From an uncultured Actinomycetes bacterium (GTDB lineage: Bacteria > Actinomycetota > Thermoleophilia > UBA2241), in assembly GCA_963767005.1 (NCBI GenBank), contig CAVYCN010000002.1:192001-256000 (forward strand): a DNA stretch of 64,000 nucleotides, read 5' to 3'. The translations under genes were made by a program, and so were the position numbers. This document shows, piece after piece, positions 1 through 64,000 of this stretch; positions within the stretch are counted from its first letter, which is position 1; every line of letters begins with the position of its first letter. The notes under the pieces are model-generated. The model had not been told where the DNA came from, made no database searches, and saw only the letters and a list, made by a program, of their open reading frames with translations.

Positions 1-1617
1 GCGCGGCGCGCGCTCGAGCAGCTCGAGACACCGGCGCCGCATCGGGTCGGACGCGACGGCGTGGCCGTGCTCTCGCCGCAGCAGGTCCGCGGCCTGTCGT
101 TCCGCCAGGTCGTGTTCTGCGACCTCGCCGAGGGCGGCTTTCCGCCGCGGCCGGCGCCCGACCCCATCCTCCTCGACCGCGAACGGGTGGCCGTGGCCGC
201 GGCCTGCGGGGCCAGACTGCCGCTGGCCACCGACCTGCGCGCCGAGCACGACGCCCTGTTCGCCCTGGCGCGGCAGGCCTCCAGCGAGCGGCTCGTCCTC
301 GTGTATCCGCGTCTCGACGCCGCCAACGGCCGGCCGCGGCTGCCCTCGCGGGTGCTGCTCGACTTGGCGCGCGAGCTCACCGGCCGGCCGGTGAGCTTCG
401 ACGAGCTCGAGCGAGACGGTGGTTGTGAGGGCCTCGTCCAGCGCGCGCCCCAGGGTCGCGGCGAGCCGCTCGACCTGCGCGACGTCGACCTCGGCGTGCT
501 GGCCGTCGCCGCGCGCCGCGTGCCGGCGGTATGGCTGCGCGACTACGCCGCGGCCGTGATGGGCGGCGAGCGGGCCGAGCGCGGGGCGGCGGCCGGCGCC
601 GCCGGCCGCCGCCCCGCGCTCGGCCCCTACGACGGCGTCCTTGCGCCCGACAACGCCGCCCGTGCCGCCGCCCGGGTGCTGGGCGCGCCGGTCTCGCCGA
701 GCGCGCTCGAGACCTACCTCGCCTGCCCGTTCCAGTTCTACCTGCGCCACGTCCTCGGCCTCGACGTACCCGACGAGCCCGACGACGCCCTGTCGATCGA
801 GCCGCGCGACCTCGGCAGCGTGGTGCACGAGATCCTGCAGGCGGCCTACGGCGCCGCGGCCGACACCGGCGCGCCTACGGTCGAGCTCGCGGTCGCTGCG
901 CTCGAGCAGGCCGCCCCGCTCGCCTTCGACCGCGCCGAGGCGCGCGGCCTCACCGGCTTTCCGCTCGCCTGGCGCGTGCTGCGCGACGAGCTGCTCGCCG
1001 ATCTGCGGCACGTCGTCGAGACCGACCCCTGCTGGCGCGACGGCGTGCTGCCGGTGCGTTGCGAATGGTCGTTCGGCGGCGCAGGCCGCAGCGCGCCCGG
1101 CGACGGCGCCGACGTCGTGCCCGAGCTCGTCGTCGGCGACCGCGTGGTGCGCTTTCGCGGACGCGTCGACCGGGTCGACGCGAGCGCCGACGGTGGCCGC
1201 GTGCGCCTCGTCGACTACAAGACCGGCGCCGGCACGACCGAAGCCGAGCGGCTCGATCAGGGGCGCGACGTCCAGCTCGCGGTCTACGTGCTGGCCGCGC
1301 TCGCCGCCGGCGAGCAGGCGCCCGCGGGTATCGCCGCCGAGTACCGCATGGTGCGGCGCGGCGCCGGCTTCAAGGTCCTGCCGCTCGCCGCCGACCGCGG
1401 CGCGGTGCGCGACGGCCTCGCCGCGACCGTGGCGGTCGCCGTGGCCGGCATCGCCGCCGGGCTGTACCCGCGCTGGCACGACTATCGCCGCTGCCGGCTC
1501 TGCGACGCCGCCGACCGCTGCGGCGCCGACCGGTTCGCCTTCGTCGCCAAGCGTCGCGACCCGCGCCTGCGCGGCCTGCTGTCGTTCAAGGAGTCTCGCG
1601 GCCGGAGGACGTCGTGA
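1..1617 (+). CDS. AddB/RexB-like PD-(D/E)XK nuclease subunit, 5' truncated by window edge
   Basis: SPSALETYLACPFQFY, GRVDRVD..VDYKTG and QLAVY motifs; C-terminal CxxC...C completes a 4-Cys Fe-S staple; TGA overlaps the GTG of the next gene. Confidence 0.85.
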   Translation, partial: ARRALEQLETPAPHRVGRDGVAVLSPQQVRGLSFRQVVFCDLAEGGFPPRPAPDPILLDRERVAVAAACGARLPLATDLRAEHDALFALARQASSERLVLVYPRLDAANGRPRLPSRVLLDLARELTGRPVSFDELERDGGCEGLVQRAPQGRGEPLDLRDVDLGVLAVAARRVPAVWLRDYAAAVMGGERAERGAAAGAAGRRPALGPYDGVLAPDNAARAAARVLGAPVSPSALETYLACPFQFYLRHVLGLDVPDEPDDALSIEPRDLGSVVHEILQAAYGAAADTGAPTVELAVAALEQAAPLAFDRAEARGLTGFPLAWRVLRDELLADLRHVVETDPCWRDGVLPVRCEWSFGGAGRSAPGDGADVVPELVVGDRVVRFRGRVDRVDASADGGRVRLVDYKTGAGTTEAERLDQGRDVQLAVYVLAALAAGEQAPAGIAAEYRMVRRGAGFKVLPLAADRGAVRDGLAATVAVAVAGIAAGLYPRWHDYRRCRLCDAADRCGADRFAFVAKRRDPRLRGLLSFKESRGRRTS

Positions 1618-4600
1618 GCCCGCCCGGCGACCTCGTCGGCGCCGTGGTCAGGCCGGTCGACGACGCCGTGCGGCGGCGCGTGGCGAGCGACTTGCAAACG
1701 ACATTCCTGCTTCAGGCCGGCGCCGGCACCGGCAAGACGAGCGCCCTGGTCGAGCGCTACGTCGCCTGTCTTTCGAGCGAGGGCGCGCCGCCGGTCGCCG
1801 AGGTCGTCGCCATCACCTTCACCGAGAAGGCCGCCGGCGAGCTGCGTCAGCGCGTGCGCGGGCGTCTCGAGAGCGCGGTCGCCGACGAGACGCTCGATCC
1901 GGCCACCGGCGAGCGCCTCGGCGCGGCGCTCGCCGGTCTCGACGACGCGCCGATCTCGACCATCCACTCGTTCGCCGCCCGTCTGTTGCGCGAGCGTCCG
2001 GTCGAGGCCGGGGTCGACCCGGCCTTCACGCAGCTCGACGAGGCCGGCGCCGAGCTCCTGCGCGACCGACTCTGGCGCGATTGGCTGGCGGGGCTGCTCG
2101 ACCGCGACGACGACGCGGCCGGCGCCGGCGGCGCCGGGCCGCTCGCCCAGGCGCTGCGCGCCGGCGTGCGCATCGAAGAGATCCAGAAGCTCGCCTTCGA
2201 ACGCTTCAGCGAGCGCTACGCGGTGGCCGATGCCGCCACGCCGCCGGCGCCCGACCTGATCGCCGCCTGCGCCGGCGCGCGGCGCGCGGCCGCCGACCTC
2301 GTCGACCTGGCCCAGACGTGCGCCGACGACGGCGACCGGCTCAAGGTCTCCTGCCTCGACCTGGCGGCCGTGGCCACCGAGCTGCCCGCGACCGGCGAGC
2401 TCCACGACCTCGGCCTGTCGCTCACGGTCGCGGCGGCGCGCGCCGCCCGTCTCACGCCGAAGAACGCCGGCCGGGCGGCCGGCTGGCCCGGCGGCAAGGA
2501 ACGCGCGACCGCCGCCCGCGACGCCCTGCGCGACCTGCTCGCCGGCGCCGCCGCCGGCTACGGCGCCCACGTCGCCGCCCTCGCCCTGGCGGTGGCGGCC
2601 GGCTTCGCGCGTGCCGCCGCCGATGCTCAGCGCGACGCCGGCGCCCTCGACTTCGACGACCTGCTGGGCCGCGCCCGCGACCTCCTTGCCGGCACGCCCG
2701 GCGTCGCGCCCGAACGGGTCATCGCCGCGCGGCGGCACTTCCAGCAGCGCTACCGCTACATCCTGGTCGACGAGTTCCAGGACACCGACCCACTGCAGGC
2801 CGAGATTGCCTTTCTACTCTCCGAGCGCGAGGCCAGCGCGCGCTCCTGGCGCGACGTCGAGCTCGAGCCCGGCAAGCTCTTCCTGGTGGGCGACCCCAAG
2901 CAGTCGATCTACCGCTTCCGGCGAGCCGACATCGCCATGTACGACGAGGTGCGCCGCCTGATCGAAGCCCAGGGCGGCGCGACGCTCGAGCTCGTCCAGA
3001 ACTTCCGCACTGTGCGTTCCGTCGTGAGCTGGGTGAACGGCCTGTTCGGCGGCCTCATGCCCGAGGCCGTCGAGGGGCTGCAACCGCGGCACGCCGACCT
3101 CGTGCCGTTGCGCGACGACCCAGGGGCTGAGCCCGGCGTCCTGCTCGTGCGACCTTCGCCGGCGATGTTCGACGACGCCGACGGGCCCGACGGGGCGTCG
3201 CCCGACGATCTGAGCCGCCGCGAAGCGCGGCTGGTCGCTGACCTCCTGAGCGGCATCGAGCGCACCGGCTGGCGGGTGCGCGACGCCGCCGCCGGCTGGC
3301 GCGCGGCCAGGCCGGGCGACGTCGCGGTGCTACTGCCGACCTTCACGCGCGTCGGCTTCTACGAGCAGGCGCTGCGCGAGGCCGGCCTGCCGTATCGGGT
3401 CGACGGCGGCCGTACGTTCTACGGGCGGCGCGAGGTCCTCGACACGCTCGCCGCGCTGCGCGCCGTCGACGCCGCCGCCGACCCGATCGCGGTCTACGCG
3501 GCCCTGCACGGCGGGCTCTTCGCCCTCTCCGACGACCGGCTCTACGCCTACCGTGCCGCGGGCGGCGAGTTCGACTACCTGCGGGCCGTGCCGGTCGAGG
3601 GTTTCGCCGATGTGGCCGCGGCTCTCGCCGACCTGTGCGAGCTCCACGGGCTGCGCAACCGGCGCCCGGTGGCCGAGACGCTCGACGACCTCGTGCGGCG
3701 CACGCACCTGCTCGAGAGCCTCGCCCTGTGGGCCGACGACGGCGAGCAGGCGATCGCCAACATCGGCGAGCTCGTCTCGCAGGCCGACGAGTTCGCGCAC
3801 AGCGCCGAGGCCAGCTTTCACGCCTTCGTCGTCAAAGCGATGCACGACGCCGACGCCGCCGACACGGCCGAGTCCCCGGTCGGCGAGCCGGGCGAGTTCG
3901 TGCGCGTGATGACGGTCCACAAGGCCAAGGGGCTCGAGTTTCCGATCGTTGTGCTGGCGGCCGCGATGCTGAGCCCGCGCTCCGCCGACCGTGGCCCGCT
4001 CATCGACCGCGCCGCACACCGGCTCGACTGCTCGCTGTCGTGCCCGGCGCCCGACGCCGGCGGCGCGGCCGGCCGAGTGCGCTACCAGACGCGCGAGTAC
4101 GACGCTCGGTTCGCGCGCGAGAAGCAGGCGCTCGACGCCGAGCGCGTGCGGCTGCTCTACGTCGCCCTCACGCGGGCCGCCGACCTCCTCGTGCTGCCGC
4201 TCGTCACCGGCGAGCCGCGCGCCGGCTCGTTGCAGGGGTTCTGGCAGGGCGCGTCCGATCCAGCGGGCGACGGGCAGGGCACGCTCGAGTGGTCGGCGGG
4301 GACGGCGGGGCCGCCCCAGGCGGCCCCGCCGTCCCCGCCGACCGACCCGCTCGCGGCGCGCGCTGCGTGGCGCGACGAGCGCGTCGCACTTCTCGCGCTC
4401 GCCGCGCGCCCGGCGCCGGTGTTCGCCCCGAGCGCGCTCGAGCGCCTCGAGCCGCCCGACTGGGACGACCAAGCGCTCCCGGTCGCGTCGCCGCCGGCCG
4501 CGAGCGACGGCGCGGCCCGTGCTCGTGCTCTCGCCCTGGGCACGGCGGTGCACGCCGTCCTCGAGCTGGTCTCGCTCGACGACGACGCCGCGCTCGACGG

Positions 4601-5117
4601 GCTCGCGGCGGTGGCCGCGATGCGGGCGGGCCTGCCCGACGAGACTGCGCGCGTCGCCGCGCTGGCGCGCGCCTGCTGGCGGGCGGCGCCGCTGCGCGGC
4701 GCCGCCCATGCTCGCCACGAGCGCGAGCTGCCGGTGTGCGTGGTGCACGACGGTGTCGTGATCGAGGGAGCCATCGACCTGGTCTACCGCGAGGCCGCGA
4801 CCGGCGCCTGGACCATCGTCGACTACAAGACCGATGCGCACCCCGATCCGCAGACCGTCTTCGAGCGCTACGGTGGCCAGGCGGGTGCGTACGCGCTCGC
4901 CTTCGAGGCGGCGAGCGGCGAGCGCGTCGAGGGTGTCGACGTGCTGCTCGCCGCGCTGCCCGACTCCGCCGGCGCGGCGACCGTGGTACACCTGCCGTTC
5001 GACGACGCCCTGCGCGACCTGGTCGCGCGCAGGCTCGACCCGGCGGCAGAGGTGGAACCACAGCGGACAACGCGAGAACGCCCGCCAACCTTGAAACGAG
5101 GAGGCGGCGAGGCGTAG
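1614..5117 (+). CDS. AddA/UvrD-like helicase-nuclease
   Basis: AGAGTGKT Walker A, ITFTEKAA, TIHSF, LVDEFQDT, VGDPKQSIYRFR, TVHKAKGLEF, LYVALTRA; C-terminal IDLV..DYKT nuclease; GTG start after GGAGG. Confidence 0.9.
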   Translation: MSPPGDLVGAVVRPVDDAVRRRVASDLQTTFLLQAGAGTGKTSALVERYVACLSSEGAPPVAEVVAITFTEKAAGELRQRVRGRLESAVADETLDPATGERLGAALAGLDDAPISTIHSFAARLLRERPVEAGVDPAFTQLDEAGAELLRDRLWRDWLAGLLDRDDDAAGAGGAGPLAQALRAGVRIEEIQKLAFERFSERYAVADAATPPAPDLIAACAGARRAAADLVDLAQTCADDGDRLKVSCLDLAAVATELPATGELHDLGLSLTVAAARAARLTPKNAGRAAGWPGGKERATAARDALRDLLAGAAAGYGAHVAALALAVAAGFARAAADAQRDAGALDFDDLLGRARDLLAGTPGVAPERVIAARRHFQQRYRYILVDEFQDTDPLQAEIAFLLSEREASARSWRDVELEPGKLFLVGDPKQSIYRFRRADIAMYDEVRRLIEAQGGATLELVQNFRTVRSVVSWVNGLFGGLMPEAVEGLQPRHADLVPLRDDPGAEPGVLLVRPSPAMFDDADGPDGASPDDLSRREARLVADLLSGIERTGWRVRDAAAGWRAARPGDVAVLLPTFTRVGFYEQALREAGLPYRVDGGRTFYGRREVLDTLAALRAVDAAADPIAVYAALHGGLFALSDDRLYAYRAAGGEFDYLRAVPVEGFADVAAALADLCELHGLRNRRPVAETLDDLVRRTHLLESLALWADDGEQAIANIGELVSQADEFAHSAEASFHAFVVKAMHDADAADTAESPVGEPGEFVRVMTVHKAKGLEFPIVVLAAAMLSPRSADRGPLIDRAAHRLDCSLSCPAPDAGGAAGRVRYQTREYDARFAREKQALDAERVRLLYVALTRAADLLVLPLVTGEPRAGSLQGFWQGASDPAGDGQGTLEWSAGTAGPPQAAPPSPPTDPLAARAAWRDERVALLALAARPAPVFAPSALERLEPPDWDDQALPVASPPAASDGAARARALALGTAVHAVLELVSLDDDAALDGLAAVAAMRAGLPDETARVAALARACWRAAPLRGAAHARHERELPVCVVHDGVVIEGAIDLVYREAATGAWTIVDYKTDAHPDPQTVFERYGGQAGAYALAFEAASGERVEGVDVLLAALPDSAGAATVVHLPFDDALRDLVARRLDPAAEVEPQRTTRERPPTLKRGGGEA

Positions 5118-5161
5118 GTTGGGCACTGCGGGTAGAGGGCTCAAAGTCCAGAGGGGGACAT

Positions 5162-7147
5162 ATGCGCAGATCCGTGCGATCCATCGCGGTTGCAGTGGTC
5201 GCGGCAGTGGCGCTCATCGCGCTGCTCGTCACGACCGCGAGCGCTGCGCCCGGCCAGGGCGTCAAGCTCGGCGGCTCAGTGCCGTCCTGGGCTCAGGCGG
5301 GCGCGCTCAAGTCGGCGGCCAGCCCGGCCGCCAAGGTCAGCTTCCAGGTCCAGCTCGGCTGGCGCAACGCGGCCTCGGCGGCCGCGCTCGCCAAGGCCGT
5401 GAGCGACCCCAAGAGCCGCCTCTACGGCCACTATCTGACGTCGGCCCAGTTCCGGGTCCGCTTCGCGCCCGCCAAGGCTGCGGTAGCGGCCGTGCGCGCC
5501 TGGCTGAGGAGCAAGGGATTCACGGTGACCGCCGTGCCCGACAACCGCCTGTACGTGGCCGCGACCGGCACGGTCGCCCAGGTCGAGGCGGCCTTCGCGG
5601 TCAAGATGAACGTCTACAAGGTGCAGGGCGCCTCGCTGCGCGCCCCGGCCGAGGCGCCGACCATCCCGGCCTCGCTGTCCCGCGTGGTCACCGGCGTCGT
5701 GGGTCTCGCCCAGCATGCCATGAAGCCGCTCATCATCGCACCGCCGCCGGCCGGCTTCCGCAACGCCCAGCCCTGGTCGTCGTACTGGGGCGAGAAGACG
5801 ACGGCGACGACCCCGCCGAGCCCAGGCGCCTCCCCGCTGCCCGAGGCCTACGGCTCACCTCAGCCCTACGCCGTCGAGGGGTACACGCCCTCTCAGCTGC
5901 AGGGCGCCTACGGCACGGCGAGCGCCATCAAGCACGGCAACGATGGCCGCGGTGTGACGGTAGCCGTGATCGACGCCTTCGCGGCGCCGACCATCCGCTA
6001 CGACGTGAACCACTTCTCCACGACGAACGGCGTGCCCGCCTTCCGCAGGCACCAGTTCAAGCAGATCTGGGCGCCCGGCCTCGTGGCCGAACCGGCGACC
6101 GGCGACGAGCAGGGCTGGTACGGCGAGGAGACCCTTGACATCGAGGCCGTCCACGAGATGGCGCCCGGCGCGCGCGTGATCTTCTACGCTGCGTACTCCG
6201 ACCAGGACAGCGACATGGACGCCGCCCTCAACTGGGTCGTCGACCATCACGTCGCGCAGATCGTGAGCAACTCATACGGCGACCTCGGCGAAGCCGGCCT
6301 GCCGGCCGACCAGATCGCGCTCGAGCGCTCCATCTTCATCCAGGCCGCCTGCGAGGGCATCGGCCTCTACTTCTCGTCGGGCGACAACGGCGACGAGGTC
6401 GACACGCTCCTCAGCCGCCAGACCGACAACCCGGCTTCCAGCCCTTGGGTCACCGCCGTGGGCGGCACCTCGCTCGGCGTCGGCGCCACGAACAACTACC
6501 TGTTCGAGACAGGCTGGGGCACGACCAAGAGCGTGCTCACCGCCGACGGCAGCGCCTGGGATCCCACGCCGCCCGGCACCTGGATCTACGGCGGCGGTGG
6601 CGGCACGAGCCGGCTCTTCGCGGAGCCCTGGTATCAGAGGCACGTCGTGCCGCGCTCCCTCAGCGGCTGGTTCTCAACGACGAGCCCGGGCCGCGTGGTG
6701 CCTGACGTGGCCATGGACGGCGACCCCACGACCGGCATGCTCGAGGGCGAGACTCAGACGTGGCCGGACGGCAGCGTGTCGTACGACACCTACCGCATCG
6801 GCGGCACGAGCGTGTCGTGTCCGCTGTTCGCTGGCGTCATGGCGCTGGCCGACCAGCGGGCGCATCACGCCCACGGTTTCGTCAACCCGCTGCTCTACCT
6901 GCTGGCGCACAGCCACGCTTACCGCGACATCGTGAGCCCGGCCGGCACCATGGCGGCCGTCCGTAGCGACTACGACACGGACGCGAACGGCAACGTCATA
7001 GGCATGATCTTCTCGCTGCGCACGATGGACCAGACCGAGTCGCTCCAGACGACCAAGGGCTACGACGACGTGACGGGCATGGGATCGCCCAACGGGGTCG
7101 CCTTCCTGCAGGCTCTGGGCTGGCCCGGCTGGTTCCGCCACCACTGA
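5162..7147 (+). CDS. Secreted S53 (sedolisin/kumamolisin-type) serine peptidase with pro-domain
   Basis: Signal peptide; EETLD, SSGDNG, GGTS and GYDDVTGMGSP motifs; RBS GAGGGGG. Confidence 0.9.
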   Translation: MRRSVRSIAVAVVAAVALIALLVTTASAAPGQGVKLGGSVPSWAQAGALKSAASPAAKVSFQVQLGWRNAASAAALAKAVSDPKSRLYGHYLTSAQFRVRFAPAKAAVAAVRAWLRSKGFTVTAVPDNRLYVAATGTVAQVEAAFAVKMNVYKVQGASLRAPAEAPTIPASLSRVVTGVVGLAQHAMKPLIIAPPPAGFRNAQPWSSYWGEKTTATTPPSPGASPLPEAYGSPQPYAVEGYTPSQLQGAYGTASAIKHGNDGRGVTVAVIDAFAAPTIRYDVNHFSTTNGVPAFRRHQFKQIWAPGLVAEPATGDEQGWYGEETLDIEAVHEMAPGARVIFYAAYSDQDSDMDAALNWVVDHHVAQIVSNSYGDLGEAGLPADQIALERSIFIQAACEGIGLYFSSGDNGDEVDTLLSRQTDNPASSPWVTAVGGTSLGVGATNNYLFETGWGTTKSVLTADGSAWDPTPPGTWIYGGGGGTSRLFAEPWYQRHVVPRSLSGWFSTTSPGRVVPDVAMDGDPTTGMLEGETQTWPDGSVSYDTYRIGGTSVSCPLFAGVMALADQRAHHAHGFVNPLLYLLAHSHAYRDIVSPAGTMAAVRSDYDTDANGNVIGMIFSLRTMDQTESLQTTKGYDDVTGMGSPNGVAFLQALGWPGWFRHH

Positions 7148-7155
7148 CGTCCACG

Positions 7156-7193
7156 ACGCGAGGCGGCGGCCCATATGGGCCGCCGCCTCGCGT
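7156..7193. terminator. Perfect 38-bp palindrome, likely bidirectional terminator
   Basis: acgcgaggcggcggcccat-atgggccgccgcctcgcgt between convergent genes. Confidence 0.75.
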
Positions 7194-7216
7194 GCGTTCG
7201 GAGGCCTTTTCGCGTT

Positions 7217-8416
7217 CTACGACAGCCAGGGCGGCCGCGGCGCGTCGGCCGGCGGCACGAACGATTGACCCGGCAGCGGATGGAACAGACCCGGGGTGAG
7301 CGGCAACGCGGGGGAGAGGGCCGGGGGTTCCACGATCGGGTCGGGCACAGGTCCGTGTGCAGGCTGCGGTTCGGCTGAAGGCTCGGGCTCACGCGCGGTC
7401 TCGGGCTCGACGACCGGCTCGGGCTCGGCGATGAGCGCGGGCGTTTCTGCCGCGGGCTCGACGACGGGCTCGGGCGTGGTCTCAGGCTCGATGGACGGCT
7501 CAGAAGCCGCCTCGACCTCGCACTCGTCAGCGGCGGCCGTCGCGGCGGACGACTCGTCCCCGGATGCCGCTGTGACGGCATCGTCGGCGGGCGTCGACTC
7601 CGCTTCTGGCTCGACCCGCGGGGCTTCGTCCTCGGGCGTCGCCGCGGTGCCACCGTCCGCGGCGGTGGACTCCGTCTCCGCCTCGACCTGCGCGGGCTCG
7701 ACCGGCGCGGGTTCGGCGACCGCGGTGGCGACCGGCGTCTCGGACATCGCCGGCTCGACAGGTGGCGCGAGTGGCGCGGGTGGTATCGCAAGGACGGGCT
7801 CGTCTTCGGGACCGACGAGCGACTCCGGCTCGTGCCCGATGCCAAGCGCCTCCTCGATGTCGGACAGCGTCTCGCCTGTGCCGGGCGTGTCGCCGCTCAC
7901 CAGCGGCACGCCGATGAACGCCGCCAGCTCGTGGTCGATCGTCCTGTCCTTGGAACCGGCGAACAGGGTGTCGAACGTGCTCAAGTCCTCGCTCTCGAGC
8001 AGGACGGTCGAGCCATCCTTGAGGGCCAGGAGCGACGCGTCGCGCCGGCGGGACTGACGATTCCAGAAGTTGTCGTGGTACTGCATCTCGGTGTAATAGC
8101 GCTCCTGATAGGAGACACAATCGACGTCGGCGATGGGCACGGCGCGATCGCGGGCGCGCAGCACCGACTTCGAGGCGATGGAGATCGTGCCGTCGGGCTT
8201 GTCGACGGCGACGGTGAGCCGGGTCGCGGTCAGGGCGAGCAGCGCGCCGACGGCGACGATCGCGGCACCGATGAGGCCGAACGGGGGCCTGCCGTGGCTC
8301 AGCGCGACCTCGGCGAACACGGCGCCGACGGCGATCGCGGCTGCGCCGCCGAGCATCTGATTCAGCGGCGATCGCTGGACCACGAACCGCGAATCTGACT
8401 GTTCCAGGATCTTCAT
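7217..8416 (-). CDS. Hypothetical membrane protein: two TM helices, small soluble domain, long Pro/Glu/Ala-rich tail
   Basis: ATG at 8416 after GGAGG; hydrophobic N-terminal pair; low-complexity EP-rich C-terminus. Confidence 0.7.
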   Translation of the reverse strand: MKILEQSDSRFVVQRSPLNQMLGGAAAIAVGAVFAEVALSHGRPPFGLIGAAIVAVGALLALTATRLTVAVDKPDGTISIASKSVLRARDRAVPIADVDCVSYQERYYTEMQYHDNFWNRQSRRRDASLLALKDGSTVLLESEDLSTFDTLFAGSKDRTIDHELAAFIGVPLVSGDTPGTGETLSDIEEALGIGHEPESLVGPEDEPVLAIPPAPLAPPVEPAMSETPVATAVAEPAPVEPAQVEAETESTAADGGTAATPEDEAPRVEPEAESTPADDAVTAASGDESSAATAAADECEVEAASEPSIEPETTPEPVVEPAAETPALIAEPEPVVEPETAREPEPSAEPQPAHGPVPDPIVEPPALSPALPLTPGLFHPLPGQSFVPPADAPRPPWLS

Positions 8417-8489
8417 GAGCGCGATCCTCCCGTCGTACGCGCGTCTCCCATGTGACGGTCCACCAACGGCCCGCACCGTCGCACGGTGT

Positions 8490-8517
8490 CTATCGGCCGG
8501 TTCGCGGTAGTCCTAGA
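8490..8517 (-). promoter_or_regulatory. Possible sigma-28 (FliA/WhiG-type) promoter
   Basis: Minus strand TCTAG-N15-GCCGATAG about 75 nt upstream of the 8416 start; -10 matches well, -35 is imperfect. Confidence 0.45.
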
Positions 8518-8574
8518 GGGGGAGTTCGGCGGCTCGAGCCCTGGTCGCCCGTCGAAGCGACGCGGCGCGGCCGC

Positions 8575-11055
8575 TCAGTCCTTCTCGCCCGCCGGCCGAC
8601 GTAGGACCGCCGCTGCGTCCTGGTCGCCGGCCGGCCGGTGGGGGGCGGGCAGGGCCTCGAGACGCTGGCGCAACCTCTCGTCGGAGGGGTGCGCCGCGCA
8701 CAGCGTCCGCAGCTCACCGAGCAGCGCGTCGCAACGCTCGCGGTCGCCGCCCCAGGAGGCCTCGCTGAAGCTGTCGAGGAGGGCGATGGTGAGCTGCTCG
8801 TGGAGGGAGGCGTCGGCGGGCGGCACGGCGTCGAGCCGCCGCAGTTCCTTGAGCAGCGCTTCACGATGCACGCGGTCGCCCTCCCAGAGCGCTTCGTTCA
8901 GGCTGCCGGCCAGCGCCTCGCCGAGCTTCTCGCGCAGGGCGACGTCGTCGGGGTGCACGGCGTACAGCGAGCGGAGCGTCTCGAGCAGGGCGGTCCGCTC
9001 CGCGGGGTGTCGCTCGCGACAGGCCTGCCCGACGGCGTCGACCAGCCCGGCGGCCAGGCGGATGCGCACCGCACGGTCGCCCGGGTGCTCGGCGTTCAGC
9101 CTGCGCAGCTGGCCGAGCAGGGTGTCGCGGCAGGTCTCGTCGGCTTCGGCGCAGGCTTCGTCCATGGCGTCGAGGAGCGCGGTCGCAAGCTGGGCGCGCA
9201 CCGCCGCGTCGCCCGGATGCTCGGCACACAGCCGGCGCAGGCTCTCGAGGTGCTCGTCGCGGTGGCGGTGGTCCTCGTGCAGGCAGGCCTGCTCCACGCT
9301 CGCCGCGAGCGCCAGCGCGAGCTGATCGACCACGGCCGGCTCGTGCGGATGCCGGTGGCTCAGGTGTCGCAGCTCCTCGAGCAGAGCGTCGTGGGCCGGG
9401 CGATCGCGCGACATCGACGTCCGGCGCACGCCGTCGGCGAGCGCCCTGGCGAGCTGCCGACGCAGGGCGGGCTCGTCGACGTGTCGTTCCGCCAGTCTGC
9501 GCAGCTCTGCGAGCAACGCCTCGCTCGTCGCCTGGTCGCCTGCCGCGGCGGCGCGGGCCGCGGTGGTCCGCAAGGCCATGCCGACGAGCGCGCCGGCTCC
9601 GCGGTGGTCGCGCAGCGTCGGCCGGCCCCAGCCGCGCAGCGATGCCGGCTCGGGGGAGCCGGCGCGCGACGGGAACAGCGCCGCGGCGCCGATGCAAAGA
9701 CGCAGCGAAGTCCCCCTGAGCGCGAGGCCATCGCGCAGCTCGAGCAGCGCGGCGAGCGCGCTCGCGACCACCGGGGCGTCGGGTTCCCCATCGGCGATGC
9801 GATCGGCCAGGAGGGGCACGAGCCGGCCGGCCTCGTCGCGCGCCACCGCTCGCAGCGTGTGCTCGTCGCCCGAGAGCCAGAGCTCCCGTGCCGCGCGATG
9901 ACGTCCGTCGCCGCCGTACGACGGCACGTCGGCAGCGGCCGCGGGCGCCTCGAGGATGCCGCCCGCCCGCAGTCGCGCCATGACGTCGGGGTCGAGGCCG
10001 TCCGTGAGCGTCTCCGCCAGCACGAGCCACGTGGACCGGTCCGTCAGAGGCGGCAGCAGGGCGAGCGCCGCGAGCAGACCGGCTTCGCGCGGCCATGAGC
10101 GACAGTGATCGAGCAGAAGGTGACGCAGCTCGGGGTAGCGATCGTGGTGGGCGTCGTCGGCGACGCGCTCGAGCTCCTCGGGCGTGCCGGGCTTGAGCGT
10201 GAGCCAGCGTTGCAGCACGGCGGGGCAGCCGTCGAGGAGCTCGAGCGCGTCCCTCTGATCGACGGCCCGCATGGCCGGCACGGTGCCGATCAGAGAGCGC
10301 GTGAGCCGGTGGGCTTCGACAGGGTCGCTCAGGTCCATGCGGCCCAGCTCGTGGACGTCGGCCCGCGGACCGCCGGCCGGCTCCGCGAAGCGACGCCTGG
10401 TCTCGCCGCGCGCCGGGTCGGCCGCGTCGACCGCGACGAACACACGGCAGCCGGGGGCCTCGGCGGGCTGTTCGAGCAGGCCCCTGACGGCCGCGCCGGC
10501 CGCGCCCTCGGGCGCCGCCGTCCAGCCGTCGAGGAACAGCACGACGGGCCGGTCGCCGCTGATCGAAAGAAACGAGACGAGGCCCTGCAGGTCGGCGGCG
10601 GCAAGCAGGGCGGGTTCGAGGCCACGCTCGGCCGGTCGCGGCGACGCGCGCCAGGGGCGCCCGGGCACCTCGAGGAGCGGCGCGGGCAGCACCGCCGCCC
10701 GCGCCGCACCGCTCACGCGCGCCAGCCGGGCGGTCAGGTCGGAGTCGGCGTGCTCGAGCGCTTGGCGGCACTTGGTCTGCGCCATCGCGGCGGCGTAGGC
10801 GTCGGCGAGCGCGCGGGCCGCGAGGTCGGGCCGGTAGGCGTCTGCCTCGGCGTAGCCCACGACGACACCCTCGGCCACCAGGCGATCGCGGGTCTCGAGG
10901 AACAGCCGGGTCTTGCCGCAGCGCGGTCGCCCGACGAGCACGGTGACACCGGGGGCATGAGCCTGGGTGAGGAGCAGGTCGAGGTCGGCCGCGCGGCCGA
11001 AGAACGGTCGCTTGGACGGTCCATCCGTGCCGGGCGAGGTGGAAGCATCCCCCAT
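8575..11055 (-). CDS. STAND/AAA-type P-loop ATPase with C-terminal 44-aa helical repeats
   Basis: FFGR motif, Walker A GRPRCGKT, Walker B VVLFLDG; about 6.5 repeats of LLxELRxL...HPxD..(V/L)RxQLAxAL. Confidence 0.7.
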   Translation of the reverse strand: MGDASTSPGTDGPSKRPFFGRAADLDLLLTQAHAPGVTVLVGRPRCGKTRLFLETRDRLVAEGVVVGYAEADAYRPDLAARALADAYAAAMAQTKCRQALEHADSDLTARLARVSGAARAAVLPAPLLEVPGRPWRASPRPAERGLEPALLAAADLQGLVSFLSISGDRPVVLFLDGWTAAPEGAAGAAVRGLLEQPAEAPGCRVFVAVDAADPARGETRRRFAEPAGGPRADVHELGRMDLSDPVEAHRLTRSLIGTVPAMRAVDQRDALELLDGCPAVLQRWLTLKPGTPEELERVADDAHHDRYPELRHLLLDHCRSWPREAGLLAALALLPPLTDRSTWLVLAETLTDGLDPDVMARLRAGGILEAPAAAADVPSYGGDGRHRAARELWLSGDEHTLRAVARDEAGRLVPLLADRIADGEPDAPVVASALAALLELRDGLALRGTSLRLCIGAAALFPSRAGSPEPASLRGWGRPTLRDHRGAGALVGMALRTTAARAAAAGDQATSEALLAELRRLAERHVDEPALRRQLARALADGVRRTSMSRDRPAHDALLEELRHLSHRHPHEPAVVDQLALALAASVEQACLHEDHRHRDEHLESLRRLCAEHPGDAAVRAQLATALLDAMDEACAEADETCRDTLLGQLRRLNAEHPGDRAVRIRLAAGLVDAVGQACRERHPAERTALLETLRSLYAVHPDDVALREKLGEALAGSLNEALWEGDRVHREALLKELRRLDAVPPADASLHEQLTIALLDSFSEASWGGDRERCDALLGELRTLCAAHPSDERLRQRLEALPAPHRPAGDQDAAAVLRRPAGEKD

Positions 11056-11227
11056 ACCGCTTCGCCTCTTCTCGCGACGCTCGTATCCGTATGCTAGGCC
11101 GAACCGGCGCCGGGTGCCACGGGGGTCGCCGTTGCACGGGGACCGCCGGAAGGTGGTGAGAGCGGCATGTCGCTCGACCAGCGGCCGCTTATCGTCCACT
11201 CGCGGCGACGATGCTAGGCTGCAACAC

Positions 11228-11500
11228 ATGCGCTATCGCTACGTCTACTGCCGCTCGTGCGGCGCGAAGCTCGCCGGTCTCGGCTCTGAGATGGACACCG
11301 GCCGGTGCCTTCATTGCCTCGCCGAGTCCGGGGTCCGGCTGCTGCCGTCCGAGCGGCAGCGCCTCCGTGAGGAGACGGCCGACTGGGACCCGCAGAGAGT
11401 GGTGCGACGCTGCGCGCGCTGCCAGGCGGCGCTGTCGGTCTACAACCTCGAGACGTTTTGCGAGGCCTGTCTGACGAAGCTCCGCGAGGGGGGCATCTGA
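11228..11500 (+). CDS. Small 90-aa protein with four CxxC pairs (double zinc ribbon)
   Basis: CRSC, CLHC, CARC, CEAC; -10-like TAGGCT 7 nt before ATG suggests leaderless mRNA. Confidence 0.65.
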   Translation: MRYRYVYCRSCGAKLAGLGSEMDTGRCLHCLAESGVRLLPSERQRLREETADWDPQRVVRRCARCQAALSVYNLETFCEACLTKLREGGI

Positions 11501-11756
11501 GGCCCAGGCTGCCCGCGTGAGCGTGCAGTGGCGCCCGCACCGGCCCGCGAGCTGCGTGTCTGCCCTCTAGTCTTCAGTGTTTCTTGTGCCCGATCACGCT
11601 GACGGCTCTGCTCGTGAAGGCGGAGCCGGGCCGCGACGCCGGAGTGCGCGACCTAAGATGAGAGGGGCGCGGTGCTCACGGCGTCTGGCGGGGGGGGGGG
11701 GGGGGGGGTCTTCGCTGACCTTGCCCGTTCGACGCGGCGGGGTGGGCTCAGCCGGC

Positions 11757-12305
11757 CTACGCCAGCCGCAGCACGACGACCTCGAGGTCGTCCTGCAGCC
11801 GGCCGGCAAACTCGAGGGCGGCGGCCCGCACGCCCTCGGCGACCTTCTGGGCGGAGCGGCCGCGCAGACCCGAGACGATCTCGGTCAGGCGCTGTTCGCC
11901 GAGCAGCTCGCCGTCGTGTCGGGCTTCGGTGACGCCGTCGGTGTAGAAGACCAGGTAATCATCGACCGTGAGCATCACGTGGCCGCTCGCATAGGGCCGC
12001 ACGAAGGAACCGAGCGGCGGCCCAAAGCGCACGTTGAGGGCGTGGCTGCTGGCCGCGCCCAGATGGACCGGCGCGGGGTGGCCGGCGCTGGCGTAGCCCA
12101 CGTGCCCCGTGCGCGGGTCGATCGCCGCCAGGAACGCGGTCACGTGGGGCTCGTCGGGCTCGAAGCGCAGCAGCAGCTCGTTCGTCTTGCCGAGGACGAA
12201 CGACGGCGCCGGCTCGATCGCGGCGAGGGCCCGTACCGTGCTGCGCACGGTCTCGGTCAGGCCGGCGGGCGCCCACGCGGGGAGCCGGGCGGCGACCCTC
12301 GGCAC
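11757..12305 (-). pseudogene. C-terminal fragment of a SpoIIE/RsbU PP2C phosphatase
   Basis: ASAGHP, YTDGVTEA and DDLEVVVL motifs present; first DVxGxG motif and N-terminus absent; IS lies just upstream. Confidence 0.75.
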
Positions 12306-12342
12306 CGGTCACCCTGACGACGACACCCGCGAGTAGGCGAGC

Positions 12343-13645
12343 TGAACCGCCCCGGGTTCAGTGGAGGCTCGTTTGTTTGAGTCCTTCCTCTTCATCCGTG
12401 GCAGCAGCGTGAGCATAGTACGCTTCCTCGAACTCCGCCGGCGGGACGTAGCCGATCGGCTCAAGCAGGCGCGTGTTGTTGAACCAGTCGACCCATTCGA
12501 GCGTCGCGAACTCGACGTCGTCGAGGCCCTTCCAGGGCCCCTCGTGGCGGATCACCTCGGCCTTGTAGAGGCCGATCACGCTCTCGGCCAGGGCGTTGTC
12601 GTAGGCGTCGCCGCGGCTGCCGACCGAGGTCTCGATGCCGGCCTCTTCGAGACGCTCGGTGTAGCGGATCGAGAGGTACTGGACGCCGCGGTCTGAGTGG
12701 TGGACGAGGCCGTCGCCGGCCCCCTTGCGCTGCCAGAGGGCCATCTCCAGGGCGTCGAGGGCGAGGTCGGTGCGCAGATGGTTGGCCGCCTGCCAGCCGA
12801 CGATGAAGCGGCTGAAGACGTCGAAGACGAACGAGACGTAGACGAAGCCCGACCAGGTGCGGACGTAGGTGAGGTCGGCGACCCAGAGCCGGTTCGGGCG
12901 CGCTGGCGCGTGAAGTCGCGCTCGACCAGGTCGTCGGGACGCGGCGCGGCCTCGTCGGGCTGCGGTGGTGAACACCTTCTTGCCGCGCACCACGCCGCGC
13001 AGGCCCTCCGGCGCGCATGAGGCGCTCGACCGTGCAGCGGGCGACGCTGATGCCTTCGCGCCGCAGCTGCCGCCAGACCTTGCGCGGCGCCGTAGCGCCG
13101 CCGGCTGGCCGTCGTAGGCGCGACGGATCTCGGCCAGCAGCCGCTCGTCACGCAGCGCGCGCGGCGACGGCGGCCGCGCCTTGGCCGCGTAGTAGGTCGA
13201 CGGGGCGATCGGCAGCAGCTCGCAGATCGGCTCGACCCCGTAACTCGTCGCGGTGGTCGTCGATGAAGGCGGTCATCTCTTGCCGTGGCGGTCGAGCTCC
13301 GCCCCGAAGAAAGTCGCCGCCGCCTTGAGGATCTCGTTGGCGCGCCGCAGCTCGCGGTTCTCGCGCTCGAGCGCCTTCATCCGCTCGCGCTCGCTGCGTG
13401 GTCAGGCCCGGCCGCAGGCCCTCGTCGGTCTCAGCCCGGCGCACCCACTTGCGCAGCGTCTCGGGCGTCATGCCGAGCTTGGCCGCGATCGAGCTGATCG
13501 CCGCCCACTGGGAGGCGTACTCGCGCTCGTGCTCGAAGACCAGACGCACGGCCCGCTCCCGGACTTCCTTGGGGTACCTCGTCTGATCTGTCCATGGCTC
13601 CATCCTCTCAAGGGTTGGAGCCTCCAGGAAAGCCGGGGCGGTTCA
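12343..13645 (-). mobile_element. IS3-family (IS6110/IS51-like) insertion sequence, 1303 bp, frameshifted
   Basis: Terminal IRs TGAACCGCCCCGGGTTCAGTGGAGG and TGAACCGCCCCGGCTTTCCTGGAGG; OrfA RYPKEVRERAVRLV; OrfB WVADLTYV, HHSDRGVQY, DNALAES; several frameshifts; no target duplication. Confidence 0.92.
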
Positions 13646-14013
13646 GATTGCCGTTTGTGCCGTCAAGCATCTGTGGCGCTGCCAGCATCCTACCCTGTGG
13701 GCCGGACACAAGAATGGGGCTCAGTTGCGAGCCGATGTCTCGCGACCGGGCGACTGTCTGATATCGACGTCCCGCCAGCGTGGCCACCCGACCGCCCGGC
13801 CACTGTAACGCGGCCAACTCCGCCCCCGTCACGCCCGCCGGCCGTGCCCCGGGTGACGATGGAGTAAGGCGAGGGTGACGTTCCCTGCGCCCTCTGACAA
13901 CGTGTGACGCCCCCCCCGTGAGCCCGCCCGCGTCGATCCGACAGCCCGGGCCGAGACCCACACAGGCAACGGGTTCTGAGCGCTGCCAGCCGCCACGGTG
14001 CAGGGTGAGGGTT

Positions 14014-14336
14014 GGGGGTAGCGCGACGACACACCGGGCATGAGGTCCGGAACCCGGCCCCCCGGTCCATGCCGGGAGCCGTCGCCCGGGTGGGGGTTAG
14101 CGAGCCGGCCCGTGGCGTGGATGGCACGCCGGGCATGAGGGCCGGAACCCGACTCTCACTCTTGCCGGCAGCCGTCGCCCGGGGGGTTAGCGAGCCGCGC
14201 GAAACGCGGCGAGCGGGGCCGACAGGCGCTCACAGGGGAGACAAGCGAGCCGCGCGAAGCGCGGCGAGCGGCCCTGTAGAAGTCGGAGCAATTGACTCTG
14301 TTACGGCAAGGGGACGTTTCCCAGCGCGCTACCCCC
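14014..14336 (+). other. Structured non-coding element (candidate ncRNA or MITE-like)
   Basis: 12-bp perfect terminal IR GGGGGTAGCGCG/CGCGCTACCCCC; internal duplicated ~70-nt units (14034-14107, 14129-14197) and 28-nt hairpin units (14189-14216, 14244-14271). Confidence 0.55.
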
Positions 14337-14655
14337 TATCCCGCCCACCGGTTGACCATCGCCCTCCGGCCCGGATAGCATCGGGGCCGCACTCACCACC
14401 CCCACATGCGACCTTGGAGGCGGCGACGAAACCGGATTTCACCGAGCTCACGCCCGTCCAGGTCGACCAGCCTCCGCCAGCCTGACGCCTGCGCGCGGTC
14501 CCGCCGCGCATCCCTCGCAGCGAGCGCGACGGCGTCGCGTCACCTAGCCGTACCCGAGGGCCCGTCCGGGCCGCTTGCGCCGGACCCAACGGCCGCTTTC
14601 GGCTGCACCTCGCTGCATAGTCCATAGTCAGTGACGCATAAAGCAGGAGGACCAC

Positions 14656-15666
14656 ATGATCAAGGTAGTGGAATGGGGCACCGGTGAGATGGGGCAGGGG
14701 CTCCTCAAGTTCATCCTCGACCGGCCCAAGGACATCGACCTCGTGGGCTGCATCGTCACGAACCCGGCCAAAGAGGGCAAGACCGTCGGCGAGCTGCTCG
14801 GGCGGCCCTGCGACGTGAAGATGACCACCGACTTCGAGAAGGTGCTGGCCACCAAGCCCGACGTCATCTGCATCAACACGCAGTCCAACTTGTATGAGGT
14901 CGAGCCGCAGATCGTGCCGGCCGTCAAGTCGGGTGCCGACGTCATCTGCATCGCCGAGAAGCTGGCCTACCCGTGGGCGAGCGACCCCGAGCGCGCCGAC
15001 ATGCTCGACCGCGTCGCCAAGGAGAACGGCGTCTCGATCCTCGGCACCGGCATCAACCCGGGCTTCATGCTCGACGCGCTGATCGTCATGTGGAGCTCGA
15101 TCTGTATGCGCATCGACAGCATCGAGGCCTCGCGCGTGAACGACCTCTCGCCCTTTGGCCCCACGGTCATGACCGGCCAGGGTGTGGGCACCACGGTCGA
15201 GCAGTTCGAGAAGGGTGTCGCCGACGGCAGCATCGTCGGCCACATCGGCTTCCCCGAGTCGATCATGCTGATCGCCAAGGCGCTCGGCTGGAAGATCGAC
15301 CGCATCGAGGAGACTCGCGAGCCGATCGTCACCAAGGTCGAGCGCTCGACGCCGCACGTGAAGGTGCCGGCGGGCTGGGTCGCCGGCTGCAAGCAGGTCG
15401 GCAAGGGCTACATCGGCGACGAGCTCAAGATCCACCTCATCCACCCGCAGCAGATCCACCCCGAGCTGGCCGACCAGGGCACCGGCGACTACATCACGAT
15501 CAACGGCGACCCGAGCGTGCACATGGCCAACACGCCCGAGGTCCCGGGCGGCAAGGGCACCTACGCAAGCACGGGCAACTACATCCCGCTGATGAAGGCC
15601 GCGCGGCCGGGCATGCTGACCGTGGTCGACATGCCGCTGCCGCGTTTCATGGCGCCGACCGTCTGA
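14656..15666 (+). CDS. ord: 2,4-diaminopentanoate dehydrogenase
   Basis: N-terminal WGTGEMG Rossmann motif, GTGINPGF; heads the ornithine cluster; AGGAGG RBS. Confidence 0.88.
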   Translation: MIKVVEWGTGEMGQGLLKFILDRPKDIDLVGCIVTNPAKEGKTVGELLGRPCDVKMTTDFEKVLATKPDVICINTQSNLYEVEPQIVPAVKSGADVICIAEKLAYPWASDPERADMLDRVAKENGVSILGTGINPGFMLDALIVMWSSICMRIDSIEASRVNDLSPFGPTVMTGQGVGTTVEQFEKGVADGSIVGHIGFPESIMLIAKALGWKIDRIEETREPIVTKVERSTPHVKVPAGWVAGCKQVGKGYIGDELKIHLIHPQQIHPELADQGTGDYITINGDPSVHMANTPEVPGGKGTYASTGNYIPLMKAARPGMLTVVDMPLPRFMAPTV

Positions 15667-15793
15667 GACGGCGCGACGCACGAAGCGGCGCGGCGGGGAG
15701 CGAGGAAGCGGGGCGAACGAACGCTCGCCCCGCTTCCCCGCCCGAGCCGCGCCGCCACCCGATGAGACACGCGACACGAAAGAGAGACACCGC

Positions 15794-16126
15794 ATGACTG
15801 AGACCAGAGCGGCCCGGACGGGCGACTGGATCGAGGTCGAGTGCGTGCTGCTCGAGCCGGTCGACAGGTCGAAGAACCTGCCGCCGGAGACCGCCGAGAA
15901 GCCGCTCAAGATGTGGGTGAAGGGCTTTGCCGAGGGCACCGCCGCGATCGGCGAGCCGGTCACGATCGAGACCATGACCGGCCGCAACGTCGCCGGCACG
16001 CTGTCGGCCGTCAACCCCGGCTACTTCCACACCTTCGGCGAGCCGATCCCCGAGCTCACGCACATCGGCAAGGACCTGCGCGCCCAGCTCGCGGCCTACC
16101 GCGCCTCACAGCAGGGGGGCGCCTGA
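15794..16126 (+). CDS. ortA: 2-amino-4-ketopentanoate thiolase alpha subunit
   Basis: GDWIEV..LEP.DR..NLPPET...PLKMWVKG and YFHTFGEPIPEL motifs; cluster context. Confidence 0.88.
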   Translation: MTETRAARTGDWIEVECVLLEPVDRSKNLPPETAEKPLKMWVKGFAEGTAAIGEPVTIETMTGRNVAGTLSAVNPGYFHTFGEPIPELTHIGKDLRAQLAAYRASQQGGA

Positions 16127-17544
16127 TGGCCACCAAGTTCGACGCCATCATGGCCCGCCGCGGCGAGATCATGCGCCGCGCGCTGGGCATGGACTACAGC
16201 GAGTTCGAGCTCAGCCCCATCGCCTTCGACTACGAGCGCATGATGGGCGCCCACGGCTACAGCCTCGACGACATCGTCGCCATCCAGACGGCGGCCGGCG
16301 TGGGTCACACGCCGCTGCTCGAGCTCAGGAACCTGACCGACGTCGTGCGCTCGACCTGTGAGGCCGGCAAGGGCGCGCGCATCTTCGTCAAGGACGAGGC
16401 CGCCAACCTGGCCGGCGCCTTCAAGGACCGCCGCGCCAGCGTGAGCATCCACGTGGCCCGCGAGAAGGGCTACGAGGGCGTGATCGCGGCGACGTCGGGC
16501 AACTACGGCGCCGCGGTGGCCAGCCAGGCGGCGCGCGCCGGCCTGAAGTGCATCATCGTCCAGGAGTGCTACGACAGCCGCAAGATCGGCCAGCCCGAGA
16601 TCGTCGAGAAGGCCCGCATCTGCGAGGCCTACGGCGCCGAGGTCGTGCAGCTCACCGTCGGCCCCGAGCTCTTCTTCCACATGGTCGAGCTGCTCGACAC
16701 GACCGGCTACTTCGCGGCCTCGCTGTACAGCTCGTTCGGCGTGTCGGGCATCGAGACGCTCGGCCTCGAGATCTCGCAGGAGATGCGCGCCCTGACCGGC
16801 GCCGACCCGACGGCCTGCGTCATCACCCACGCCGGCGGCGGCAACACCACCGGCACGGCCCGTGGCCTCGAGCGCGCCGGCGCGAGCGGCACGCAGGTCG
16901 TGAGCGCCTCGGTCGACCTGTCGGGCCTGCACATGGCAAGCGACGCCGACTTCAACCGCAAGAGCTTCACCACCGGCCACACCGGCTTCGGCGTGCCCTT
17001 CGCCACCTGGCCCGACCGCGCCGACGTGCCGCGCAACGCGGCCCGGCCGCTGCGCTACATCGACCGCTACCTCACGGTCACCCAGGGCGAGGTCTTCTAC
17101 GTGACCGAGGCCTTGGTCAAGCTCGAGGGCCTCGAACGCGGCCCGGCCGGCAACACGGCCATGACCGCCGCCGTCTCGCTCGCCCGCGAGCTGCCCCGCG
17201 AGGCGACCATCGTGGTGCAGGAGACCGAGTACACCGGCGCCGGCAAACACCACTGGGCGCAGCTCAACTTCGCCAAGCAGATGGGCGTCGAGGTGCGCGC
17301 CGGCGACCCGCGCGACAACAAGCCGGGCACGGTGATCGTGATCCCCGAGCGCCTCGAGCAGGTCCAGGCGAGCGACTTCGACGTCGACCGCATGCGCCGT
17401 AGCTACGTGCGCAACGCGGTGAAGGCGGCGCCCGAGGGCTACGTGCCCACGGCCGACGACGTCGCCTTCCTGGCCGCCGACACCAACACGGACCCCGCCG
17501 CCGTCGAGGCGATGCTCGGCGAGCTCGCCGCCAAGGGGGCCTGA
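16126..17544 (+). CDS. ortB: 2-amino-4-ketopentanoate thiolase beta subunit (PLP fold II)
   Basis: AFKDRR, ATSGNYGAAVA, QETEYTGAGKH; TGATG overlap with ortA. Confidence 0.9.
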   Translation: MATKFDAIMARRGEIMRRALGMDYSEFELSPIAFDYERMMGAHGYSLDDIVAIQTAAGVGHTPLLELRNLTDVVRSTCEAGKGARIFVKDEAANLAGAFKDRRASVSIHVAREKGYEGVIAATSGNYGAAVASQAARAGLKCIIVQECYDSRKIGQPEIVEKARICEAYGAEVVQLTVGPELFFHMVELLDTTGYFAASLYSSFGVSGIETLGLEISQEMRALTGADPTACVITHAGGGNTTGTARGLERAGASGTQVVSASVDLSGLHMASDADFNRKSFTTGHTGFGVPFATWPDRADVPRNAARPLRYIDRYLTVTQGEVFYVTEALVKLEGLERGPAGNTAMTAAVSLARELPREATIVVQETEYTGAGKHHWAQLNFAKQMGVEVRAGDPRDNKPGTVIVIPERLEQVQASDFDVDRMRRSYVRNAVKAAPEGYVPTADDVAFLAADTNTDPAAVEAMLGELAAKGA

Positions 17545-17549
17545 GGCTC

Positions 17550-17912
17550 ATGCGCGAGGACACCTATCAGGAGGTACGAGGGCACCTTGCCGAGCTCAGC
17601 GACGAAGAGCTCCACGAGCGCTTCTGGGCGCTCGCCCAGGAGATCGTCGCGCCGCTCGTCGACCTGGCTCGCACCCACACCTCGCCGTCGATCGAGCGCA
17701 GCGTGCTCATGCGCATGGGCCTCGACTCGCCGACCGCCATGGCGGTCGTGGCCGAGTGCGAGAAGCGCGGCCTACTCGGTCACGGCGCCGGCCACGTCGT
17801 GCTGCACTGCGCCACCACCTGGGGCGTCGCGGCGCCCGAGGCCGGTCGCTGGCTGGCCGCCGGCGACGGCTGGGACGTGGTCGACGAGAAGTGGGGGGTG
17901 GGTCATGCCTGA
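17550..17912 (+). CDS. oraS: D-ornithine 4,5-aminomutase S subunit
   Basis: HTSPSIERSVLMRMG..GLLGHGAGH. Confidence 0.9.
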   Translation: MREDTYQEVRGHLAELSDEELHERFWALAQEIVAPLVDLARTHTSPSIERSVLMRMGLDSPTAMAVVAECEKRGLLGHGAGHVVLHCATTWGVAAPEAGRWLAAGDGWDVVDEKWGVGHA

Positions 17913-20151
17913 CGCGCCCCGCACGAGCGACGGCGCCGGCAAGGCCGACGCCGCCCTGCAGCCCAACGAGAAGCTCGACGTGCCGGCCCTGCTCGAGGGC
18001 ATCGAGCACTACCGGCCGCGGCGCCGCGGCTGGCACTGGCGCGAGCAGGTGCCCGACCAGCACCTGGGCCCGTTCACCTACAAGGAGACCTCGAAGGGCC
18101 TCGAGCAGAGCGTGCCGCTGCCGGCGGCGCACTATTTCGGCGACATCGACCCGCAGCCCGACTGCGTGATCACGACCGAGATCGCCAGCGGCCGCTTCGA
18201 GGACGACATCCGCCGCATGCGCATGGCCGCCTGGCACGGCGCCGACCACATGATGGTGATCCGCACCGCCGGCCAGAGCCACATGGACGGCCTGCTCGAG
18301 GGCACGCCCGAGGGCGTCGGCGGCATCGCCGTCACCCGCAAGCAGGTGCGCGCCACGCGCCGCGCGCTCGACCTGATCGAGGATGAGGTCGGCCGGTTGA
18401 TCAACTTCCACTCCTACGTGAGCGGCGTGGCCGGACCCGAGATCGCCGTGATGTTCGCCGAGGAGGGCGTGAACGGCGCCCACCAGGACCCGCAGTACAA
18501 CGTCCTGTACCGCAACATCAACATGTACCGCAGCTTCGTCGACGCCGCCGTGGCCAAGCACGTCATGGCGAGCGTGCGCATGGCCCAGATCGACGGCGCC
18601 CACAACGCCAACGCCACGGCGCGCGAGGCCTGGAAGGTCATGCCGGAGCTGCTCGTGCAGCACGCCATCAACTGCGCCTACTCGGTCGCGGCCGGTATGC
18701 CCAAAGAGGACATCTGCCTGTCGACCGTGCCGCCCGACGCGCCGCCGGCGCCCTGCATGCGCATGGACCTGCCCTACGCGGTCGCCCTGCGCGACCTGTT
18801 CGGCGAGTACAGGATGCGGGCCCAGCAGAACACGCGCTACATGGAGTCGTGCGGTCGCGAGGCCACCGTCTCGCACGTCATGAACCTCATGATCAGCCGC
18901 CTGACGAGCGCCGACATCCAGAGCACGATCACCCCCGACGAGGGTCGTAACGTGCCCTGGCACTACAACAACGTGCACGCCGTGAACACCGCCCGGCAGT
19001 CGCTCGTGGGCATGGACGGCCTGCGCGAGTTCGTCAAGCTCGACCTCGACAACCCCGAGTTCCACGACAAGGTGCGTGAGTTGAAGGAGCGCGCCGTGCT
19101 GTTCCTCGAGGGCATGGTGCGCGACGGCGGCTACTTCGCCGCGGTCGAGCAGGGCTACTTCGTCGACTCGGGGCAGTACCCCGAGACCAACGACGACGCC
19201 ATCGTGCGCTACGCTGACGGCGGCGTGGCGGCCGGCTCGATCGTCGAGCGCGCCGCCGACTACCTGGCGCCGGTCTGCCACCACTTCGGCGACAACCACC
19301 TGCCGGCCGGCCTGGCCAAGCCCTGCGAGCCGATCGGCGGCTGCACGCTGTGCGACCCGGCCAAGGTGCCGTTCGTCGACGAGCTCGACCCCGAGGACAA
19401 CGTCAACGTGCGCCTGCAGCGCACGGCCGACCTGCGCACCAAGGGCCTGATCAAGCCCGAGGTCGAGTGGGCCGGCGACGGCATCGTGGTCGTCACGCTC
19501 TTTCTGCCGGCGAGCGAGCGGACGGCCGAGTTCGCCGCCCTCGAGCTCGCCCGGGCGATGAACCTGCAGGACCCCGAGGTCATCCACAAGCAGGTCATGC
19601 ACCCGGCCGAGGGCACGCTGCTCGAGGTCAAGGGCAGGCTCGACGTTACGGTCGACCCGGCCACTCTGGTGATCCCGCCGGAGCCCGACATGCTGTCCGA
19701 CGACGAGATCCGCGCCTACGTGAAGGCACGCGGCCTGAAGGTCGTGGGCGCAACGGTCGGCGAGGACGAGCACTCGGTCGGCATGCGCGAGATCCTCGAC
19801 ATCAAGCACGGCGGCCTCGAGGGCTTCGGCGTGGCCTGCGAGTACCTTGGCACCTCGGTGCCGGTCGAGAAGGTGCTCGACGCCGCGATCGAGCACGCCG
19901 CCGACGCCGTGCTGATCTCGACCATCATCACCCACGGCGAGGTGCACCGCCTGAACATGCAGAAGCTGGCCGACCTCGCCACCGAGAAGGGCGTGCGCGA
20001 CAAGCTGCTGCTGATCGCCGGCGGCACGCAGGTGACGCCCGAGCTCTCGCGCGAGTGGGGCATGGATGCCGGCTTCGGGCGCGGCACCAAGGGCATCGAC
20101 GTCGCCTCGTTCATCGTGGAGACGCTGAAGGAGCGGGAACGCTCCGCCTGA
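17905..20151 (+). CDS. oraE: D-ornithine 4,5-aminomutase E subunit (AdoCbl/PLP)
   Basis: EIASGRFEDDIRRMRMAAWHGADH; B12 motif DEHSVG; PLP lysine in DIKHGG. Confidence 0.93.
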   Translation: MPDAPRTSDGAGKADAALQPNEKLDVPALLEGIEHYRPRRRGWHWREQVPDQHLGPFTYKETSKGLEQSVPLPAAHYFGDIDPQPDCVITTEIASGRFEDDIRRMRMAAWHGADHMMVIRTAGQSHMDGLLEGTPEGVGGIAVTRKQVRATRRALDLIEDEVGRLINFHSYVSGVAGPEIAVMFAEEGVNGAHQDPQYNVLYRNINMYRSFVDAAVAKHVMASVRMAQIDGAHNANATAREAWKVMPELLVQHAINCAYSVAAGMPKEDICLSTVPPDAPPAPCMRMDLPYAVALRDLFGEYRMRAQQNTRYMESCGREATVSHVMNLMISRLTSADIQSTITPDEGRNVPWHYNNVHAVNTARQSLVGMDGLREFVKLDLDNPEFHDKVRELKERAVLFLEGMVRDGGYFAAVEQGYFVDSGQYPETNDDAIVRYADGGVAAGSIVERAADYLAPVCHHFGDNHLPAGLAKPCEPIGGCTLCDPAKVPFVDELDPEDNVNVRLQRTADLRTKGLIKPEVEWAGDGIVVVTLFLPASERTAEFAALELARAMNLQDPEVIHKQVMHPAEGTLLEVKGRLDVTVDPATLVIPPEPDMLSDDEIRAYVKARGLKVVGATVGEDEHSVGMREILDIKHGGLEGFGVACEYLGTSVPVEKVLDAAIEHAADAVLISTIITHGEVHRLNMQKLADLATEKGVRDKLLLIAGGTQVTPELSREWGMDAGFGRGTKGIDVASFIVETLKERERSA

Positions 20152-20166
20152 GCGGCACGCGCGTGA

Positions 20167-20262
20167 GGGGCGGGGCGGGCGGCGCAGCCGCCCGCCCCGC
20201 CCCGAACGCCTTCGCAGCCGGTGCGCCGCTGTCCGCCTTCGCAGCCGGTGCGCCGCCGTTCG
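20167..20262 (+). repeat. GC hairpin followed by a 28-bp-period tandem duplication
   Basis: ggggcggggcgggcggc..gccgcccgccccgcccc, then cgccttcgcagccggtgcgccgc twice. Confidence 0.55.
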
Positions 20263-20296
20263 CCGCGGCGCCCGGTCACCACGGTTCGGGGCCGCG

Positions 20297-21646
20297 GTGA
20301 GCGAGCCGCGGCGCATCGATGTCGTCGTGGCCGAGATCGGCTCGACCACGACCGTGGTCTCGGCCTTCGACGGCCTCTCCGGCTGGCCGGCGAGCACGCC
20401 GCGCCTGCTCGGCCAGGGCGTGGCGTCGACGTCGGTCGAGGCGGGCGACGTCACGGTCGGCCTGCGCGCGGCACGCGCCGCGCTCGAGGCCGGTACCGGC
20501 CCGCTCGAGCCCGGCCTCACGCTCGCTACCAGCTCGGCGGCCGGGGGCTTGCGCATGACCGTGCACGGCCTGACACAGCGCATGACGGCGATGGCGGCCC
20601 GCGAGGCGGCTCTGGGCGCCGGCGCCGTCGTCACCTACCAGACGGCCGGCCGCCTGCGCGACCACGACCTGCGCGCGATCGGGCAGGCCCAGCCGAGCCT
20701 GGTCATGCTGGCCGGCGGGGTCGAAGGCGGCGACAGCGACACGGTACTCTTCAACGCCGGGCGTCTGCGCGAGCTGCCGCTGCGGCCGATCGTGGTCTAC
20801 GGCGGCAACTCGGCGGTCGCCGACGACGCCCGCGACCTGCTCGAGCGCGACGGCTTTCGCGTGCGCGTCACGAACAACGTCTACCCGGCCGTCGACGAGC
20901 TCGACATCGTGCCGGCCCGCACCGTCATCCACGACGCCTTCGAGGAGCACATCGTCCACGCGCCGGGGATGGTGCGCATCGGCGAGATCGTGAACGGCCG
21001 TATCCTGCCGACGCCGGGGGCGGTGCTCCTCGCCGCCGAGCGCCTCGCCGACGACCTCGGCGATCTCGTCGTGGTCGACGTGGGCGGCGCCACCACCGAC
21101 GTGCACTCGGTGACCGACGGCAGTCCCGAGATCGGCGCCATCCAGATCGAACCCCAGCCGCACAGCCGGCGCACCGTCGAGGGCGACCTCGGCACGTTCG
21201 TGAGCGCCGAGCACGTGGCGGCCATGATGCCGGCCGTCGAGCGGCCGACGGTCCTGCCGCCGGCCCTGCCGCGCAGCCCCGACGAGGTCGACGCGGCGCG
21301 CGCCCTGGCCGCCTTCTGCACCGTGGCCGGCGTGCAGCGGCACGCCGGCCGCCTCACGCATCTCTACACGCCGACCGGCCGCCAGACGGTCGCGCGCGGC
21401 CGCGACCTGACCGCCTGCCGGCTGCTCGTCGGCACGGGCGGCGCCCTGACACGGCTGCCGGGCGGCGGCGACATGCTCGCCGCCGCGCGCGCCCCTGAGA
21501 GCGGCGCCGGCGAGCGCCTGCTGCCGCCGGCCGACGCCACGTGCGTGCTCGACGCCGACTATGTGCTGGCGGACTGTGGTGCCCTGCTCGCGCACTTCGA
21601 CGGCGTCGCCGTGGTCGCCCTCATGCGGGCCAGCCTCGGCGTCTGA
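20297..21646 (+). CDS. GlmL/MutL-like reactivating factor for ornithine aminomutase
   Basis: AEIGSTTT, ATSSAAGGLRM, PTPGAV, DVGGATTDVHS, RTVEGDLG; follows oraE. Confidence 0.85.
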   Translation: MSEPRRIDVVVAEIGSTTTVVSAFDGLSGWPASTPRLLGQGVASTSVEAGDVTVGLRAARAALEAGTGPLEPGLTLATSSAAGGLRMTVHGLTQRMTAMAAREAALGAGAVVTYQTAGRLRDHDLRAIGQAQPSLVMLAGGVEGGDSDTVLFNAGRLRELPLRPIVVYGGNSAVADDARDLLERDGFRVRVTNNVYPAVDELDIVPARTVIHDAFEEHIVHAPGMVRIGEIVNGRILPTPGAVLLAAERLADDLGDLVVVDVGGATTDVHSVTDGSPEIGAIQIEPQPHSRRTVEGDLGTFVSAEHVAAMMPAVERPTVLPPALPRSPDEVDAARALAAFCTVAGVQRHAGRLTHLYTPTGRQTVARGRDLTACRLLVGTGGALTRLPGGGDMLAAARAPESGAGERLLPPADATCVLDADYVLADCGALLAHFDGVAVVALMRASLGV

Positions 21647-21656
21647 CCGACGCCGT

Positions 21657-22400
21657 TCAGGCGTTGAGCGTGATCGCCGAGGCGGGGCAGACCTGCACGC
21701 AGCGCCGGCAGAGGATGCAGCTCTCGGGCGACTGCGCGGTCGCGCGGCCGGCGCTGTTCCAGGCGAAGACCGACCTGGGACAGACCTGGATGCAGTGGCC
21801 GCAGGCGATGCAGCTCGACGAATCGACGACCACGCGCGGAGTGGTCGTGCCGGTGGCGCCGCTCGAGCTCGCCGCGCCGGCGCTCGCGCCGCTCGACGAC
21901 GAGCCCGCCGTGCTTCCTGCGCCGCCCTGACCGGTCGAGACACCGGCGGCGGTCGTCTGGTCCGTGTCGACGGCCCCCGCGATGCGCGAGAGGGCGACGC
22001 CACCAACGAGCGCGGCGCCGAAGCCGGCCGCACCGACGAGGAAGCCGCGCCGGGTGAGATGCCCGCGGGGCTGCGCGCGCCGCTCGGGCGCGCGCTCGGG
22101 CGTGCGCTCCGTCGTGCGTTGCGGGCGCCGGTCGGGCAGCTCGCCGCGCGCCTCGGCGAGCCACCTGCTCGCCGTGTGGACGACCCAGCGCCAGTGCAGC
22201 ACGAGGTGCAGCGCGACGCCGGCGGCCGCGACGGCGCCGCTCCAGTCGTGCAGCCAGTGCCAGGCGTGGAACGAAAGGCCGACGAGCAGCGCCTGCTGCC
22301 ACGCCGGCGGCAGCAGGAAGACGACGCCGGTGACGGCGGTCACCAGGAACGCCCCGCCGACGACGGCGTCGATCACCAGGTTGAGCCGCGCTCGCTTCAT
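21657..22400 (-). CDS. DUF4405-like His-rich membrane domain fused to an internal Tat-like motif and a 2x[4Fe-4S] ferredoxin
   Basis: WLHDWSG..LHLVLHW; LTRRGFL followed by a hydrophobic helix; CIACGHCIQVCP and CILCRRCVQVCP. Confidence 0.75.
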   Translation of the reverse strand: MKRARLNLVIDAVVGGAFLVTAVTGVVFLLPPAWQQALLVGLSFHAWHWLHDWSGAVAAAGVALHLVLHWRWVVHTASRWLAEARGELPDRRPQRTTERTPERAPERRAQPRGHLTRRGFLVGAAGFGAALVGGVALSRIAGAVDTDQTTAAGVSTGQGGAGSTAGSSSSGASAGAASSSGATGTTTPRVVVDSSSCIACGHCIQVCPRSVFAWNSAGRATAQSPESCILCRRCVQVCPASAITLNA

Positions 22401-22769
22401 GCGCGGTCCCGTCGCGCGGCCGTGCGTCGTGCGAGCGGCTTGCGTCCCTCCATGAGCGTGCGTCCCTCCGTCGATGTGCGTCGCTGCGCTCGTTTCGCGC
22501 TCCGAGGATACCCGGCGGCCCTGGGACCTAGCCTGAGATGAGGCTGAGAATGTCCTGTGCGAGCGGCGCCGGGCCCTCGCCGCGCTCCTCCGTCGGGGGC
22601 CGGTGATAGGCTGGCCGCGACCATCGTGGGGAGGACCATCATGCCGCCGTTGAGCATCTCCGGAGCCGTGCCGATCGTCGTCGGTGCCGGCTCGCACTGG
22701 CGCCCGCCGCCGGGCCGCTGAGCGTCCCGCGGTGAGGGTCGCCCGCCGGTCGGGCATGCAGATGCCGAC

Positions 22770-25700
22770 ATGACCACTCCGTCCGTCCATCCCGCCCTTA
22801 CGGGCTTCACCCCGCAGGTGCGCGACTGGTTCGCGCGGGCCTTCGCCGAGCCGACGCCCGCGCAGGCCCTCGCCTGGCCGGCGATCGCCGGCGGGCGCCA
22901 CGCGCTCATCTCGGCGCCCACCGGCTCGGGCAAGACACTCGCCGCCTTTCTCTGGGCGCTCGACCGGCTCGTCGCCGACCCCTCGCCGGTCGCGCCCGCG
23001 CGGCGCAGCGTGCGTCTGGTCTACGTCTCGCCGCTCAAGGCGCTCGGCTACGACATCGAGCGCAACCTGCGCGTGCCGCTGCGCGGCATCGGCGTCGACG
23101 TGCGCGTCGCCGTGCGCACCGGCGACACGCCGCAGCGCGAGCGTCGCGAGATGCTGCGCACGCCGCCCGACGTGCTCATCACGACGCCTGAGTCACTGTT
23201 CCTCATGCTCACGAGCGGCGCCCAGACGCTCTTCGCCGGCACCGAGTGGGTGATCGTCGACGAGATCCACGCCGTGGCCCAGTCCAAGCGCGGCGCTCAC
23301 CTCGCCGTCACGCTCGAGCGTCTCGCCGCCGGGGCCGGTCGCGACGTGCAGCGCATCGGTCTGTCGGCCACCCAGCGGCCGCTCGACGAGGTCGCGCGGT
23401 TTCTGGTGGGGTCCGGGCGCGACTGCGCCGTGGTCGATGCCGGCTCCGCCAAGCCGCTCGACCTGCGCATCCACGTGCCTGTCGAGTCGATGGTCGAGCC
23501 CGACGCGCCGCTCGCGCTCGACAGCCTGCCGGGCGGCAGCGAGGCCACGCGACGCTCGATCTGGCCGGCGATCTACCCCGAGTTGCTCAAGCTCGTGCGG
23601 GCGCACCGCTCGACGCTCGTGTTCGTCAACGACCGGCGCGCCGCCGAGCGCATCGCCCTGCGCCTGAACGACCTCGCCGCCCGCGACGAGGGGGCAGACG
23701 GCGGGGGAGAGGGTGACGGTGTGGGTCCGGTCCCGCGCGAGATCGCCCGGGCGCACCACGGCTCGCTCGCCCGCGAGGAGCGCCAGACGATCGAGGACGA
23801 CCTCAAGGCGGGCCGCCTGCCGTGCCTGGTCGCCACCTCATCGCTCGAGCTCGGCATCGACATGGGAGCGATCGACCTGGTCGTGCAGGTCGAGTCGCCC
23901 AAGTCGGTCACGCGCGGCCTGCAGCGCATCGGCCGCGCCGGCCATGGCGTGGGCGAGGTCTCGCGCGGTCGCATCTTCCCCAAGTTTCGCGCCGATCTGC
24001 TCGAGTGCGCGGTCGTGGCCCGTCGCATGCGCGAGGGGTTGATCGAGCAGACCGTGGTGCCGCGCAACCCGCTTGACGTGCTCGCCCAGCAGGTGGTGGC
24101 GATCGCCGTGGCGGCCGGCGACGACGGCGTCGCGGTCGACGAGCTGCACGAGCTCGTGCGTCGCACCTGGACGTTCGCCGAGCTCGACCGCCGGCAGCTC
24201 GAGAACGTGCTCGACATGCTCGACGGACGCTACCCGTCGCGCGACTTCGGCGACCTGCGGGCGCGGATCGTGTGGGACCGTCTGGGCGGCACGATCCGCG
24301 CCCGCAGCGGCGCCCGCGCCCTGGTCGTGGCCAACGCCGGCACCATCCCTGACCGCGGCCTGTTCACGGTCAACCTGCCCGACGGGCGCCGGGTCGGCGA
24401 GCTCGACGAGGAGATGGTCTACGAGGCGCGCGTGGGGCAGACGTTCCTGCTCGGCGCCGCGTCGTGGCGCATCGAGGAGATCACCCGCGACCGCGTGGTC
24501 GTGAGCCCGGCGCCGGGCGTGCCCGGCGCCGTCCCCTTCTGGCACGGCGACTCGGTTGGCCGGCCGCGCGAGCTCGGCGCCGCGATCGGCGCCTTCTCCC
24601 GCTGGGCCGTCGAGCAGGACGAATCGACCCTCGAGCGCGAGTACGACCTGGACGAGCGCGCCGCCCGCAACCTGCTCGCCTACCTACGCGAGCAGCAGGA
24701 CGCGACCCGCGTCGTGCCCTCCGACCGCACGGTGGTCGTCGAGCGCTTTCGCGACGAGATCGGCGACTGGCGGTTGTGCGTGCTCACGCCCTTCGGCGGT
24801 CGGGTGCACGCTGCCTGGGCCCTCGCCCTGAGCGCCCGCCTGCGCCAGGCCGGCGGCCCCGCGGCCGACCCGATCTGGTCCGACGACGGCATCATCCTGC
24901 ACCTGCCCGACGCCGACGAGCCGCCCGGCAGCGACCTCGTCCTGCTCGAGCCCGAGGAGGTCGAGGACCTCGTCGTCGCCGAGCTCGGCGCGAGCGCCCT
25001 GTTCGGGGCGCGCTTCCGCGAGAACGCGGCGCGCTCGCTGCTGATCCCGCGGGCCTACCCCGGACGGCGCACGCCGCTCTGGCAGCAGCGCCTCAAGGCA
25101 CAGTCGCTGCTCGAGGTGGCGCGCCGCCACCCGCGCTTCCCCGTGATCCTCGAGACCTACCGCGAGTGCCTGCGCGACGTGCTCGACCTGCCCAGCCTGG
25201 TCGAGCTGCTGCGCGGCCTGTCGACGCGCGAGCTCGCGCTCGTCGAGGTCGAGACGGCGAGCGCCTCGCCGATGGCCACCTCGCTGCTCTTCGACTACGT
25301 CGCCGCCTACATGTACGAGGGCGACGCGCCCAGCGCCGAGCGCAAGGCCATCGCTCTCGCCCTCGACCGCGAGTTGCTGCGCGAGCTGCTCGGCCAAGAG
25401 GAGCTGCGCGAGCTGATCGACCCCGACGCCCTCGAGCAGGTCGAGGACGACCTGCAGCGCCGCAGCGAGCCGCTGCGCGCGGCCGACCCCGACCGCCTGC
25501 ACGATGTGCTGCGCCTGCTGGGCGACCTCACGGTCGCCGAGGCGGCGCAGCGCAGCCACGCCGCCGACGTCGCGGCCTGGCTCGCCGATCTCGCGGGGCA
25601 GCGCCGAGCGGTGCGGCTGCGGGTCGGCGGCGAGGAGCGCTGGATCGCCTCCGAAGACGCGGGCCTGTACCGCGACGCGCTCGGCGCTGTGCCGCCCGGC

Positions 25701-27227
25701 GGCCTGCCCGACGCCTTCCTGGCCGACGTTCCCGACGCCCTGGCCGAGCTGCTGCGGCGCTACGCCCGCACGCACGGGCCGTTCGAGAGCGGCGACGTGC
25801 GCCGCCGCCTGGGGATCGACGCCGAGACGGCGCTGGCCGGCCTCGAACGCCTTGGCGAGCTCGTGCGCGGCGAGCTGCGGCCGCTGGGCACTACGCGCGA
25901 GTGGTGCGACCCCGAGGTGCTGCGCCGCCTGCGGCGCGCCTCGCTCGCCGCGCTGCGCCGCGAGATCGCGCCCGTGGGCCGCGAGGCGCTGGCCCGCTTC
26001 GCGCCGCCCTGGCAGGGCGTCGACCGCGGCACGGCGGCCGGCGCCGGGGTCGAGCGCCTGCGCGACATCCTCGCGCCCCTGCAGGGCCTGCCGCTCGCCG
26101 CCGAGCTCTGGGAGCACGACGTGCTGCCCCGCCGTCTGGGCGGCGCCTACGCGCCGGCCTGGCTCGACGAGCTCTGCGCGAGCGGCGAGCTCGTCTGGGT
26201 CGGGGCCGGCGCGACGGGGCGCCGCAGCGGCCGCGTCGCGCTGTACTTCCGCGATGACGCTCCGCTGCTGGGTCCGCCGCCGGCACCGTCGGAGCGCCCC
26301 GCCGGCGAGCTCCACGAGCGCCTGCGCGCGCGTTTGCGCGCCGGCGCCTGCTTCTTCACCGATCTGCTCGTCGAGCACCCCGACGCCGGCGCCGACGAGC
26401 TGCGCGACGCGCTCTGGGACCTCGTCTGGGCGGGCGAGGCGACCAACGACGCCTTCGTGCCCCTGCGGCAGCGGCGGGTGGCCGCCGCCCGGCCTGGGGC
26501 GTCGCTTTCCGTCGGTCGCCGTCCCGGCGCCGGCCGGTTCCGGCGGCGGCCGCGCGCCGCCGCTGTGGTGCAGGGTCGCTGGTCGCTTACGGAGGCCGTC
26601 TTCGGCGCGCAGCGCGTCGAGCCCGGGGCGCGCGCCCGGGCCTGGGCCGAGCTGCTGCTCGAGCGCCATGGTGTCGTCACGCGCGAGCTGGTACGCGCCG
26701 AGGGCATCCCCGGCGGCTTCGCCGCGCTGTACCCCGAGCTCTCGGCGCTCGAGACGCTCGGCGCGGCACGGCGCGGCTACTTCGTCGAGGGGCTGGGCGG
26801 CGCCCAGTTCGCCCTGCCCGGCGCGGTCGAGCGTCTGCGCGCGCCCGACGCCGACGAGCCGCGTCCCTTCGTGCTGGCGGCGGCCGATCCGGCCCAGCCC
26901 TACGGCGCCGGGCTGGCGTGGCCGCCGGGCAGCCACGCGCCGGCGCGGCGCGCCGGCGCGTACGTGGTGCTGCTGGGCGGCCGCCCGATCGTCTCGGTCG
27001 AGACCGGCGGCCACTCGCTATGGCTGCACGACGCCGCGGCGGCCGCCGATGTCGAGCGCGCGCTCGAAGCCCTGGCCGTCGCGGTGCGCGACGGCCAGGT
27101 GCCGCGCCTCGCGCTCGAGCGCATCGACGGCGCGCCGGCCCTCGACGCGGCCCTGGTGGGCACGCTCGTCGGGCTCGGCTTCCGGCCCGGCCCGCGTCGC
27201 CTCACGCTGCGCCGCGGCGAGGGCTGA
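22770..27227 (+). CDS. lhr: Lhr family DEAH helicase (long form)
   Basis: APTGSGKT, SPLKAL, TTPESL, DEIH, SAT, HHGS, QRIGRAGH; 1485 aa. Confidence 0.92.
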   Translation: MTTPSVHPALTGFTPQVRDWFARAFAEPTPAQALAWPAIAGGRHALISAPTGSGKTLAAFLWALDRLVADPSPVAPARRSVRLVYVSPLKALGYDIERNLRVPLRGIGVDVRVAVRTGDTPQRERREMLRTPPDVLITTPESLFLMLTSGAQTLFAGTEWVIVDEIHAVAQSKRGAHLAVTLERLAAGAGRDVQRIGLSATQRPLDEVARFLVGSGRDCAVVDAGSAKPLDLRIHVPVESMVEPDAPLALDSLPGGSEATRRSIWPAIYPELLKLVRAHRSTLVFVNDRRAAERIALRLNDLAARDEGADGGGEGDGVGPVPREIARAHHGSLAREERQTIEDDLKAGRLPCLVATSSLELGIDMGAIDLVVQVESPKSVTRGLQRIGRAGHGVGEVSRGRIFPKFRADLLECAVVARRMREGLIEQTVVPRNPLDVLAQQVVAIAVAAGDDGVAVDELHELVRRTWTFAELDRRQLENVLDMLDGRYPSRDFGDLRARIVWDRLGGTIRARSGARALVVANAGTIPDRGLFTVNLPDGRRVGELDEEMVYEARVGQTFLLGAASWRIEEITRDRVVVSPAPGVPGAVPFWHGDSVGRPRELGAAIGAFSRWAVEQDESTLEREYDLDERAARNLLAYLREQQDATRVVPSDRTVVVERFRDEIGDWRLCVLTPFGGRVHAAWALALSARLRQAGGPAADPIWSDDGIILHLPDADEPPGSDLVLLEPEEVEDLVVAELGASALFGARFRENAARSLLIPRAYPGRRTPLWQQRLKAQSLLEVARRHPRFPVILETYRECLRDVLDLPSLVELLRGLSTRELALVEVETASASPMATSLLFDYVAAYMYEGDAPSAERKAIALALDRELLRELLGQEELRELIDPDALEQVEDDLQRRSEPLRAADPDRLHDVLRLLGDLTVAEAAQRSHAADVAAWLADLAGQRRAVRLRVGGEERWIASEDAGLYRDALGAVPPGGLPDAFLADVPDALAELLRRYARTHGPFESGDVRRRLGIDAETALAGLERLGELVRGELRPLGTTREWCDPEVLRRLRRASLAALRREIAPVGREALARFAPPWQGVDRGTAAGAGVERLRDILAPLQGLPLAAELWEHDVLPRRLGGAYAPAWLDELCASGELVWVGAGATGRRSGRVALYFRDDAPLLGPPPAPSERPAGELHERLRARLRAGACFFTDLLVEHPDAGADELRDALWDLVWAGEATNDAFVPLRQRRVAAARPGASLSVGRRPGAGRFRRRPRAAAVVQGRWSLTEAVFGAQRVEPGARARAWAELLLERHGVVTRELVRAEGIPGGFAALYPELSALETLGAARRGYFVEGLGGAQFALPGAVERLRAPDADEPRPFVLAAADPAQPYGAGLAWPPGSHAPARRAGAYVVLLGGRPIVSVETGGHSLWLHDAAAAADVERALEALAVAVRDGQVPRLALERIDGAPALDAALVGTLVGLGFRPGPRRLTLRRGEG

Positions 27228-27229
27228 CC

Positions 27230-28087
27230 GTGCCCGAAGGCGACACCATCCACCACGCCGCGCTCGTGGTCGGCGGCCTGCTCGACGGCCACGTGCCCGA
27301 TCGCCTGGTCACGCCGCATCCGCGCTTCGCCCTCGAACACTGGCCCGAGCGCCTCGCCGGCCGCGCCGTCGAGGCCGTCGAGGCGCGCGGCAAGCACCTG
27401 CTGCTGCGCTTCGAGGGCGGCCTGGTGATCCACTCGCACCTGCGCATGACCGGCGCCTGGCGGGTGCTGTCCCACGAGGTCGCCACGGCTGGCGCTGACG
27501 AGCGGGCCGACCCGGTCGCGCGGCGCGGCGCGGCGGCCGCCCGCGGCGCCGCGAAGCCGCGCGCCGCGGTGCCGCGCGGCGCCTGGCTCGTGATCGGTCG
27601 CGACGAGCACGACGCCGTGCAGCTCCGCGGACCGGTGCTCGAGCTGCTCACCGCGGCGCGCCTGCGCAGCGACCCGCGCCTGCGCGACCTCGGCCCCGAC
27701 CTCGTAGCGGCCGCGCCCTTCGACGAGACGCTCTTCCTGCGCCGCCTGCGCGCCGACGACCCCACTCGCGGCCTGGGCGACGCCCTGCTCGACCAGCACA
27801 TCGTGGCCGGCATCGGCAACTTCTGGAAGTCTGAGGGCTGCTTTCGCGCCGGCGTCGACCCCTGGCGACCGCTCGCCGCCGTGTCCGACGACGAGGCCCT
27901 GGCCGTAGTGCGCACGCTGCGACCGCTCATGCAGTGCTCGGCCGCCGACGGCCGCCAGGACCGCTTTCGCAGCGTCTACGGCCTGGTCGGCCGGCGCTGC
28001 CCGCGCTGCGGCAGGGCCGCGACCAAGGGTCGCGGACAGGGCGACGACGCCCGCACGACGTACTGGTGTCCCGACTGCCAGCATTGA
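27230..28087 (+). CDS. Fpg/Nei family DNA glycosylase
   Basis: N-terminal PEGD, GKHLL, HLRMTG, LLDQ..AGIGN; C-terminal CPRC/CPDC zinc finger. Confidence 0.9.
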   Translation: MPEGDTIHHAALVVGGLLDGHVPDRLVTPHPRFALEHWPERLAGRAVEAVEARGKHLLLRFEGGLVIHSHLRMTGAWRVLSHEVATAGADERADPVARRGAAAARGAAKPRAAVPRGAWLVIGRDEHDAVQLRGPVLELLTAARLRSDPRLRDLGPDLVAAAPFDETLFLRRLRADDPTRGLGDALLDQHIVAGIGNFWKSEGCFRAGVDPWRPLAAVSDDEALAVVRTLRPLMQCSAADGRQDRFRSVYGLVGRRCPRCGRAATKGRGQGDDARTTYWCPDCQH

Positions 28088-28168
28088 GGGGGAACGGCGC
28101 CGACTTGCACTCGCGTCGGGCATCATCATAAGCTCCTGTATCAGGAATATGCAGGGAGGGTCATAACG

Positions 28169-29284
28169 GTGCGCGCCACACTGACGATCGACCTCGACAA
28201 GGTGACCGGGAACGCCCGGCGGGTGGTCGACGCGCTCGGTGGCCTGCACGTCGTCGGGGTGACCAAGGTGACCTGCGGCAGCCCCGAGGTGGGGCGTGCC
28301 CTGCTCGCCGGCGGCGCGCAGGCGCTCGGCGAATCGCGGCTCGAGAACGCCGCGCGCCTGCGCGCCGCCGGCATCGACGCGCCCATCTGGCTTCTGCGCG
28401 CCCCCGCCCCCGGTCTGGCCGCCGACGCCGTGCGCCTGACCGACGTCTCGCTCGAAAGCGAGCTCGAGACGGTCCTCGCCCTCGACCGCGCCGCCGGAGC
28501 CCAGGGGCGCCGGCACGGCGTGATCGCCATGGTCGACCTCGGTGACCTGCGCGAGGGCATGCTGCCGGCCGACCTGCCGGCCTTCGCTGACGCCGTCGAG
28601 CGGCTCGACCACGTCGAGCTCGCCGGCGTCGGCGTCAACCTCACCTGCTACGGCGCGATCTGTCCGACGCCGCAGAACCTCGGCGAGCTCGCCGACCTCG
28701 CCGCCGCGACCGAGCGCCGTCTCGGCCGCCGCCTGTCGTTCGTGTCGGGCGGCAACTCAGGCAGCATCGGCCTCGTGACCGCCGGCGGCATGCCGGCCGC
28801 GATCACCAGCCTGCGCGTCGGCGAGACGATCCTGCTCGGGGTCGACACGCTCACGCGGGAGCCCACCCTGGGGCTGCAGCTCGACGCCTTCGTCGTGCGG
28901 GCGCCGGTGATCGAGTGCAAGGTCAAACCCAGCATGCCGGTCGGCGACATCGCCCAGGACGCCTTCGGCAACCGTCCCACGTTCGTCGACCGCGGGGACC
29001 GGCGGCGCGCCATCTGCGCGCTCGGCCGCCAGGACGTCGTGCCCGACGGCCTCGTGCCGCTCGACCCCCGCGTCGAGGTGCTGGGCGCCTCGAGCGACCA
29101 CCTCATCCTCGACGTCGACGCGCTCGAGCCGGCGCCGCGCCTGGGCGACACGCTCGCCTTCGTGCCGGGCTACGGGGCCACACTGGCTCTCTGCACATCG
29201 CCGTACGTCGACCTCGCCTTCACCACCTCCGCCGGCCTGACACCCAAGATCGTGGCGCGGAGCACCCCGACCAGCAAGGAGTGA
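28169..29284 (+). CDS. orr: Ornithine racemase (alanine-racemase fold, PLP)
   Basis: GVTKVTCG PLP lysine, DLGDLREG, NLTCYG, SGGNSG, GASSDHL; ornithine pathway nearby. Confidence 0.8.
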   Translation: MRATLTIDLDKVTGNARRVVDALGGLHVVGVTKVTCGSPEVGRALLAGGAQALGESRLENAARLRAAGIDAPIWLLRAPAPGLAADAVRLTDVSLESELETVLALDRAAGAQGRRHGVIAMVDLGDLREGMLPADLPAFADAVERLDHVELAGVGVNLTCYGAICPTPQNLGELADLAAATERRLGRRLSFVSGGNSGSIGLVTAGGMPAAITSLRVGETILLGVDTLTREPTLGLQLDAFVVRAPVIECKVKPSMPVGDIAQDAFGNRPTFVDRGDRRRAICALGRQDVVPDGLVPLDPRVEVLGASSDHLILDVDALEPAPRLGDTLAFVPGYGATLALCTSPYVDLAFTTSAGLTPKIVARSTPTSKE

Positions 29285-29286
29285 GC

Positions 29287-30648
29287 ATGGCCGAACCGAC
29301 CAAGGTCCTCATCATGGGAGCCGCGGGCCGCGACTTCCACAACTTCAACTGCTACTTTCGCGACAACGAGCGCTACCGCGTCGTGGCCTTCACCGCCACC
29401 CAGATCCCCTACATCAACGACCGCAAGTACCCGGCCGAGCTCGCCGGAAAGCTCTATCCGGACGGCATCCCGATCCACGACGAGTCCGAGATGCCCGCGC
29501 TCGTCAAGCGCCACGGCGTCGAGCAGGTCGTCTTTGCCTACTCCGACGTGCGCTACGAGTACCTCATGCACCGCTCGGCCCTGGTCAACGCCCTGGGCTG
29601 CGACTTTCGCCTCATGGGCCCCGACCACACCATGGTCAAGTCGACCAAGCCGGTGATCGCCGTCTGCGCCGTGCGTACCGGCGCCGGCAAGAGCCAGACC
29701 ACCCGCAAGATCCAGACCATGCTGCGCGAGGCCGGCAAGAAGGTCGTGTCGATCCGTCACCCCATGCCCTACGGCGACCTCGTCAAGCAGCGCGTGCAGC
29801 GCTACGCCACGGTCGAGGACCTGGCGAAGTACGAGTGCACGATCGAGGAGATGGAAGAGTACGAGCCGCACGTCGTGGCCGGCAATGTGATCTACGCCGG
29901 CGTCGACTACGAGGCGATCGTGCGCGAGGCCGAAAAAGAGGCCGACGTCATTCTCTGGGACGGCGGCAACAACGACTACAGCTTCTACAAGGCCGACCTC
30001 TACATCACTATCGCCGACCCGCATCGCCCCGGCAACGGCCTCGTCTACTACCCCGGCGAGGTCAACCTGCGCCTGGCCGACGTCGTCGTGATGAACAAGA
30101 TCGACACCGCCGACAGGGCCGGCATCGCCGCCGAGCTCGACGCCGTGCGCTCGGTGAACCCGACCGCGCAGATCGTCATGGCCGCCTCGCCCGTCACGGT
30201 CGACAAGCCCGAGCTCGTCAGGGGCAAGCGCGTGCTCGTGGTCGAGGACGGCCCCACGCTCACCCACGGCGAGATGAAGTACGGCGCCGGCATGGTGGCC
30301 GCCCAGCAGCTCGGCGCCGCCGAGTACATCGACCCGCGGCCCTTCGCCACCGGCGAAATCAAGGCGACCTTCGAGAAGTACCCCGGGATCGGCACGCTGC
30401 TGCCGGCCATGGGCTACTCCGAGCAGCAGTTGAAGGACTTAGAGACGACGATCAACGCCTCGGGCGCCGACCTCGTCGTGATCGGCACGCCGATGGACCT
30501 GCGCCGCATCGTGAACATCAAGCTGCCGGCCGTGCAGGTGGGCTACGACCTGCAGGAGATCGGCAGTCCCACGCTCGCCGACGTGCTGCGCGAGCACGGT
30601 TTCCTTGGGGCCGAGCAGCCGCTGGCCGCCGCGCATCACGGCATCTGA
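29287..30648 (+). CDS. cDPGS-like P-loop ATPase; probable arginine synthetase ArcE type
   Basis: MGAAGRDFHNFN, AVRTGAGKSQT, RHPMPYG, WDGGNND, VEDGPTLTHG; sits between orr and OTCase. Confidence 0.75.
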   Translation: MAEPTKVLIMGAAGRDFHNFNCYFRDNERYRVVAFTATQIPYINDRKYPAELAGKLYPDGIPIHDESEMPALVKRHGVEQVVFAYSDVRYEYLMHRSALVNALGCDFRLMGPDHTMVKSTKPVIAVCAVRTGAGKSQTTRKIQTMLREAGKKVVSIRHPMPYGDLVKQRVQRYATVEDLAKYECTIEEMEEYEPHVVAGNVIYAGVDYEAIVREAEKEADVILWDGGNNDYSFYKADLYITIADPHRPGNGLVYYPGEVNLRLADVVVMNKIDTADRAGIAAELDAVRSVNPTAQIVMAASPVTVDKPELVRGKRVLVVEDGPTLTHGEMKYGAGMVAAQQLGAAEYIDPRPFATGEIKATFEKYPGIGTLLPAMGYSEQQLKDLETTINASGADLVVIGTPMDLRRIVNIKLPAVQVGYDLQEIGSPTLADVLREHGFLGAEQPLAAAHHGI

Positions 30649-30742
30649 TAGCATCGCCCGCACGCCGTTTCGTCGGGGGCGGGCCGCCGCAGGCGGCCCG
30701 CCCCCGCGGCGACCAGACCAAAAACGAGCCCAAGGAGGCCTC

Positions 30743-31702
30743 ATGAGCGCGTTGCAGGACCGCGTCACCGACCTGGGCCTCGCCGGCCGCGACTTCCTCA
30801 CGATCCACGAGTACAGCCCGGTCGAGATCGGCGCCCTGCTCGACCTGGCCGTCGAGCTCAAGGCGAGCAACAAGGCCGGGCGCGACGAGCCGCTGCTGGC
30901 CGGCAAGGCCGTCGGCATGATCTTCACCAAGACCTCGACCCGCACGCGCATCTCGTTCGAGGTCGGCATCCACCAGCTCGGCGGCCAGCCGCTGTTCCTG
31001 AACGCCGGCGACATCCAGCTTCGCGTCGGCGAGACCATAAAGGACACCGGCCACGTGCTGTCGCGCTACCTCGGCGGCATCATGATCCGCACGTTCGCTC
31101 ATGCCGACGTGGTCGACCTCGCGGCGAGCGCGGAGGTGCCGGTGATCAACGGCCTGACCGATGCGCACCATCCCTGCCAGGCGATGGCCGACGCGCTGAC
31201 GGTGAGGGAGCACTGCGGCGGCCTCGCGGGGCGCACCATCGTGTACTCGGGCGACGGCAACAACGTGGCGCACTCGCTGATCGAGGTGGGCGCCAAGACC
31301 GGCATGCGTGTCGTGGTCTGCACGCCCGACGATTACCGTCCCGACCCCACGATCGTCGCCCGGGCGCGCGCCGACGCCGCCGAGACGGGCGCCACGATCG
31401 AGCTCACGAGCGACCTGCGCGCGGCCGTGCGCGGCGCCGATGTGATCTACACCGACACCTTCACGAGCATGGGCCAGGAGGCCGAGCACGACGTGCGGCT
31501 GGCCGCCCTGTCGTCGTACCAGGTCAACGACGAGCTGCTCGCGCTGGCCGGGCCGCAGTGCCACGTCATGCACTGCCTGCCGGCCCACTGGGGCGAGGAG
31601 ATCACCGAGGCCGCGCTCTACAGCTCGCAGTCGGTGGTCTTCGACCAGGCCGAGAACCGCCTGCACGCCCAGAAGGCGATCATGGCGGCGCTGATGGTCT
31701 GA
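30743..31702 (+). CDS. argF: Ornithine carbamoyltransferase (possibly catabolic)
   Basis: STRTRISF, HPCQ, HCLP, DQAENRLH; AAGGAGG RBS. Confidence 0.92.
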   Translation: MSALQDRVTDLGLAGRDFLTIHEYSPVEIGALLDLAVELKASNKAGRDEPLLAGKAVGMIFTKTSTRTRISFEVGIHQLGGQPLFLNAGDIQLRVGETIKDTGHVLSRYLGGIMIRTFAHADVVDLAASAEVPVINGLTDAHHPCQAMADALTVREHCGGLAGRTIVYSGDGNNVAHSLIEVGAKTGMRVVVCTPDDYRPDPTIVARARADAAETGATIELTSDLRAAVRGADVIYTDTFTSMGQEAEHDVRLAALSSYQVNDELLALAGPQCHVMHCLPAHWGEEITEAALYSSQSVVFDQAENRLHAQKAIMAALMV

Positions 31703-31726
31703 CCCGGCCGGGGTCTTTGGGGGGAC

Positions 31727-31773
31727 ACGGCGGGGGCGGCCGGCGGCGTACGTCCGCCGGCCGCCCCCGCCGT
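31727..31773. terminator. Long GC hairpin between convergent genes
   Basis: acggcgggggcggccggcgg..ccgccggccgcccccgccgt. Confidence 0.7.
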
Positions 31774-31789
31774 CGTGTCAGACGAGGTC

Positions 31790-33304
31790 TCAGCGCCAGC
31801 TCGTGAACCAGGCGAGGTGCGCGTAGTAGGCGTAGGGGGCCGCCTGCGAGACGATGAACGGCAGCCAGGCCACGGCCAGGCCGACCACCGCGCCCACGTA
31901 GACCCAGGCGGCGAGGGCCGGCAGGCGCATGCCGGCGGCGGCACGATTGCGGCCGGCGAGGGTGGCCGCCGCGACGACGGCGACAAGGACGGCGAGCGCC
32001 GCCAGGCGCAGCGGGGCGCCGCCGCCGGCGGCGAGGGCGACGAGTACGGCGCCGGCCAGGGCGCACAGGGCGGCGCGGCCGCGCGGCAGCGGCCGGTCGG
32101 CTACGAGGCGCGCGAGCGCGCCGGCCACCAGGATCGCGAGGAACGGGATCGCCGGCGTGAGGTAGTAGATGTAGGACTGGCGGCTCGTGGCCAGCCAGGG
32201 CAGGTAGAGGCAGGCGGCGAGCAGCGCGGGGGCGGTGCCGGCGAGGTCGCGCCGGCGGGCCGCGAGCCAGACCACGGCGACGAGGGCGACGATCGAACCC
32301 CAAAGCAGCAGCGGGTTGCCGATCGCGACGAGACCGACGACGTCGCCGTGCGGCGCGAGCGCCCAGCGATACCAGATCGGCGTCGCGTCGAAGATCCAGG
32401 TGAGCGGTCGCGAGGCCATGGTCGAGACGCCCTGCACGTTCCAGTTGAAGGTCGCCATGTAGCGCTGCAGGTGGAGCCACTGGCCGAGCGTGTGGCCGCT
32501 TGCGAAGTAGTCGGCATAGCTTGCCACGTAGACGGCGAGCGGCAGGACGACGAGGCACGCGAGGGCGGCCGCGGCGCGGCCTGCCGCGCCGCCGGCGACT
32601 TCGCCTGCCGGCCGCGCCCGCCGCTCGCGCACCACGGCCACGGCCACGATGCCGGCCGCGGCCACGAGGGCGAACAGGCCGGACCATTTGCTGGCGACCG
32701 CGCAGCCGCCGGCGAGTCCGGTGAGCACGAGCCAGCGCGCCGGACGTCTTGGGCTGCCCGACTGCACGAAGCGCAGAGCGCAGTAGATGCAGACGGCCGA
32801 CCAGAGGGCGACGAAGGGGTCGAGCACGCCGATGCGCGACTCGGTCATCAGCATAGTGTCGGCCGCGGCGAGCACGAGGGCCACGAAGGCCCAGCGCGGC
32901 GCCAGGCCGAGGCGGCGGGCGAGCGGGTAGACGAGCGCGATCAGCAGCGTCCCGGCGATGGCCGCCGGCACGCGCCAGCCCCAGGGGCCGTCGCCCAGGA
33001 CCTCGACGCCGGCGGCGATCGCCAGCGTGCCGAGCTCCGGGTGGGCGAGCGAGCGGGCCGCGCCCGGCTTCCAGGGCGCCGATCCGCGCGGTCCGAGGCC
33101 GCCGTGCACGATCACGCCGGCGTCGTGTGCGTAGTAGTGCTCGTCGAAGACGTAGGTGCGGTAGACGCCGAGGTTCACAAAACGCACGGCGGCCGAGAGG
33201 GCGACGACGACGAGCACGCCCGCGAGCAGGGCGCGCGCCGACGGCGCGCGCCCGCGCGGCGCGGCCGCCGGCGTCAGGCGGACGGGGGCCGCGGGCTCGG
33301 TCAT
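31790..33304 (-). CDS. Protein O-mannosyltransferase (GT-C/PMT family), paralog 2
   Basis: VFDEHYY, HPELG, GWR, KWSG, GNPLLLWG; ATG overlaps the stop of paralog 1. Confidence 0.85.
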   Translation of the reverse strand: MTEPAAPVRLTPAAAPRGRAPSARALLAGVLVVVALSAAVRFVNLGVYRTYVFDEHYYAHDAGVIVHGGLGPRGSAPWKPGAARSLAHPELGTLAIAAGVEVLGDGPWGWRVPAAIAGTLLIALVYPLARRLGLAPRWAFVALVLAAADTMLMTESRIGVLDPFVALWSAVCIYCALRFVQSGSPRRPARWLVLTGLAGGCAVASKWSGLFALVAAAGIVAVAVVRERRARPAGEVAGGAAGRAAAALACLVVLPLAVYVASYADYFASGHTLGQWLHLQRYMATFNWNVQGVSTMASRPLTWIFDATPIWYRWALAPHGDVVGLVAIGNPLLLWGSIVALVAVVWLAARRRDLAGTAPALLAACLYLPWLATSRQSYIYYLTPAIPFLAILVAGALARLVADRPLPRGRAALCALAGAVLVALAAGGGAPLRLAALAVLVAVVAAATLAGRNRAAAGMRLPALAAWVYVGAVVGLAVAWLPFIVSQAAPYAYYAHLAWFTSWR

Positions 33305-35022
33305 CAGATCCAGTTGCGGAACCACATGAGGTGGTAGAAGTGGGGGATCGCGATCGGCAGGTCGATGAGGATCGGCAGGAACGCGAGGCAGACGCCGGTG
33401 ACGGCGCCGGCGTAGACCCACGTGACGTAGGGCCACAGGCGTTTGGCCGGCGCCCAGAAGAACAGGCCGAGGGTGACGAGCACCGCCACGGTGATGCCGA
33501 CGGCCAGGGTCACGCGGGCGAGGTCGACCGAGAGGATGGCGGGGTCGCGCCAGAACAGCCAGTCGGCGGCCACGCCGATCTGGTACCAGAACAGCGCGAC
33601 GACCACGCAGGCGGCCGCGTAGCAGGCGGCCGCGAGCTGCCAGCGCGGCACGCGGCTCGCGGCGAGTTCGCGAAGCATGGCGGCCACGGCGAGGGCCATG
33701 AACGGCGCGACCGGCGTCATGTAGTACATGAACGACGTGCGGGTCGTGCGCAGCCAGGGCAGGTAGAGCAGGGCTACCATGATCGGCAGTACGGCGAGCT
33801 CGCGGTCGCGGCGGCGCACGGCGAGCACGACGAGGCCGACCAGGGCGGCGATGGAACCCCACCAGAGCAGCGGGTTGCCGATCGAGATGATGCCGTGCAC
33901 GCGCCCACCGATCTGCTCGTAGTAGTACCAGACGGGGCGGTAGTCGAAGATCCAGGTGTAGGCGCGCGAGGCGTAGGTGTGGGTGGCGTGGAGGCTCTCG
34001 TTGAACCACCACATCTCCTGCTGGAGCTGCCACCACTGCGAGAGCGTGTGGTGGCCGACGGCGAAGTAGTCGACGTAGCTGGCGAAGTAGAGGCCGGCTG
34101 GCAGGGCGACCAGCGACAGCGACGGCAGGCGCACCTCGGGCACGCCGACCTCGAGCGTCACGACGCCGGCGGCCGCGAGGGCGATCGCGAGCGAGACGTG
34201 CGGCAGGAGCCCGGGAGCGCGGATGCCGAGCGCGGTGAACGCGCCGCCGGCGACCACCAGGCCCACACCGGCGGCGAGCCAGGGCCAGCGCCGCCAGGCC
34301 GCGTCGGGCCGGCGCCGGTGCAGCAGGATGTAGGCGGCCGCCGCGGCGATCGCGAAGGCGCCCGACCACTTGGTGCCGAGCGCGAGGCCGCCGGCGAGGC
34401 CGCACAGCACGAGCCAGCGGGTGCGGTGCCCGCTTTGCACATAACGCAGCGCCAGGTAGACGCAGAGCACCGACCAGAAGGCGACGAAGATGTCGAGCGT
34501 GGCGATGCGCGACTGCACGATGCCGAGAAAGTCGGAGGCGGCCAGCACGAGGCCGAGCAGCGCCCAGACGGGCGGCAAGCCGAGGCGTCGGCCGATGGGG
34601 TAGACGAGGCAGAGGAGCAGCGTACCGACGATCGCCGCGACGATGCGCCAGCCGAAGGAGTGGTAGCCGAAGGCGGCCTCGCCGGCGGCGATCGCGTACT
34701 TGCCGTACTCGGGGTGCGGCCACGAGATCTCCTTGCCGGGCTCCCAGGGGTAGACGGCGGTGCCGGCGAGCGCGCCCTGCAGGATCGCGTGGGCGTCCTT
34801 GGCGTAGTAGACCTCGTCGAAGACGAGCGTGGCCGGTCGCTGGAGCTCGTACAGGCGCACCGTCGCCGACGCGATGAGGACGAGCAGGACCAGGACGACG
34901 ATCACGCCGGGGGCGCGGTCGGGACGGCGCGGCCCGTCTTCGGGAGGAGGGTCGGCGACCCGGTCGGCGACCTTTCGGGGACGCCTGGTGGGCCTGCTGC
35001 GCGGCTCTCGGGTCTTGACCAT
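33304..35022 (-). CDS. Protein O-mannosyltransferase (GT-C/PMT family), paralog 1
   Basis: VFDEVYY, HPEYGK, GWR, SRIATLD, KWSG, GNPLLWWG; TATAAT 7 nt before ATG 35022 suggests leaderless start. Confidence 0.87.
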   Translation of the reverse strand: MVKTREPRSRPTRRPRKVADRVADPPPEDGPRRPDRAPGVIVVLVLLVLIASATVRLYELQRPATLVFDEVYYAKDAHAILQGALAGTAVYPWEPGKEISWPHPEYGKYAIAAGEAAFGYHSFGWRIVAAIVGTLLLCLVYPIGRRLGLPPVWALLGLVLAASDFLGIVQSRIATLDIFVAFWSVLCVYLALRYVQSGHRTRWLVLCGLAGGLALGTKWSGAFAIAAAAAYILLHRRRPDAAWRRWPWLAAGVGLVVAGGAFTALGIRAPGLLPHVSLAIALAAAGVVTLEVGVPEVRLPSLSLVALPAGLYFASYVDYFAVGHHTLSQWWQLQQEMWWFNESLHATHTYASRAYTWIFDYRPVWYYYEQIGGRVHGIISIGNPLLWWGSIAALVGLVVLAVRRRDRELAVLPIMVALLYLPWLRTTRTSFMYYMTPVAPFMALAVAAMLRELAASRVPRWQLAAACYAAACVVVALFWYQIGVAADWLFWRDPAILSVDLARVTLAVGITVAVLVTLGLFFWAPAKRLWPYVTWVYAGAVTGVCLAFLPILIDLPIAIPHFYHLMWFRNWI

Positions 35023-35033
35023 TCGCGACATTA

Positions 35034-35089
35034 TAGTGCCGGCGAGCGACTTCGTCGTCGCCGCTCAGGCAAGCGTGACTGCGTCGGGC
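35034..35089 (+). repeat. Dispersed ~55-bp intergenic repeat, copy 1
   Basis: tagtgccggcgagcgacttcgtcgtcgccgctcaggcaagcgtgactgcgtcgggc; similar to 53824 and 57221. Confidence 0.7.
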
Positions 35090-35098
35090 GCGGTCGGC

Positions 35099-35695
35099 TC
35101 AGGCGCCGTCGGCCCGTTCGCGGGCCGGCTGTCGCGGTCCCGCTGCGGGCGCCGCCAGGGCGGCGCCGGCGCCGCGCATGCCGGCCGCGATCAGCCAGGC
35201 CAGGCCGACGGCGATCAGCAGGTCGCCCGGACTGAAGACGTTGGCGAGCGGCACGGCGTGAGGCAGGGCGAAGACGTCGCCGAGGAAGCCGAGATGCGTG
35301 GCCGCGCCGGCGACCTCGGAGTTGTTGTGGTGCCCGGTCGCCTCGACCAGGCCGGCGAGGCGCAGGGCGGCCCGGCTGGCCGGCATGTAGCCGCCGTTCA
35401 CGACGATCGTCACGGCGTTGCTGATGACCCCGGCGCCAAAGCAGACGACTGGCCGGCGGCGGATGTTCGCGGCCACGAAGGTCAGCAGGAGCGCATACGA
35501 GGCGAGGTGGAGCGCGATGATCGCGGCCCCCGGGAGGCGTTCGCCGAGCGGCGAGAAGGCGACGAGCTGCAGGGCCAGGGCGAGCACGACGAGCGCTGCG
35601 AGGCGCAGCGAGAGCCGCTCGAGGTTGCCGAGCGAGCCGCCGAGCAGCGTGCCGGCGAGCAGGCCGCCGACGACGGCTACGACGAGGACGAACAC
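35099..35695 (-). CDS. DUF5317-like membrane protein; putative signal-peptidase-II-like aspartic peptidase
   Basis: GTG start overlaps the HD-GYP stop; several TM helices; GVISN, NGGYMP, LGD and VFSPGDLLIAVG motifs. Confidence 0.72.
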   Translation of the reverse strand: MFVLVVAVVGGLLAGTLLGGSLGNLERLSLRLAALVVLALALQLVAFSPLGERLPGAAIIALHLASYALLLTFVAANIRRRPVVCFGAGVISNAVTIVVNGGYMPASRAALRLAGLVEATGHHNNSEVAGAATHLGFLGDVFALPHAVPLANVFSPGDLLIAVGLAWLIAAGMRGAGAALAAPAAGPRQPARERADGA

Positions 35696-36996
35696 GACTC
35701 GCGCGGGGTCGAAGGCAGCGCCACGAGACGGGGCTTGGCCGGGTTGCGCCAGCAGCCGATGAAGGCGTCGACGAGATCGGGGTCGAACTGGCGCCCGGCG
35801 CCGCGGCGCAGCTCGGCGAGCGCGATCTCCGACGACAGGGCCGCGCGGTACGGACGATCGGACGTCATGGCGTCGTAGGCGTCGGCGACGGTGATGATGC
35901 GCGCCCCGAGCGGGATCTGCGTGCCGGCCAGGCCGTCGGGGTAGCCACGCCCGTCCCAGCGCTCGTGATGGTGGCGGATGTAGTCGCGCCCCTTGCGGTA
36001 CATGCTGAACTGTCCGGCGAGCTCGCTGCCGTCGGCCGGATGGGCGATGATCGCGCGGCGCTCCTCTTCGGTCAGCGACGCCTGCTTGTAGAGGATGCGG
36101 TTGTCGGTCGCGATCTTGCCGAGGTCGTGCACACGCGCGGCCGAGATGACGAGGTCGATCTCTTTGCGCGGCAGGTCGAGGGCGCGGGCGATCTCGCCGG
36201 CGTACTCGGCCACCCGCAGGGAGTGGGCGTAGGTGTACTCGTCGCGCTTGTCGACGGTGTCGGCGAGCAGGGCGAGGGCGTGGTCGGTCTCGCTCTGCAG
36301 GTTGGCGTAGAGCTTGAACCCCGTGTAGATGACGAGGATCAGGAACGGGAAGTAGAGGATGTTCCAGGGGCTGTCCTGGTAGGCGAAGGCCAGCAGGGCG
36401 CCGAGCGGTGTCATCGACACGTAGAGGATGCCCATCTCGCGGAACGACGCCGTCCATTCGTGGAAGAAGGAGCGGCCCGAGAGCGTGATGATGCCGGCCA
36501 CCAGGGTGTCGTTCACGAGCAGGAAGATGGCCGCCGAGACGACGATCGCGGGCGCGTCGCGGCGCAGATCGACGGGGCCGGACACGGCGAGCAGCCGGTA
36601 GACCACGGCGGCGAGCGCCGAGGTGAGGCAGACCTGGCTGCTGTTGAACAGGACGCGGCTCCAGTGGCGCCGCGAGAGGACGAGGTCGCTGCCCACGACG
36701 CCGCCCATGGCGACGACGCTGGCGAAGGCCGGTCCGTAGAGGATGGTGGCCGCGAAGGCCACGGTGAGTGACAGCGACATGCTGCCCTCGAAGCTCGACG
36801 CGACCGCCCAGCGTTCGCTCGCGATGGCCGCGCCGAGGAGCACGACGAGGTCGGTCCAGTGGTGGCTGGGGAACGTGTGGAAGGTGGCGGCCAGGAGGAG
36901 GGCCGCGCCGGCGGTGACGCCGCCGATGTACGTTGCCACCGCAGGCGACACCCGGGTCGGGGTGGTGGGTGCCGCCTGCGGTGGCTGCTCCGTCAT
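35677..36996 (-). CDS. Membrane-integral sensor HD-GYP cyclic-dinucleotide phosphodiesterase
   Basis: About 7 N-terminal TM helices; HSLRVA, HDLGK, HHERWDGRGYPDGL, ADAYDAMTSDRPYR. Confidence 0.9.
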   Translation of the reverse strand: MTEQPPQAAPTTPTRVSPAVATYIGGVTAGAALLLAATFHTFPSHHWTDLVVLLGAAIASERWAVASSFEGSMSLSLTVAFAATILYGPAFASVVAMGGVVGSDLVLSRRHWSRVLFNSSQVCLTSALAAVVYRLLAVSGPVDLRRDAPAIVVSAAIFLLVNDTLVAGIITLSGRSFFHEWTASFREMGILYVSMTPLGALLAFAYQDSPWNILYFPFLILVIYTGFKLYANLQSETDHALALLADTVDKRDEYTYAHSLRVAEYAGEIARALDLPRKEIDLVISAARVHDLGKIATDNRILYKQASLTEEERRAIIAHPADGSELAGQFSMYRKGRDYIRHHHERWDGRGYPDGLAGTQIPLGARIITVADAYDAMTSDRPYRAALSSEIALAELRRGAGRQFDPDLVDAFIGCWRNPAKPRLVALPSTPRESCSSSS

Positions 36997-37054
36997 GATT
37001 CAGATGTCAGGCTGGCTTGCTGCCTGCGCCGGATCGACGCGTGCTACGCGCGCG

Positions 37055-37147
37055 TCAGTCCCACTTGAGCCAGGCGCCGCTCGTGACGGCGAGCGCCACG
37101 ACCAGGGCCAGCGTGATGACGACTTTGTTCGTGAGGATGCTCTTCAT
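37055..37147 (-). CDS. 30-aa signal-peptide-like precursor MKSILTNKVVITLALVVALAVTSGAWLKWD
   Basis: Translated by hand; RBS GGGAGAGGGAG; GC-rich third codon positions; paralogous to 37194-37289. Confidence 0.8.
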   Translation of the reverse strand: MKSILTNKVVITLALVVALAVTSGAWLKWD

Positions 37148-37193
37148 GTTGGATCTCCCTCTCCCAAGGTGACGAGTCGCGTGCGCCCGAGTG

Positions 37194-37289
37194 TCAGCTC
37201 CACTTCTTGAAGGCGCCGCTCGCGAGCGCGAGTGACACGATCAGCGCCACCATCGCGAGCTTAGGGTAGGTGCCTTTCAGCAACCTCAT
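37194..37289 (-). CDS. 31-aa signal-peptide-like precursor MRLLKGTYPKLAMVALIVSLALASGAFKKWS
   Basis: RBS AAGGGAGG; basic N-region, hydrophobic core, shared SGA[FW]xKW[SD] tail. Confidence 0.8.
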   Translation of the reverse strand: MRLLKGTYPKLAMVALIVSLALASGAFKKWS

Positions 37290-37385
37290 GAGCCCTCCCT
37301 TCGTGCGTCGGTCCCCACCAGACCGGTCGGGCCGTCCGTGACGTTGCCAGGCGTCGTGCGGACGGTCATGTCCGAGTGCTTCTGG

Positions 37386-37413
37386 ATATCGGCACCGGCT
37401 TTGCCGTTCTTTA
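37386..37413 (-). promoter_or_regulatory. Sigma-28 (SigD/FliA/WhiG-type) promoter for the peptide operon
   Basis: Minus strand TAAA-N16-GCCGATAT, about 95 nt upstream of the first peptide ATG. Confidence 0.72.
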
Positions 37414-37543
37414 ACTTGGAACGAGGCTCTCGTGAAAGGAACAGGCGTGCGTCGGCGCTGGCGGCCCGGCACGTCGTGTGATATCACTCTCACGGCTCGA
37501 GCGTCCGCCGCGCCGCCGGTCCGGCCGGCGGCCTCTTCCGAGC

Positions 37544-37557
37544 CGAACGTCTGTTCG
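37544..37557. promoter_or_regulatory. LexA (Cheo-box) like site
   Basis: CGAACGTCTGTTCG, same form as the lexA operators at 42477 and 42505. Confidence 0.5.
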
Positions 37558-37612
37558 TCGAGTGCACCCGAGCCGCGCCCGGGCGCGACAGGACCAAGGA
37601 GGGAACCGCAAC

Positions 37613-38251
37613 ATGACCGACCAACAGCACGAGGTCCTCGCCACGGTGAGGGACAAGATCGCCAACCCGGCGCCGCTCGGGCTCATGGCGTTCGGCATGA
37701 CCACCGTGCTGCTCAACCTGAGCAACGCCGGCCTCTTTCCGCTGAACAGCGTGGTCCTCGCCATGGGCGTCTTCTACGGCGGCGCGGCGCAAGTGATCGC
37801 CGCCCTGCAGGAGTACAAGAAGAACAACGTCTTCGGGGCGACCGCCTTCGCTTCGTACGGCTTCTTCTGGATGAGCTTCGTCGCGATCTTCGCCTTCCCG
37901 AAGTGGATCGGCATCGAGGCCGCGAGCACGACGGCGCTCGGCTGGTACCTGCTCGCCTGGGGCGTCTTCACCGGCCTCATGTTCGTCGCCACGCTGCGCA
38001 TCAACGTGAGCCTGCAGGTGGTGTTCGGCAGCCTGACGATCCTGTACGTGCTGCTCACGCTCCATTTCTGGACCGGCAACGCGATGCTCGGCAAGGTCGC
38101 CGGCTGGGAGGGCGTCTTCGTGGGCCTGTCGGCCATGTACGGCGCGATCGCCCAGATCTGGAACGAGGTCTACGGCGAGGTCGTGCTGCCGCTCGGCCAG
38201 GTCGAGCGGCCGCGCGCCGTCAAGGTGATGCCGTCGACGAGCGGCAAGTAG
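37613..38251 (+). CDS. satP: Acetate/succinate uptake channel (GPR1/FUN34/YaaH family)
   Basis: ANPAPLGL, FYGG..Q, SYGFFW; about 6 TM helices. Confidence 0.88.
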   Translation: MTDQQHEVLATVRDKIANPAPLGLMAFGMTTVLLNLSNAGLFPLNSVVLAMGVFYGGAAQVIAALQEYKKNNVFGATAFASYGFFWMSFVAIFAFPKWIGIEAASTTALGWYLLAWGVFTGLMFVATLRINVSLQVVFGSLTILYVLLTLHFWTGNAMLGKVAGWEGVFVGLSAMYGAIAQIWNEVYGEVVLPLGQVERPRAVKVMPSTSGK

Positions 38252-38272
38252 CCGGCTCCGTCACGCCGCCTC

Positions 38273-38320
38273 GACGGGGGCGGGCCGCTCCGCACGGAGC
38301 GGCCCGCCCCCGTCCCTTTT
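38273..38320 (+). terminator. Rho-independent terminator
   Basis: gacgggggcgggccgctccg..cggagcggcccgcccccgtc followed by T-tract. Confidence 0.75.
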
Positions 38321-38437
38321 CCGCGCTCGACCAGACGGCCGCCCTTGCCGGCGGCCAGGTATATCCTAGGTAGAGAGAGTGAACGCGCCGCGCCCGGTCG
38401 CGGGCGCGGCGTTCGTGCACGAGACGTGGAGGTCGCC

Positions 38438-40105
38438 ATGAGCGTCGTCGGATCGGATCGGGTCGTACGCGCGCCGCGGGGCACGCAGCTGTCGTGCCGC
38501 GGCTGGCAGCAGGAAGCCGCCCTGCGCATGCTCATGAACAACCTCGACCCCGAGGTCGCCGAGCGGCCTCAGGACCTCGTGGTCTACGGTGGCGCCGGCA
38601 AGGCGGCGCGCAGCTGGGAGGCCTTCGACGCGATCGTCGCCACCCTGCGCCGCCTGGGCGACGACGAGACGCTGCTCGTGCAGTCGGGCAAGCCGGTCGG
38701 CGTGTTCGAGACGCACCCCTGGGCGCCGCGCGTGCTGATCGCCAACGCCAACCTCGTGGGCGACTGGGCGAACTGGGACGAGTTCCGTCGCCTCGACGCT
38801 CTCGGCCTCACCATGTACGGCCAGATGACGGCCGGCTCGTGGATCTACATCGGCACGCAGGGCATCCTGCAGGGCACCTACCAGACCTTCGCCGCGGCCG
38901 GCGAGAAACACTATGGCTCAGACCTGGCAGGTCGCCTCGTGCTCACGGCCGGCCTGGGCGGCATGGGCGGCGCTCAGCCCCTGGCCGTCACCATGGCCGG
39001 CGGCGTGGCACTGTGCGTCGAGGTCGATCCCGTGCGCATCAAGCGGCGCCTCGAGACCGGCTACGTCGACCAGTCGACCGAATCCCTGGACGAAGCGCTG
39101 CGCTGGGCGGCGGCCGCCGCCAATGCCAGGCAGTCGCTCTCGATCGCCCTGCTGGGCAACGCCGCCGACGTCTACCCCGAGCTCGTGCGACGCGGCGTCG
39201 TGCCCGACCTCGTGACCGACCAGACCTCGGCGCACGACACGCTCAACGGCTACATCCCGAACGGCATGTCCTACGACGAGGCCCTCGCGCTGCGCGCGAG
39301 CGACCCGGGCGAGTACGTCAAGCGGGCCGTCGCGGCGATCGTCGAGCACGTGCAGGCGATGGTGGCGCTGCAGAGGGCGGGCTCAAACGTCTTCGACTAC
39401 GGCAACAACATCCGCGGCGAGGCTAAGGCGGCCGGCTTCGCCGACGCCTTCGCCTTCCAGGGCTTCGTGCCGCTCTACATCAGGCCGCTCTTCTGCCGCG
39501 GCAACGGTCCCTTCCGCTGGGCGGCGCTGTCGGGCGATCCGGCCGACATCACGCGCACCGACCGCGCCGTGCTCGAGACCTTCCCTGACAACGAGATGGT
39601 GACCCGCTGGATCCGCATGGCCGCCGAGAAGGTCCATTTTCAGGGGCTGCCCTGCCGCATCTGCTGGCTCGAGTACGGCGAGCGGGCGAAGATGGGCAAG
39701 GTCTTCAACGAGCTCGTGCGCTCGGGCGAGGTCAAGGCGCCGATCGTGATCGGCCGCGACCACCTCGACTCGGGCTCGGTGGCCTCGCCCTATCGCGAGA
39801 CCGAGGCCATGCGCGACGGCTCCGACGCGATCGCCGACTGGCCCATTCTGAACGCGCTCCTGAACACGGCCGCCGGCGCCTCGTGGGTGAGCTTCCACCA
39901 CGGCGGCGGCGTGGGCATCGGCAAGAGCCTGCACGCCGGCATGGTGGTCGTCGCCGACGGCACCGACATGATGGCCGAGCGCCTGCGGCGCGTGCTCACC
40001 ACCGACCCCGGCACGGGCGTGATGCGCCACGCCGACGCGGGCTATCCCGAGGCGCTCGAGGCCGCGCGTGAGTACGGCATCGACCTGCCGATGGCGGGGG
40101 CGTGA
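38438..40105 (+). CDS. hutU: Urocanate hydratase
   Basis: [43 protein letters not shown]. Confidence 0.96.
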
Positions 40106-41439
40106 GCAGGCCGACGAGCGTGGGTGGCCCGCCGCCGACGCCAGAGGGACGCGTGCCGGCCGACTTCGTTCTGCGGCACGCGAGCGAGCTCGTCACGATG
40201 GCGCCGGGCGCCGCCCCGGCCGCCGGCGCCGGCCTTGGGCCCGGCGATGACGGCCTCGGCGTGCTGGCGGACGCGGCCCTGGCCGCGCGCGACGGACGCG
40301 TGGTGTGGGTGGGGCGCGACGTCGAGCTCGGCGGCGCCGTCGAGGTGCTCGCCGGCGCCGCCGAGCTCGACGCGGCCGGCGCCTGCGTGCTGCCCGGCTT
40401 CGTCGACGCGCACACGCACGCCGTCTTCGCCGGCTCGCGCGCCGGCGAGTACGCGGCCCGGCTCGGCGGCGTGAGCTACGCCGAGATCCTGGCCTCGGGT
40501 GGCGGTATCAACGCCACGGTGAGCGCGACGCGGGCGGCGAGCCTCGCCGAGCTCACATCCGCGACCCGCCGGCGCCTCGACTCGTTCCTCGCCCACGGTA
40601 CGACCACGCTCGAGGTCAAGAGCGGCTACGGTGCGACCACCGTGGACGAGGCGCGCATGCTCGACGCGGCGGCGGCGGAGCATCCGACGCGCCGCCGCCT
40701 CACCCTGCTGGGGGCCCACTTCACGCCGCCCGAGTTCGCCGGCCGCGACGACGACTTCATCGCCTACGTCTGCGACGACATGCTGCCGGCGCTGCGCGGC
40801 CGTGCCGACTTCGTCGACGTGTTCTGCGACGAGGGCGCCTTCAGCGTGGCGCAGTCGCGCCGGGTGCTCGAGGCGGGGAAGAGGCTCGGCTTCGGCCTCA
40901 AGGTCCACGCCGACGAGCTCGCTCGCTCGGGCGGCTCGCTCCTGGCGGCCGAGCTCGGCTGCATGTCGGCCGACCACCTCGTGCACGCCGGGCCCGCCGA
41001 GATCGCGGCCCTGCGCGACGCCGGCGTGGTCGCCGCGCTGCTGCCGGGCACGAGCTTCACGCTGCACCAGGCCTACGCCCCCGCTCGTGAGATGCTCGAA
41101 GCGGGCCTCGAGATCGCCCTGGCGACCGACTTCAACCCCGGTACCTGCTACTGCGAGAGCATGCAGCAGGTCATCGCCCTGGCCTGTCAGGAGATGCGTC
41201 TCACCCCGGCCCAGGCGCTGCGCGCCGCGACCGCCGGCGGCGCCGCGGCGCTCGGTCTGCGCGGACGGGTCGGCGGCCTCGCACCCGGCATGGCCTGCGA
41301 CCTGATCGTGCTCGACGCGGCCAGCCGCCACGAGCTGCCCTACCACTTCGGCGTGAACCTGGCGGCGGTCGTGGTGGCCGGCGGCCGGGTGGTCGCCCGG
41401 AGCGGCGCGCCCTGGCACGAGGGCGAGGAGTCGCGATGA
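40102..41439 (+). CDS. hutI: Imidazolonepropionase
   Basis: [38 protein letters not shown]. Confidence 0.93.
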
Positions 41440-42338
41440 CGCTGGTCGAGTGCGTGCCCAACTTCTCCGAGGGCCGGCGGCCCGAGGTGATCGACGAGAT
41501 CGGTGGCGCGATCTCAGCGACGCCGGGCGTGACGCTGCTCGACAGCCAGAGCGACGCCCACCACAACCGCTGCGTCCTGACGTTCGTCGGCGAGTCCGGG
41601 GCCGCGCAGGAGGCGGCCTACCGGGCGATCGCCACGGCGGCTCGCCTGATCGACCTCACCCGTCACGAGGGCGCGCACCCGCGCTTCGGGGCGGCCGACG
41701 TCGTGCCGTTCGTGCCGGTCAGAGCCGGCGACATGGCGGTCTGCGTCGAGGCGGCCCATCGGCTGGGCGCCCGGGTGGGCGCCGACCTCGCCATCCCCGT
41801 GTACTTCTACGAAGAGGCGGCGCGCCGCCCCGAGCGGCGCAACCTCGCCGACGTGCGACGCGGCGAGTTCGAGGGGCTGCGCGAGGCGATCGGACGCGAC
41901 CCGGAGCGGGCGCCCGACGAGGGGCCGGCGGCCGTCCACCCGCAGGCCGGGGCGGTGGCGATCGGCGCCCGCGCGCCGCTCATCGCCTACAACGTCAATC
42001 TGGTCTCCAGCGATCTCGCACTCGCCAGGCGCATCGCGACCGAGATCCGCGAGCGCGACGGCGGCCTGCCCTGCGTGAAGGCCATGGGCCTCGCGCTCGA
42101 CGACGGCGTCCAGGTCTCGATGAACCTGACCGACTTCCGCCGCACGTCCGTGCTGACCGCCTTCGAGGCGGTGCGCAGCCGGGCCGCGGCGGCCGGCGTC
42201 GCCGTACGCGAGAGCGAGGTCGTCGGGCTGCTGCCCGAGGACGCCCTCACCGGCCTCGCCCGCGAGGTGCTCGCCGCGCCGCAGCTCACGCGCGCCCAGG
42301 TGCTCGAGGCCAGGGTGCTCGACAACCTGCTGTCGTAG
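41436..42338 (+). CDS. ftcD: Glutamate formiminotransferase
   Basis: ECVPNFSEGR, HNRCVLT, HEGAHPRFGAADVVPF, QVSMNL. Confidence 0.92.
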   Translation: MTLVECVPNFSEGRRPEVIDEIGGAISATPGVTLLDSQSDAHHNRCVLTFVGESGAAQEAAYRAIATAARLIDLTRHEGAHPRFGAADVVPFVPVRAGDMAVCVEAAHRLGARVGADLAIPVYFYEEAARRPERRNLADVRRGEFEGLREAIGRDPERAPDEGPAAVHPQAGAVAIGARAPLIAYNVNLVSSDLALARRIATEIRERDGGLPCVKAMGLALDDGVQVSMNLTDFRRTSVLTAFEAVRSRAAAAGVAVRESEVVGLLPEDALTGLAREVLAAPQLTRAQVLEARVLDNLLS

Positions 42339-42470
42339 CCGGCCGGCCCGGGCGGGCCGGCTCGTCGCCTCGCTGCGCGGGCCGGCGCGATCGCCCTCGC
42401 GGTTCGTGCCTGGGTCGTGCGTCGTCTCGTGGCCGGCTCTTTCCGTCCGACCCCCCCTGTAGCATCCCGC

Positions 42471-42518
42471 TTGACACGAACACGTGTTCCGCCCTATAGT
42501 CAGGCGAACATATGTTCG
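42471..42518 (+). promoter_or_regulatory. Sigma-70-type promoter with two LexA SOS boxes
   Basis: TTGACA (42471) N18 TATAGT (42495); operators CGAACACGTGTTCC (42477) and CGAACATATGTTCG (42505). Confidence 0.88.
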
Positions 42519-42534
42519 AGACAAGGAGAGGGGC

Positions 42535-43128
42535 GTGACTGGTCTGACCGCACGACAGGAGCAGGTGCTTCGGTTCATCCGCGAGTTCACCCGCGCCAAC
42601 GGCTACCCGCCCACCGTCCGCGAGATCGGCAGTCAGCTCGAGCTGTCGTCGCCCTCAACGGTCCACGTGCACCTCGGCAACCTCGAGCGTCTCGGCCTCA
42701 TCCGTCGCGACCCCAGCAAGCCCAGGGCGCTCGAGCTGGTCGACGCGCTCCGGCCGCTCAAGCCCCTGCCGCTCGTCGGCCAGGTGGCGGCGGGCGTGCC
42801 CATCCTCGCCGAGCAGAACATCGAAGACTACGTCGACGTCCCGGCCCTTCTGCGCCGCAGCGACGACGACTTCCTGCTGCGGGTCGAGGGCGACTCCATG
42901 GTCGACGCCGGCATCCACAACGACGACCTCATCGTCGTGCATCGCCAGGCGACCGCCGACAACGGCGATATCGTCGTCGCCCTGGTCGGCGACGAAGCCA
43001 CCACCAAGCGCTTCTACCGCGAGTCCGGGCATGTCCGCCTGCAGCCGGCCAACGACCTCTACGAGCCCATCGTGCTCGACGACGTCGAGCTCGTCGGGCG
43101 GGTCGTGGGGGTGCTGCGCAGGCTATGA
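42535..43128 (+). CDS. lexA: SOS repressor LexA
   Basis: GYPPTVREI HTH, VAAGVP cleavage site, GDSM serine, TTKR lysine. Confidence 0.95.
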   Translation: MTGLTARQEQVLRFIREFTRANGYPPTVREIGSQLELSSPSTVHVHLGNLERLGLIRRDPSKPRALELVDALRPLKPLPLVGQVAAGVPILAEQNIEDYVDVPALLRRSDDDFLLRVEGDSMVDAGIHNDDLIVVHRQATADNGDIVVALVGDEATTKRFYRESGHVRLQPANDLYEPIVLDDVELVGRVVGVLRRL

Positions 43129-43367
43129 GTCTCGTCGCCCTCGCCGAACCGTCCCGCACCCTGGCTCAGGCCGTCGACGACCTGGTCGTGCTCACGCGCA
43201 ACCAGGCCGGCGGCACCTGTCTGTGGTGCGGGTCGCGCGACCTGTGGGTCGCTGCGGCGGGCGGCGGCGCGACCACCGACGGGCCCTGCCTGGTCGTGAC
43301 CTGCCGCGACTGCGGCGCCGAGCTCGTCACCGAACCGCTTTCCACGTCGAGGGGTCGGTGCGCATGA
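43125..43367 (+). CDS. Small zinc-ribbon protein coupled to lexA
   Basis: ATGA overlaps at both ends; CLWC and CRDC. Confidence 0.65.
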   Translation: MSLVALAEPSRTLAQAVDDLVVLTRNQAGGTCLWCGSRDLWVAAAGGGATTDGPCLVVTCRDCGAELVTEPLSTSRGRCA

Positions 43368-43783
43368 CCGACGCACCGAGCCGCTACGGCCCTGCCATCG
43401 GCCCCTCGCCGGTCGCGCCGGCTCCCGCTCGGGAGCCCGCGGCCCCAGCGCGCAGACGGTACCCCCCCGAACGGCGGCGGCGTGCGGCCGCACGCCGCCG
43501 CCGGCTGCGCGGCCTTGCCCGGCTTGCCGTGCTGCTGCTCGTCCTGCTCGTCGCGATCTGGGCGGGCGCGCGCATCGCCAACGCCACGAGCAACGGCGCG
43601 GCCTTCACCGAGCACCGGTACGTGGTGCACGCCGGCGACACGCTGTGGAGCGTCGCGACTCGAGCCTACCCGGGTCAGCACGATCCGCGCCGCCTGGTGT
43701 TCGCGATCGAGCAGCGCAACCACCTGGCGGGGGCCGACGTTCACCCCGGACAGGTGCTCATTCTGCCGATCCAGGCGCAGTAG
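43364..43783 (+). CDS. Membrane-anchored LysM protein (YneA/ChiZ-like division inhibitor)
   Basis: One TM helix, then YVVHAGDTLWSVA...VHPGQVLILP LysM; in the lexA operon. Confidence 0.8.
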   Translation: MTDAPSRYGPAIGPSPVAPAPAREPAAPARRRYPPERRRRAAARRRRLRGLARLAVLLLVLLVAIWAGARIANATSNGAAFTEHRYVVHAGDTLWSVATRAYPGQHDPRRLVFAIEQRNHLAGADVHPGQVLILPIQAQ

Positions 43784-43832
43784 CGCGGGCGGCCGCCGGG
43801 CGCGGCCGGCCGGCAAGGGCGGATAGCTTCGG

Positions 43833-44810
43833 CTAGAGCCAGTTGCGCCGCTTGAAGAAGGCGTACAGACCCACCGCACTGCCGGCCATGAGCGCCAAGG
43901 CATAGGGGTAGCCCAGTTCCCAGTGCAGCTCGGGCATGTGGTCGAAGTTCATACCGTAGATGCTCGCGATCACCGTGGGCAGGGCGATGATCGCCGCCCA
44001 CGAGCTCACCTTCAGCACGACCTCGTTCATGTTGTTCGAGATCACCGACAGGTGGGCTTCGAGCGCCGCCGAGATCAGGTCGTGCATGGTGTCGAGGTCC
44101 TCCGACACGCGCACCACGTGGTCGTACAGGTCGCGCACGTAGGCGTCGAGGTCGAGCGACAGCACTTCCTCGTCGCGGCGCAGCAGCACGTTCAGTACCT
44201 CGCGCATGGGCGCCACGGCGCGGCGGAACAGAATGACGTCGCGCCGCGCTGCGAAGGCCGGCTCCAGGCCGCTGCCGCTCGCGGCCTGGGGGCCGTAGAT
44301 GAGGTGCTCCTCGAGCGCCTCGACTTTGTCCTGCAGGGCATCGACGGCCACGAAGTAGCCGTCGACCACGTGGTCGAGGAGGACGTAGGCGAAGAAGCCG
44401 CCGCCGAAACGCTCGAGCTGCTCCGGGGCGTGGTCGACCCGGTCGCGCAGGTCCGACAAGCCGTCGTCACCGTCGTGGCGGACCGTGATCGCGTAGTCCC
44501 GCGACACATAGCTCGTGATCTCGCGCAGGTCGATGGGGGCGTCGTCGACCGCGGCGGAGTAGGCAACGAGCGAGAAGAACCCCTCATACTGGTCGATCTT
44601 CGGCCGTTGGCGCGCAAGCACCGCATCCTCGATGGCGAGTGGGTGCAGGTGGAACGCGCTCTGCAGACGGCTCAGGACCTCCGCATCGGGCTGGGGCAGG
44701 TCGATCCAAGCGAAGGTCGCGGGGTCGCGACACTCGTTCGCCGCCTGGTCGAGCGTCCACTGCTCATCGACGCGGCGCCCTTGCCGATAGGCGATGACGC
44801 TGGGCTCCAT
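43833..44810 (-). CDS. corA: Magnesium transporter CorA
   Basis: LHPLAIED, QRPK, YGMNF..MPEL. Confidence 0.92.
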   Translation of the reverse strand: MEPSVIAYRQGRRVDEQWTLDQAANECRDPATFAWIDLPQPDAEVLSRLQSAFHLHPLAIEDAVLARQRPKIDQYEGFFSLVAYSAAVDDAPIDLREITSYVSRDYAITVRHDGDDGLSDLRDRVDHAPEQLERFGGGFFAYVLLDHVVDGYFVAVDALQDKVEALEEHLIYGPQAASGSGLEPAFAARRDVILFRRAVAPMREVLNVLLRRDEEVLSLDLDAYVRDLYDHVVRVSEDLDTMHDLISAALEAHLSVISNNMNEVVLKVSSWAAIIALPTVIASIYGMNFDHMPELHWELGYPYALALMAGSAVGLYAFFKRRNWL

Positions 44811-44959
44811 CTCACGGCAGGAGTTCGCCGCACGTGGGGCCTCTCCCTGCCGGCCCGGCCGGCGTGTCCAGGCCCGCAGGCGGGGCGCGGCGCCGGGCTG
44901 CGCCTGTCGTGAATGCCGGGAGCCCGCACGATGCCCGGTGGTATACTGCGCCGCAGGCG

Positions 44960-45036
44960 CGGGACGTGGCGCAGCCTGGTAGCGCACCTGCTTTGGGAGC
45001 AGGGGGTCGGCGGTTCGAGTCCGCCCGTCCCGACCA
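44960..45036 (+). tRNA. tRNA-Pro(TGG)
   Basis: Cloverleaf; anticodon arm cctgc-tttggga-gcagg; CCA end. Confidence 0.95.
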
Positions 45037-45055
45037 GGCATCCCGTCGCATGCGA

Positions 45056-45132
45056 GCGGGAGTAGCTCAGTTGGCTAGAGCATCAGCCTTCCAAGCTGAG
45101 GGTCGCGGGTTCGAGGCCCGTCTCCCGCTCCA
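45056..45132 (+). tRNA. tRNA-Gly(TCC)
   Basis: Anticodon arm tcagc-cttccaa-gctga; CCA end. Confidence 0.95.
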
Positions 45133-45165
45133 ATTCGATCTTCCGTCCGTTCCGTCACCGCGCGT

Positions 45166-45242
45166 GCGCCCGTAGCTCAGCCGGATAGAGCGTCGGACTT
45201 CTAATCCGAGGGTCGCAGGTTCGAATCCTGCCGGGCGCGCCA
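45166..45242 (+). tRNA. tRNA-Arg(TCT)
   Basis: Anticodon arm tcgga-cttctaa-tccga; CCA end. Confidence 0.95.
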
Positions 45243-45530
45243 GTAGGTCTGCGCCTGACCACATCGGCCGTAACCTGAGAGGAGCCGTTGGCGCCTTGTC
45301 TCCTGGCAAGGCGTCCGCAGACGCATCACCGGGGCGCCGGCGTGAGAGCCGCCCACCGGTTCGTGTCGGGGCCGCGCGCGCGCGATTCCCGCTCGCGTGA
45401 CTCGATGCCCGAGCCACAGTCGCAGACGTCGACGGGTTACACCATCGCCTCCGAGGGGAGGTTGAGCAGTGACGGTGACGCGACGAGCTCGTTCGGCGGG
45501 CGGCGTCCCCGGCCCCACGAGAGGCCCACC

Positions 45531-45830
45531 ATGATCCTCATGCTGCAGCACACCGTGCGCGACTACGAGGCCTGGAAGCCCGTCTTCGACGAGCACGAAG
45601 GCACGCGCGCCAAGTACGGCTGTCTTGGTCACACGACCTACCGCGCCACGGACAAGCCGAACGACTTGACCGTCCTGCTCAGGTGGGAGTCGCGCGAGCG
45701 CGCCGAGGAGTTCCTGCACGATCCGTCGCTGGCCGATGCCATGCAGCGTGGCGGCGTGGTCAGCGAGCCGCACGCGACGTGGGTGGACAAGAGCGATACC
45801 GTTACCTACGCGGCACGCAAGGCCGCCTGA
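45531..45830 (+). CDS. Small dimeric alpha/beta barrel (ABM/cyclase-like) protein
   Basis: HTVRDYEAWKPVFD...AMQRGGV pattern; hairpin at 45845-45882 follows. Confidence 0.7.
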   Translation: MILMLQHTVRDYEAWKPVFDEHEGTRAKYGCLGHTTYRATDKPNDLTVLLRWESRERAEEFLHDPSLADAMQRGGVVSEPHATWVDKSDTVTYAARKAA

Positions 45831-46063
45831 CTTCGACCGGCTTCAGGCCCGCCTGCGTGGTGCACACCCGCAGGCGGGCCTGTCTGCGTGCTACCAAAGT
45901 CCACCGCGAACGCGCGGCACCGGAGCGCGGCAGAGGGTCGAACGCCAAGCGGCGTCGCCCCCGATACCGGTCTTCGGCATCTTCGCGGCGGCCGGGCGAC
46001 GTGCTATCCTTACTCGCCGCTTTCCAAGGCGAGCGGCGTGCCACAAGGGTCGACGGATACCGT

Positions 46064-46140
46064 GGTGGGGGTAGCTCAGCTGGTAGAGCTCCAGGTTGTG
46101 GCCCTGGCGGTCGCGGGTTCGAATCCCGTCCCTCACCCCA
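46064..46140 (+). tRNA. tRNA-His(GTG)
   Basis: Anticodon arm ccagg-ttgtggc-cctgg; encoded G-1; CCA end. Confidence 0.93.
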
Positions 46141-46165
46141 GCACCTCCCGCGTCCCGAAACGCCT

Positions 46166-46252
46166 GCGGGTGTGGCGGAACTGGTAGACGCGCTAGACTT
46201 AGGATCTGGTGGGCCAAAGCCCGTGGAGGTTCAAGTCCTCTCACCCGCACCA
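46166..46252 (+). tRNA. tRNA-Leu(TAG)
   Basis: Anticodon arm ctaga-cttagga-tctgg; long variable arm; CCA end. Confidence 0.93.
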
Positions 46253-46344
46253 GCCGTTTCAGCCCCACTCGCCCCTGGCGCGAACGGGATTTGCCGTTCG
46301 TCGGCCGAGGGCAAGAACTCGAAGACGAGGACGGAGACTCCAAA

Positions 46345-47772
46345 GTGAAGACAGAGGTCAAGCCGGTCGCCGAGAACGAGGTCGAGCTCGCGGTCGAGGT
46401 GCCGCGCGTCGACGTCGAAGCCAAGGTCGAGCGCACCATCTCGCGCTTGCAGCGCGAGAGCTCGGTGCCCGGTTTTCGCAAGGGCAGGGTCCCTCGGCAG
46501 ATCGTGCTCAGCCGGCTCGGCCAGGACTACGTCCTGAGCCAGACCCTGAACGACTTCCTGCCCGAGTGGTACGAGAGCGCGATCGACGAGGCCGACATCG
46601 ACCCGGTGTCGCAGCCCGAGATCGACTTCGGCGACTTTACCGGCGAAGGGGACTTCGCCTTCACTGCCAAGGTCCAGGTGCGCCCTGAGCCCACGCTCGG
46701 CCAGTACACCGGCCTCGAGGTCGTGAAGGACCCGGTCGAGATCACCGACGCCCAGGTCGACGCCCAGTTGACCATGCTCCAGGAGCGCTTCGCGAGCCTC
46801 GGGCCGGTCGAAGGCAGGGCCGCCGCCAGGGGCGACTTCGTGCAGATCGACTTCGCCGGCACGCTCGACGACGTCCCGCTCGAGGGCGCGCAGGCCGACG
46901 ACTACATGCTCGAGGTCGGCCAGGGCAACCTCATCCCGGGTTTCGAGGAGCACCTCGAGGGTCTCGCGGCGGGGGAGACGACGACCTTCGACATCGTGTT
47001 CCCCGACGACTACCAGGCCGAGGAGCTGCAGGGCAAGGACGTCACCTTCGCCGTGACCATGAAGGAGATCAAAGAGAAGGTCGTGCCGGCGCTCGACGAC
47101 GAGTTCGCCCAGCAGGCGAGCGAGTTCGACACGCTCGCCGCCCTGCGCGACGACATGCGCGAGCGCCTGACCAAGGCGCGCGAGCAGATGGTCGAGCGCG
47201 AGTACCGCGGACGGGTCATCGAGAGGGCCGTCGAGAACGCCACCGTGAACATCCCGTCGGCCATGATCGACCGCCAGGCTCACGCCCTCTTCCACGAGCT
47301 CGAGTCGAGCATCGGCGAGCGTGGCCTCGAGATGGCCGGCTACCTCGAGGCGCTCGGCAAGACCGAGGCCGAGGTCGAGGCCGAGCTGCGACCGCGGGCC
47401 GAAGCCGAGGTGCGCCGCGGCCTCGTCCTGGCCGCCATCCGCGACGCCGAGAAGATCGAAGTCTCAGACGAAGAGCTCCGGGCGCGCATAATGGAGGACG
47501 CCGAGCTGCTGCAGCGCGACCCGAACCAGCTCGTGCTCGACGTGTACGCGTCCGGAAGGCAAAACATGCTGCGCGACGAATTGGTCATCGCCAAGACGGT
47601 CGACTTCCTCGTCGAGCACGCCGTGGCCATCGCGCCCGCACCGGGCGGAGAGAGTGCGCCCAAGGACAAGGCCGGCGCAGCGCCCAAGGCGGGCAAGGCC
47701 GGCGGTAAGGCGGCCGTCAAGACGGCCGGCAAGGCGGCGCCGAAGCGGCGCCCGAAGAAGGCAGCCGAGTAG
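46345..47772 (+). CDS. tig: Trigger factor
   Basis: PGFRKG ribosome-binding motif, FKBP-like domain; GTG start after GGAG. Confidence 0.94.
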
Positions 47773-47828
47773 CGAAGATCACGATGTCCCGGGCAGGCGC
47801 GCGGGCCGGGCACCGAAAGGAGACGAAC

Positions 47829-48413
47829 GTGAGTCCACTGGTCCCGATGGTGATCGAGCAGACGAGCCGCGGCGAGCGGGCCTTCGACATCTACTCGCGC
47901 CTCCTGAACGAGCGGGTCATCTTCCTCGGCACGCCGGTCAACGACGACATCGCCAACCTCGTGGTCGCCCAGCTCATCCACCTCGAGTCCGACGACCCCG
48001 ACAAGGACATCAGCATCTACATCAACAGCCCGGGCGGCTCGGTCTACGCCGGCCTGGCGATCTACGACACGATGCAGTTCATCAAGCCCGACGTGTCGAC
48101 CATCTGCGTGGGCATCGGCATGAGCATGGGGGCGCTGATCCTGGCCGGCGGCGCCAAGGGCAAGCGTTTCGCGCTGCCCAACGCCAAGATCCTGATCCAT
48201 CAGCTCGCCGGCGGTTTCGAAGGCCAGGCGGCCGACATCGAGATCCACGCGCGCGAGGTCATCCAGGTGCGCAAGACGCTCGACGAGATCCTCTCCAAGC
48301 ACACCGGACAGCCCGTCGAGAAGGTCTCCAAAGACACCGATCGCGACTACTTCATGACGGCTCTCGAGGCCAAGGAGTACGGCATCATCGACGACGTCAT
48401 CTCGCATCGATAG
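47829..48413 (+). CDS. clpP: ATP-dependent Clp protease proteolytic subunit
   Basis: [17 protein letters not shown] serine, IHQ. Confidence 0.96.
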
Positions 48414-48424
48414 GAGGAGTGGGC

Positions 48425-49696
<1,272 letters not shown>

Positions 49697-49737
49697 GCGA
49701 AGGCCGCGACCGGCTGCGCGAGAGCCGGGACCTGGTA

Positions 49738-49777
49738 GACGAGACGGGGGCGGCCCAGCGGCCGCCCCCGTCTCGTC
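49738..49777 (+). terminator. Hairpin after clpX
   Basis: gacgagacgggggcggcc..ggccgcccccgtctcgtc. Confidence 0.7.
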
Positions 49778-49837
49778 CGCACCCGGGGCGGCCGGGTATA
49801 CTTTGCCGGCCTCCAGGACAAGGAACGACGCGAGCCC

Positions 49838-52504
49838 ATGACCGACGACACGAACGACCTGCAGACCCAGACGCGGTTCGAGCCCGGACCCGTCGAGGAG
49901 CGCTGGATGCGGCGCTGGCTCGACGGGCACCTGTTCCACGCCGCGCCCGACCCCGGCCGGCCGGCCTACTCGATGGTCATCCCGCCGCCGAACATCACGG
50001 GCAACCTGCACATGGGTCACGCGTTGAACGACGCCGTCCAGGACGTCCTGACCCGCCACCAGCGCATGCTGGGCGCCGACGCCTGCTGGCTGCTGGGCAC
50101 CGACCACGCCGGCATCGCCACGCAGAACGTGGTCGAGAAGCGGCTGCGCGCCGAGGGGCTCACGAAGGAGGACCTGGGCCGCGAGGAGTTCGTGCGCCGT
50201 GTGTGGGCCTGGCGCGAGCAGTACGGCAACACCATCGTCGGTCAGATCAAGCGCCTCGGCTGCGCCTGCGACTACGAGCGCGAGCGCTTCACGTTCGACG
50301 ACGCCTACGTGCGCGCCGTCGTCAAGGTCTTCGTCGCCCTGCACGCCAAGGGCTACATCTACAAGGACCACTACATCGTCAACTGGTGCCCGCGTTGCGG
50401 CACGGCGATCAGCGATCTCGAGGTCGAGTACGTCGAAGTGGCCGGCCACCTGTACCACGTGCGCTACGAGCTCAAGGGCGGCGGCTCGGTGACGATCGCC
50501 ACGACGCGGCCCGAGACCATGCTGGGAGACACGGCGGTCGCGGTGAACCCCGCCGACGGGCGGTACGCCGGCGTCGTCGGTCGCACGGCGGTGCTGCCGC
50601 TGCTCGGGCGCGAGCTCGCCATCGTGGCCGATGAACGGGTCGACCCTGACTTCGGCACCGGCGCCCTCAAGATCACCCCGGCCCACGACTTGACCGACTT
50701 CGACATCGGCCGCGACCACAGGCTGCCGACGGTGCAGGCGATCGGCCCCGACGGCCGCATCACCGCCGAGGGCGGCCCCTACGCCGGTCTCACGATCGCC
50801 GCGGCGCGCGAGCGCGTGGTCGCCGACCTGCGCGCCGCCGGCGCGCTCGAGAAGGTCGAGGATTACACCCACAGCGTGGCCACCTGCCAGCGCTGCGGCA
50901 CGCACATCGAGCCGCTCATCTCGCTGCAGTGGTTCATGCGCATGGACGAGCTCAAGCGACCGGCCATCGCGGCCGTGCGCGACGGTCGGGTGCGTTTCGT
51001 GCCGGAGCGCTGGGGCCGTGTGTACCTCGACTGGATGGAGAACCTGCGGCCCTGGTGCATCTCGCGCCAGCTCTGGTGGGGTCACCAGCTCCCCGTGTGG
51101 TACTGCGAGAGCGAGGGCTGCGACGAGATGATCGTGGCCGAGCGCGCGCCGCAGGCGTGCCCCGCCTGCGGCGGCACGCGCCTGCGGCGCGAGACCGACG
51201 TGCTCGACACCTGGTTCAGCTCGGCGCTGTGGCCGTTCGCGACCTGGGGCTGGCCCGACGAGACGCCGGACCTCGCCTACTTCTACCCGACCAGCGTGCT
51301 CAGCACGGCGCGCGACATCATCTTCCTGTGGGTCGCGCGCATGATCATGATGGGTCTCGAGTTCAGGGGCGAGGTGCCCTTCCGCGACGTCTACATCCAC
51401 TCGGTGATCCAGGCGGCCGACGGCCGGCGCATGAGCAAGTCGCTCGGCACCGGCATCGACCCGCTCGAGATGATCGACAAGTACGGCGCCGACGCGACGC
51501 GCTTCGGCCTGCTGCTCATGTCGAGCAGCCAGGACGTGCGCTTCTCCGAAGAGAAGATCGCGATGGGCCGCAACTTCGCCAACAAGCTCTGGAACGCCGG
51601 GCGCCTCGTGCTGCTCGCAGCCGACGGCGCCGCGCCGGCCCGGTCCGACGACGACCCGGTCGACCGCTGGATCACGAGCCGCCTGGCGCGGGCTACGGCG
51701 GCCGTGCGCGAGGCGCTCGACGGCTACGCCTTCTCGGTCGCGGTCGACGAGCTCTACCACTTCGTCTGGGACGAGGTCTGCGACTGGTACCTCGAGCTCG
51801 TGAAGGCGCGTCTCTACAGCGACGACGCCGCCACGCGCGCCGGCGCCGCCGGACACGCCATGTACGTCCTCGACGGCGTCGTGCGGCTGCTGCACCCCTT
51901 CCTGCCGTTCGTGACCGAGGAGATCGCCGCGCACTACGGCGCGGCGCCGCTGCTCGTAGGCCCTTACGCGGTGGCCGCCGAGAGCGACCGCCGGCCTGCC
52001 GACGAAGCCGACCTCGATCGTCTGCGCGCCGCCGTGCAGGCCCTGCGCGCCTACCGCGCCGACCACCGTATCGCCCCCGGCGAGGTGCTGGGCGCGACGT
52101 TCGTGGCCGACGCCGGCGATCCGGCGGGCGACGGCGCGACGGCGCTCTACGGGTCGTTCGCCTTCGCCTTCAGAGCGCTCGCCAGGGTCGAGCTCGCGCC
52201 GGCGGGCGCCGGGCCGGCCGCGGCGGTCGCGACCGGCGCCGACGCCGACACGGCCGTCGTGCTCGTGCCCGGCGGGCGCGTCGAGGTGGCGGCGCCGACC
52301 GTCGATCGCAGCGAGGAGCTGCGCCGCCTGCGCGCCCAGCTCGAACGGCTCGAGGGCGAGGTGCGCCGCAGCGAGGCCAAGCTGGCCAACGCCGGCTTCG
52401 CCGAGCGCGCCCCCGCCGCCGTGATCGACAAGGAGCGCGCCAAGCTCGCCGCCTACAGCGCCGACCGCGACGAGCTCGCGGCGCGCCTCGCCGGCCTCTC
52501 CTAG
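49838..52504 (+). CDS. valS: Valine-tRNA ligase
   Basis: PPPNITGNLHMGH, WCISRQLWWGH, DTWFSS, MSKS; C-terminal coiled coil. Confidence 0.96.
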   Translation: MTDDTNDLQTQTRFEPGPVEERWMRRWLDGHLFHAAPDPGRPAYSMVIPPPNITGNLHMGHALNDAVQDVLTRHQRMLGADACWLLGTDHAGIATQNVVEKRLRAEGLTKEDLGREEFVRRVWAWREQYGNTIVGQIKRLGCACDYERERFTFDDAYVRAVVKVFVALHAKGYIYKDHYIVNWCPRCGTAISDLEVEYVEVAGHLYHVRYELKGGGSVTIATTRPETMLGDTAVAVNPADGRYAGVVGRTAVLPLLGRELAIVADERVDPDFGTGALKITPAHDLTDFDIGRDHRLPTVQAIGPDGRITAEGGPYAGLTIAAARERVVADLRAAGALEKVEDYTHSVATCQRCGTHIEPLISLQWFMRMDELKRPAIAAVRDGRVRFVPERWGRVYLDWMENLRPWCISRQLWWGHQLPVWYCESEGCDEMIVAERAPQACPACGGTRLRRETDVLDTWFSSALWPFATWGWPDETPDLAYFYPTSVLSTARDIIFLWVARMIMMGLEFRGEVPFRDVYIHSVIQAADGRRMSKSLGTGIDPLEMIDKYGADATRFGLLLMSSSQDVRFSEEKIAMGRNFANKLWNAGRLVLLAADGAAPARSDDDPVDRWITSRLARATAAVREALDGYAFSVAVDELYHFVWDEVCDWYLELVKARLYSDDAATRAGAAGHAMYVLDGVVRLLHPFLPFVTEEIAAHYGAAPLLVGPYAVAAESDRRPADEADLDRLRAAVQALRAYRADHRIAPGEVLGATFVADAGDPAGDGATALYGSFAFAFRALARVELAPAGAGPAAAVATGADADTAVVLVPGGRVEVAAPTVDRSEELRRLRAQLERLEGEVRRSEAKLANAGFAERAPAAVIDKERAKLAAYSADRDELAARLAGLS

Positions 52505-52518
52505 GGGGCGCGACGGCG

Positions 52519-53826
52519 GTGGGCGCCGGCGGCCGCGGCGGCGGCTGGCAGGACTACCTTCACTCGCTGGCCGTCTTTGGCATGCGGCCCGGTCTCGAGC
52601 GCGTGGCGGCGTTGCTCGCTCGCCTCGATCACCCCGAGCATACGTTTCGCGCCGTCCACGTCGTCGGCACCAACGGCAAGTCCTCGACCACCCGGTACGC
52701 GGCGGCGATCCTGCGCGAGGCCGGGCTGCGCGCCGGCGCCTACCTGTCGCCGCACATCACCGGCTTTAACGAGCGGGTGCTCGTCGACGGCCGGCCGATC
52801 GCCGCCGCCCGGCTGGGGGCGGCCGTCGAGCTCGTGCGTGCCGAGTGCGGGCGGTTGCCGGCCGAGCTCGGCGACTGCACGCAGTTCGAGGTGCTGACCG
52901 TGGCCGCCCTCGCGGCGCTGCGCGAGGCCGGGGTGCGGGCGGCCGCGATCGAGGCGGGGCTGGGCGGCCGTCTCGACGCCACCAACGTGCTCGCCGCGCC
53001 GGTCGTCGTGCTCACCACGATCGGCCTCGAGCACACTGCCGTGCTGGGCGACACCCGCGAGCTGATCTTCGCCGAGAAGGCGGCCGTGATAGGGCGCGGC
53101 GCCGACGCGGTGTTCGGGCCGCTCGAGGGCCTCGAGGGCGCGGCCGAGCAAGCCTGCGCCCGCGCCCGCGCCCGCGCCCACCTGTTCGGCCGCGACGTCA
53201 TCGTCGAGGGGGAGCCCACGGCCTTCTCGGTGACCGTCGGCGGCGAGCGCTTCGCCGATCTCGCCGTGCCGACTCCCGCGCGCTACCAGACGGTCAACGC
53301 CGGCCTCGCCGTGGCGGCCTGCCGGCTCCTGCTCGGTGCGCTCGAGCCGGCGACGGCGCGCGCGGCTCTCGCCGCCACGGCGGTGCCCGGCCGTCTGCAG
53401 GTGGCCGGGCGCCGCCCGCTGCTGCTCGCCGACGGCGCCCACAACCCCGACGGCGTGCGGGCGCTGTCCGGCGCGTTGCAGGCGCTCGTCCGGCCGGCGC
53501 CGCGCGTGGGAGTCTTCGCCGTAATGGCCGACAAGGCGGTCGACGAGATGCTGGCCGGTCTCGTGCCGCTCGTCGACCGCGTCGTCTGCACGAGGGCGAG
53601 CGAGCCGCGCAGCCTGAGCGGCGACGCGCTTGCGGAGCGCGTGCGGCGCGTCGCCGCCGCGACCGGCGCCGACGTTCGCGTCGAGGACGACCCGCACGCC
53701 GCCGTCGCTCTCGCCCGCGGTCTGGCGGGGCCGTCGGGCTCGGTGCTCGTGGCTGGGTCGCTCTACCTGCTCGCCGACCTGGCCGACCTGCTCGCCCCGG
53801 CCGGCCGGGGCGGTGCGGTATACTAG
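52519..53826 (+). CDS. folC: Dihydrofolate synthase / folylpolyglutamate synthase
   Basis: GTNGKSS, SPH, EAGLGGRLDATN, DGAHNP, GSLYL. Confidence 0.92.
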   Translation: MGAGGRGGGWQDYLHSLAVFGMRPGLERVAALLARLDHPEHTFRAVHVVGTNGKSSTTRYAAAILREAGLRAGAYLSPHITGFNERVLVDGRPIAAARLGAAVELVRAECGRLPAELGDCTQFEVLTVAALAALREAGVRAAAIEAGLGGRLDATNVLAAPVVVLTTIGLEHTAVLGDTRELIFAEKAAVIGRGADAVFGPLEGLEGAAEQACARARARAHLFGRDVIVEGEPTAFSVTVGGERFADLAVPTPARYQTVNAGLAVAACRLLLGALEPATARAALAATAVPGRLQVAGRRPLLLADGAHNPDGVRALSGALQALVRPAPRVGVFAVMADKAVDEMLAGLVPLVDRVVCTRASEPRSLSGDALAERVRRVAAATGADVRVEDDPHAAVALARGLAGPSGSVLVAGSLYLLADLADLLAPAGRGGAVY

Positions 53827-53877
53827 CCGACGATCGACTCCGTCGTGGTCGCTCAGGCTGGCGCGACTTCGTCGCGC
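53824..53877 (+). repeat. Dispersed ~55-bp intergenic repeat, copy 2
   Basis: tagccgacgatcgactccgtcgtggtcgctcaggctggcgcgacttcgtcgcgc. Confidence 0.6.
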
Positions 53878-53916
53878 AGCTCGTCGGCAACCCGCTGGAC
53901 CGTGGAGGCGTAGACC

Positions 53917-54045
53917 GTGGCCCGAGGCTCCTCAAGCCTTATCGTGCGACTGCTCCTGTGGCTGCTGTTCCTGGCCGCCGCCGCCGTCGTCGCCTTTTTC
54001 GTGGGGTACCTGCTCGGGCCGTACGTGGTCACGCACGTGCTGTAG
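53917..54045 (+). CDS. 42-aa single-TM small protein
   Basis: GGAGG RBS, GTG start; MARGSSSLIVRLLLWLLFLAAAAVVAFFVGYLLGPYVVTHVL. Confidence 0.6.
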   Translation: MARGSSSLIVRLLLWLLFLAAAAVVAFFVGYLLGPYVVTHVL

Positions 54046-54326
54046 GCACCGCCGCTCGGCCTGCGGCGATCGCCGCGGGCCGGCCCGCCCGCGACATGTC
54101 CCGTCGACCGCTTCCTGAAGGGTTGCGCGGGTGACGTCGCGAACCTAACCGCGGACTCGTTCGTCGCGACGGTCGGGTATGATGGTCAAGCCGACCGGTC
54201 GTGCGACGGACCGCCCGCCGGACGTATTCCGGCCTCTCGGGGCCGGTCGGCAGACTGCGGAAAGGTTCAAACGATGCCGTGGCGGAGCGTCGGGGTCGAC
54301 GCCCGGCCGCGCGAGAAGGAGAGGAC

Positions 54327-54842
54327 GTGCCAAGCCGTCTGCTCGTCGCCGCTTCCGATTCGACCGACCCGTTCGGCTCCATCAAGAGCTTCTTCCACTC
54401 GTCGACCTGGCACTTCGCCGTGCTCATGTTCTGGTTCTTCCTCGCGGTCGTGTGGCTCTCGTGCGCTTACTGGGTGTACAAAGACGCCCGGCGCCGCATC
54501 GACGACCGCATCGTCATCATCGTGGCGGTGCTCACGGGTCTCGTGTTCGGCCCGTTCGGCCTGTTCGTGTACGCCATCCTGCGGCCGCCCGAGTACCTCG
54601 AAGACGCCCGCGAGCGTGAGCTCGAGATGCGCATGCTCGAGCAGCGCCTCGACGGCGACACGCGCTGCCCCTTCTGCAAGACTCCCGTGAAAGACGACTT
54701 CCTCGTCTGCCCGCACTGCATGCGGCGCCTGCGCGAGGTCTGCTCGAGCTGCCACCGCCCGGTCGAACCGGGCTGGCGCATCTGTCCGTACTGCGAAAAG
54801 CAGATCCCGCAGGCGCAGGCGCTCGGGCTCGAGATCAGCTGA
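54327..54842 (+). CDS. Membrane protein with double zinc ribbon
   Basis: Two TM helices around WVYKDARRR and LRPPE; CPFC, CPHC, CSSC, CPYC. Confidence 0.8.
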   Translation: MPSRLLVAASDSTDPFGSIKSFFHSSTWHFAVLMFWFFLAVVWLSCAYWVYKDARRRIDDRIVIIVAVLTGLVFGPFGLFVYAILRPPEYLEDARERELEMRMLEQRLDGDTRCPFCKTPVKDDFLVCPHCMRRLREVCSSCHRPVEPGWRICPYCEKQIPQAQALGLEIS

Positions 54843-54961
54843 CGACGACGGCGCGCCGGCCGGGACCGGCGTGACCGTGACGATCGGCCGGGCGGCGGCC
54901 CCGGGCCCGCGGGCCCGGGGCCGCCGCCCGGCCACATCCGCGACAGCGAAAGGAAGCAGCG

Positions 54962-55375
54962 GTGGAACGGACCTTCATCATGGTCAAGCCCGACGGCGTG
55001 CGCCTGCGCCTCGTCGGTGAGGTGGTAGGGCGCTTCGAGCGGCGCGGCTTCACGCTGCGCGCCATGAAGGCGCTGCACATCGACCGCGACCTGGCGACGC
55101 GGCACTATGCCGAGCACGTCGGCAAGCCCTTCTTCGAGCCGCTGGTCGAGTTCATCACCTCGGGCCCGGTCGTGGCCATGGTGTGGGAGGGGCGCGACGC
55201 GATCTCGGTGGCGCGCGCCATGCTGGGCACGACCGACGCGGCCCAGGCGGCGCCCGGCACGATCCGCGGCGACTTCTCGCTGTCCAAGGAGCAGAACGTC
55301 GTGCATGGTTCCGACGGGCCCGAGAGCGCGGCCCGCGAGATCGCGCTGTTCTTCGCCGACGACGAGCTCGTCTGA
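54962..55375 (+). CDS. ndk: Nucleoside diphosphate kinase
   Basis: [26 protein letters not shown]. Confidence 0.96.
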
Positions 55376-55418
55376 GCCTTCGTCCGCGACGACGAGCTCG
55401 TCCCACCCGCGCCGCCAC

Positions 55419-56075
55419 GTGGCCGCCACGCCGCCCGACCCGCTCCTGGTCCTCGCCTCGCGCTCGCCCCAGCGCCGCGCCATCCTTAACCAGCTCGGCC
55501 TGCCGTTTCGCGTCACGCCGAGCCGGCACGACGAGACCGTCGTCCCCGGCGACCCGGTGGCGACGGTGGTCGACAACGCCCGCGGCAAGGCCGCCGAGGT
55601 GGCCGGGCGCGCGCCCGGCGGCGGCGGCGCCTCCGGCGACGGGCCTGCCGGCGGCGGCGCCTCCGCCGACGGGCCCGCCCCGCTCGTGCTCGGCGTCGAC
55701 ACCGTCGTCGTGCTCGGCGAGCGGGTGCTCGGCAAGGCGGCGTCGACGGCCGAGGCGGCGGCGTACCTCGAGGCCCTGTCGGGCCGCACCCACGACGTCT
55801 ACAGCGGCATCTGGCTGATCGGCCCGGAGGGTCGCGCAATCGCTGCCCACGCGGTGACGGCGGTGACCTTCCGGTCGTTGCCGGCCGCGGCGATCGCCGC
55901 CTACGTGGCGAGCGGGGAGTGGCGCGAGCGCGCCGGCGCCTACGCCATCCAGGGCCTCGGCTCGGCCTTGGTCACGGCGATCGCGGGCGACTACTGGAAC
56001 GTGGTCGGCCTGCCCGTGCCGCGGCTGCTCGATGCCCTCGAGACGTTCGGCCTGAGCCCGTTCTCATGGCTGTAG
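55419..56075 (+). CDS. maf: Maf nucleotide pyrophosphatase
   Basis: LASRSPQRR, GVDTVV, LGK, AGAYAIQG, NVVGLP. Confidence 0.9.
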   Translation: MAATPPDPLLVLASRSPQRRAILNQLGLPFRVTPSRHDETVVPGDPVATVVDNARGKAAEVAGRAPGGGGASGDGPAGGGASADGPAPLVLGVDTVVVLGERVLGKAASTAEAAAYLEALSGRTHDVYSGIWLIGPEGRAIAAHAVTAVTFRSLPAAAIAAYVASGEWRERAGAYAIQGLGSALVTAIAGDYWNVVGLPVPRLLDALETFGLSPFSWL

Positions 56076-56162
56076 GCGGCCGGCGATTCCGTTTGGCTCC
56101 GCTCGGAGCGGCGTGTAGTATGGATGGTCGAACCCGATGAACCCGATCGAAAGGAGCACGTC

Positions 56163-57209
<1,047 letters not shown>

Positions 57210-57220
57210 GGGTCCCCGCC

Positions 57221-57276
57221 TAGTGCCGACGCTCGACTTCGTCGTCGCCGCCCAGGCCGGCGTGACTTCTTCGCGC
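57221..57276 (+). repeat. Dispersed ~55-bp intergenic repeat, copy 3
   Basis: tagtgccgacgctcgacttcgtcgtcgccgcccaggccggcgtgacttcttcgcgc. Confidence 0.7.
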
Positions 57277-57281
57277 CCCTA

Positions 57282-58112
57282 GTGGCTCGTCAGCGCGCCC
57301 TGCGGCGGCGCATCGTCGTCGCCACCCTGGTCCTGCTCTCCGTCGCTCTGCTCACGGTGTACTTCCGCGAGTCGTCCGACGGGCCGGTGCACCGGCTCGA
57401 AGCGACGACCATGAACGTCGTCGCGCCGCTGCAGTCAGGCACGGCGCGTCTCATCCAGCCCTTCCGCGGCGGCTGGAACTGGGTGACCCGGCTGTTCAGC
57501 GCGCAGTCGCAGAACCGCGCGCTGCGCTCCGAGGTGCAGCAGCTGCGCTCGCAGCTCGCCCAGGAGCTCGTCGTCCAGCAGCAGGACGCCGAGCTCAAGG
57601 GGATAGCCAAGATGGCCGCCTCGCCGATCTTCCCCAAGGGCGCGCGCTTCGCCCAGGCCCGCGTGATCGCGCGATCGCCGACGGTGTGGTACTCGACCGT
57701 GACGATCGACGCCGGCAGCGACCAGGGTGTCCGCGTGAACGACGCGGTCGTGAACGGCCAGGGTCTCGTCGGGCGCGTGTCGGCGGTCACGCCGGCCGCC
57801 TCCGAGGTGACCCTGATCACCGACCAGGACAGCTACGTCGACGCCATGGCCGTGCCCAACCTCGCCCAGGGCCTCGTCGCCGGCAGCGTGACCGGCGACG
57901 TCACCATGCAGTACGTCGACCGCTCCGAGAAGGTCGTGGCCGGGCAGGTGGTCGTGACGAGCGGCATGCAGAGCTCGATCTTCACGCGCGGCATCCCGAT
58001 CGGGCAGGTCTCGGCCGTGGCCCAGCAGGACGTCGAGCTCTACCAGAGCATCTCGGTCACGCCGTACGTCGACTTCCACACCCTCGACCTCGTGATGGTG
58101 GTGCTGCCGTGA
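57282..58112 (+). CDS. mreC: Rod shape-determining protein MreC
   Basis: TM helix, coiled coil, IDAGSDQGV, GLVGRV, GIPIG. Confidence 0.92.
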   Translation: MARQRALRRRIVVATLVLLSVALLTVYFRESSDGPVHRLEATTMNVVAPLQSGTARLIQPFRGGWNWVTRLFSAQSQNRALRSEVQQLRSQLAQELVVQQQDAELKGIAKMAASPIFPKGARFAQARVIARSPTVWYSTVTIDAGSDQGVRVNDAVVNGQGLVGRVSAVTPAASEVTLITDQDSYVDAMAVPNLAQGLVAGSVTGDVTMQYVDRSEKVVAGQVVVTSGMQSSIFTRGIPIGQVSAVAQQDVELYQSISVTPYVDFHTLDLVMVVLP

Positions 58113-58666
58113 GGCAGCGCGTGCCGGCGATCGAGAAGCCCGCCGAGGGGCCCCACATCGCGCTCGAGCTCGGCCGTCTCGCGGTGCTGCTCGTCGTGGC
58201 CACGCTGCTCCAGACGGCCGTGGCGGCGAACGTCCGCATCATCGGCGCCAACCCCGACTTCGCGCTGCTCATCGTGGTCGCCGTCGCCCTCCTGCGCGGC
58301 GCCGAGGTCGGCGCGATCTTCGGCTTTGTGACCGGCGGCATCGTGTCGATTGCGCTGTTCGAGCCGCCGGGCGTGCGCTCGCTCGCGCTCGTCGCCGTCG
58401 GCTTCCTCGCCGGCCGCTACGCCGAGACGGCCGATCTATCGCCCAACGTGGCGCCGATCGTCTCGGTGTTCGTCGGGACGCTGATCGCCGGGACCCTGTC
58501 GCTGATCGCCCAGTTCCTGCTGGGCCGCGAGGCGCCGCTCGTGTACCTCGTCGACCACTGGCTCGTCCCGGTCCTCATCCTCAACTGCCTGCTGGCCGTG
58601 CCGCTCTACGTGGCGACGCGGTGGTGGCTGAAGGGAGAGTGGCATGTCCGGATATCAGAGACGTAG
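58109..58666 (+). CDS. mreD: Rod shape-determining protein MreD
   Basis: Hydrophobic; PDFALL..GAIFGFVTG; lies between mreC and mrdA. Confidence 0.85.
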   Translation: MRQRVPAIEKPAEGPHIALELGRLAVLLVVATLLQTAVAANVRIIGANPDFALLIVVAVALLRGAEVGAIFGFVTGGIVSIALFEPPGVRSLALVAVGFLAGRYAETADLSPNVAPIVSVFVGTLIAGTLSLIAQFLLGREAPLVYLVDHWLVPVLILNCLLAVPLYVATRWWLKGEWHVRISET

Positions 58667-60647
58667 CCGGCCCGGCGCCGACCGCCACTGGATCCGCACG
58701 GCGCGCGGCGACCGGGTGGTGCAGCCGCCGTCGGTCGCGCTGCGCGTCGTGCTGCTCGCCACGCTCGCGGTCTGCCTGATCGGCATCATCGTCTTCCGCC
58801 TCTGGTTCCTGCAGATCCTGTCGGCCCAGCAGTACGTCGCCCAGGCCAACGACAACCGCCTGCGCACGGTGACCGTGCTCGCGCCCCGCGGCACGATCCT
58901 CGACAGCACCGGCAAGGTGCTCGTCGACAACCGGCCCGGTCTCGCCGTCGGCATCAGGCCGATGGATGTGCCGGCCGGTCCCGGGCAGCTCGACCACCTG
59001 GTCGTGCGCCTTGCCCGGCTGCTCGACATGCACCCCTACGAGGTCCGGCAGGCGCTGGTGCGCCAGGTGGGCGTGCCCTGGAAGCAGGTCGTGGCCGGCC
59101 AGGGCATCCAGTACGACTTCGTGACGGTCAAGCAGGACACGAGCCGGCGGACCGTCTCGTACCTGCTCGAGCACACCCAGTTCTACCCCGGCGTCGAGGT
59201 GCGCCAGAACTACCTGCGCGACTACCCGCTGGGCGACCTCGGCGCGCATCTGCTCGGCAGCCTCGGCGAGATCAGCCAGCAGGAGCTCACCGAGCCGTCC
59301 TTCCACGGCTACAAGGCGGGCGACGTGGTGGGTCAGTCGGGCGTCGAGTACACCTACGACCGCTGGCTGCGCGGCGTGAACGGCTCGGTGCGGGTCGAGG
59401 TCGACGCCAGCGGCAAGCCCAAGCAGGTCGTGCCGGGCGGGACCCTGCCGCAGGCGGGCGACAACCTCGAGCTCACGATCGACGCGCGGGTGCAGCGCGC
59501 CGCCGAGAACGCCCTGAACTACGGCGTCGAGCTCGCCCACGAGAACGGTGAACTTGCCGCCGACGGCGGCGCGGCGGTCGTGCTCGACGCCCACACCGGC
59601 GCCGTGATCGCCATGGCGAGCGACCCGACGTACGACCCGGCGTGGCTCGTCGGCAGCGTCTCCCAGAAGCACTGGCGCAAGCTGAACGTCAAAGCCGCCC
59701 CCATGCTCGACCGTACGATCCAGGGGCAGTACCCGATGGGCTCGACGTTCAAGGTCATCGACTCCGTCGCCGCCCTCGAGAACGGCGTGCTTTCGCCGAG
59801 CACGATCATCGACTGCGGCCCGACCTACACGCCGCCGCACACGACCGGCGGGCTGACCTGGAAGGACTGGACGTATCCGAGCGGCTTCGGCCCGATCGAC
59901 ATCACGCAGGCCCTCGCCCAGTCGTGCGACGTGTTCTTCTACAACGTCGGCTACGACTTCTACCGGCAGAAGGGTGAGGGGCTCGAGGACTGGGCCAAGC
60001 GCCTCGGACTGGGGCACCCGACCGGCATCGACCTGCCCGGCGAGGTCGCCGGCCTCGTGCCGACGCCCGAGTGGAAGGACCAGGCCTTCACCAAGAAGAC
60101 CGACCCGAAGGGCTGGCAGATCGACCGCATCTGGAAGCCGGGCGACTCGATCAACCTGGCGATCGGCCAGGGCAACCTCGAGGCGACGCCCATGCAGGCC
60201 GCCGTCGCCTACGCGGCCATCGCCAACGGCGGCTACCAGGTGACGCCCCACCTGGGCGCCAAGATCCTCGACACGCACGGCGACCTCGTGCGCCGCGTGC
60301 CCTACGCGAAGCCCAGGCGACTCAGTATCTCCACCGAGACCCTCAGCGTGATCCAGAACGCCCTGCACGAGGGCGCGAGCACGCCGACCGGCACCTCGTA
60401 CCCGGTGTTCGGCCACTATCCGGTCCAGGTCGCGGGCAAGACCGGCACCGCCCAGGTCTTCGGGCAGAGCGACTACGCCTGGTACTGCAGCTACGCGCCG
60501 GCCAACGACCCGAAGTACGTGGTCGTCGTCATGATCCAGCAGGGCGGCCACGGCGGCGTGAGCGCCGCGCCGGCCGCCCGCATGATCTACGACGCCCTCT
60601 TCCACCTGAAGGTCACAGAGTCGACCGGCGCCGTGCACAGCGACTAG
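58644..60647 (+). CDS. mrdA: Penicillin-binding protein 2
   Basis: APRGTILD, STFK, SCD, KTGTA. Confidence 0.93.
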   Translation: MSGYQRRSRPGADRHWIRTARGDRVVQPPSVALRVVLLATLAVCLIGIIVFRLWFLQILSAQQYVAQANDNRLRTVTVLAPRGTILDSTGKVLVDNRPGLAVGIRPMDVPAGPGQLDHLVVRLARLLDMHPYEVRQALVRQVGVPWKQVVAGQGIQYDFVTVKQDTSRRTVSYLLEHTQFYPGVEVRQNYLRDYPLGDLGAHLLGSLGEISQQELTEPSFHGYKAGDVVGQSGVEYTYDRWLRGVNGSVRVEVDASGKPKQVVPGGTLPQAGDNLELTIDARVQRAAENALNYGVELAHENGELAADGGAAVVLDAHTGAVIAMASDPTYDPAWLVGSVSQKHWRKLNVKAAPMLDRTIQGQYPMGSTFKVIDSVAALENGVLSPSTIIDCGPTYTPPHTTGGLTWKDWTYPSGFGPIDITQALAQSCDVFFYNVGYDFYRQKGEGLEDWAKRLGLGHPTGIDLPGEVAGLVPTPEWKDQAFTKKTDPKGWQIDRIWKPGDSINLAIGQGNLEATPMQAAVAYAAIANGGYQVTPHLGAKILDTHGDLVRRVPYAKPRRLSISTETLSVIQNALHEGASTPTGTSYPVFGHYPVQVAGKTGTAQVFGQSDYAWYCSYAPANDPKYVVVVMIQQGGHGGVSAAPAARMIYDALFHLKVTESTGAVHSD

Positions 60648-60652
60648 GCGTG

Positions 60653-61780
60653 ATGGACCTGCGCGCGTATCTGCGCCATCTCGACTACCTGCTCCTCGCG
60701 GCGATGGTCTGCCTGCTCGTCTACGGCGTCATCATGGTCTATTTCGCGACGCGGTACGACACGGCGACGCCGACTTACTACGCGCGCTCCCAGGTGATCT
60801 ACGCCGCAGTCGGCCTGGTGGCCCTCGTCGTGCTCTCGCGTCTCGACTACGAGCTCTTCCGGCGCTGGCAGTGGCCGCTGTACGCCTTCGCGCTGCTGTC
60901 GATCGCCGCCGTCTTCGCGCTCGGCCCCGTCACGCGCGGCTCGCGCCGCTGGCTGTCGCTGGGCTTCGTCAAGTTCCAGCCGTCCGAGCTCGCCCTGGTG
61001 ATCGTCACGGTGACCCTGGCGGCCTACCTCACCGACCGGCTGCAGAACATCGGCATGCGTCGCATGACGGTCATCGCGCTCGCCTACGTGGCCCTGCCGG
61101 CGGCGCTCGTCTTCGCCCAGCCCGATCTCGGCACGGCCATGGTGTTCGTCGTCCTCGCTCTCACGCTGCTGCTCTTCTACGGCACGTCGTGGACGCATTT
61201 CGCCGCGCTGCTGGGCGCCGCGGCCGGCCTGGCGGTGCTCGTGCTGAAGGTGCTGCCCGCGGTCGGGCTGAGCGTCGTGCACGGCTACCAGATGCAGCGC
61301 CTCACGGTGTTCCTGCACCCCGGCCACGACACGCAGGGGGCGGGCTACAACCTGACGCAGTCGCTGATCGCGGTGGGCTCGGGCGCCCTGCGCGGTCGCG
61401 GCGACCAGGCGACCCAGACCGTCCTCGACTTCCTGCCCGAGCACCACACCGACTTCATCTTCGCCGTCATCGGCGAGCGCTACGGGTTCGTCGGCGCGGC
61501 CGTGCTGCTGCTGCTCTTCGGCATCGTCATCTGGCGCGCGCTGCGCATCGCGACGATCTCGCGCGACCTCTACGGCAGCCTGATCGCGGGCACGATCGCC
61601 GCGATCTTCCTGTTTGAGGTGTTCGTGAACATCGGTATGACTATTGGTATCATGCCGATCACCGGCATCCCGCTGCCGTTCATCAGCTACGGCGGCGCGG
61701 CACTGATCACAGACCTGATGCTGGTCGGTCTCCTCGAGAGCGTTCACCTGCGAGGCCGGCTGGCGGGAAGCGGCGGCTGA
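60653..61780 (+). CDS. rodA: SEDS peptidoglycan glycosyltransferase RodA
   Basis: FQPSE, QPDLGT, PEHHTDFIF, PITGIPLPFISYGG. Confidence 0.93.
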   Translation: MDLRAYLRHLDYLLLAAMVCLLVYGVIMVYFATRYDTATPTYYARSQVIYAAVGLVALVVLSRLDYELFRRWQWPLYAFALLSIAAVFALGPVTRGSRRWLSLGFVKFQPSELALVIVTVTLAAYLTDRLQNIGMRRMTVIALAYVALPAALVFAQPDLGTAMVFVVLALTLLLFYGTSWTHFAALLGAAAGLAVLVLKVLPAVGLSVVHGYQMQRLTVFLHPGHDTQGAGYNLTQSLIAVGSGALRGRGDQATQTVLDFLPEHHTDFIFAVIGERYGFVGAAVLLLLFGIVIWRALRIATISRDLYGSLIAGTIAAIFLFEVFVNIGMTIGIMPITGIPLPFISYGGAALITDLMLVGLLESVHLRGRLAGSGG

Positions 61781-61783
61781 CCC

Positions 61784-62713
61784 ATGGCGCTCACCAACGT
61801 CCGCACGATCCTCAAGGCGCTCGCCGACGTGCGCAAGCACACCCCGAGCGCGAGCCGCATCTGCCTGGTCGGCACGCCCGACCTGCTGGCCGACGCCGCC
61901 CGCATGCTGTCGGCCGGCGCCGACGACGCGAGCGCCGGCCTGAGCCGGGCCTTCGACGTGCTCGAGCGCGCCGACTTTCCCGGCCGCCCCGAGGCGCTGG
62001 CGCGCTGGGCGGTCATCGTGTTCCTCGAAGACGCCCAGGCGCCCGTGCGTCCCGAGCTCGGGCCGACCGTGGCGTTCTGCCGGGCCGCTCACGTGCCGGC
62101 CGTGGTCGCGGCCGTGCGCGACACCGAGGCCGTCACGCTCGACCGGCACGCCTTCATGACCCTCGCCGGGCTGTCGGGGCGCGAGCTCGTGCTGCACACC
62201 CGCGGCACGCCGGCCGGCAAGTCGGCCCTGGCCCGGCGCATCGCGCAGGTAGCCGGGCAGGACGGCCTTGCCCTCGCCGCGGCGCTGCCGGCCCTGCGCC
62301 CGGTGGTCATCCAGCACACGATCGACGCCACCGCTCGCCAGAACGCCGTGGTCGGCGCCGTCATCTTCCTGCCCGGCGCCGACATGCCGGTCATGACCGT
62401 GAACCAGCTCAAGATGGTGCTCCGCATCGGCGCCGCCTACGGCTACAAGCCCGACCTGCAGCGCACCGTCGAGATGCTGGGCGTGATCATGTCCGGCTTC
62501 GGCATGCGCGCCCTGGCGCGCCGCGCCGTCGACTCCGTGCCCGGCCTGGGTTGGGCGATGAAGGCGAGCGTCGGCTACGTCGGCACCGAAGCCATCGGCC
62601 GATCCGCGGTGCTCTACTTCGAAAATGGAGCGCCGCTCACGGCGAGCCGGTTCCCCCGCCTCGCCAGCCAACTTGGAAAGTTTGAGAAGATTGCCAGAGG
62701 ACTCACCCCGTGA
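61784..62713 (+). CDS. DUF697-like hypothetical protein
   Basis: QNAVVG..FLPGADMPVMT.NQLKMV.RIGAAYG. Confidence 0.7.
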   Translation: MALTNVRTILKALADVRKHTPSASRICLVGTPDLLADAARMLSAGADDASAGLSRAFDVLERADFPGRPEALARWAVIVFLEDAQAPVRPELGPTVAFCRAAHVPAVVAAVRDTEAVTLDRHAFMTLAGLSGRELVLHTRGTPAGKSALARRIAQVAGQDGLALAAALPALRPVVIQHTIDATARQNAVVGAVIFLPGADMPVMTVNQLKMVLRIGAAYGYKPDLQRTVEMLGVIMSGFGMRALARRAVDSVPGLGWAMKASVGYVGTEAIGRSAVLYFENGAPLTASRFPRLASQLGKFEKIARGLTP

Positions 62714-64000
62714 GGACCACCGCCCGCAGCAGCTGACCGACCTCCTCGCGCGCGTCGCCCGGCCCGGGCGCTACGTCGGCGGCGAGTTTCACGCCCGCCA
62801 CAAGCCCGCCGGCCGGCCGCGCGTGGTGCTGTCGTACCCCGACGTCTACGAGATCGGGATCGCCAACCTCGGGCTCCAGATCCTCTATGCGCAGATCAAC
62901 GACGCGTCCCCGGCCGCGGCCGAGCGCGCCTACTGCCCATGGCCCGACATGGCCGCTCTCATGCGCGCCCACGGCGTACCGCTGTGGACTCTCGAGAGCG
63001 GCGCGCCGGTCGGCGACGCCGACCTGTGGGGCTTCACGCTCCAGCACGAGCTGACCTACACGAACGTCCTCGAGATGCTCGACCTGGCCGGCGTGCCGCT
63101 GCACGCGGCGGAGCGCTCCGCCGGCGATCCGATCGTGCTCGGCGGCGGGCCCGGCACGGCCAACCCCCTGCCGCTCGCGCGGTTCTTCGACGCCTTCTTT
63201 GTCGGCGAGGCCGAGGGCCGCATCGGCGACCTCGTCGCGGCCCTCGAGGCCCCCGACCGGACCGCGCGCCTGCGCCGTCTGGCCGCGGTGCCCGGCGTGT
63301 GGGTGCCGTCGAGCGCCGCGGACGCGCGCGTGCGGCGTCAGGTGTTCAGCGAGTTCTCTCGCACGCCACCGCTCACGGCGCCGCTCGTGCCCCTGATCGA
63401 AGGCGTCCACGACCGCGCCGTGATCGAGGTCATGCGCGGCTGCACCGCCGGCTGCCGCTTCTGCCAGGCCGGCATCTGGTACCGGCCCGTGCGGGAGCGC
63501 CCCGCGGAGATGGTCGTCGAGGCGGCGGCCGGCGCCCTGCGGGCCACCGGCTGCGACGAGGTCTCCCTCATCTCGCTCTCGTCGTGTGACTACGGTGGCG
63601 TGCGCGCGGCGATCGCCGGCATCCGCGAGCGCTTCCCCCACGTGCGCGTCTCGCTGCCCTCGCTGCGCGTCGATTCGGCCGCCGTCGTGCTCGCCGGCCT
63701 CGGCGCGGAGCAGCGCGGCTCGGTCACCCTCGCCCCCGAGGCGGGCAGCCAGACGCTGCGCGACGCCGTCAACAAGCGGGTCGGCGAGGACGAGTTCACC
63801 GCCGCCGTCGAGGCGGTCTTCCGCGCCGGCTACAGCGGCCTGAAGCTGTATTTCATGGTCGGCCTGCCGGGCGAGACCGACGACGACGTCGCGGCGATCG
63901 CGGGCCTGACCCGCAGGGCGCTCGAACGCGCCGCTGCGACGGCTCCATCGAGGGCGCGCGTCTCCCTGGCGGTCTCGTCGTTCGTGCCCAAGGCGCACAC
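62691..64000 (+). CDS. TIGR03960-type radical SAM protein, 3' truncated
   Basis: Read by hand from TTG 62691: PGRYVGGE, YPDVYEIG, RGCTAGCRFCQAG, LPSLR, APEAG, YFMVGLP. Confidence 0.85.
   Translation, partial: MPEDSPREDHRPQQLTDLLARVARPGRYVGGEFHARHKPAGRPRVVLSYPDVYEIGIANLGLQILYAQINDASPAAAERAYCPWPDMAALMRAHGVPLWTLESGAPVGDADLWGFTLQHELTYTNVLEMLDLAGVPLHAAERSAGDPIVLGGGPGTANPLPLARFFDAFFVGEAEGRIGDLVAALEAPDRTARLRRLAAVPGVWVPSSAADARVRRQVFSEFSRTPPLTAPLVPLIEGVHDRAVIEVMRGCTAGCRFCQAGIWYRPVRERPAEMVVEAAAGALRATGCDEVSLISLSSCDYGGVRAAIAGIRERFPHVRVSLPSLRVDSAAVVLAGLGAEQRGSVTLAPEAGSQTLRDAVNKRVGEDEFTAAVEAVFRAGYSGLKLYFMVGLPGETDDDVAAIAGLTRRALERAAATAPSRARVSLAVSSFVPKAH

Follow-up and report, generated by a model that had tools for sequence, protein, structure and literature searches.

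A conserved cassette of two micro-proteins, a MASE9-HD-GYP enzyme and a DUF5317 membrane protein, and its candidate roles in c-di-GMP turnover

The cassette and its leader

The stretch of DNA analysed here (the window) covers 64,000 nucleotides from an uncultured Actinomycetes bacterium. Its minus strand holds four genes, namely pep1, pep2, a MASE9-HD-GYP gene and a DUF5317 gene, with a conserved leader upstream of the first. The features, and the evidence used to define each of them, are as follows.

37290..37400, minus strand: conserved upstream leader of pep1 (alignment of 10 same-genus loci)
37194..37289 including the stop codon, minus strand: pep1, a micro-protein of 31 aa (ATG start, Shine-Dalgarno site, orthologues, family profile)
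37055..37147, minus strand: pep2, a micro-protein of 30 aa (ATG start, Shine-Dalgarno site, family profile)
35677..36996, minus strand: MASE9-HD-GYP protein of 439 aa (Pfam HD_5, HD and MASE9)
35099..35695, minus strand: DUF5317 protein of 198 aa (GTG start, Pfam PF17248)

The two micro-protein genes are separated by 46 nt, pep2 and the HD-GYP gene by 58 nt, and the last 19 nt of the HD-GYP gene are shared with the start of the DUF5317 gene. An initial annotation of this DNA had described a minus-strand unit of two peptides, an HD-GYP protein and an overlapping DUF5317 protein, and all four genes and the overlap were recovered. The cassette is flanked by a PMT gene and a SatP/YaaH gene (as assigned by Pfam), and no MFS gene belonging to it was found in the window.

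Translation of each micro-protein would start at an ATG preceded by a Shine-Dalgarno region, GAAGGGAGGG for pep1 and GGGAGAGGGAG for pep2. The pep1 product has a basic N-terminus, a single hydrophobic helix and the C-terminal tail S-G-A-F-K-K-W-S; pep2 is its paralogue and has the tail S-G-A-W-L-K-W-D. Orthologues of both are present in genomes of the same genus. At the level of the aligned codons, purifying selection on the two reading frames is evident, with variable sites at the first, second and third codon positions numbering 13, 8 and 22 in pep1 (29 codons, 10 sequences) and 10, 9 and 22 in pep2 (30 codons, 9 sequences). The Shine-Dalgarno sites, this mainly third-position variation and the matches to a family profile argue that pep1 and pep2 are real genes. 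Public gene calls label pep1 only as a ‘hypothetical protein’, and searches of Pfam and NCBIfam assigned the peptides to no family, returning only sub-threshold noise such as Ost5 (E 0.041) and the archaellin N-terminal domain (E 0.042).

In the protein encoded by the third gene, a polytopic membrane domain (MASE9) at the N-terminus is followed by an HD-GYP domain at the C-terminus. Pfam matches were obtained to HD_5 (PF13487; 119.4 bits, cut-off 27.2, E 1.7e-34), to HD (E 8e-20) and to MASE9 (PF20972; 34.8 bits, cut-off 24.3, E 2.1e-8, residues 75-207), the last scoring 37.9 bits in a whole-genome search. An alignment of 19 homologues, the window protein among them, shows no variation at H290, D291, H344, E345, G351, Y352, P353 or D372. 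With its HD and HHExxDGxGYP signatures intact, the protein is predicted to be a c-di-GMP phosphodiesterase. The available text of a preprint on MASE9 gives the domain 8 predicted membrane segments, two of them short, proposes an intramembrane binding site for its ligand and describes the signal as unknown (10.1101/2021.11.05.467447).

The protein encoded by the fourth gene matches DUF5317 (PF17248) at 96.2 bits (cut-off 25, E 2.4e-27) over profile positions 2-150 of 151, and is present as a single copy in the genome. Its GTG start is supported by homologues that begin MFVLVVAVVGG at the same point.

Upstream of pep1, the alignment of 10 same-genus loci contains a conserved, promoter-like block at about 37360-37400 with an invariant TGCCGATA. 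This block is followed in the leader by CACTCGGAC, a hairpin, and a near-invariant GGTCTGGTGGGGACC placed directly before the Shine-Dalgarno site; a 17-mer of the leader also occurs upstream of stand-alone pep1 copies. The promoter named in the initial annotation was not confirmed as stated, with 0 sites in a sigma-70 consensus scan. The same scan gave one terminator-like site, at chance level. The hairpin differs in sequence between relatives. RNAalifold predicted only a 5-pair hairpin, in which 1 pair is compensatory, while a long leader hairpin was seen by eye in 8 of 10 single folds, with z-scores from -1.9 to +1.2. Because the single folds are no better than those of shuffles, no RNA element is claimed for the leader. 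Rfam returned no match at E <= 1 within positions 34500-38500 of the window, and thus no c-di-GMP-I or c-di-GMP-II riboswitch was found upstream of the peptide gene; around the third peptide copy in the genome the sole Rfam match was at chance level (E 0.54), and no c-di-GMP riboswitch was found there.

Distribution of the micro-proteins and their gene neighbours

As a control for chance matches, the peptide profile was searched in six frames through the whole 3.44-Mb genome of this bacterium with a threshold of 18 bits. Only three places scored at least 18 bits (pep1, pep2 and one paralogue), with no chance matches. Searched against 1.84 billion proteins, the family profile identified 100 cluster representatives at E <= 0.001. 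The ten first-listed are 29-58 aa long, seven of them 29-34 aa, and their matches end within 3 residues of the C-terminus. The initial annotation had suggested that small open reading frames ending in G-A-x-x-K-W be sought beside DUF5317 genes. At 18 bits, the profile gave 60 matches in 46 of 80 DUF5317 loci from many phyla (554 kb in total), and 58 of the 60 lie on the DUF5317 strand. The remaining 34 loci had no peptide match at 18 bits; some of these are cut contigs, and in others (L026, L030 and L038) a DUF5317 paralogue clearly stands alone.

Compiled from 48 distinct peptides, the peptide motif proved much stricter than the pattern used to search for it. The conserved glycine is followed by alanine in 47 and by serine in 1, and never by cysteine. 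The spacing from G-A to the following lysine or arginine is exactly two residues in 47 of the 48, with lysine as the basic residue in 44, and the motif tryptophan is followed by 0-2 residues in 46. Tail sequences hardly change from phylum to phylum, and within the genus they show little variation, reading A-[FA]-K-K-W-x in pep1 and A-W-[LW]-K-W-D in pep2. Variants with KF, EAGRRW and AAPFRW also occur, and the number of DUF5317 stretches overall is estimated at roughly 1000. On average the peptides carry a net charge of +1.9 in the N-terminal part and +1.2 in the tail, a weak bias. Genomes of this genus also carry extra stand-alone peptide gene pairs, several per genome.

The distribution of the peptide follows that of DUF5317 closely. 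Among 41 related genomes, the same 18 have both and no genome is discordant; three genera are split for presence, and in each of them peptide and DUF5317 agree. In a phylum sample, all 19 genomes with a peptide match (E <= 1e-3) were DUF5317-positive, against a base rate of 75 in 201. MASE9 is less tightly coupled to the peptide than DUF5317 is: it occurs in 26 of the 41 relatives, 8 of which lack both peptide and DUF5317, and only one of the three MASE9 genes in the genome studied here has adjoining peptides. The control genomes of Thermotoga maritima and Thermus thermophilus match both DUF5317 and MASE9.

Enzymes of c-di-GMP turnover recur in the neighbourhood, in line with the proposal made at the outset that co-occurrence with membrane HD-GYP or GGDEF genes be examined. 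An HD-GYP gene adjoins DUF5317 in 40 of 80 loci, and GGDEF-type enzymes do so in 13 of 22 other loci examined. MASE9 was matched in 4 of 5 GGDEF-EAL neighbours at E 5.5e-6 to 0.016, only one of these being above the Pfam cut-off. Across phyla, peptides and DUF5317 share a strand beside HD-GYP or GGDEF-EAL enzymes. DUF5317 is also found fused to such enzymes, for example as DUF5317-GAF-GGDEF-EAL with a separate MFS gene adjoining (L097), and as GGDEF-DUF5317 and DUF5317-MFS-GGDEF-HD-GYP (P0122 and P0130). Fusions of this kind speak for a physical link between DUF5317 and the output enzyme, which would be expected of an input module. Among long forms of DUF5317, 42 of 44 are N-terminal fusions to MFS_1/MFS_3 transporters, one of which carries GGDEF and HD-GYP behind the MFS part; locus L064 likewise holds a DUF5317-MFS fusion. 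No MFS gene was seen within closely spaced pep-HD-GYP-DUF5317 arrangements. The exact co-occurrence of peptide and DUF5317, the same-strand c-di-GMP enzyme neighbours across phyla and the DUF5317-enzyme fusions support the conclusion that the four genes make up one functional unit linked to c-di-GMP turnover.

Comparison of DUF5317 with LspA

Five membrane helices are predicted in the DUF5317 protein, helices 4 and 5 being joined by a loop (residues 100-155) that contains beta structure. The AlphaFold2 model of the whole protein had a pLDDT of 87.5, and that of the C-terminal half alone 87.4. Alignments of 27 and 59 homologues identified N93, N100, G102, P105, N125, D140, S155, G157 and D158 as invariant. 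Two of these, D140 (in L-G-D) and D158 (in F-S-x-G-D), are 18 residues apart. According to the available text on LspA, its catalytic dyad is similarly spaced by 18 residues, in V-x-D and F-N-x-A-D at the outer membrane surface, so that the two families share motifs of the form [VL]-x-D and F-[NS]-x-[AG]-D (PMC6952399). In DUF5317 the first motif is predicted to precede the last membrane helix immediately and the second to open it, on the outward side, as in LspA.

Local hhalign of DUF5317 with LspA reached a probability of 49% (P 1.7e-4) over 39 columns that cover both LspA aspartates, a local match only and in itself not decisive; P was 0.32 for the reversed control and 0.056 for MASE9, and global mode gave 27%. 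Other searches did not recover LspA. Peptidase_A8 (PF01252) was not matched by the DUF5317 protein, for which Pfam returned only DUF5317 at E <= 0.1, and a sequence profile search of the PDB gave no LspA at E <= 10 and chance-level rows only (E >= 0.38). With the whole model, Foldseek against the PDB found nothing at E <= 0.001, and LspA was not among the matches listed, which does not exclude it. VIA-align in wide mode gave a best Z of 7.1 to generic helical hairpins (residues 17-79), again with LspA not among the matches listed. For the model of the C-terminal half, the best values were Z 5.0 (VIA-align) and E 4.5 (Foldseek), with LspA among the matches listed in neither, and a search of the ESM Atlas gave no usable match. 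The description ‘SPase-II-like’ in the initial annotation is weakly supported, resting on the local match to both LspA aspartates, with no counterpart in Peptidase_A8 or the PDB profile search and with LspA absent from the matches listed by the four fold searches.

The micro-proteins, in turn, resemble LspA substrates in their signal-peptide-like shape and in the L-A-S-G that precedes the conserved site. They differ from lipobox substrates in that no cysteine follows the conserved glycine in any of the 48 peptides. DUF5317 also differs from LspA in having five helices in the models rather than four, and in lacking a Peptidase_A8 match, and a true LspA is encoded elsewhere in the genome (G000:C2:349494-349886).

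Possible modes of action and comparison with known systems

Different models can be proposed to explain how the cassette might act. The one that we tentatively prefer is a conserved membrane signalling module, in which the micro-proteins would stay uncleaved as membrane-anchored partners of DUF5317 and the pair would set the activity of the MASE9-HD-GYP enzyme. From their charge distribution and predicted helices, the micro-proteins may insert with the N-terminus inside and the C-terminus outside, which would bring the G-A-x-x-K-W tail to the external side of the membrane. For DUF5317, the invariant site comprising D140, D158 and NGGYMP is predicted to lie on that side too, where the invariant lysine and tryptophan of the peptide could dock. 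The signal would be the amount of micro-protein, which would depend on the operon leader and, within this genus, also on the extra stand-alone peptide gene pairs; the DUF5317-peptide complex would pass this signal within the membrane to the MASE9 domain, altering c-di-GMP hydrolysis. The near-constancy of the tail, both between phyla and inside the genus, fits a docking motif better than a strain-specific signal. Complex prediction of pep1 with MASE9 residues 1-235 and with DUF5317 residues 1-178 gave scores of 0.01 and 0.01 in runs made without controls, which count neither for nor against a complex.

In the main rival model, rather unlikely but to be taken seriously, DUF5317 would act as an aspartyl peptidase inside the membrane and cleave the micro-proteins either at the invariant G-A or beside it. 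The Lys-Trp tail of 4-7 residues would be exported by MFS proteins where these are present and sensed by MASE9, giving cell-to-cell signalling with c-di-GMP output. The LspA-like spacing and motifs of the invariant aspartates (PMC6952399) and the local hhalign match, with higher P values for the reversed control and for MASE9, are consistent with this model. So are the likeness of the peptides to bare signal peptides with a cysteine-free, lipobox-like L-A-S-G-A, the MFS fusions, the precursor-like stand-alone gene pairs, several in each genome, and the coupling of the peptide to DUF5317 rather than to MASE9. Against it stand the missing Peptidase_A8 and PDB matches and the difference in helix number, and a fusion to output enzymes would be unusual for a maturation protease. 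A released product of 4-7 residues would also be very short, and a tail that is nearly constant within the genus and between phyla is unlike those of known peptide pheromones. Indeed, a strain-specific mature peptide is a mark of pheromone systems, albeit not of all, and the near-invariance of the tail sequence argues against a private pheromone. The more specific claim, that DUF5317 represents a new family of intramembrane aspartyl peptidases cutting cysteine-free micro-proteins at G-A to give Lys-Trp peptides of 4-7 residues that MASE9 reads, is doubtful. If true, peptide signalling would here be connected directly to c-di-GMP turnover for the first time, in a system common to many phyla.

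Uncleaved docking is not uniquely favoured by every feature: processing and export fits at least as well with the aspartate dyad, the signal-peptide shape, the MFS fusions and the stand-alone peptide pairs.

We regard a role in transport as improbable. DUF5317 would then belong, as one of its modules, to a transporter of small molecules or to a sensor resembling one, with the micro-proteins as small subunits and the c-di-GMP enzyme reading the transport state; KdpF and AcrZ are small structural subunits of their pumps. The prevalence of N-terminal MFS_1/MFS_3 fusions among long homologues (42 of 44, one with GGDEF and HD-GYP), the fusion at L064 and the separate MFS gene beside the DUF5317 fusion at L097 point in this direction. 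However, the cassette in the window lies between PMT and SatP/YaaH genes with no MFS gene of its own, the closely spaced arrangements elsewhere likewise lack one, and several peptide copies per genome would be unusual for a fixed structural subunit. It is very improbable that the peptides, although cationic, Trp-containing, about 30 residues long, encoded in pairs and, in their stand-alone copies, preceded by structured leaders of their own, are a leaderless two-peptide bacteriocin or membrane toxin with DUF5317 as immunity protein and an incidental link to c-di-GMP, because the same-strand HD-GYP or GGDEF-EAL neighbourhood recurs in many phyla, DUF5317 is fused to c-di-GMP enzymes, and the motif is conserved across phyla in a manner unlike fast-evolving bacteriocins.

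In the literature searched, no description of a micro-protein/DUF5317/HD-GYP module and no mention of DUF5317 or PF17248 was found, and MASE9 appeared in one relevant preprint. Judged by titles and the openings of abstracts, no peptide system with HD-GYP output was found there either, in agreement with the initial annotation, the author of which knew of none. The MASE9-HD-GYP architecture itself is shared with TM1467 of T. maritima and HdgA of Streptomyces venezuelae; the available text of the preprint mentions no partner genes for these phosphodiesterases (Galperin and Chou, 10.1101/2021.11.05.467447), whereas DUF5317 and micro-proteins accompany the enzyme here. MASE9 is an orphan sensor domain and DUF5317 a family without known function, and a tiny, mostly unnamed gene family coupled to DUF5317 near c-di-GMP enzymes provides concrete candidate partners. 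The control of membrane HD-GYP and GGDEF-EAL enzymes thereby becomes a directly testable question. Should the peptides prove to be cleaved and set free, the cassette would represent peptide signalling of a new kind and a novel family of membrane peptidases.

Peptide quorum sensing that combines a membrane processing enzyme with a polytopic receptor is exemplified by AgrB-AgrD-AgrC, and the SHP or ComS/XIP precursors are processed by Eep. The cassette resembles these systems, here at the level of genes alone, in combining a very small putative precursor with a polytopic sensor and a membrane protein that is about 190 residues long and has conserved polar residues; as in ComS/XIP, the conserved part of the peptide is C-terminal and contains tryptophan. 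It differs from Agr, SHP and ComS/XIP in its candidate output, which is c-di-GMP turnover and not a kinase or cytoplasmic regulator, and from Agr, Phr and SHP/XIP in the low strain-to-strain diversity of the tail, with no specificity groups within the genus.

For the membrane-anchored partner module that we prefer, parallels are provided by small membrane proteins that regulate sensor enzymes, namely MgrB and SafA acting on PhoQ, and MzrA on EnvZ. These are single-pass proteins of about 30-65 residues, the amount of which is set by transcription and the target of which is a polytopic membrane sensor, all features that are predicted here as well. The differences are that the output would be c-di-GMP hydrolysis rather than a histidine kinase, that DUF5317 would be an obligate third partner, and that this conserved micro-protein family keeps an invariant C-terminal motif from phylum to phylum.

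The cassette and its flanks

The initial annotation had proposed a minus-strand unit of two peptides, an HD-GYP protein and an overlapping DUF5317 protein; all four genes were found, with Pfam support for the two larger ones. They are closely spaced, the end of the HD-GYP gene overlapping the start of DUF5317 by 19 nt, and strong Shine-Dalgarno sequences precede pep1 and pep2.

Genes of the cassette, in window positions.
37194-37289, minus strand: pep1, micro-protein of 31 aa, MRLLKGTYPKLAMVALIVSLALASGAFKKWS
37055-37147, minus strand: pep2, micro-protein of 30 aa, MKSILTNKVVITLALVVALAVTSGAWLKWD
35677-36996, minus strand: HD-GYP protein, 439 aa
35099-35695, minus strand: DUF5317 protein, 198 aa, GTG start

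The HD-GYP protein matches HD_5 (1.7e-34) and the membrane domain MASE9 (34.8 bits, cut-off 24.3), and its neighbour matches PF17248, the DUF5317 family (2.4e-27). The HD and GYP signatures are intact in the window protein and invariant in 19 homologues, which predicts an active enzyme. An ORF of 452 aa at 35099-36457 was rejected as a gene: it is the reading frame of DUF5317, which stays open as it enters HD-GYP. Upstream, the cassette is flanked by a SatP/YaaH-type gene and a urocanase gene, both divergent. Downstream, a gene for a PMT-type protein O-mannosyltransferase (33304-35031, minus strand) starts 67 nt past DUF5317 and may be co-transcribed with the cassette. PMT genes, often two in tandem, lie downstream of DUF5317 in many family relatives (L023-L025, L029, L033, L034, L036, L037, L039), and the same succession was seen outside the family in L046 only.

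The 110 nt on the 5' side of pep1 (37290-37400, minus strand) are conserved within the genus and include an invariant TGCCGATA block and, before the Shine-Dalgarno site, a TCGATCTGGTGGGGATC-like element. A hairpin in this leader varies in sequence with its pairing mostly kept, and folds no better than shuffles; the leader matches no Rfam family. A 17-mer from it also occurs upstream of stand-alone pep1 copies (L158, L160, L165, L166).

The micro-protein family

Several lines of sequence evidence argue that pep1 and pep2 are real genes. Both are present in public gene calls, where the name, if any, is 'hypothetical protein', and neither Pfam nor NCBIfam has a model for them. The order pep1, pep2, HD-GYP, DUF5317 recurs in relatives from the genus and the family, and in 14 of 19 regions fetched around DUF5317 matches the peptides share a strand with HD-GYP and DUF5317; the others comprise one region cut by a contig end, one with a divergent peptide and three solitary DUF5317 paralogues. 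Variable sites fall mostly at third codon positions, with counts per position of 13/8/22 for pep1 (29 codons, 10 sequences) and 10/9/22 for pep2 (30 codons, 9 sequences).

A loose pattern (hydrophobic run, G[AGS], one to three residues, [KR]W and at most four residues after) matched nine places across the 3.44-Mb genome, of which three belong to the family. In 80 DUF5317 loci of other organisms it picked 50 small ORFs, one clearly spurious, and all but one of the 50 are preceded by a Shine-Dalgarno-like motif under a loose test. Small ORFs ending in G-A-x-x-K-W, which the initial annotation had expected beside DUF5317, also emerged with a profile: at 18 bits or more it finds the three true sites alone in the cassette's own genome, and 60 matches in 46 of the 80 loci (554 kb, many phyla), 58 of them on the DUF5317 strand. 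This profile was built from pattern-selected sequences and is thus partly circular, but the 48 distinct peptides are far tighter than the pattern: A directly follows G in 47, exactly two residues precede the K/R in 47, the basic residue is K in 44, and zero to two residues follow W in 46. Variants beyond the pattern (…GAGHKF, …EAGRRW, …AAPFRW) are recovered as well. Among 1.84 billion cluster representatives, 100 match at E <= 0.001; the first ten listed are 29-58 aa long (seven of them 29-34 aa), with alignments ending at most three residues from the C-terminus. Longer micro-proteins of 37-48 aa, found in Bipolaricaulota- or Thermotogae-titled loci and one other (L050, L056, L059, L061, L063, L070, L074, L078, L110, L118), combine a conserved N-terminal M-K-W-G(-G-Y) with the C-terminal G-A-x-x-K-W.

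Stand-alone copies also occur. A third peptide gene, MRVPNAWFNRVAFAAFVVSCALASGAFKKWA, lies outside the window at G000:C2:654565-654658 of the plus strand (about 4066-4159 of locus L151), with a strong Shine-Dalgarno sequence and a weak second match (15-18 bits) directly after it. Its neighbours are BNR-repeat proteins and unknowns, with no DUF5317, HD-GYP or riboswitch around it. Most genomes of the genus hold one to three extra pep1-pep2 pairs (L152-L167, same genus or family), with no MASE9, HD-GYP or DUF5317 match near them; the gene that follows is often on the opposite strand. One locus, L161, has two tandem pairs, the tail of one altered to KRD.

Association with DUF5317 and c-di-GMP enzymes

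The peptide is tied first to DUF5317, and the MASE9 enzyme is the usual neighbour of both, because DUF5317 and the peptide profile occur in the same 18 of 41 related genomes, with no discordant case, while MASE9 occurs in 26, including eight that lack both. These genomes are otherwise kin and not independent, but three genera split into carriers and non-carriers, and peptide and DUF5317 agree in each, giving at least three independent contrasts. The cassette's own genome has three MASE9 genes, one DUF5317 gene and three peptide genes, and peptides adjoin only the cassette's MASE9 gene. Its 15 HD_5 matches, several in reading frames of 1300-1800 codons, are unusually many for a genome of 3.4 Mb.

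Across a phylum sample of 201 genomes, DUF5317 is present in 75. At E <= 1e-3 the peptide profile matches 19 genomes, all 19 DUF5317-positive; at E <= 0.01 it matches 31, of which 25 are positive, the six remaining matches being weak (E 0.0026-0.01), with four lying within reading frames that exceed 240 codons. A further 50 DUF5317-positive genomes have no match at E <= 0.01, a result in which a 32-position profile does not distinguish absence from divergence. These tallies take in seven genomes flagged unpublished (G052, G068, G096, G134, G163, G187, G210), on which no other claim rests.

The association with HD-GYP or GGDEF genes raised in the initial annotation was borne out. By record titles, the 80 loci span Actinomycetota, Thermotogae, Bipolaricaulota, Bacillota, Chloroflexota, Armatimonadota, Fraserbacteria, Neomarinimicrobiota and Spirochaetaceae. 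A same-strand HD-GYP gene adjoins DUF5317 in 40, usually in the order peptide, HD-GYP, DUF5317. Among 22 further loci whose ORFs were run against Pfam, 13 have GGDEF-EAL, GAF-GGDEF-EAL or GAF-GGDEF beside DUF5317, and nine have no such enzyme among the ORFs submitted. Of five GGDEF-EAL neighbours, four match MASE9 in their N-terminal membrane region (5.5e-6, 6e-5, 0.008, 0.016; only the first exceeds the Pfam cut-off), and the GAF-containing neighbours do not. Fusions include DUF5317-GAF-GGDEF-EAL (L097, 1053 aa), GGDEF-DUF5317 (P0122), DUF5317-MFS-GGDEF-HD-GYP (P0130, 1177 aa) and, in 42 of 44 long homologues, DUF5317-MFS. A second paralogue class (about 252-256 aa; L026, L030, L038) is solitary, with no peptide match nearby; its proteins P0037 and P0039 carry a zinc-finger-looking C-terminal extension, Cys-x2-Cys … His-x4-His.

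A literature search that covered few subscription journals returned no paper on DUF5317 (PF17248), and for MASE9 the defining preprint as the sole relevant work. Titles and abstract openings held nothing relevant on HD-GYP with a small membrane protein or peptide pheromone, in agreement with the earlier statement that no described peptide-sensing system is known to output through HD-GYP.

DUF5317 as a candidate partner of the tail

Confident AlphaFold2 models of DUF5317 (pLDDT 87.5 when modelled entire, 87.4 when its C-terminal half was modelled on its own) have five helices; helices 4 and 5 are joined by a loop that bears short strands (residues 100-155). Residues N93, N100, G102, P105, N125, D140, S155, G157 and D158 are invariant across 59 homologues of many phyla. 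They are located in this loop and where helix 5 begins, a region that would face outward if, following the positive-inside rule, R78-R80 and the basic C-terminus lie inside. The view that the G-A-x-x-K-W tail has DUF5317 as its dedicated partner is supported by exact co-occurrence and by conserved sites predicted on one and the same side of the membrane. The two main readings have this step in common and differ in whether the tail would only be bound or would be cut off.

We tentatively favour binding, with slightly less than even confidence. The micro-protein tail would dock uncut on DUF5317, which would serve as the input module for a c-di-GMP output enzyme, with the amount of micro-protein as the controlling quantity. 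Binding is preferred because the tail shows the conservation of a docking motif and not the variability of a signal, and because DUF5317, in the manner of an input module, recurs in fusions with output enzymes. Control by amount would also account for the genus having several peptide gene pairs that are transcribed separately. Processing, in which DUF5317 would cut the tail off, is somewhat unlikely, though not much weaker than binding; in its favour are the two aspartates of DUF5317, precursors that resemble signal peptides, and the DUF5317-MFS fusions.

The description of DUF5317 as SPase-II-like is weakly supported. When the DUF5317 alignment was compared with 30 same-class LspA sequences by local hhalign, exactly the two aspartate motifs aligned (49% probability, P 1.7e-4; controls, reversed LspA P 0.32 and MASE9 P 0.056). 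The protein has no Peptidase_A8 match in the Pfam search and no LspA match among PDB sequences, and LspA is not among the matches listed in four fold searches with the models. For these reasons DUF5317 was not filed as a signal peptidase II, and its apparent LspA-like two-aspartate site is kept as a local resemblance. PMC6952399 describes LspA as a four-helix protein whose catalytic dyad, within conserved V116-x-D118 and F132-N133-x-A135-D136 near the outer surface, has a spacing of 18 residues. The DUF5317 model differs in having five helices; DUF5317 carries L-x-D140 and F154-S155-x-G157-D158, with its aspartates also 18 apart.

Follow-up and report, generated by a model that had tools for sequence, protein, structure and literature searches.

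DUF5317, a membrane protein family with an LspA-like pair of aspartates, is co-inherited with signal-peptide-like micro-proteins and a membrane c-di-GMP enzyme

The window analysed here, a stretch of 64,000 nucleotides with a G+C content of 72% from an uncultured Actinomycetes bacterium, carries an operon on its minus strand in the order pepA (37194..37289, 31 aa), pepB (37055..37147, 30 aa), a MASE9 and HD-GYP gene (35677..36996, 439 aa), and a DUF5317 gene (35099..35695, 198 aa). Both tiny genes have their own purine-rich ribosome-binding stretch, and ORF analysis showed that the DUF5317 gene starts with GTG at 35695 and overlaps the 3' end of the upstream MASE9-HD-GYP gene by 19 nt. Two tandem PMT-family genes (33304-35031 and about 31790-33340, both on the minus strand), which encode proteins like dolichyl-phosphate-mannose protein mannosyltransferase (PMT, PMT_2, PMT_4TMC), are located directly downstream of DUF5317. 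According to tblastn, the first of them is found downstream of DUF5317 in two loci of the same genus only (L005 and L006), in a set of loci that reach 1.5 kb past DUF5317. A gene for a GPR1/FUN34/YaaH-family membrane protein (37478-38251, plus strand) lies divergently upstream of the peptide operon, and genes for urocanase (38345-40105, plus strand) and ornithine/aspartate carbamoyltransferase (30605-31702, plus strand) are also present. An Rfam scan of positions 34000-39000 gave no match at E <= 0.1, c-di-GMP riboswitch included.

The initial annotation had assigned the last gene of the operon to DUF5317 from its motifs, and this assignment was confirmed by search, in which the window protein (P0001) matched Pfam PF17248 with an E value of 2.4e-27 and 96.2 bits (cut-off 25) over profile positions 2-150 of 151. 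The same cut-off was passed by 46 of 46 aligned relatives, and the window gene is, judged by these profile matches, a true DUF5317 member. No NCBIfam model matched P0001, and a search of the ESM Atlas with DUF5317 returned no usable match. In our literature search, neither DUF5317 nor PF17248 was named in any paper, and the family is regarded here as unstudied. Exhaustive phmmer retrieved 2,827 cluster representatives (50% identity) at E <= 0.001, and the source names given for homologues indicate Thermoleophilia. Among control genomes, those of Thermotoga maritima and Thermus thermophilus each gave a score for PF17248.

Three motifs are found in the window protein, including GVISN (residues 89-93, 35417-35431, minus strand), LGD (residues 138-140, 35276-35284, minus strand), and VFSPGDLLIAVG (residues 153-164, 35204-35239, minus strand). 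Asp140 of L-G-D (codon GAC, 35276..35278, minus strand) and Asp158 of F-S-x-G-D-x-x-I-x-x-G (codon GAC, 35222..35224, minus strand) are separated by 18 residues, and no other Asp occurs before the C-terminal tail; the rechecked coordinates of the motifs and of both Asp codons agree with the initial annotation, which had also proposed to check whether the two residues are conserved in the family. When the best 150 of the 2,827 representatives were aligned to the family HMM, D140 and D158 were each present in 149 of 149 aligned rows. Several further positions of this alignment are near-invariant, including N77 (149/150), G89 (150/150), N93 (150/150), N100 (149/150), G102 (149/150), P105 (150/150), P145 (148/149), P149 (148/148), S155 (149/149), and G157 (149/149). 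The invariant N93, N100, S155, and G157 form an outer-leaflet cluster that accompanies the Asp pair. The outer end of helix 4 carries a near-invariant block, G89-x3-N93-x6-N100-G-G-x-M-P105 (35381..35431, minus strand), that is characteristic of DUF5317 and has no equivalent in LspA. The same conservation picture was obtained from alignment A1 (29 sequences) and from alignment A3 (46 sequences from several phyla, whose loci were fished with two peptide patterns, one of them including D158).

Two DUF5317 relatives, P0037 (252 aa) and P0039 (256 aa), possess a C-terminal extension that is predicted to be cytoplasmic, and the extension of P0037 matches C2H2 zinc-finger models (zf-C2H2_4, E 0.0018). 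The DUF5317 match was split into two pieces at L042 4001-4517, where they lie in different frames, and at G008:C62:7857-8280, and the split could stem from a frameshift, decay of the gene copy, or an error in sequencing.

The initial annotation had also presumed that non-lipidated precursors are encoded beside DUF5317. Such genes exist and must be pepA and pepB, which are conserved, co-inherited, and carry a lipobox-like Gly/Ala-Ala site. In both products, a basic N-terminus leads into a single hydrophobic helix and then a tail in which a small residue is followed by Ala-x-x-Lys/Arg-Trp; the tail is A-S-G-A-F-K-K-W-S in pepA (ending in LALASGAFKKWS) and T-S-G-A-W-L-K-W-D in pepB (ending in LAVTSGAWLKWD). 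By its residues, this tail resembles a lipobox in which Ala replaces Cys. No family for pepA or pepB was found in Pfam or NCBIfam. Both are real genes, and both occur in seven of seven loci of close relatives. A peptide profile built from 27 seeds chosen by regular expression was run with a threshold of 12 bits and detected 37 tails, distributed over 29 of the 80 DUF5317 loci and several phyla; the 27 seeds match their own profile by construction, and about ten of the tails are new. All 37 tails are on the DUF5317 strand, and the reversed-sequence control gave 0 of 14,578 tails. A looser filter, applied with no control, added the variant tails AAANGKW, AAASMKW, LADGKW, and LAAPFRW in seven further loci, suggesting a common core of [GA]-A-x-x-[KR]-W. 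In alignment A4, Ala is invariant, Gly, Lys, and Trp are each present in at least 90% of rows, and no Cys occurs at the +1 place; since Gly and Trp were demanded by the regular expression, only the conservation of Ala and Lys is independent.

In a comparison of 16 A-type copies within the genus, the three codons of S-G-A showed 63, 41, and 80 synonymous pair differences and no non-synonymous ones, while the helix part of the same copies showed 531 synonymous and 697 non-synonymous differences. On this codon evidence, S-G-A is constant beside a freely varying helix, as in a signal peptide whose site of putative cleavage or recognition is fixed. The [GA]-A site also fits the -3/-1 rule of signal peptidase I. 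Up to seven peptide matches were found per genome, as against one or two DUF5317 genes, and the extra pairs of A- and B-type peptides lie away from any DUF5317 or HD-GYP gene; several peptide pairs per single DUF5317 would be expected of one enzyme with several substrates. A second pair in the same genome lies outside the window (G000:C2:654560-654842, plus strand; locus L094 2060-2343), and its B copy has an insertion in the tail. This pair is just before a 403-aa ORF and not beside DUF5317 or HD-GYP, and more such pairs are present in relatives (L095-L104). The 403-aa ORF has no Pfam match, and tblastn found none beside the extra pairs in ten stretches from relatives.

The 439-aa product of the gene between the peptides and DUF5317 matches HD_5 (E 1.7e-34, 119.4 bits) and MASE9 (34.8 bits, cut-off 24.3), and its translation contains HHERWDGRGYP, an intact HHExxDGxGYP motif. 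By these matches, it is a MASE9 membrane sensor joined to an HD-GYP c-di-GMP phosphodiesterase, exactly the architecture of T. maritima TM1467 and S. venezuelae HdgA, which are the MASE9-HD-GYP examples of Galperin and Chou (10.1101/2021.11.05.467447). The MASE9 domain was proposed to bind a ligand within the membrane, and the passages of that preprint on MASE9 name no ligand, partner protein, or small peptide (10.1101/2021.11.05.467447).

The neighbours of DUF5317 were classed in 80 loci taken from genome contigs. HD-GYP lies immediately upstream on the same strand in 36 of the 80 loci, farther upstream in 4/80, and downstream in 2/80; GGDEF lies upstream on the same strand in 11/80 and elsewhere in the flank in 6/80, and neither HD-GYP nor GGDEF is present within 4 kb in 21/80. 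In the subset of 59 loci whose upstream DNA extends for 2,200 nt or more, the peptide was detected in 17 of 22 with an adjacent HD-GYP gene (variant tails in four more), 4 of 4 with HD-GYP farther upstream, the single locus with HD-GYP downstream (1/1), 3 of 11 with GGDEF upstream, 0 of 6 with other GGDEF arrangements, and 1 of 15 with no c-di-GMP gene nearby. These counts indicate that the peptide tracks the phosphodiesterase at least as closely as it tracks DUF5317. In two Bacillota loci, the peptide is located between DUF5317 and HD-GYP. LspA adjoins DUF5317 in none of the 80 loci, and an MFS gene does so in seven. In one of the loci with GGDEF upstream, from an Actinomycetales genome (L047 1811-3940, plus strand), a 709-aa protein that ends 10 nt before DUF5317 consists of a 260-aa N-terminal part with no Pfam match followed by GGDEF-EAL, suggesting that the partner enzyme can be of EAL type instead of HD-GYP.

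DUF5317 is inherited together with the signal-peptide-like micro-proteins and with a c-di-GMP enzyme of the membrane. It is present in 18 of 41 related genomes, and the peptide profile was detected in the same 18 of 18. Among the DUF5317-less genomes, the peptide was found in 1 of 23, as a marginal match (E 0.008) inside a 500-aa open frame. Both states, with DUF5317 and peptides or with neither, occur within each of three genera; because related genomes are not independent, the agreement across the 41 genomes is no statistical test. According to the initial annotation, DUF5317 would be dedicated to the neighbouring precursors. The co-inheritance in 18/18 genomes speaks for this part of the claim, and the tie of the peptides to HD-GYP, which is at least as close, speaks against it. 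DUF5317 is also found in fusion proteins. Of 55 long representatives, 21 are DUF5317-MFS_1 fusions, as are most of 44 matches classed as longer; P0395 has the order DUF5317-MFS-PAS-GGDEF, and P0251 (1,177 aa) has DUF5317-MFS-GGDEF-HD-GYP. The HD_5-DUF5317 fragments P0055 and P0309 may represent miscalled overlapping genes.

LspA, the signal peptidase II (MEROPS A8, Pfam PF01252; structures 6RYO and 6RYP), was taken as the reference for comparison. A genuine LspA (P0122, G000:C2:349494-349886) is encoded elsewhere in the genome and matches PF01252 with an E value of 8.6e-26 and TIGR00077 with a score of 76.6 (cut-off 73.95, passed), indicating that DUF5317 is not the housekeeping enzyme. The LspA motifs given in the initial annotation are sound, as they are seen in P0122 (GGAAGNLVDR...YVLDY...FNVGDVAIAVG) and the S. 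aureus LspA dyad, Asp118 and Asp136, is likewise spaced by 18 residues and lies near the outer membrane surface (PMC6952399). Alignment of DUF5317 (A1 or A3) with 33 LspA sequences (A2) by hhalign gave a probability of 20-22% and a P value of about 1e-3, pairing D140 with the Asp of V-x-D-F, the first catalytic Asp of LspA, and D158 with the Asp of F-N-x-A-D, the second. The real score was 29.25, whereas 150 shuffled LspA profiles, with columns permuted inside 12-column windows, had a mean of 14.3 (sd 3.2) and a maximum of 25.3, so that 0 of 150 reached the real score, and reversed profiles scored 16.4 and 15.2.

An untargeted scan of the 46 A3 members against 24,736 Pfam models (E up to 10) was consistent with this alignment. 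Peptidase_A8 was matched by four of the 46 members (E 0.0026, 0.097, 0.11, and 0.25); every other family except DUF5317 itself had at most two matching members. The Peptidase_A8 matches are co-linear, spanning helices 4 to 5 and profile positions of about 58-140 of 142, and all fall below the cut-off, with the best score being 18.4 bits against 25. The LspA HMM (A2) scored at least 8 bits on 36 of 307 DUF5317 proteins and on no reversed one, always at the stretch of F-N-x-A-D and the last helix, and the reciprocal search gave at least 5 bits for 30 of 121 LspA proteins against 0 reversed. However, the window protein itself had no A8 match in Pfam even at E 10, and pairwise BLASTP with the genome's LspA was not significant, with the best segment pairing FSPGDLLIAVGLA with FNVGDVAIAVGAA (E 0.13 for a single comparison). 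Searches of all PDB sequences with phmmer of P0001 and with the HMM of A1 found no LspA at E up to 10. The global hhalign alignment had a probability of 0.85%, and extended or global alignment gained nothing past the last ~50 columns. By these profile comparisons, the likeness to LspA is real but local, confined to the last ~50 residues. Membership of P0001 in family A8 was considered and rejected; the PF01252 and TIGR00077 cut-offs were failed, most of the conserved residues are missing, and the helix count is different. Either convergence or a very distant shared ancestry of the last helix pair may lie behind the likeness.

AlphaFold2 with alignment A3 produced a model of DUF5317 with a mean pLDDT of 91.6 and a pTM of 0.84. 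The model has five transmembrane helices (2-17, 33-46, 56-76, 81-99, and 156-174) and a 55-residue loop (100-155) that contains a short helix and short strands; D140 is placed in a short strand of this loop, and the last helix has D158 in its first turn. A loop charge count found the short loops (18-32, 77-80, and 175 onward) to be Arg-rich, from which the long loop and both Asp are predicted to lie outside. Helix order and loop charges together suggest an outward-facing Asp pair, as in LspA. When the model was compared with 350,542 PDB chains by Foldseek, no chain passed the threshold of E 0.001 (lowest E 2.2), and the best 50 of 154 matches did not include LspA. A fold shared by DUF5317 and LspA is not established by these searches.

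Feature by feature, the two families are alike in the active-site region and different elsewhere. In both, two invariant Asp about 18 residues apart lie at the outer membrane face, as predicted for DUF5317, and both are small polytopic membrane proteins. The first Asp follows L/V-x-D in a strand, in a local setting like that of Asp118; the second belongs to F-[NS]-x-[AG]-D-x-x-I-x-x-G and is placed where the last helix begins, as is Asp136 in S. aureus LspA (PMC6952399). The presumed substrates are also alike, with a basic N-terminus followed by a single helix and by small residues that precede the site. In contrast, S. aureus LspA has four helices and a beta-cradle, and DUF5317 has five helices and lacks the GNxxDR block, the N-x-G of the beta-cradle, and the Asp of helix 1. 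The other 12 conserved residues of S. aureus LspA are D21, K25, N52, G54, G102, N106, D109, R110, V116, F132, N133, and A135 (PMC6952399), and like residues are found in DUF5317 only at F132 (F154, 122/149), A135 (G157), and V116 (L138); the position of N133 is an invariant Ser. The partner peptides differ from prolipoproteins in carrying Ala at the place of the lipidated Cys and only 5-8 residues after the site. A literature search for remote LspA homologues gave nothing relevant among the matches listed. The initial annotation had described DUF5317 as a divergent LspA-like peptidase, and this description holds in part: the Asp pair aligns with that of LspA (P about 1e-3, above 150 of 150 shuffles), A8 is the sole recurrent foreign Pfam match, and the Asp residues are predicted to face outward, but most of the 14 conserved residues of LspA have no counterpart.

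The LspA-like Asp layout, together with inheritance alongside signal-peptide-like genes and a c-di-GMP-degrading enzyme, makes DUF5317 a likely candidate for a new peptide-cutting membrane enzyme. We infer, with a probability of roughly 0.4, that DUF5317 is a dedicated intramembrane aspartic peptidase that cuts the co-encoded one-helix peptides of about 30 residues at their small-residue/Ala site and thereby feeds or resets the MASE9 sensor. In such a mechanism, the last helices of DUF5317 would receive the peptide helix from the side, as LspA receives a signal peptide, and the [GA]-A stretch, in extended form, would lie at the outer face of the membrane with D140 on one side and D158 on the other. 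A cut at the [GA]-Ala bond would then free or remove the A-x-x-K-W tail, and the activity of the adjacent MASE9 sensor enzyme would be set by this release or removal. In a broader version, which we consider unlikely, DUF5317 would found a new family of intramembrane aspartic peptidases, either distantly derived from LspA or convergent with it, that matures lipobox-like micro-precursors with Cys changed to Ala into exported A-x-x-K-W hexapeptides sensed by MASE9-type enzymes, forming a peptide-to-c-di-GMP circuit across Actinomycetota, Chloroflexota, Bipolaricaulota, Thermotogota, Bacillota, and others.

Several observations argue against a peptidase. The likeness to LspA spans about 50 residues, with the global alignment at 0.85% and P0001 lacking an A8 match; the peptide is tied more tightly to HD-GYP than to DUF5317; the [GA]-A site would also suit ordinary signal peptidase I; and the tail is conserved across phyla, unlike that of a fast-evolving pheromone. 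The invariant Lys/Arg of the tail and the Asp residues of DUF5317 could form a binding pair, and the frequent MFS fusion (21/55 long representatives) is not predicted by a peptidase model.

The main alternative, possible but on the doubtful side, builds on such a binding pair. DUF5317 would be a non-catalytic membrane partner whose Asp140 and Asp158 bind the invariant Lys/Arg of an uncut A-x-x-K-W tail, and together with the peptides it would serve as the input device, a co-receptor or adaptor, of the MASE9-type enzyme. This would account for a trio of peptide, membrane c-di-GMP enzyme, and DUF5317 kept across phyla, for a peptide that immediately precedes the sensor enzyme, and for a tail whose Lys and Trp are conserved across phyla instead of diversifying; the fusions of P0395 and P0251 are arranged as in sensor modules, and no enzyme relative of the fold was found. 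However, if the invariant Asp pair were a binding site, its LspA-like spacing and flanking residues, together with a profile match that falls on exactly the catalytic segment, would make a strange coincidence. The invariant small-residue/Ala pair of the peptide also resembles a scissile site, and no c-di-GMP gene lies within 4 kb in 21 of 80 DUF5317 loci. Neither the peptidase nor the co-receptor model accounts well for the MFS fusions or for the large number of DUF5317 genes that stand alone.

It is quite unlikely, in our estimate, that the likeness to LspA is a short chance or convergent motif with no functional meaning, with DUF5317 having a role unrelated to the peptides and being linked to them through their shared linkage to HD-GYP. 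The similarity is indeed short, all scores are below family cut-offs, the LspA comparison was chosen after the motif had been noticed, and the peptides track HD-GYP and include extra pairs far from any DUF5317. On the other side, Peptidase_A8 was the only recurrent foreign family in an all-Pfam scan that was not targeted at it, the real scores exceeded every shuffled and reversed control, and across 41 genomes the peptides are present in all 18 that have DUF5317 and absent from 22 of the 23 that lack it, with both states in three genera. A transport or ion-handling accessory, in which polar residues would line a path used with a fused or neighbouring MFS protein and the peptides would be processed, if at all, by signal peptidase I or another protease, is very unlikely: it draws on the DUF5317-MFS_1 fusions, on conserved polar residues spread along the bundle from its inner end (N77) to its outer one (N100, D140, D158), and on a site suited to signal peptidase I, but most family members, including that of the window, have no MFS part, MFS adjoins in only 7/80 loci, no transporter gave an outstanding fold match, and the phyletic coupling to the peptides would be left unexplained.

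The small peptides can be compared with the pheromone precursors of Firmicutes. The precursors of Phr, PapR, NprX, SHP, and ComS/XIP are signal-peptide-like, 20-45 residues long, and active through their C-terminal 5-8 residues. The products of pepA and pepB are similarly short, their C-terminal 5-8 residues would be the active part, and the tail of pepB is Trp-rich like XIP. Unlike these pheromones, however, the pepA/pepB tail is conserved across phyla, its neighbour is a membrane c-di-GMP enzyme and not a cytoplasmic RRNPP regulator, and no Opp-type importer was seen in the operon. The binding-partner alternative would resemble the modulation of PhoQ by small membrane proteins such as MgrB. 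Like pepA and pepB, MgrB and SafA are tiny one-helix proteins that are encoded beside or act on a membrane sensor, PhoQ in both cases; they differ in needing no third partner with an Asp pair and in having no conserved cleavage-like site.

DUF5317 comprises at least 2,827 clusters at 50% identity, and its conserved combination with a MASE9 enzyme and a 30-residue peptide that has a fixed cleavage-like site, in which the membrane protein contributes the LspA-like Asp pair, provides a handle, testable by mutation, on what MASE-type sensor domains sense. If the preferred reading of DUF5317 as a peptide-cutting enzyme is true, the family would be the second in bacteria to perform intramembrane proteolysis of the aspartic signal-peptidase type, and it would open a new route from small peptides to second-messenger control.

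Follow-up and report, generated by a model that had tools for sequence, protein, structure and literature searches.

Within the window, i.e., the whole stretch of 64,000 nucleotides that was analyzed, four genes follow each other in the order precursor A, precursor B, a predicted MASE9-HD-GYP phosphodiesterase and a membrane protein with the domain DUF5317 (Table 1). The precursors are 46 nt apart, and 58 nt lie between the end of precursor B and the next gene. An earlier interpretation made without database searches (here termed the sequence-only reading) had described two small ORFs, each with a strong Shine-Dalgarno sequence (SD), a basic N-terminal region and a hydrophobic core. Both ORFs translate exactly as quoted there and both are preceded by a purine-rich SD. 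They carry two to three basic residues among the first 11 positions, an acidic residue at the last position at the earliest and a hydrophobic peak over 15 residues of 2.3–2.7 (Kyte-Doolittle), which agrees with the anatomy that had been proposed. Precursor A also forms the C-terminal part of a 99-aa frame beginning with GTG; the ATG with the SD is the conserved start.

Table 1. Features of the gene run and of its upstream region (positions in the window).
Feature	Position	Strand	Basis or remark
Promoter, sigma-28/WhiG-type, TAAA-N16-GCCGATA	37387..37413	-	ends 97 nt 5' of the precursor A ATG
Precursor A, 31 aa, tail ASGAFKKWS	37194..37289	-	translation, SD, selection
Precursor B, 30 aa, tail TSGAWLKWD	37055..37147	-	translation, SD, selection
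MASE9-HD-GYP, 439 aa, candidate receptor	35677..36996	-	Pfam MASE9, HD_5, catalytic motifs
DUF5317 membrane protein, 198 aa, candidate LspA-like aspartic peptidase	35099..35695	-	Pfam, conservation, LspA likeness

Across 11 cassettes from this genus, precursor A showed a pN/pS of 0.36 (0.11 in the tail) and precursor B of 0.31 (0.14 in the helix and 0.42 in the tail, where synonymous changes are few), with the third codon positions being the most variable. As purifying selection and third-position variability are both seen in these 11 cassettes, ORFs A and B are real genes and not chance frames, and the codon conservation that the sequence-only reading had suggested as a check turned out in its favor. 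Neither precursor matched Pfam or NCBIfam above the cut-off, and ten relatives yielded nothing in NCBIfam. A profile of the peptide family, applied at a threshold of at least 15 bits, retrieved 3 of the 23,265 small ORFs of the source genome, namely A, B and one further copy. Throughout the family, A and B persist as separate but related lineages, the residue two before Trp being basic in A and hydrophobic in B; the proposed paralogy holds. Both are conserved signal-peptide-like genes that likely encode precursors. A weak profile match at G000:C6:208352 has neither the Lys-Trp end nor an SD and was discarded. Nearby (G000:C6:211532-212449), four identical small-ORF matches spaced 267 bp apart form a tandem repeat, which probably lies inside a surface-protein gene.

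The third gene of the run encodes a protein matching the Pfam families MASE9 (34.8 bits, cut-off 24.3) and HD_5 (119 bits), with intact HD and HHE..DG.GYP motifs, and it is predicted to be a membrane-bound c-di-GMP phosphodiesterase. The same architecture is found in TM1467 from T. maritima and in HdgA from S. venezuelae (bioRxiv 10.1101/2021.11.05.467447; PMC6205966). According to the former source no ligand is known for MASE9, and its text contains neither the word 'peptide' nor 'DUF5317', while the authors of the Streptomyces HdgA study suspect that activating signals are missing (PMC6205966). The fourth gene (Pfam DUF5317, 96 bits) has an inferred GTG start and overlaps the end of the HD-GYP gene. 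Directly 3' of it lie two tandem protein-O-mannosyltransferase (PMT) genes (window 31790-35031, reverse strand), a synteny seen only in close relatives. As PMT genes adjoin DUF5317 in only 7/20 family regions and 8/80 wider loci, all of them from close kin, they were rejected as a part of the module. Autoinducer loci of the Agr/Com type comprise AgrB or an ABC-type processor and a histidine kinase receptor; none of these was found among the flanking genes scanned. The neighbors, i.e., MASE9-HD-GYP, DUF5317, YaaH and the two PMT genes, include no adjacent cytoplasmic TPR receptor of the RRNPP type, and the gene run contains no dedicated exporter or importer.

The peptide genes are linked to DUF5317 far beyond this locus. 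Among 20 family regions around DUF5317, 17 contain a peptide gene and 15 the pair. In GTDB genomes from Actinomycetota, Chloroflexota, Bacillota and others, a peptide scoring at least 15 bits was found at 58 of 80 DUF5317 loci (one peptide at 41, two at 17), a count that is partly circular as the profile was seeded from the same loci and 70 of the 75 matches were seeds. As a control, loci of the lipoprotein signal peptidase LspA were searched and a peptide was found in 0/31, covering 104 kb vs. 690 kb for the DUF5317 loci. DUF5317 is present in 20 of 61 relatives, and exactly these 20 yield strong peptide matches (E ≤ 2.2e-6); outside them no match was better than 2.6e-4, with the reservation that kin are not independent. 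Of 39 loci of at least 10 kb, 25 carry a c-di-GMP enzyme motif, all 25 together with a peptide; eight lack both, and six have a peptide without the motif. MASE9 itself is present in 37 of the 61 relatives, and since 17 of these have neither DUF5317 nor a strong peptide match, MASE9 in general is not a peptide sensor. Some DUF5317 genes have no peptide beside them, and stand-alone receptor genes occur as well. In Thermus thermophilus and Thermotoga maritima both DUF5317 and MASE9 are present, these being the two genes looked at. At G031:C1:16400-16492, the second precursor is interrupted by a TAG codon, possibly reflecting the loss of one paralogue.

The Lys-Trp tail, which the sequence-only reading had regarded as conserved, recurs in the peptides at the 58 loci as the core A-x-x-[KR]-W with a few more residues behind it. 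The Ala four positions before Trp is present in 84/84 peptides; this is partly due to the seed filter, and a looser filter agrees in the credible matches. The sequence-only reading had described a lipobox-like site in which Gly takes the place of Cys. The invariant residue is the Ala and not the Gly, which precedes it in 63/84 peptides (Glu in 11, Ala in 9). Because Cys occurs within the ten residues before Trp in 0/84 peptides, the members of the family are, as judged from their tails, not prolipoproteins or lipoproteins.

A set of 60 distinct tails served to compare three possible cut registers. For a cut between Ser and Gly, the residues fit a lipobox in 44/60 tails at position -3 and in 58/60 at -2, the best fit of the registers at these positions, and all three positions of [LVI][ASTVI][GAS] agree in 25/60 tails compared with 8/60 for a cut between Gly and Ala; both peptides of the window fit the Ser-Gly register. 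However, a G, A or S is found at -1 in only 27/60 and the residue at +1 differs between tails (G 44, A 8, E 7). The cut before Gly, as postulated originally, is retained as one of three registers. For a cut between Gly and Ala, the residue at -1 is G, A or S in 52/60 tails and that at +1 is Ala in 60/60, the latter partly by construction of the seed filter; as scored here, Gly occurs at +2 after Ala in 35/60, and Gly is the commonest +2 residue in the lipoprotein-like sequences of the genome (20/37). For a cut behind Ala, Ala is at -1 in 60/60 tails and a small residue at -3 in 40/60, with Pro following the Ala in 13/60. If the peptides are cut, the tails suggest the Gly-Ala bond with an about even chance, and the Ser-Gly bond and the bond behind Ala would each take about half of the remainder.

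As to the enzyme that might cut, the idea that DUF5317 resembles LspA was formed from sequence motifs ahead of the tests. LspA of S. aureus possesses the aspartate dyad D118/D136 and, among others, the conserved residues G102, N106, F132, N133, and A135 (PMC6952399). The LspA alignment was built from 21 of 31 loci, which were chosen by a motif. In DUF5317, D142 and D160 (P0003 numbering) are invariant in 147/147 representatives that were collected without a motif pattern. This set replaced the loci L044-L123, where the invariance of F-S-x-G-D had been imposed by the scan pattern and was rejected as evidence. The two Asp residues are spaced by 18 residues, as are D118 and D136 in LspA; G91, N95, F156, S157, and G159 are present, and D142 and the second-Asp motif F-S-x-G-D160 align to both LspA aspartates, at the level of the motif only. 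This pairing of both aspartates was obtained with HHalign, at a probability of 20–24% and an E-value of about 0.001 (reversed control 0.2–0.4%), and its profile-profile score was 27.3 vs. at most 17.7 in 30 shuffles. With two DUF5317 profiles, the genome's own LspA ranked first among the non-self proteins of a total of 3,625, over only 19 residues and with E-values of 0.11–0.16; in the reverse search, DUF5317 ranked 46th. An LspA profile reached at least 5 bits in 33/147 DUF5317 representatives vs. 1/147 of the reversed sequences. The cut-off of Pfam PF01252 was not reached by DUF5317; 7/76 members match it weakly (best E 0.043), and other weak Pfam matches among the 76 members were equally frequent, i.e., TgpA_N (8) and TraQ (7).

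AlphaFold models of DUF5317 had pLDDT values of 89 and 92. When the core model (residues 56-180) was compared with 48,161 chains, the LspA structure 6RYP came first, with 86 residues aligned at an rmsd of 3.0 Å and Z 5.6, and the LspA structure 5DIR fifth (Z 4.9). The Z-score of 5.6 ties with that of an unrelated chain (Z 5.3) and is below the level that the tool states as meaningful; the score alone is unremarkable, and the first rank carries weight because LspA had been named as target beforehand. The full model yielded only generic helical hairpins in VIA (best Z 7.1), with LspA outside the top 50. Foldseek found no match in the PDB at an E-value of 0.001 for the full and the core model, a PDB sequence search with the DUF5317 profile gave 0 matches at E 10, and the ESM Atlas returned no usable match for DUF5317 or the MASE9 domain. 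Shared with LspA (PF01252; PMC6952399) are the membrane location, the two Asp residues and their distance, and the motifs G-x3-N and F-[SN]-x-[GA]-D; the modeled helix-helix-hairpin-helix core is similar. In DUF5317, about 35 additional residues precede the first Asp and one more helix lies at the N-terminus, and the Asp-Arg pair and the beta-cradle between helix 1 and helix 2 of LspA have no sequence counterpart in it. The substrates of LspA are also signal-peptide-like and end in small residues (PMC6952399), whereas the A/B peptides are without Cys or lipid; the source genome has its own, separate LspA. The likeness is weak. Nevertheless, from its conserved motifs and modeled core, DUF5317 likely works like LspA, which makes it a candidate protease outside that Pfam family.

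A second precursor pair is encoded in the source genome at G000:C2:654566-654842 (forward strand; L158:6567-6843), with neither receptor nor peptidase nearby and with a degenerate sigma-28 promoter upstream. Its A copy is 52% identical to precursor A and has the same FKKW tail. Its B copy keeps WLKWD, but the invariant Ala is replaced by a stretch of seven residues, making the linker six residues longer. This extended B variant is also found in G011 and keeps WLKWD under purifying selection: 4.5 synonymous and 2.5 non-synonymous changes were counted, and the tail is free of non-synonymous ones. Stand-alone copies were observed in 16 of the 19 regions examined, from 12 genomes, without DUF5317 or MASE9 within 4 kb; the other three regions are one main cassette and two without precursor copies. 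Wherever the main cassette is known, they match the tail type of their genome, several despite diverged N-terminal regions. Their promoters are weaker, 4 of 17 scoring 10/11 and five more scoring 9. The parts of the module likely work in trans, as stand-alone precursors, stand-alone receptor genes and DUF5317 without a peptide all occur. Both tails change on a single branch leading to G000, G006 and G011, which is a long branch in the receptor tree; this is one event and therefore no proof of co-evolution of tail and receptor. At L158:1664-3271, 3.3 kb upstream of the stand-alone pair, a 535-aa ORF of the Cas1 family with a long C-terminal extension is found (Pfam 131 bits); none of the other ORFs listed there could be recognised as a cas gene.

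The promoter motif upstream of precursor A has its only match in the window at this site and was found 0 times in 100 shuffles. A sigma-28/WhiG motif agreeing at 10 or more of 11 positions precedes 14/19 family cassettes, vs. 1/570 shuffles, and the family sites lie 90–130 nt upstream with a variable spacer. The source genome contains seven strict sigma-28 sites compared with none for the reversed pattern, and its 14 relaxed sites include those before a pilin-like gene, a second MASE9-HD-GYP gene and the stand-alone precursor pair. WhiG was detected above the cut-off in the source genome together with a single-motif RsiG (59.9 bits), and RsiG is present in 55/61 relatives. Based on these motifs and proteins, the run is inferred to be transcribed by WhiG. 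At the wider loci the motif was found at only 9/58, eight of them in close kin, and the promoter is largely family-specific. No Rfam family matched between window positions 33000-39000 at E-values up to 1 and the leader shows no c-di-GMP riboswitch; a sigma-70 scan gave 0 sites, and a single terminator-like match was at chance level. For Rubrobacter, a c-di-GMP-dependent RsiG-WhiG switch was reported with promoters preceding genes of pili and of c-di-GMP enzymes (PMC8325347). In Rubrobacteria and Thermoleophilia, the (RsiG)2-(c-di-GMP)2-WhiG switch has the same promoter consensus and a single-motif RsiG, and its published targets include pilin and c-di-GMP enzyme genes, as at the sites observed here, with no peptide genes among the targets named in the text consulted (PMC8325347; bioRxiv 10.64898/2026.01.14.699351).

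The second MASE9-HD-GYP gene (L160:4835-6295; G000:C10, forward strand) has its own exact sigma-28 promoter together with a divergent one, and no peptide or DUF5317 gene nearby. That precursor B provides a ligand for this second enzyme was considered and given low weight, as 17 relatives have MASE9 proteins but no strong peptide match. Another exact sigma-28 promoter precedes a basic ORF of 65 aa without a Pfam family (L217:2331-2525). At L161:3388-7695, a protein ending in repeated YSWSR-like units adjoins a MASE9-SpoIIE phosphatase gene, with two small ORFs downstream, one of which resembles an anti-anti-sigma factor by eye.

How these parts might act together can be proposed as follows. The precursors would insert into the membrane with the N-terminus inside and the C-terminus outside, and DUF5317 would cleave each of them where the membrane helix ends on the outside, most likely at the Gly-Ala bond, at which Ala would take the place of the lipidated Cys of LspA substrates. 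The freed Trp peptides, AFKKWS and AWLKWD, would bind to MASE9 in the neighboring HD-GYP enzyme and alter the predicted c-di-GMP breakdown. If the peptides activate the enzyme, c-di-GMP would fall, RsiG would free WhiG and the operon would amplify itself. The central claim, that DUF5317 releases short Trp peptides, most likely these two, which act on MASE9, has in our estimate an even chance of being correct. The sequence-only reading had supposed two signal specificities from one locus. The two tails stay distinct throughout the family, but only one candidate receptor is adjacent, and A and B would more likely be two ligands of one receptor, as co-agonists or as agonist and antagonist, than serve two separate channels. 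A wider and more doubtful scheme, which would be a novel type of peptide signaling, would have an LspA-derived protease that does not need a lipidated Cys releasing Trp hexapeptides, a membrane c-di-GMP phosphodiesterase reading them directly and, in this actinobacterial family, RsiG-WhiG closing a quorum-like, self-amplifying loop. In it, one paralogue would be an agonist and the other an antagonist, with the stand-alone extended B variant serving as a natural inhibitor.

The enterococcal sex pheromones and their inhibitors (cCF10/iCF10) are likewise short peptides in competing pairs, originating from signal-peptide-like precursors and involving Lsp II (PMC7117660). The enterococcal peptide derives from the end of the signal helix; after its release by Lsp II and Eep it enters the cell through Opp, and PrgX senses it in the cytoplasm. 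Here, the signal would be the polar tail behind the helix, and a c-di-GMP enzyme in the membrane would sense it.

A different reading, unlikely in our view yet to be taken seriously, is that A and B stay uncut as single-span membrane microproteins and bind the MASE9-HD-GYP enzyme of the same cell, with DUF5317 as a non-catalytic partner or chaperone. MgrB, which acts on PhoQ as a small membrane regulator, is the model for such a function, being a tiny membrane protein tied to signaling as would be A and B. The strong constraint on the helix of B resembles that of a binding surface, the stand-alone B of G000 and G011 has conserved its WLKWD end without the invariant Ala, and MASE9 was proposed to bind ligands within the membrane (bioRxiv 2021.11.05.467447). 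In C. difficile, multi-copy small membrane proteins are under c-di-GMP control; the CD1980.2 family is tiny, membrane-associated and tied to c-di-GMP like A/B, and differs in its 58 aa, its riboswitch control and the lack of a linked peptidase, as far as its description allows the comparison (PMC13724677). However, uncut microproteins leave unexplained why DUF5317 has an invariant Asp pair in LspA-like motifs and why a small residue is fixed at a fixed distance from Trp. The evidence for a peptidase fits equally well if DUF5317 does cut but the cleavage is an off-switch, the intact membrane peptide being the active regulator and the system a timer within the cell instead of a signal that is released. 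All parts appear under one promoter and the run is without a dedicated exporter or importer, which is in line with such a timer. Tails that differ by clade and paralogue at just two positions after the Ala, and the common extra precursor cassettes without a receptor, fit a dosed ligand, although neither decides against the timer; the off-switch is regarded as rather improbable.

It is improbable, too, that the housekeeping signal peptidase I cuts behind Ser-Gly-Ala to yield FKKWS and WLKWD, with DUF5317 binding, modifying or degrading the product. The constant Ala at -1 and the frequent small residue at -3 suit this enzyme, but Pro at +1 blocks signal peptidase I and is found in the 13 tails mentioned above, and the tight linkage to DUF5317 would then need another reason. 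Ordinary substrates of the lipoprotein pathway or chance ORFs, for which the lipobox-like residues at -3 and -2 in the Ser-Gly register might speak, are highly improbable in view of the absence of Cys from all 84 peptides and of the purifying selection on, and conservation of, A and B.

From the comparisons of sequence, the peptide genes, DUF5317 and the c-di-GMP enzymes constitute a real conserved module, with the role as peptidase being predicted, which was not found in print. The literature search returned no description of a peptide/DUF5317/MASE9 module, no full-text hit for 'DUF5317', no account of a peptide signal leading directly to c-di-GMP and, by title and among the matches listed, no relevant paper on an LspA-like paralogue; its scope excluded most subscription journals and supplements. 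Cleavage by DUF5317 and action of the released tails on MASE9, if true, would provide the missing ligand for the MASE9 sensor family, a function for DUF5317 as a large unstudied family (6,214 representatives at 50% identity), a relative of signal peptidase II acting on non-lipidated substrates and a direct path from a peptide signal to c-di-GMP. The predicted ligands of five to seven residues and the existence of cultured carriers make the claim cheap to test. Peptide genes are found together with DUF5317 in Euzebya pacifica and Kineosporia sp. R_H_3. On the Euzebya pacifica plasmid NZ_CP031166.1 (L224:1706-1795), from a cultured strain, a family peptide ending in GAPQKWG, which is absent from the listed features, is followed by genes for a membrane GGDEF-EAL protein and for a fusion of DUF5317 with EAL.
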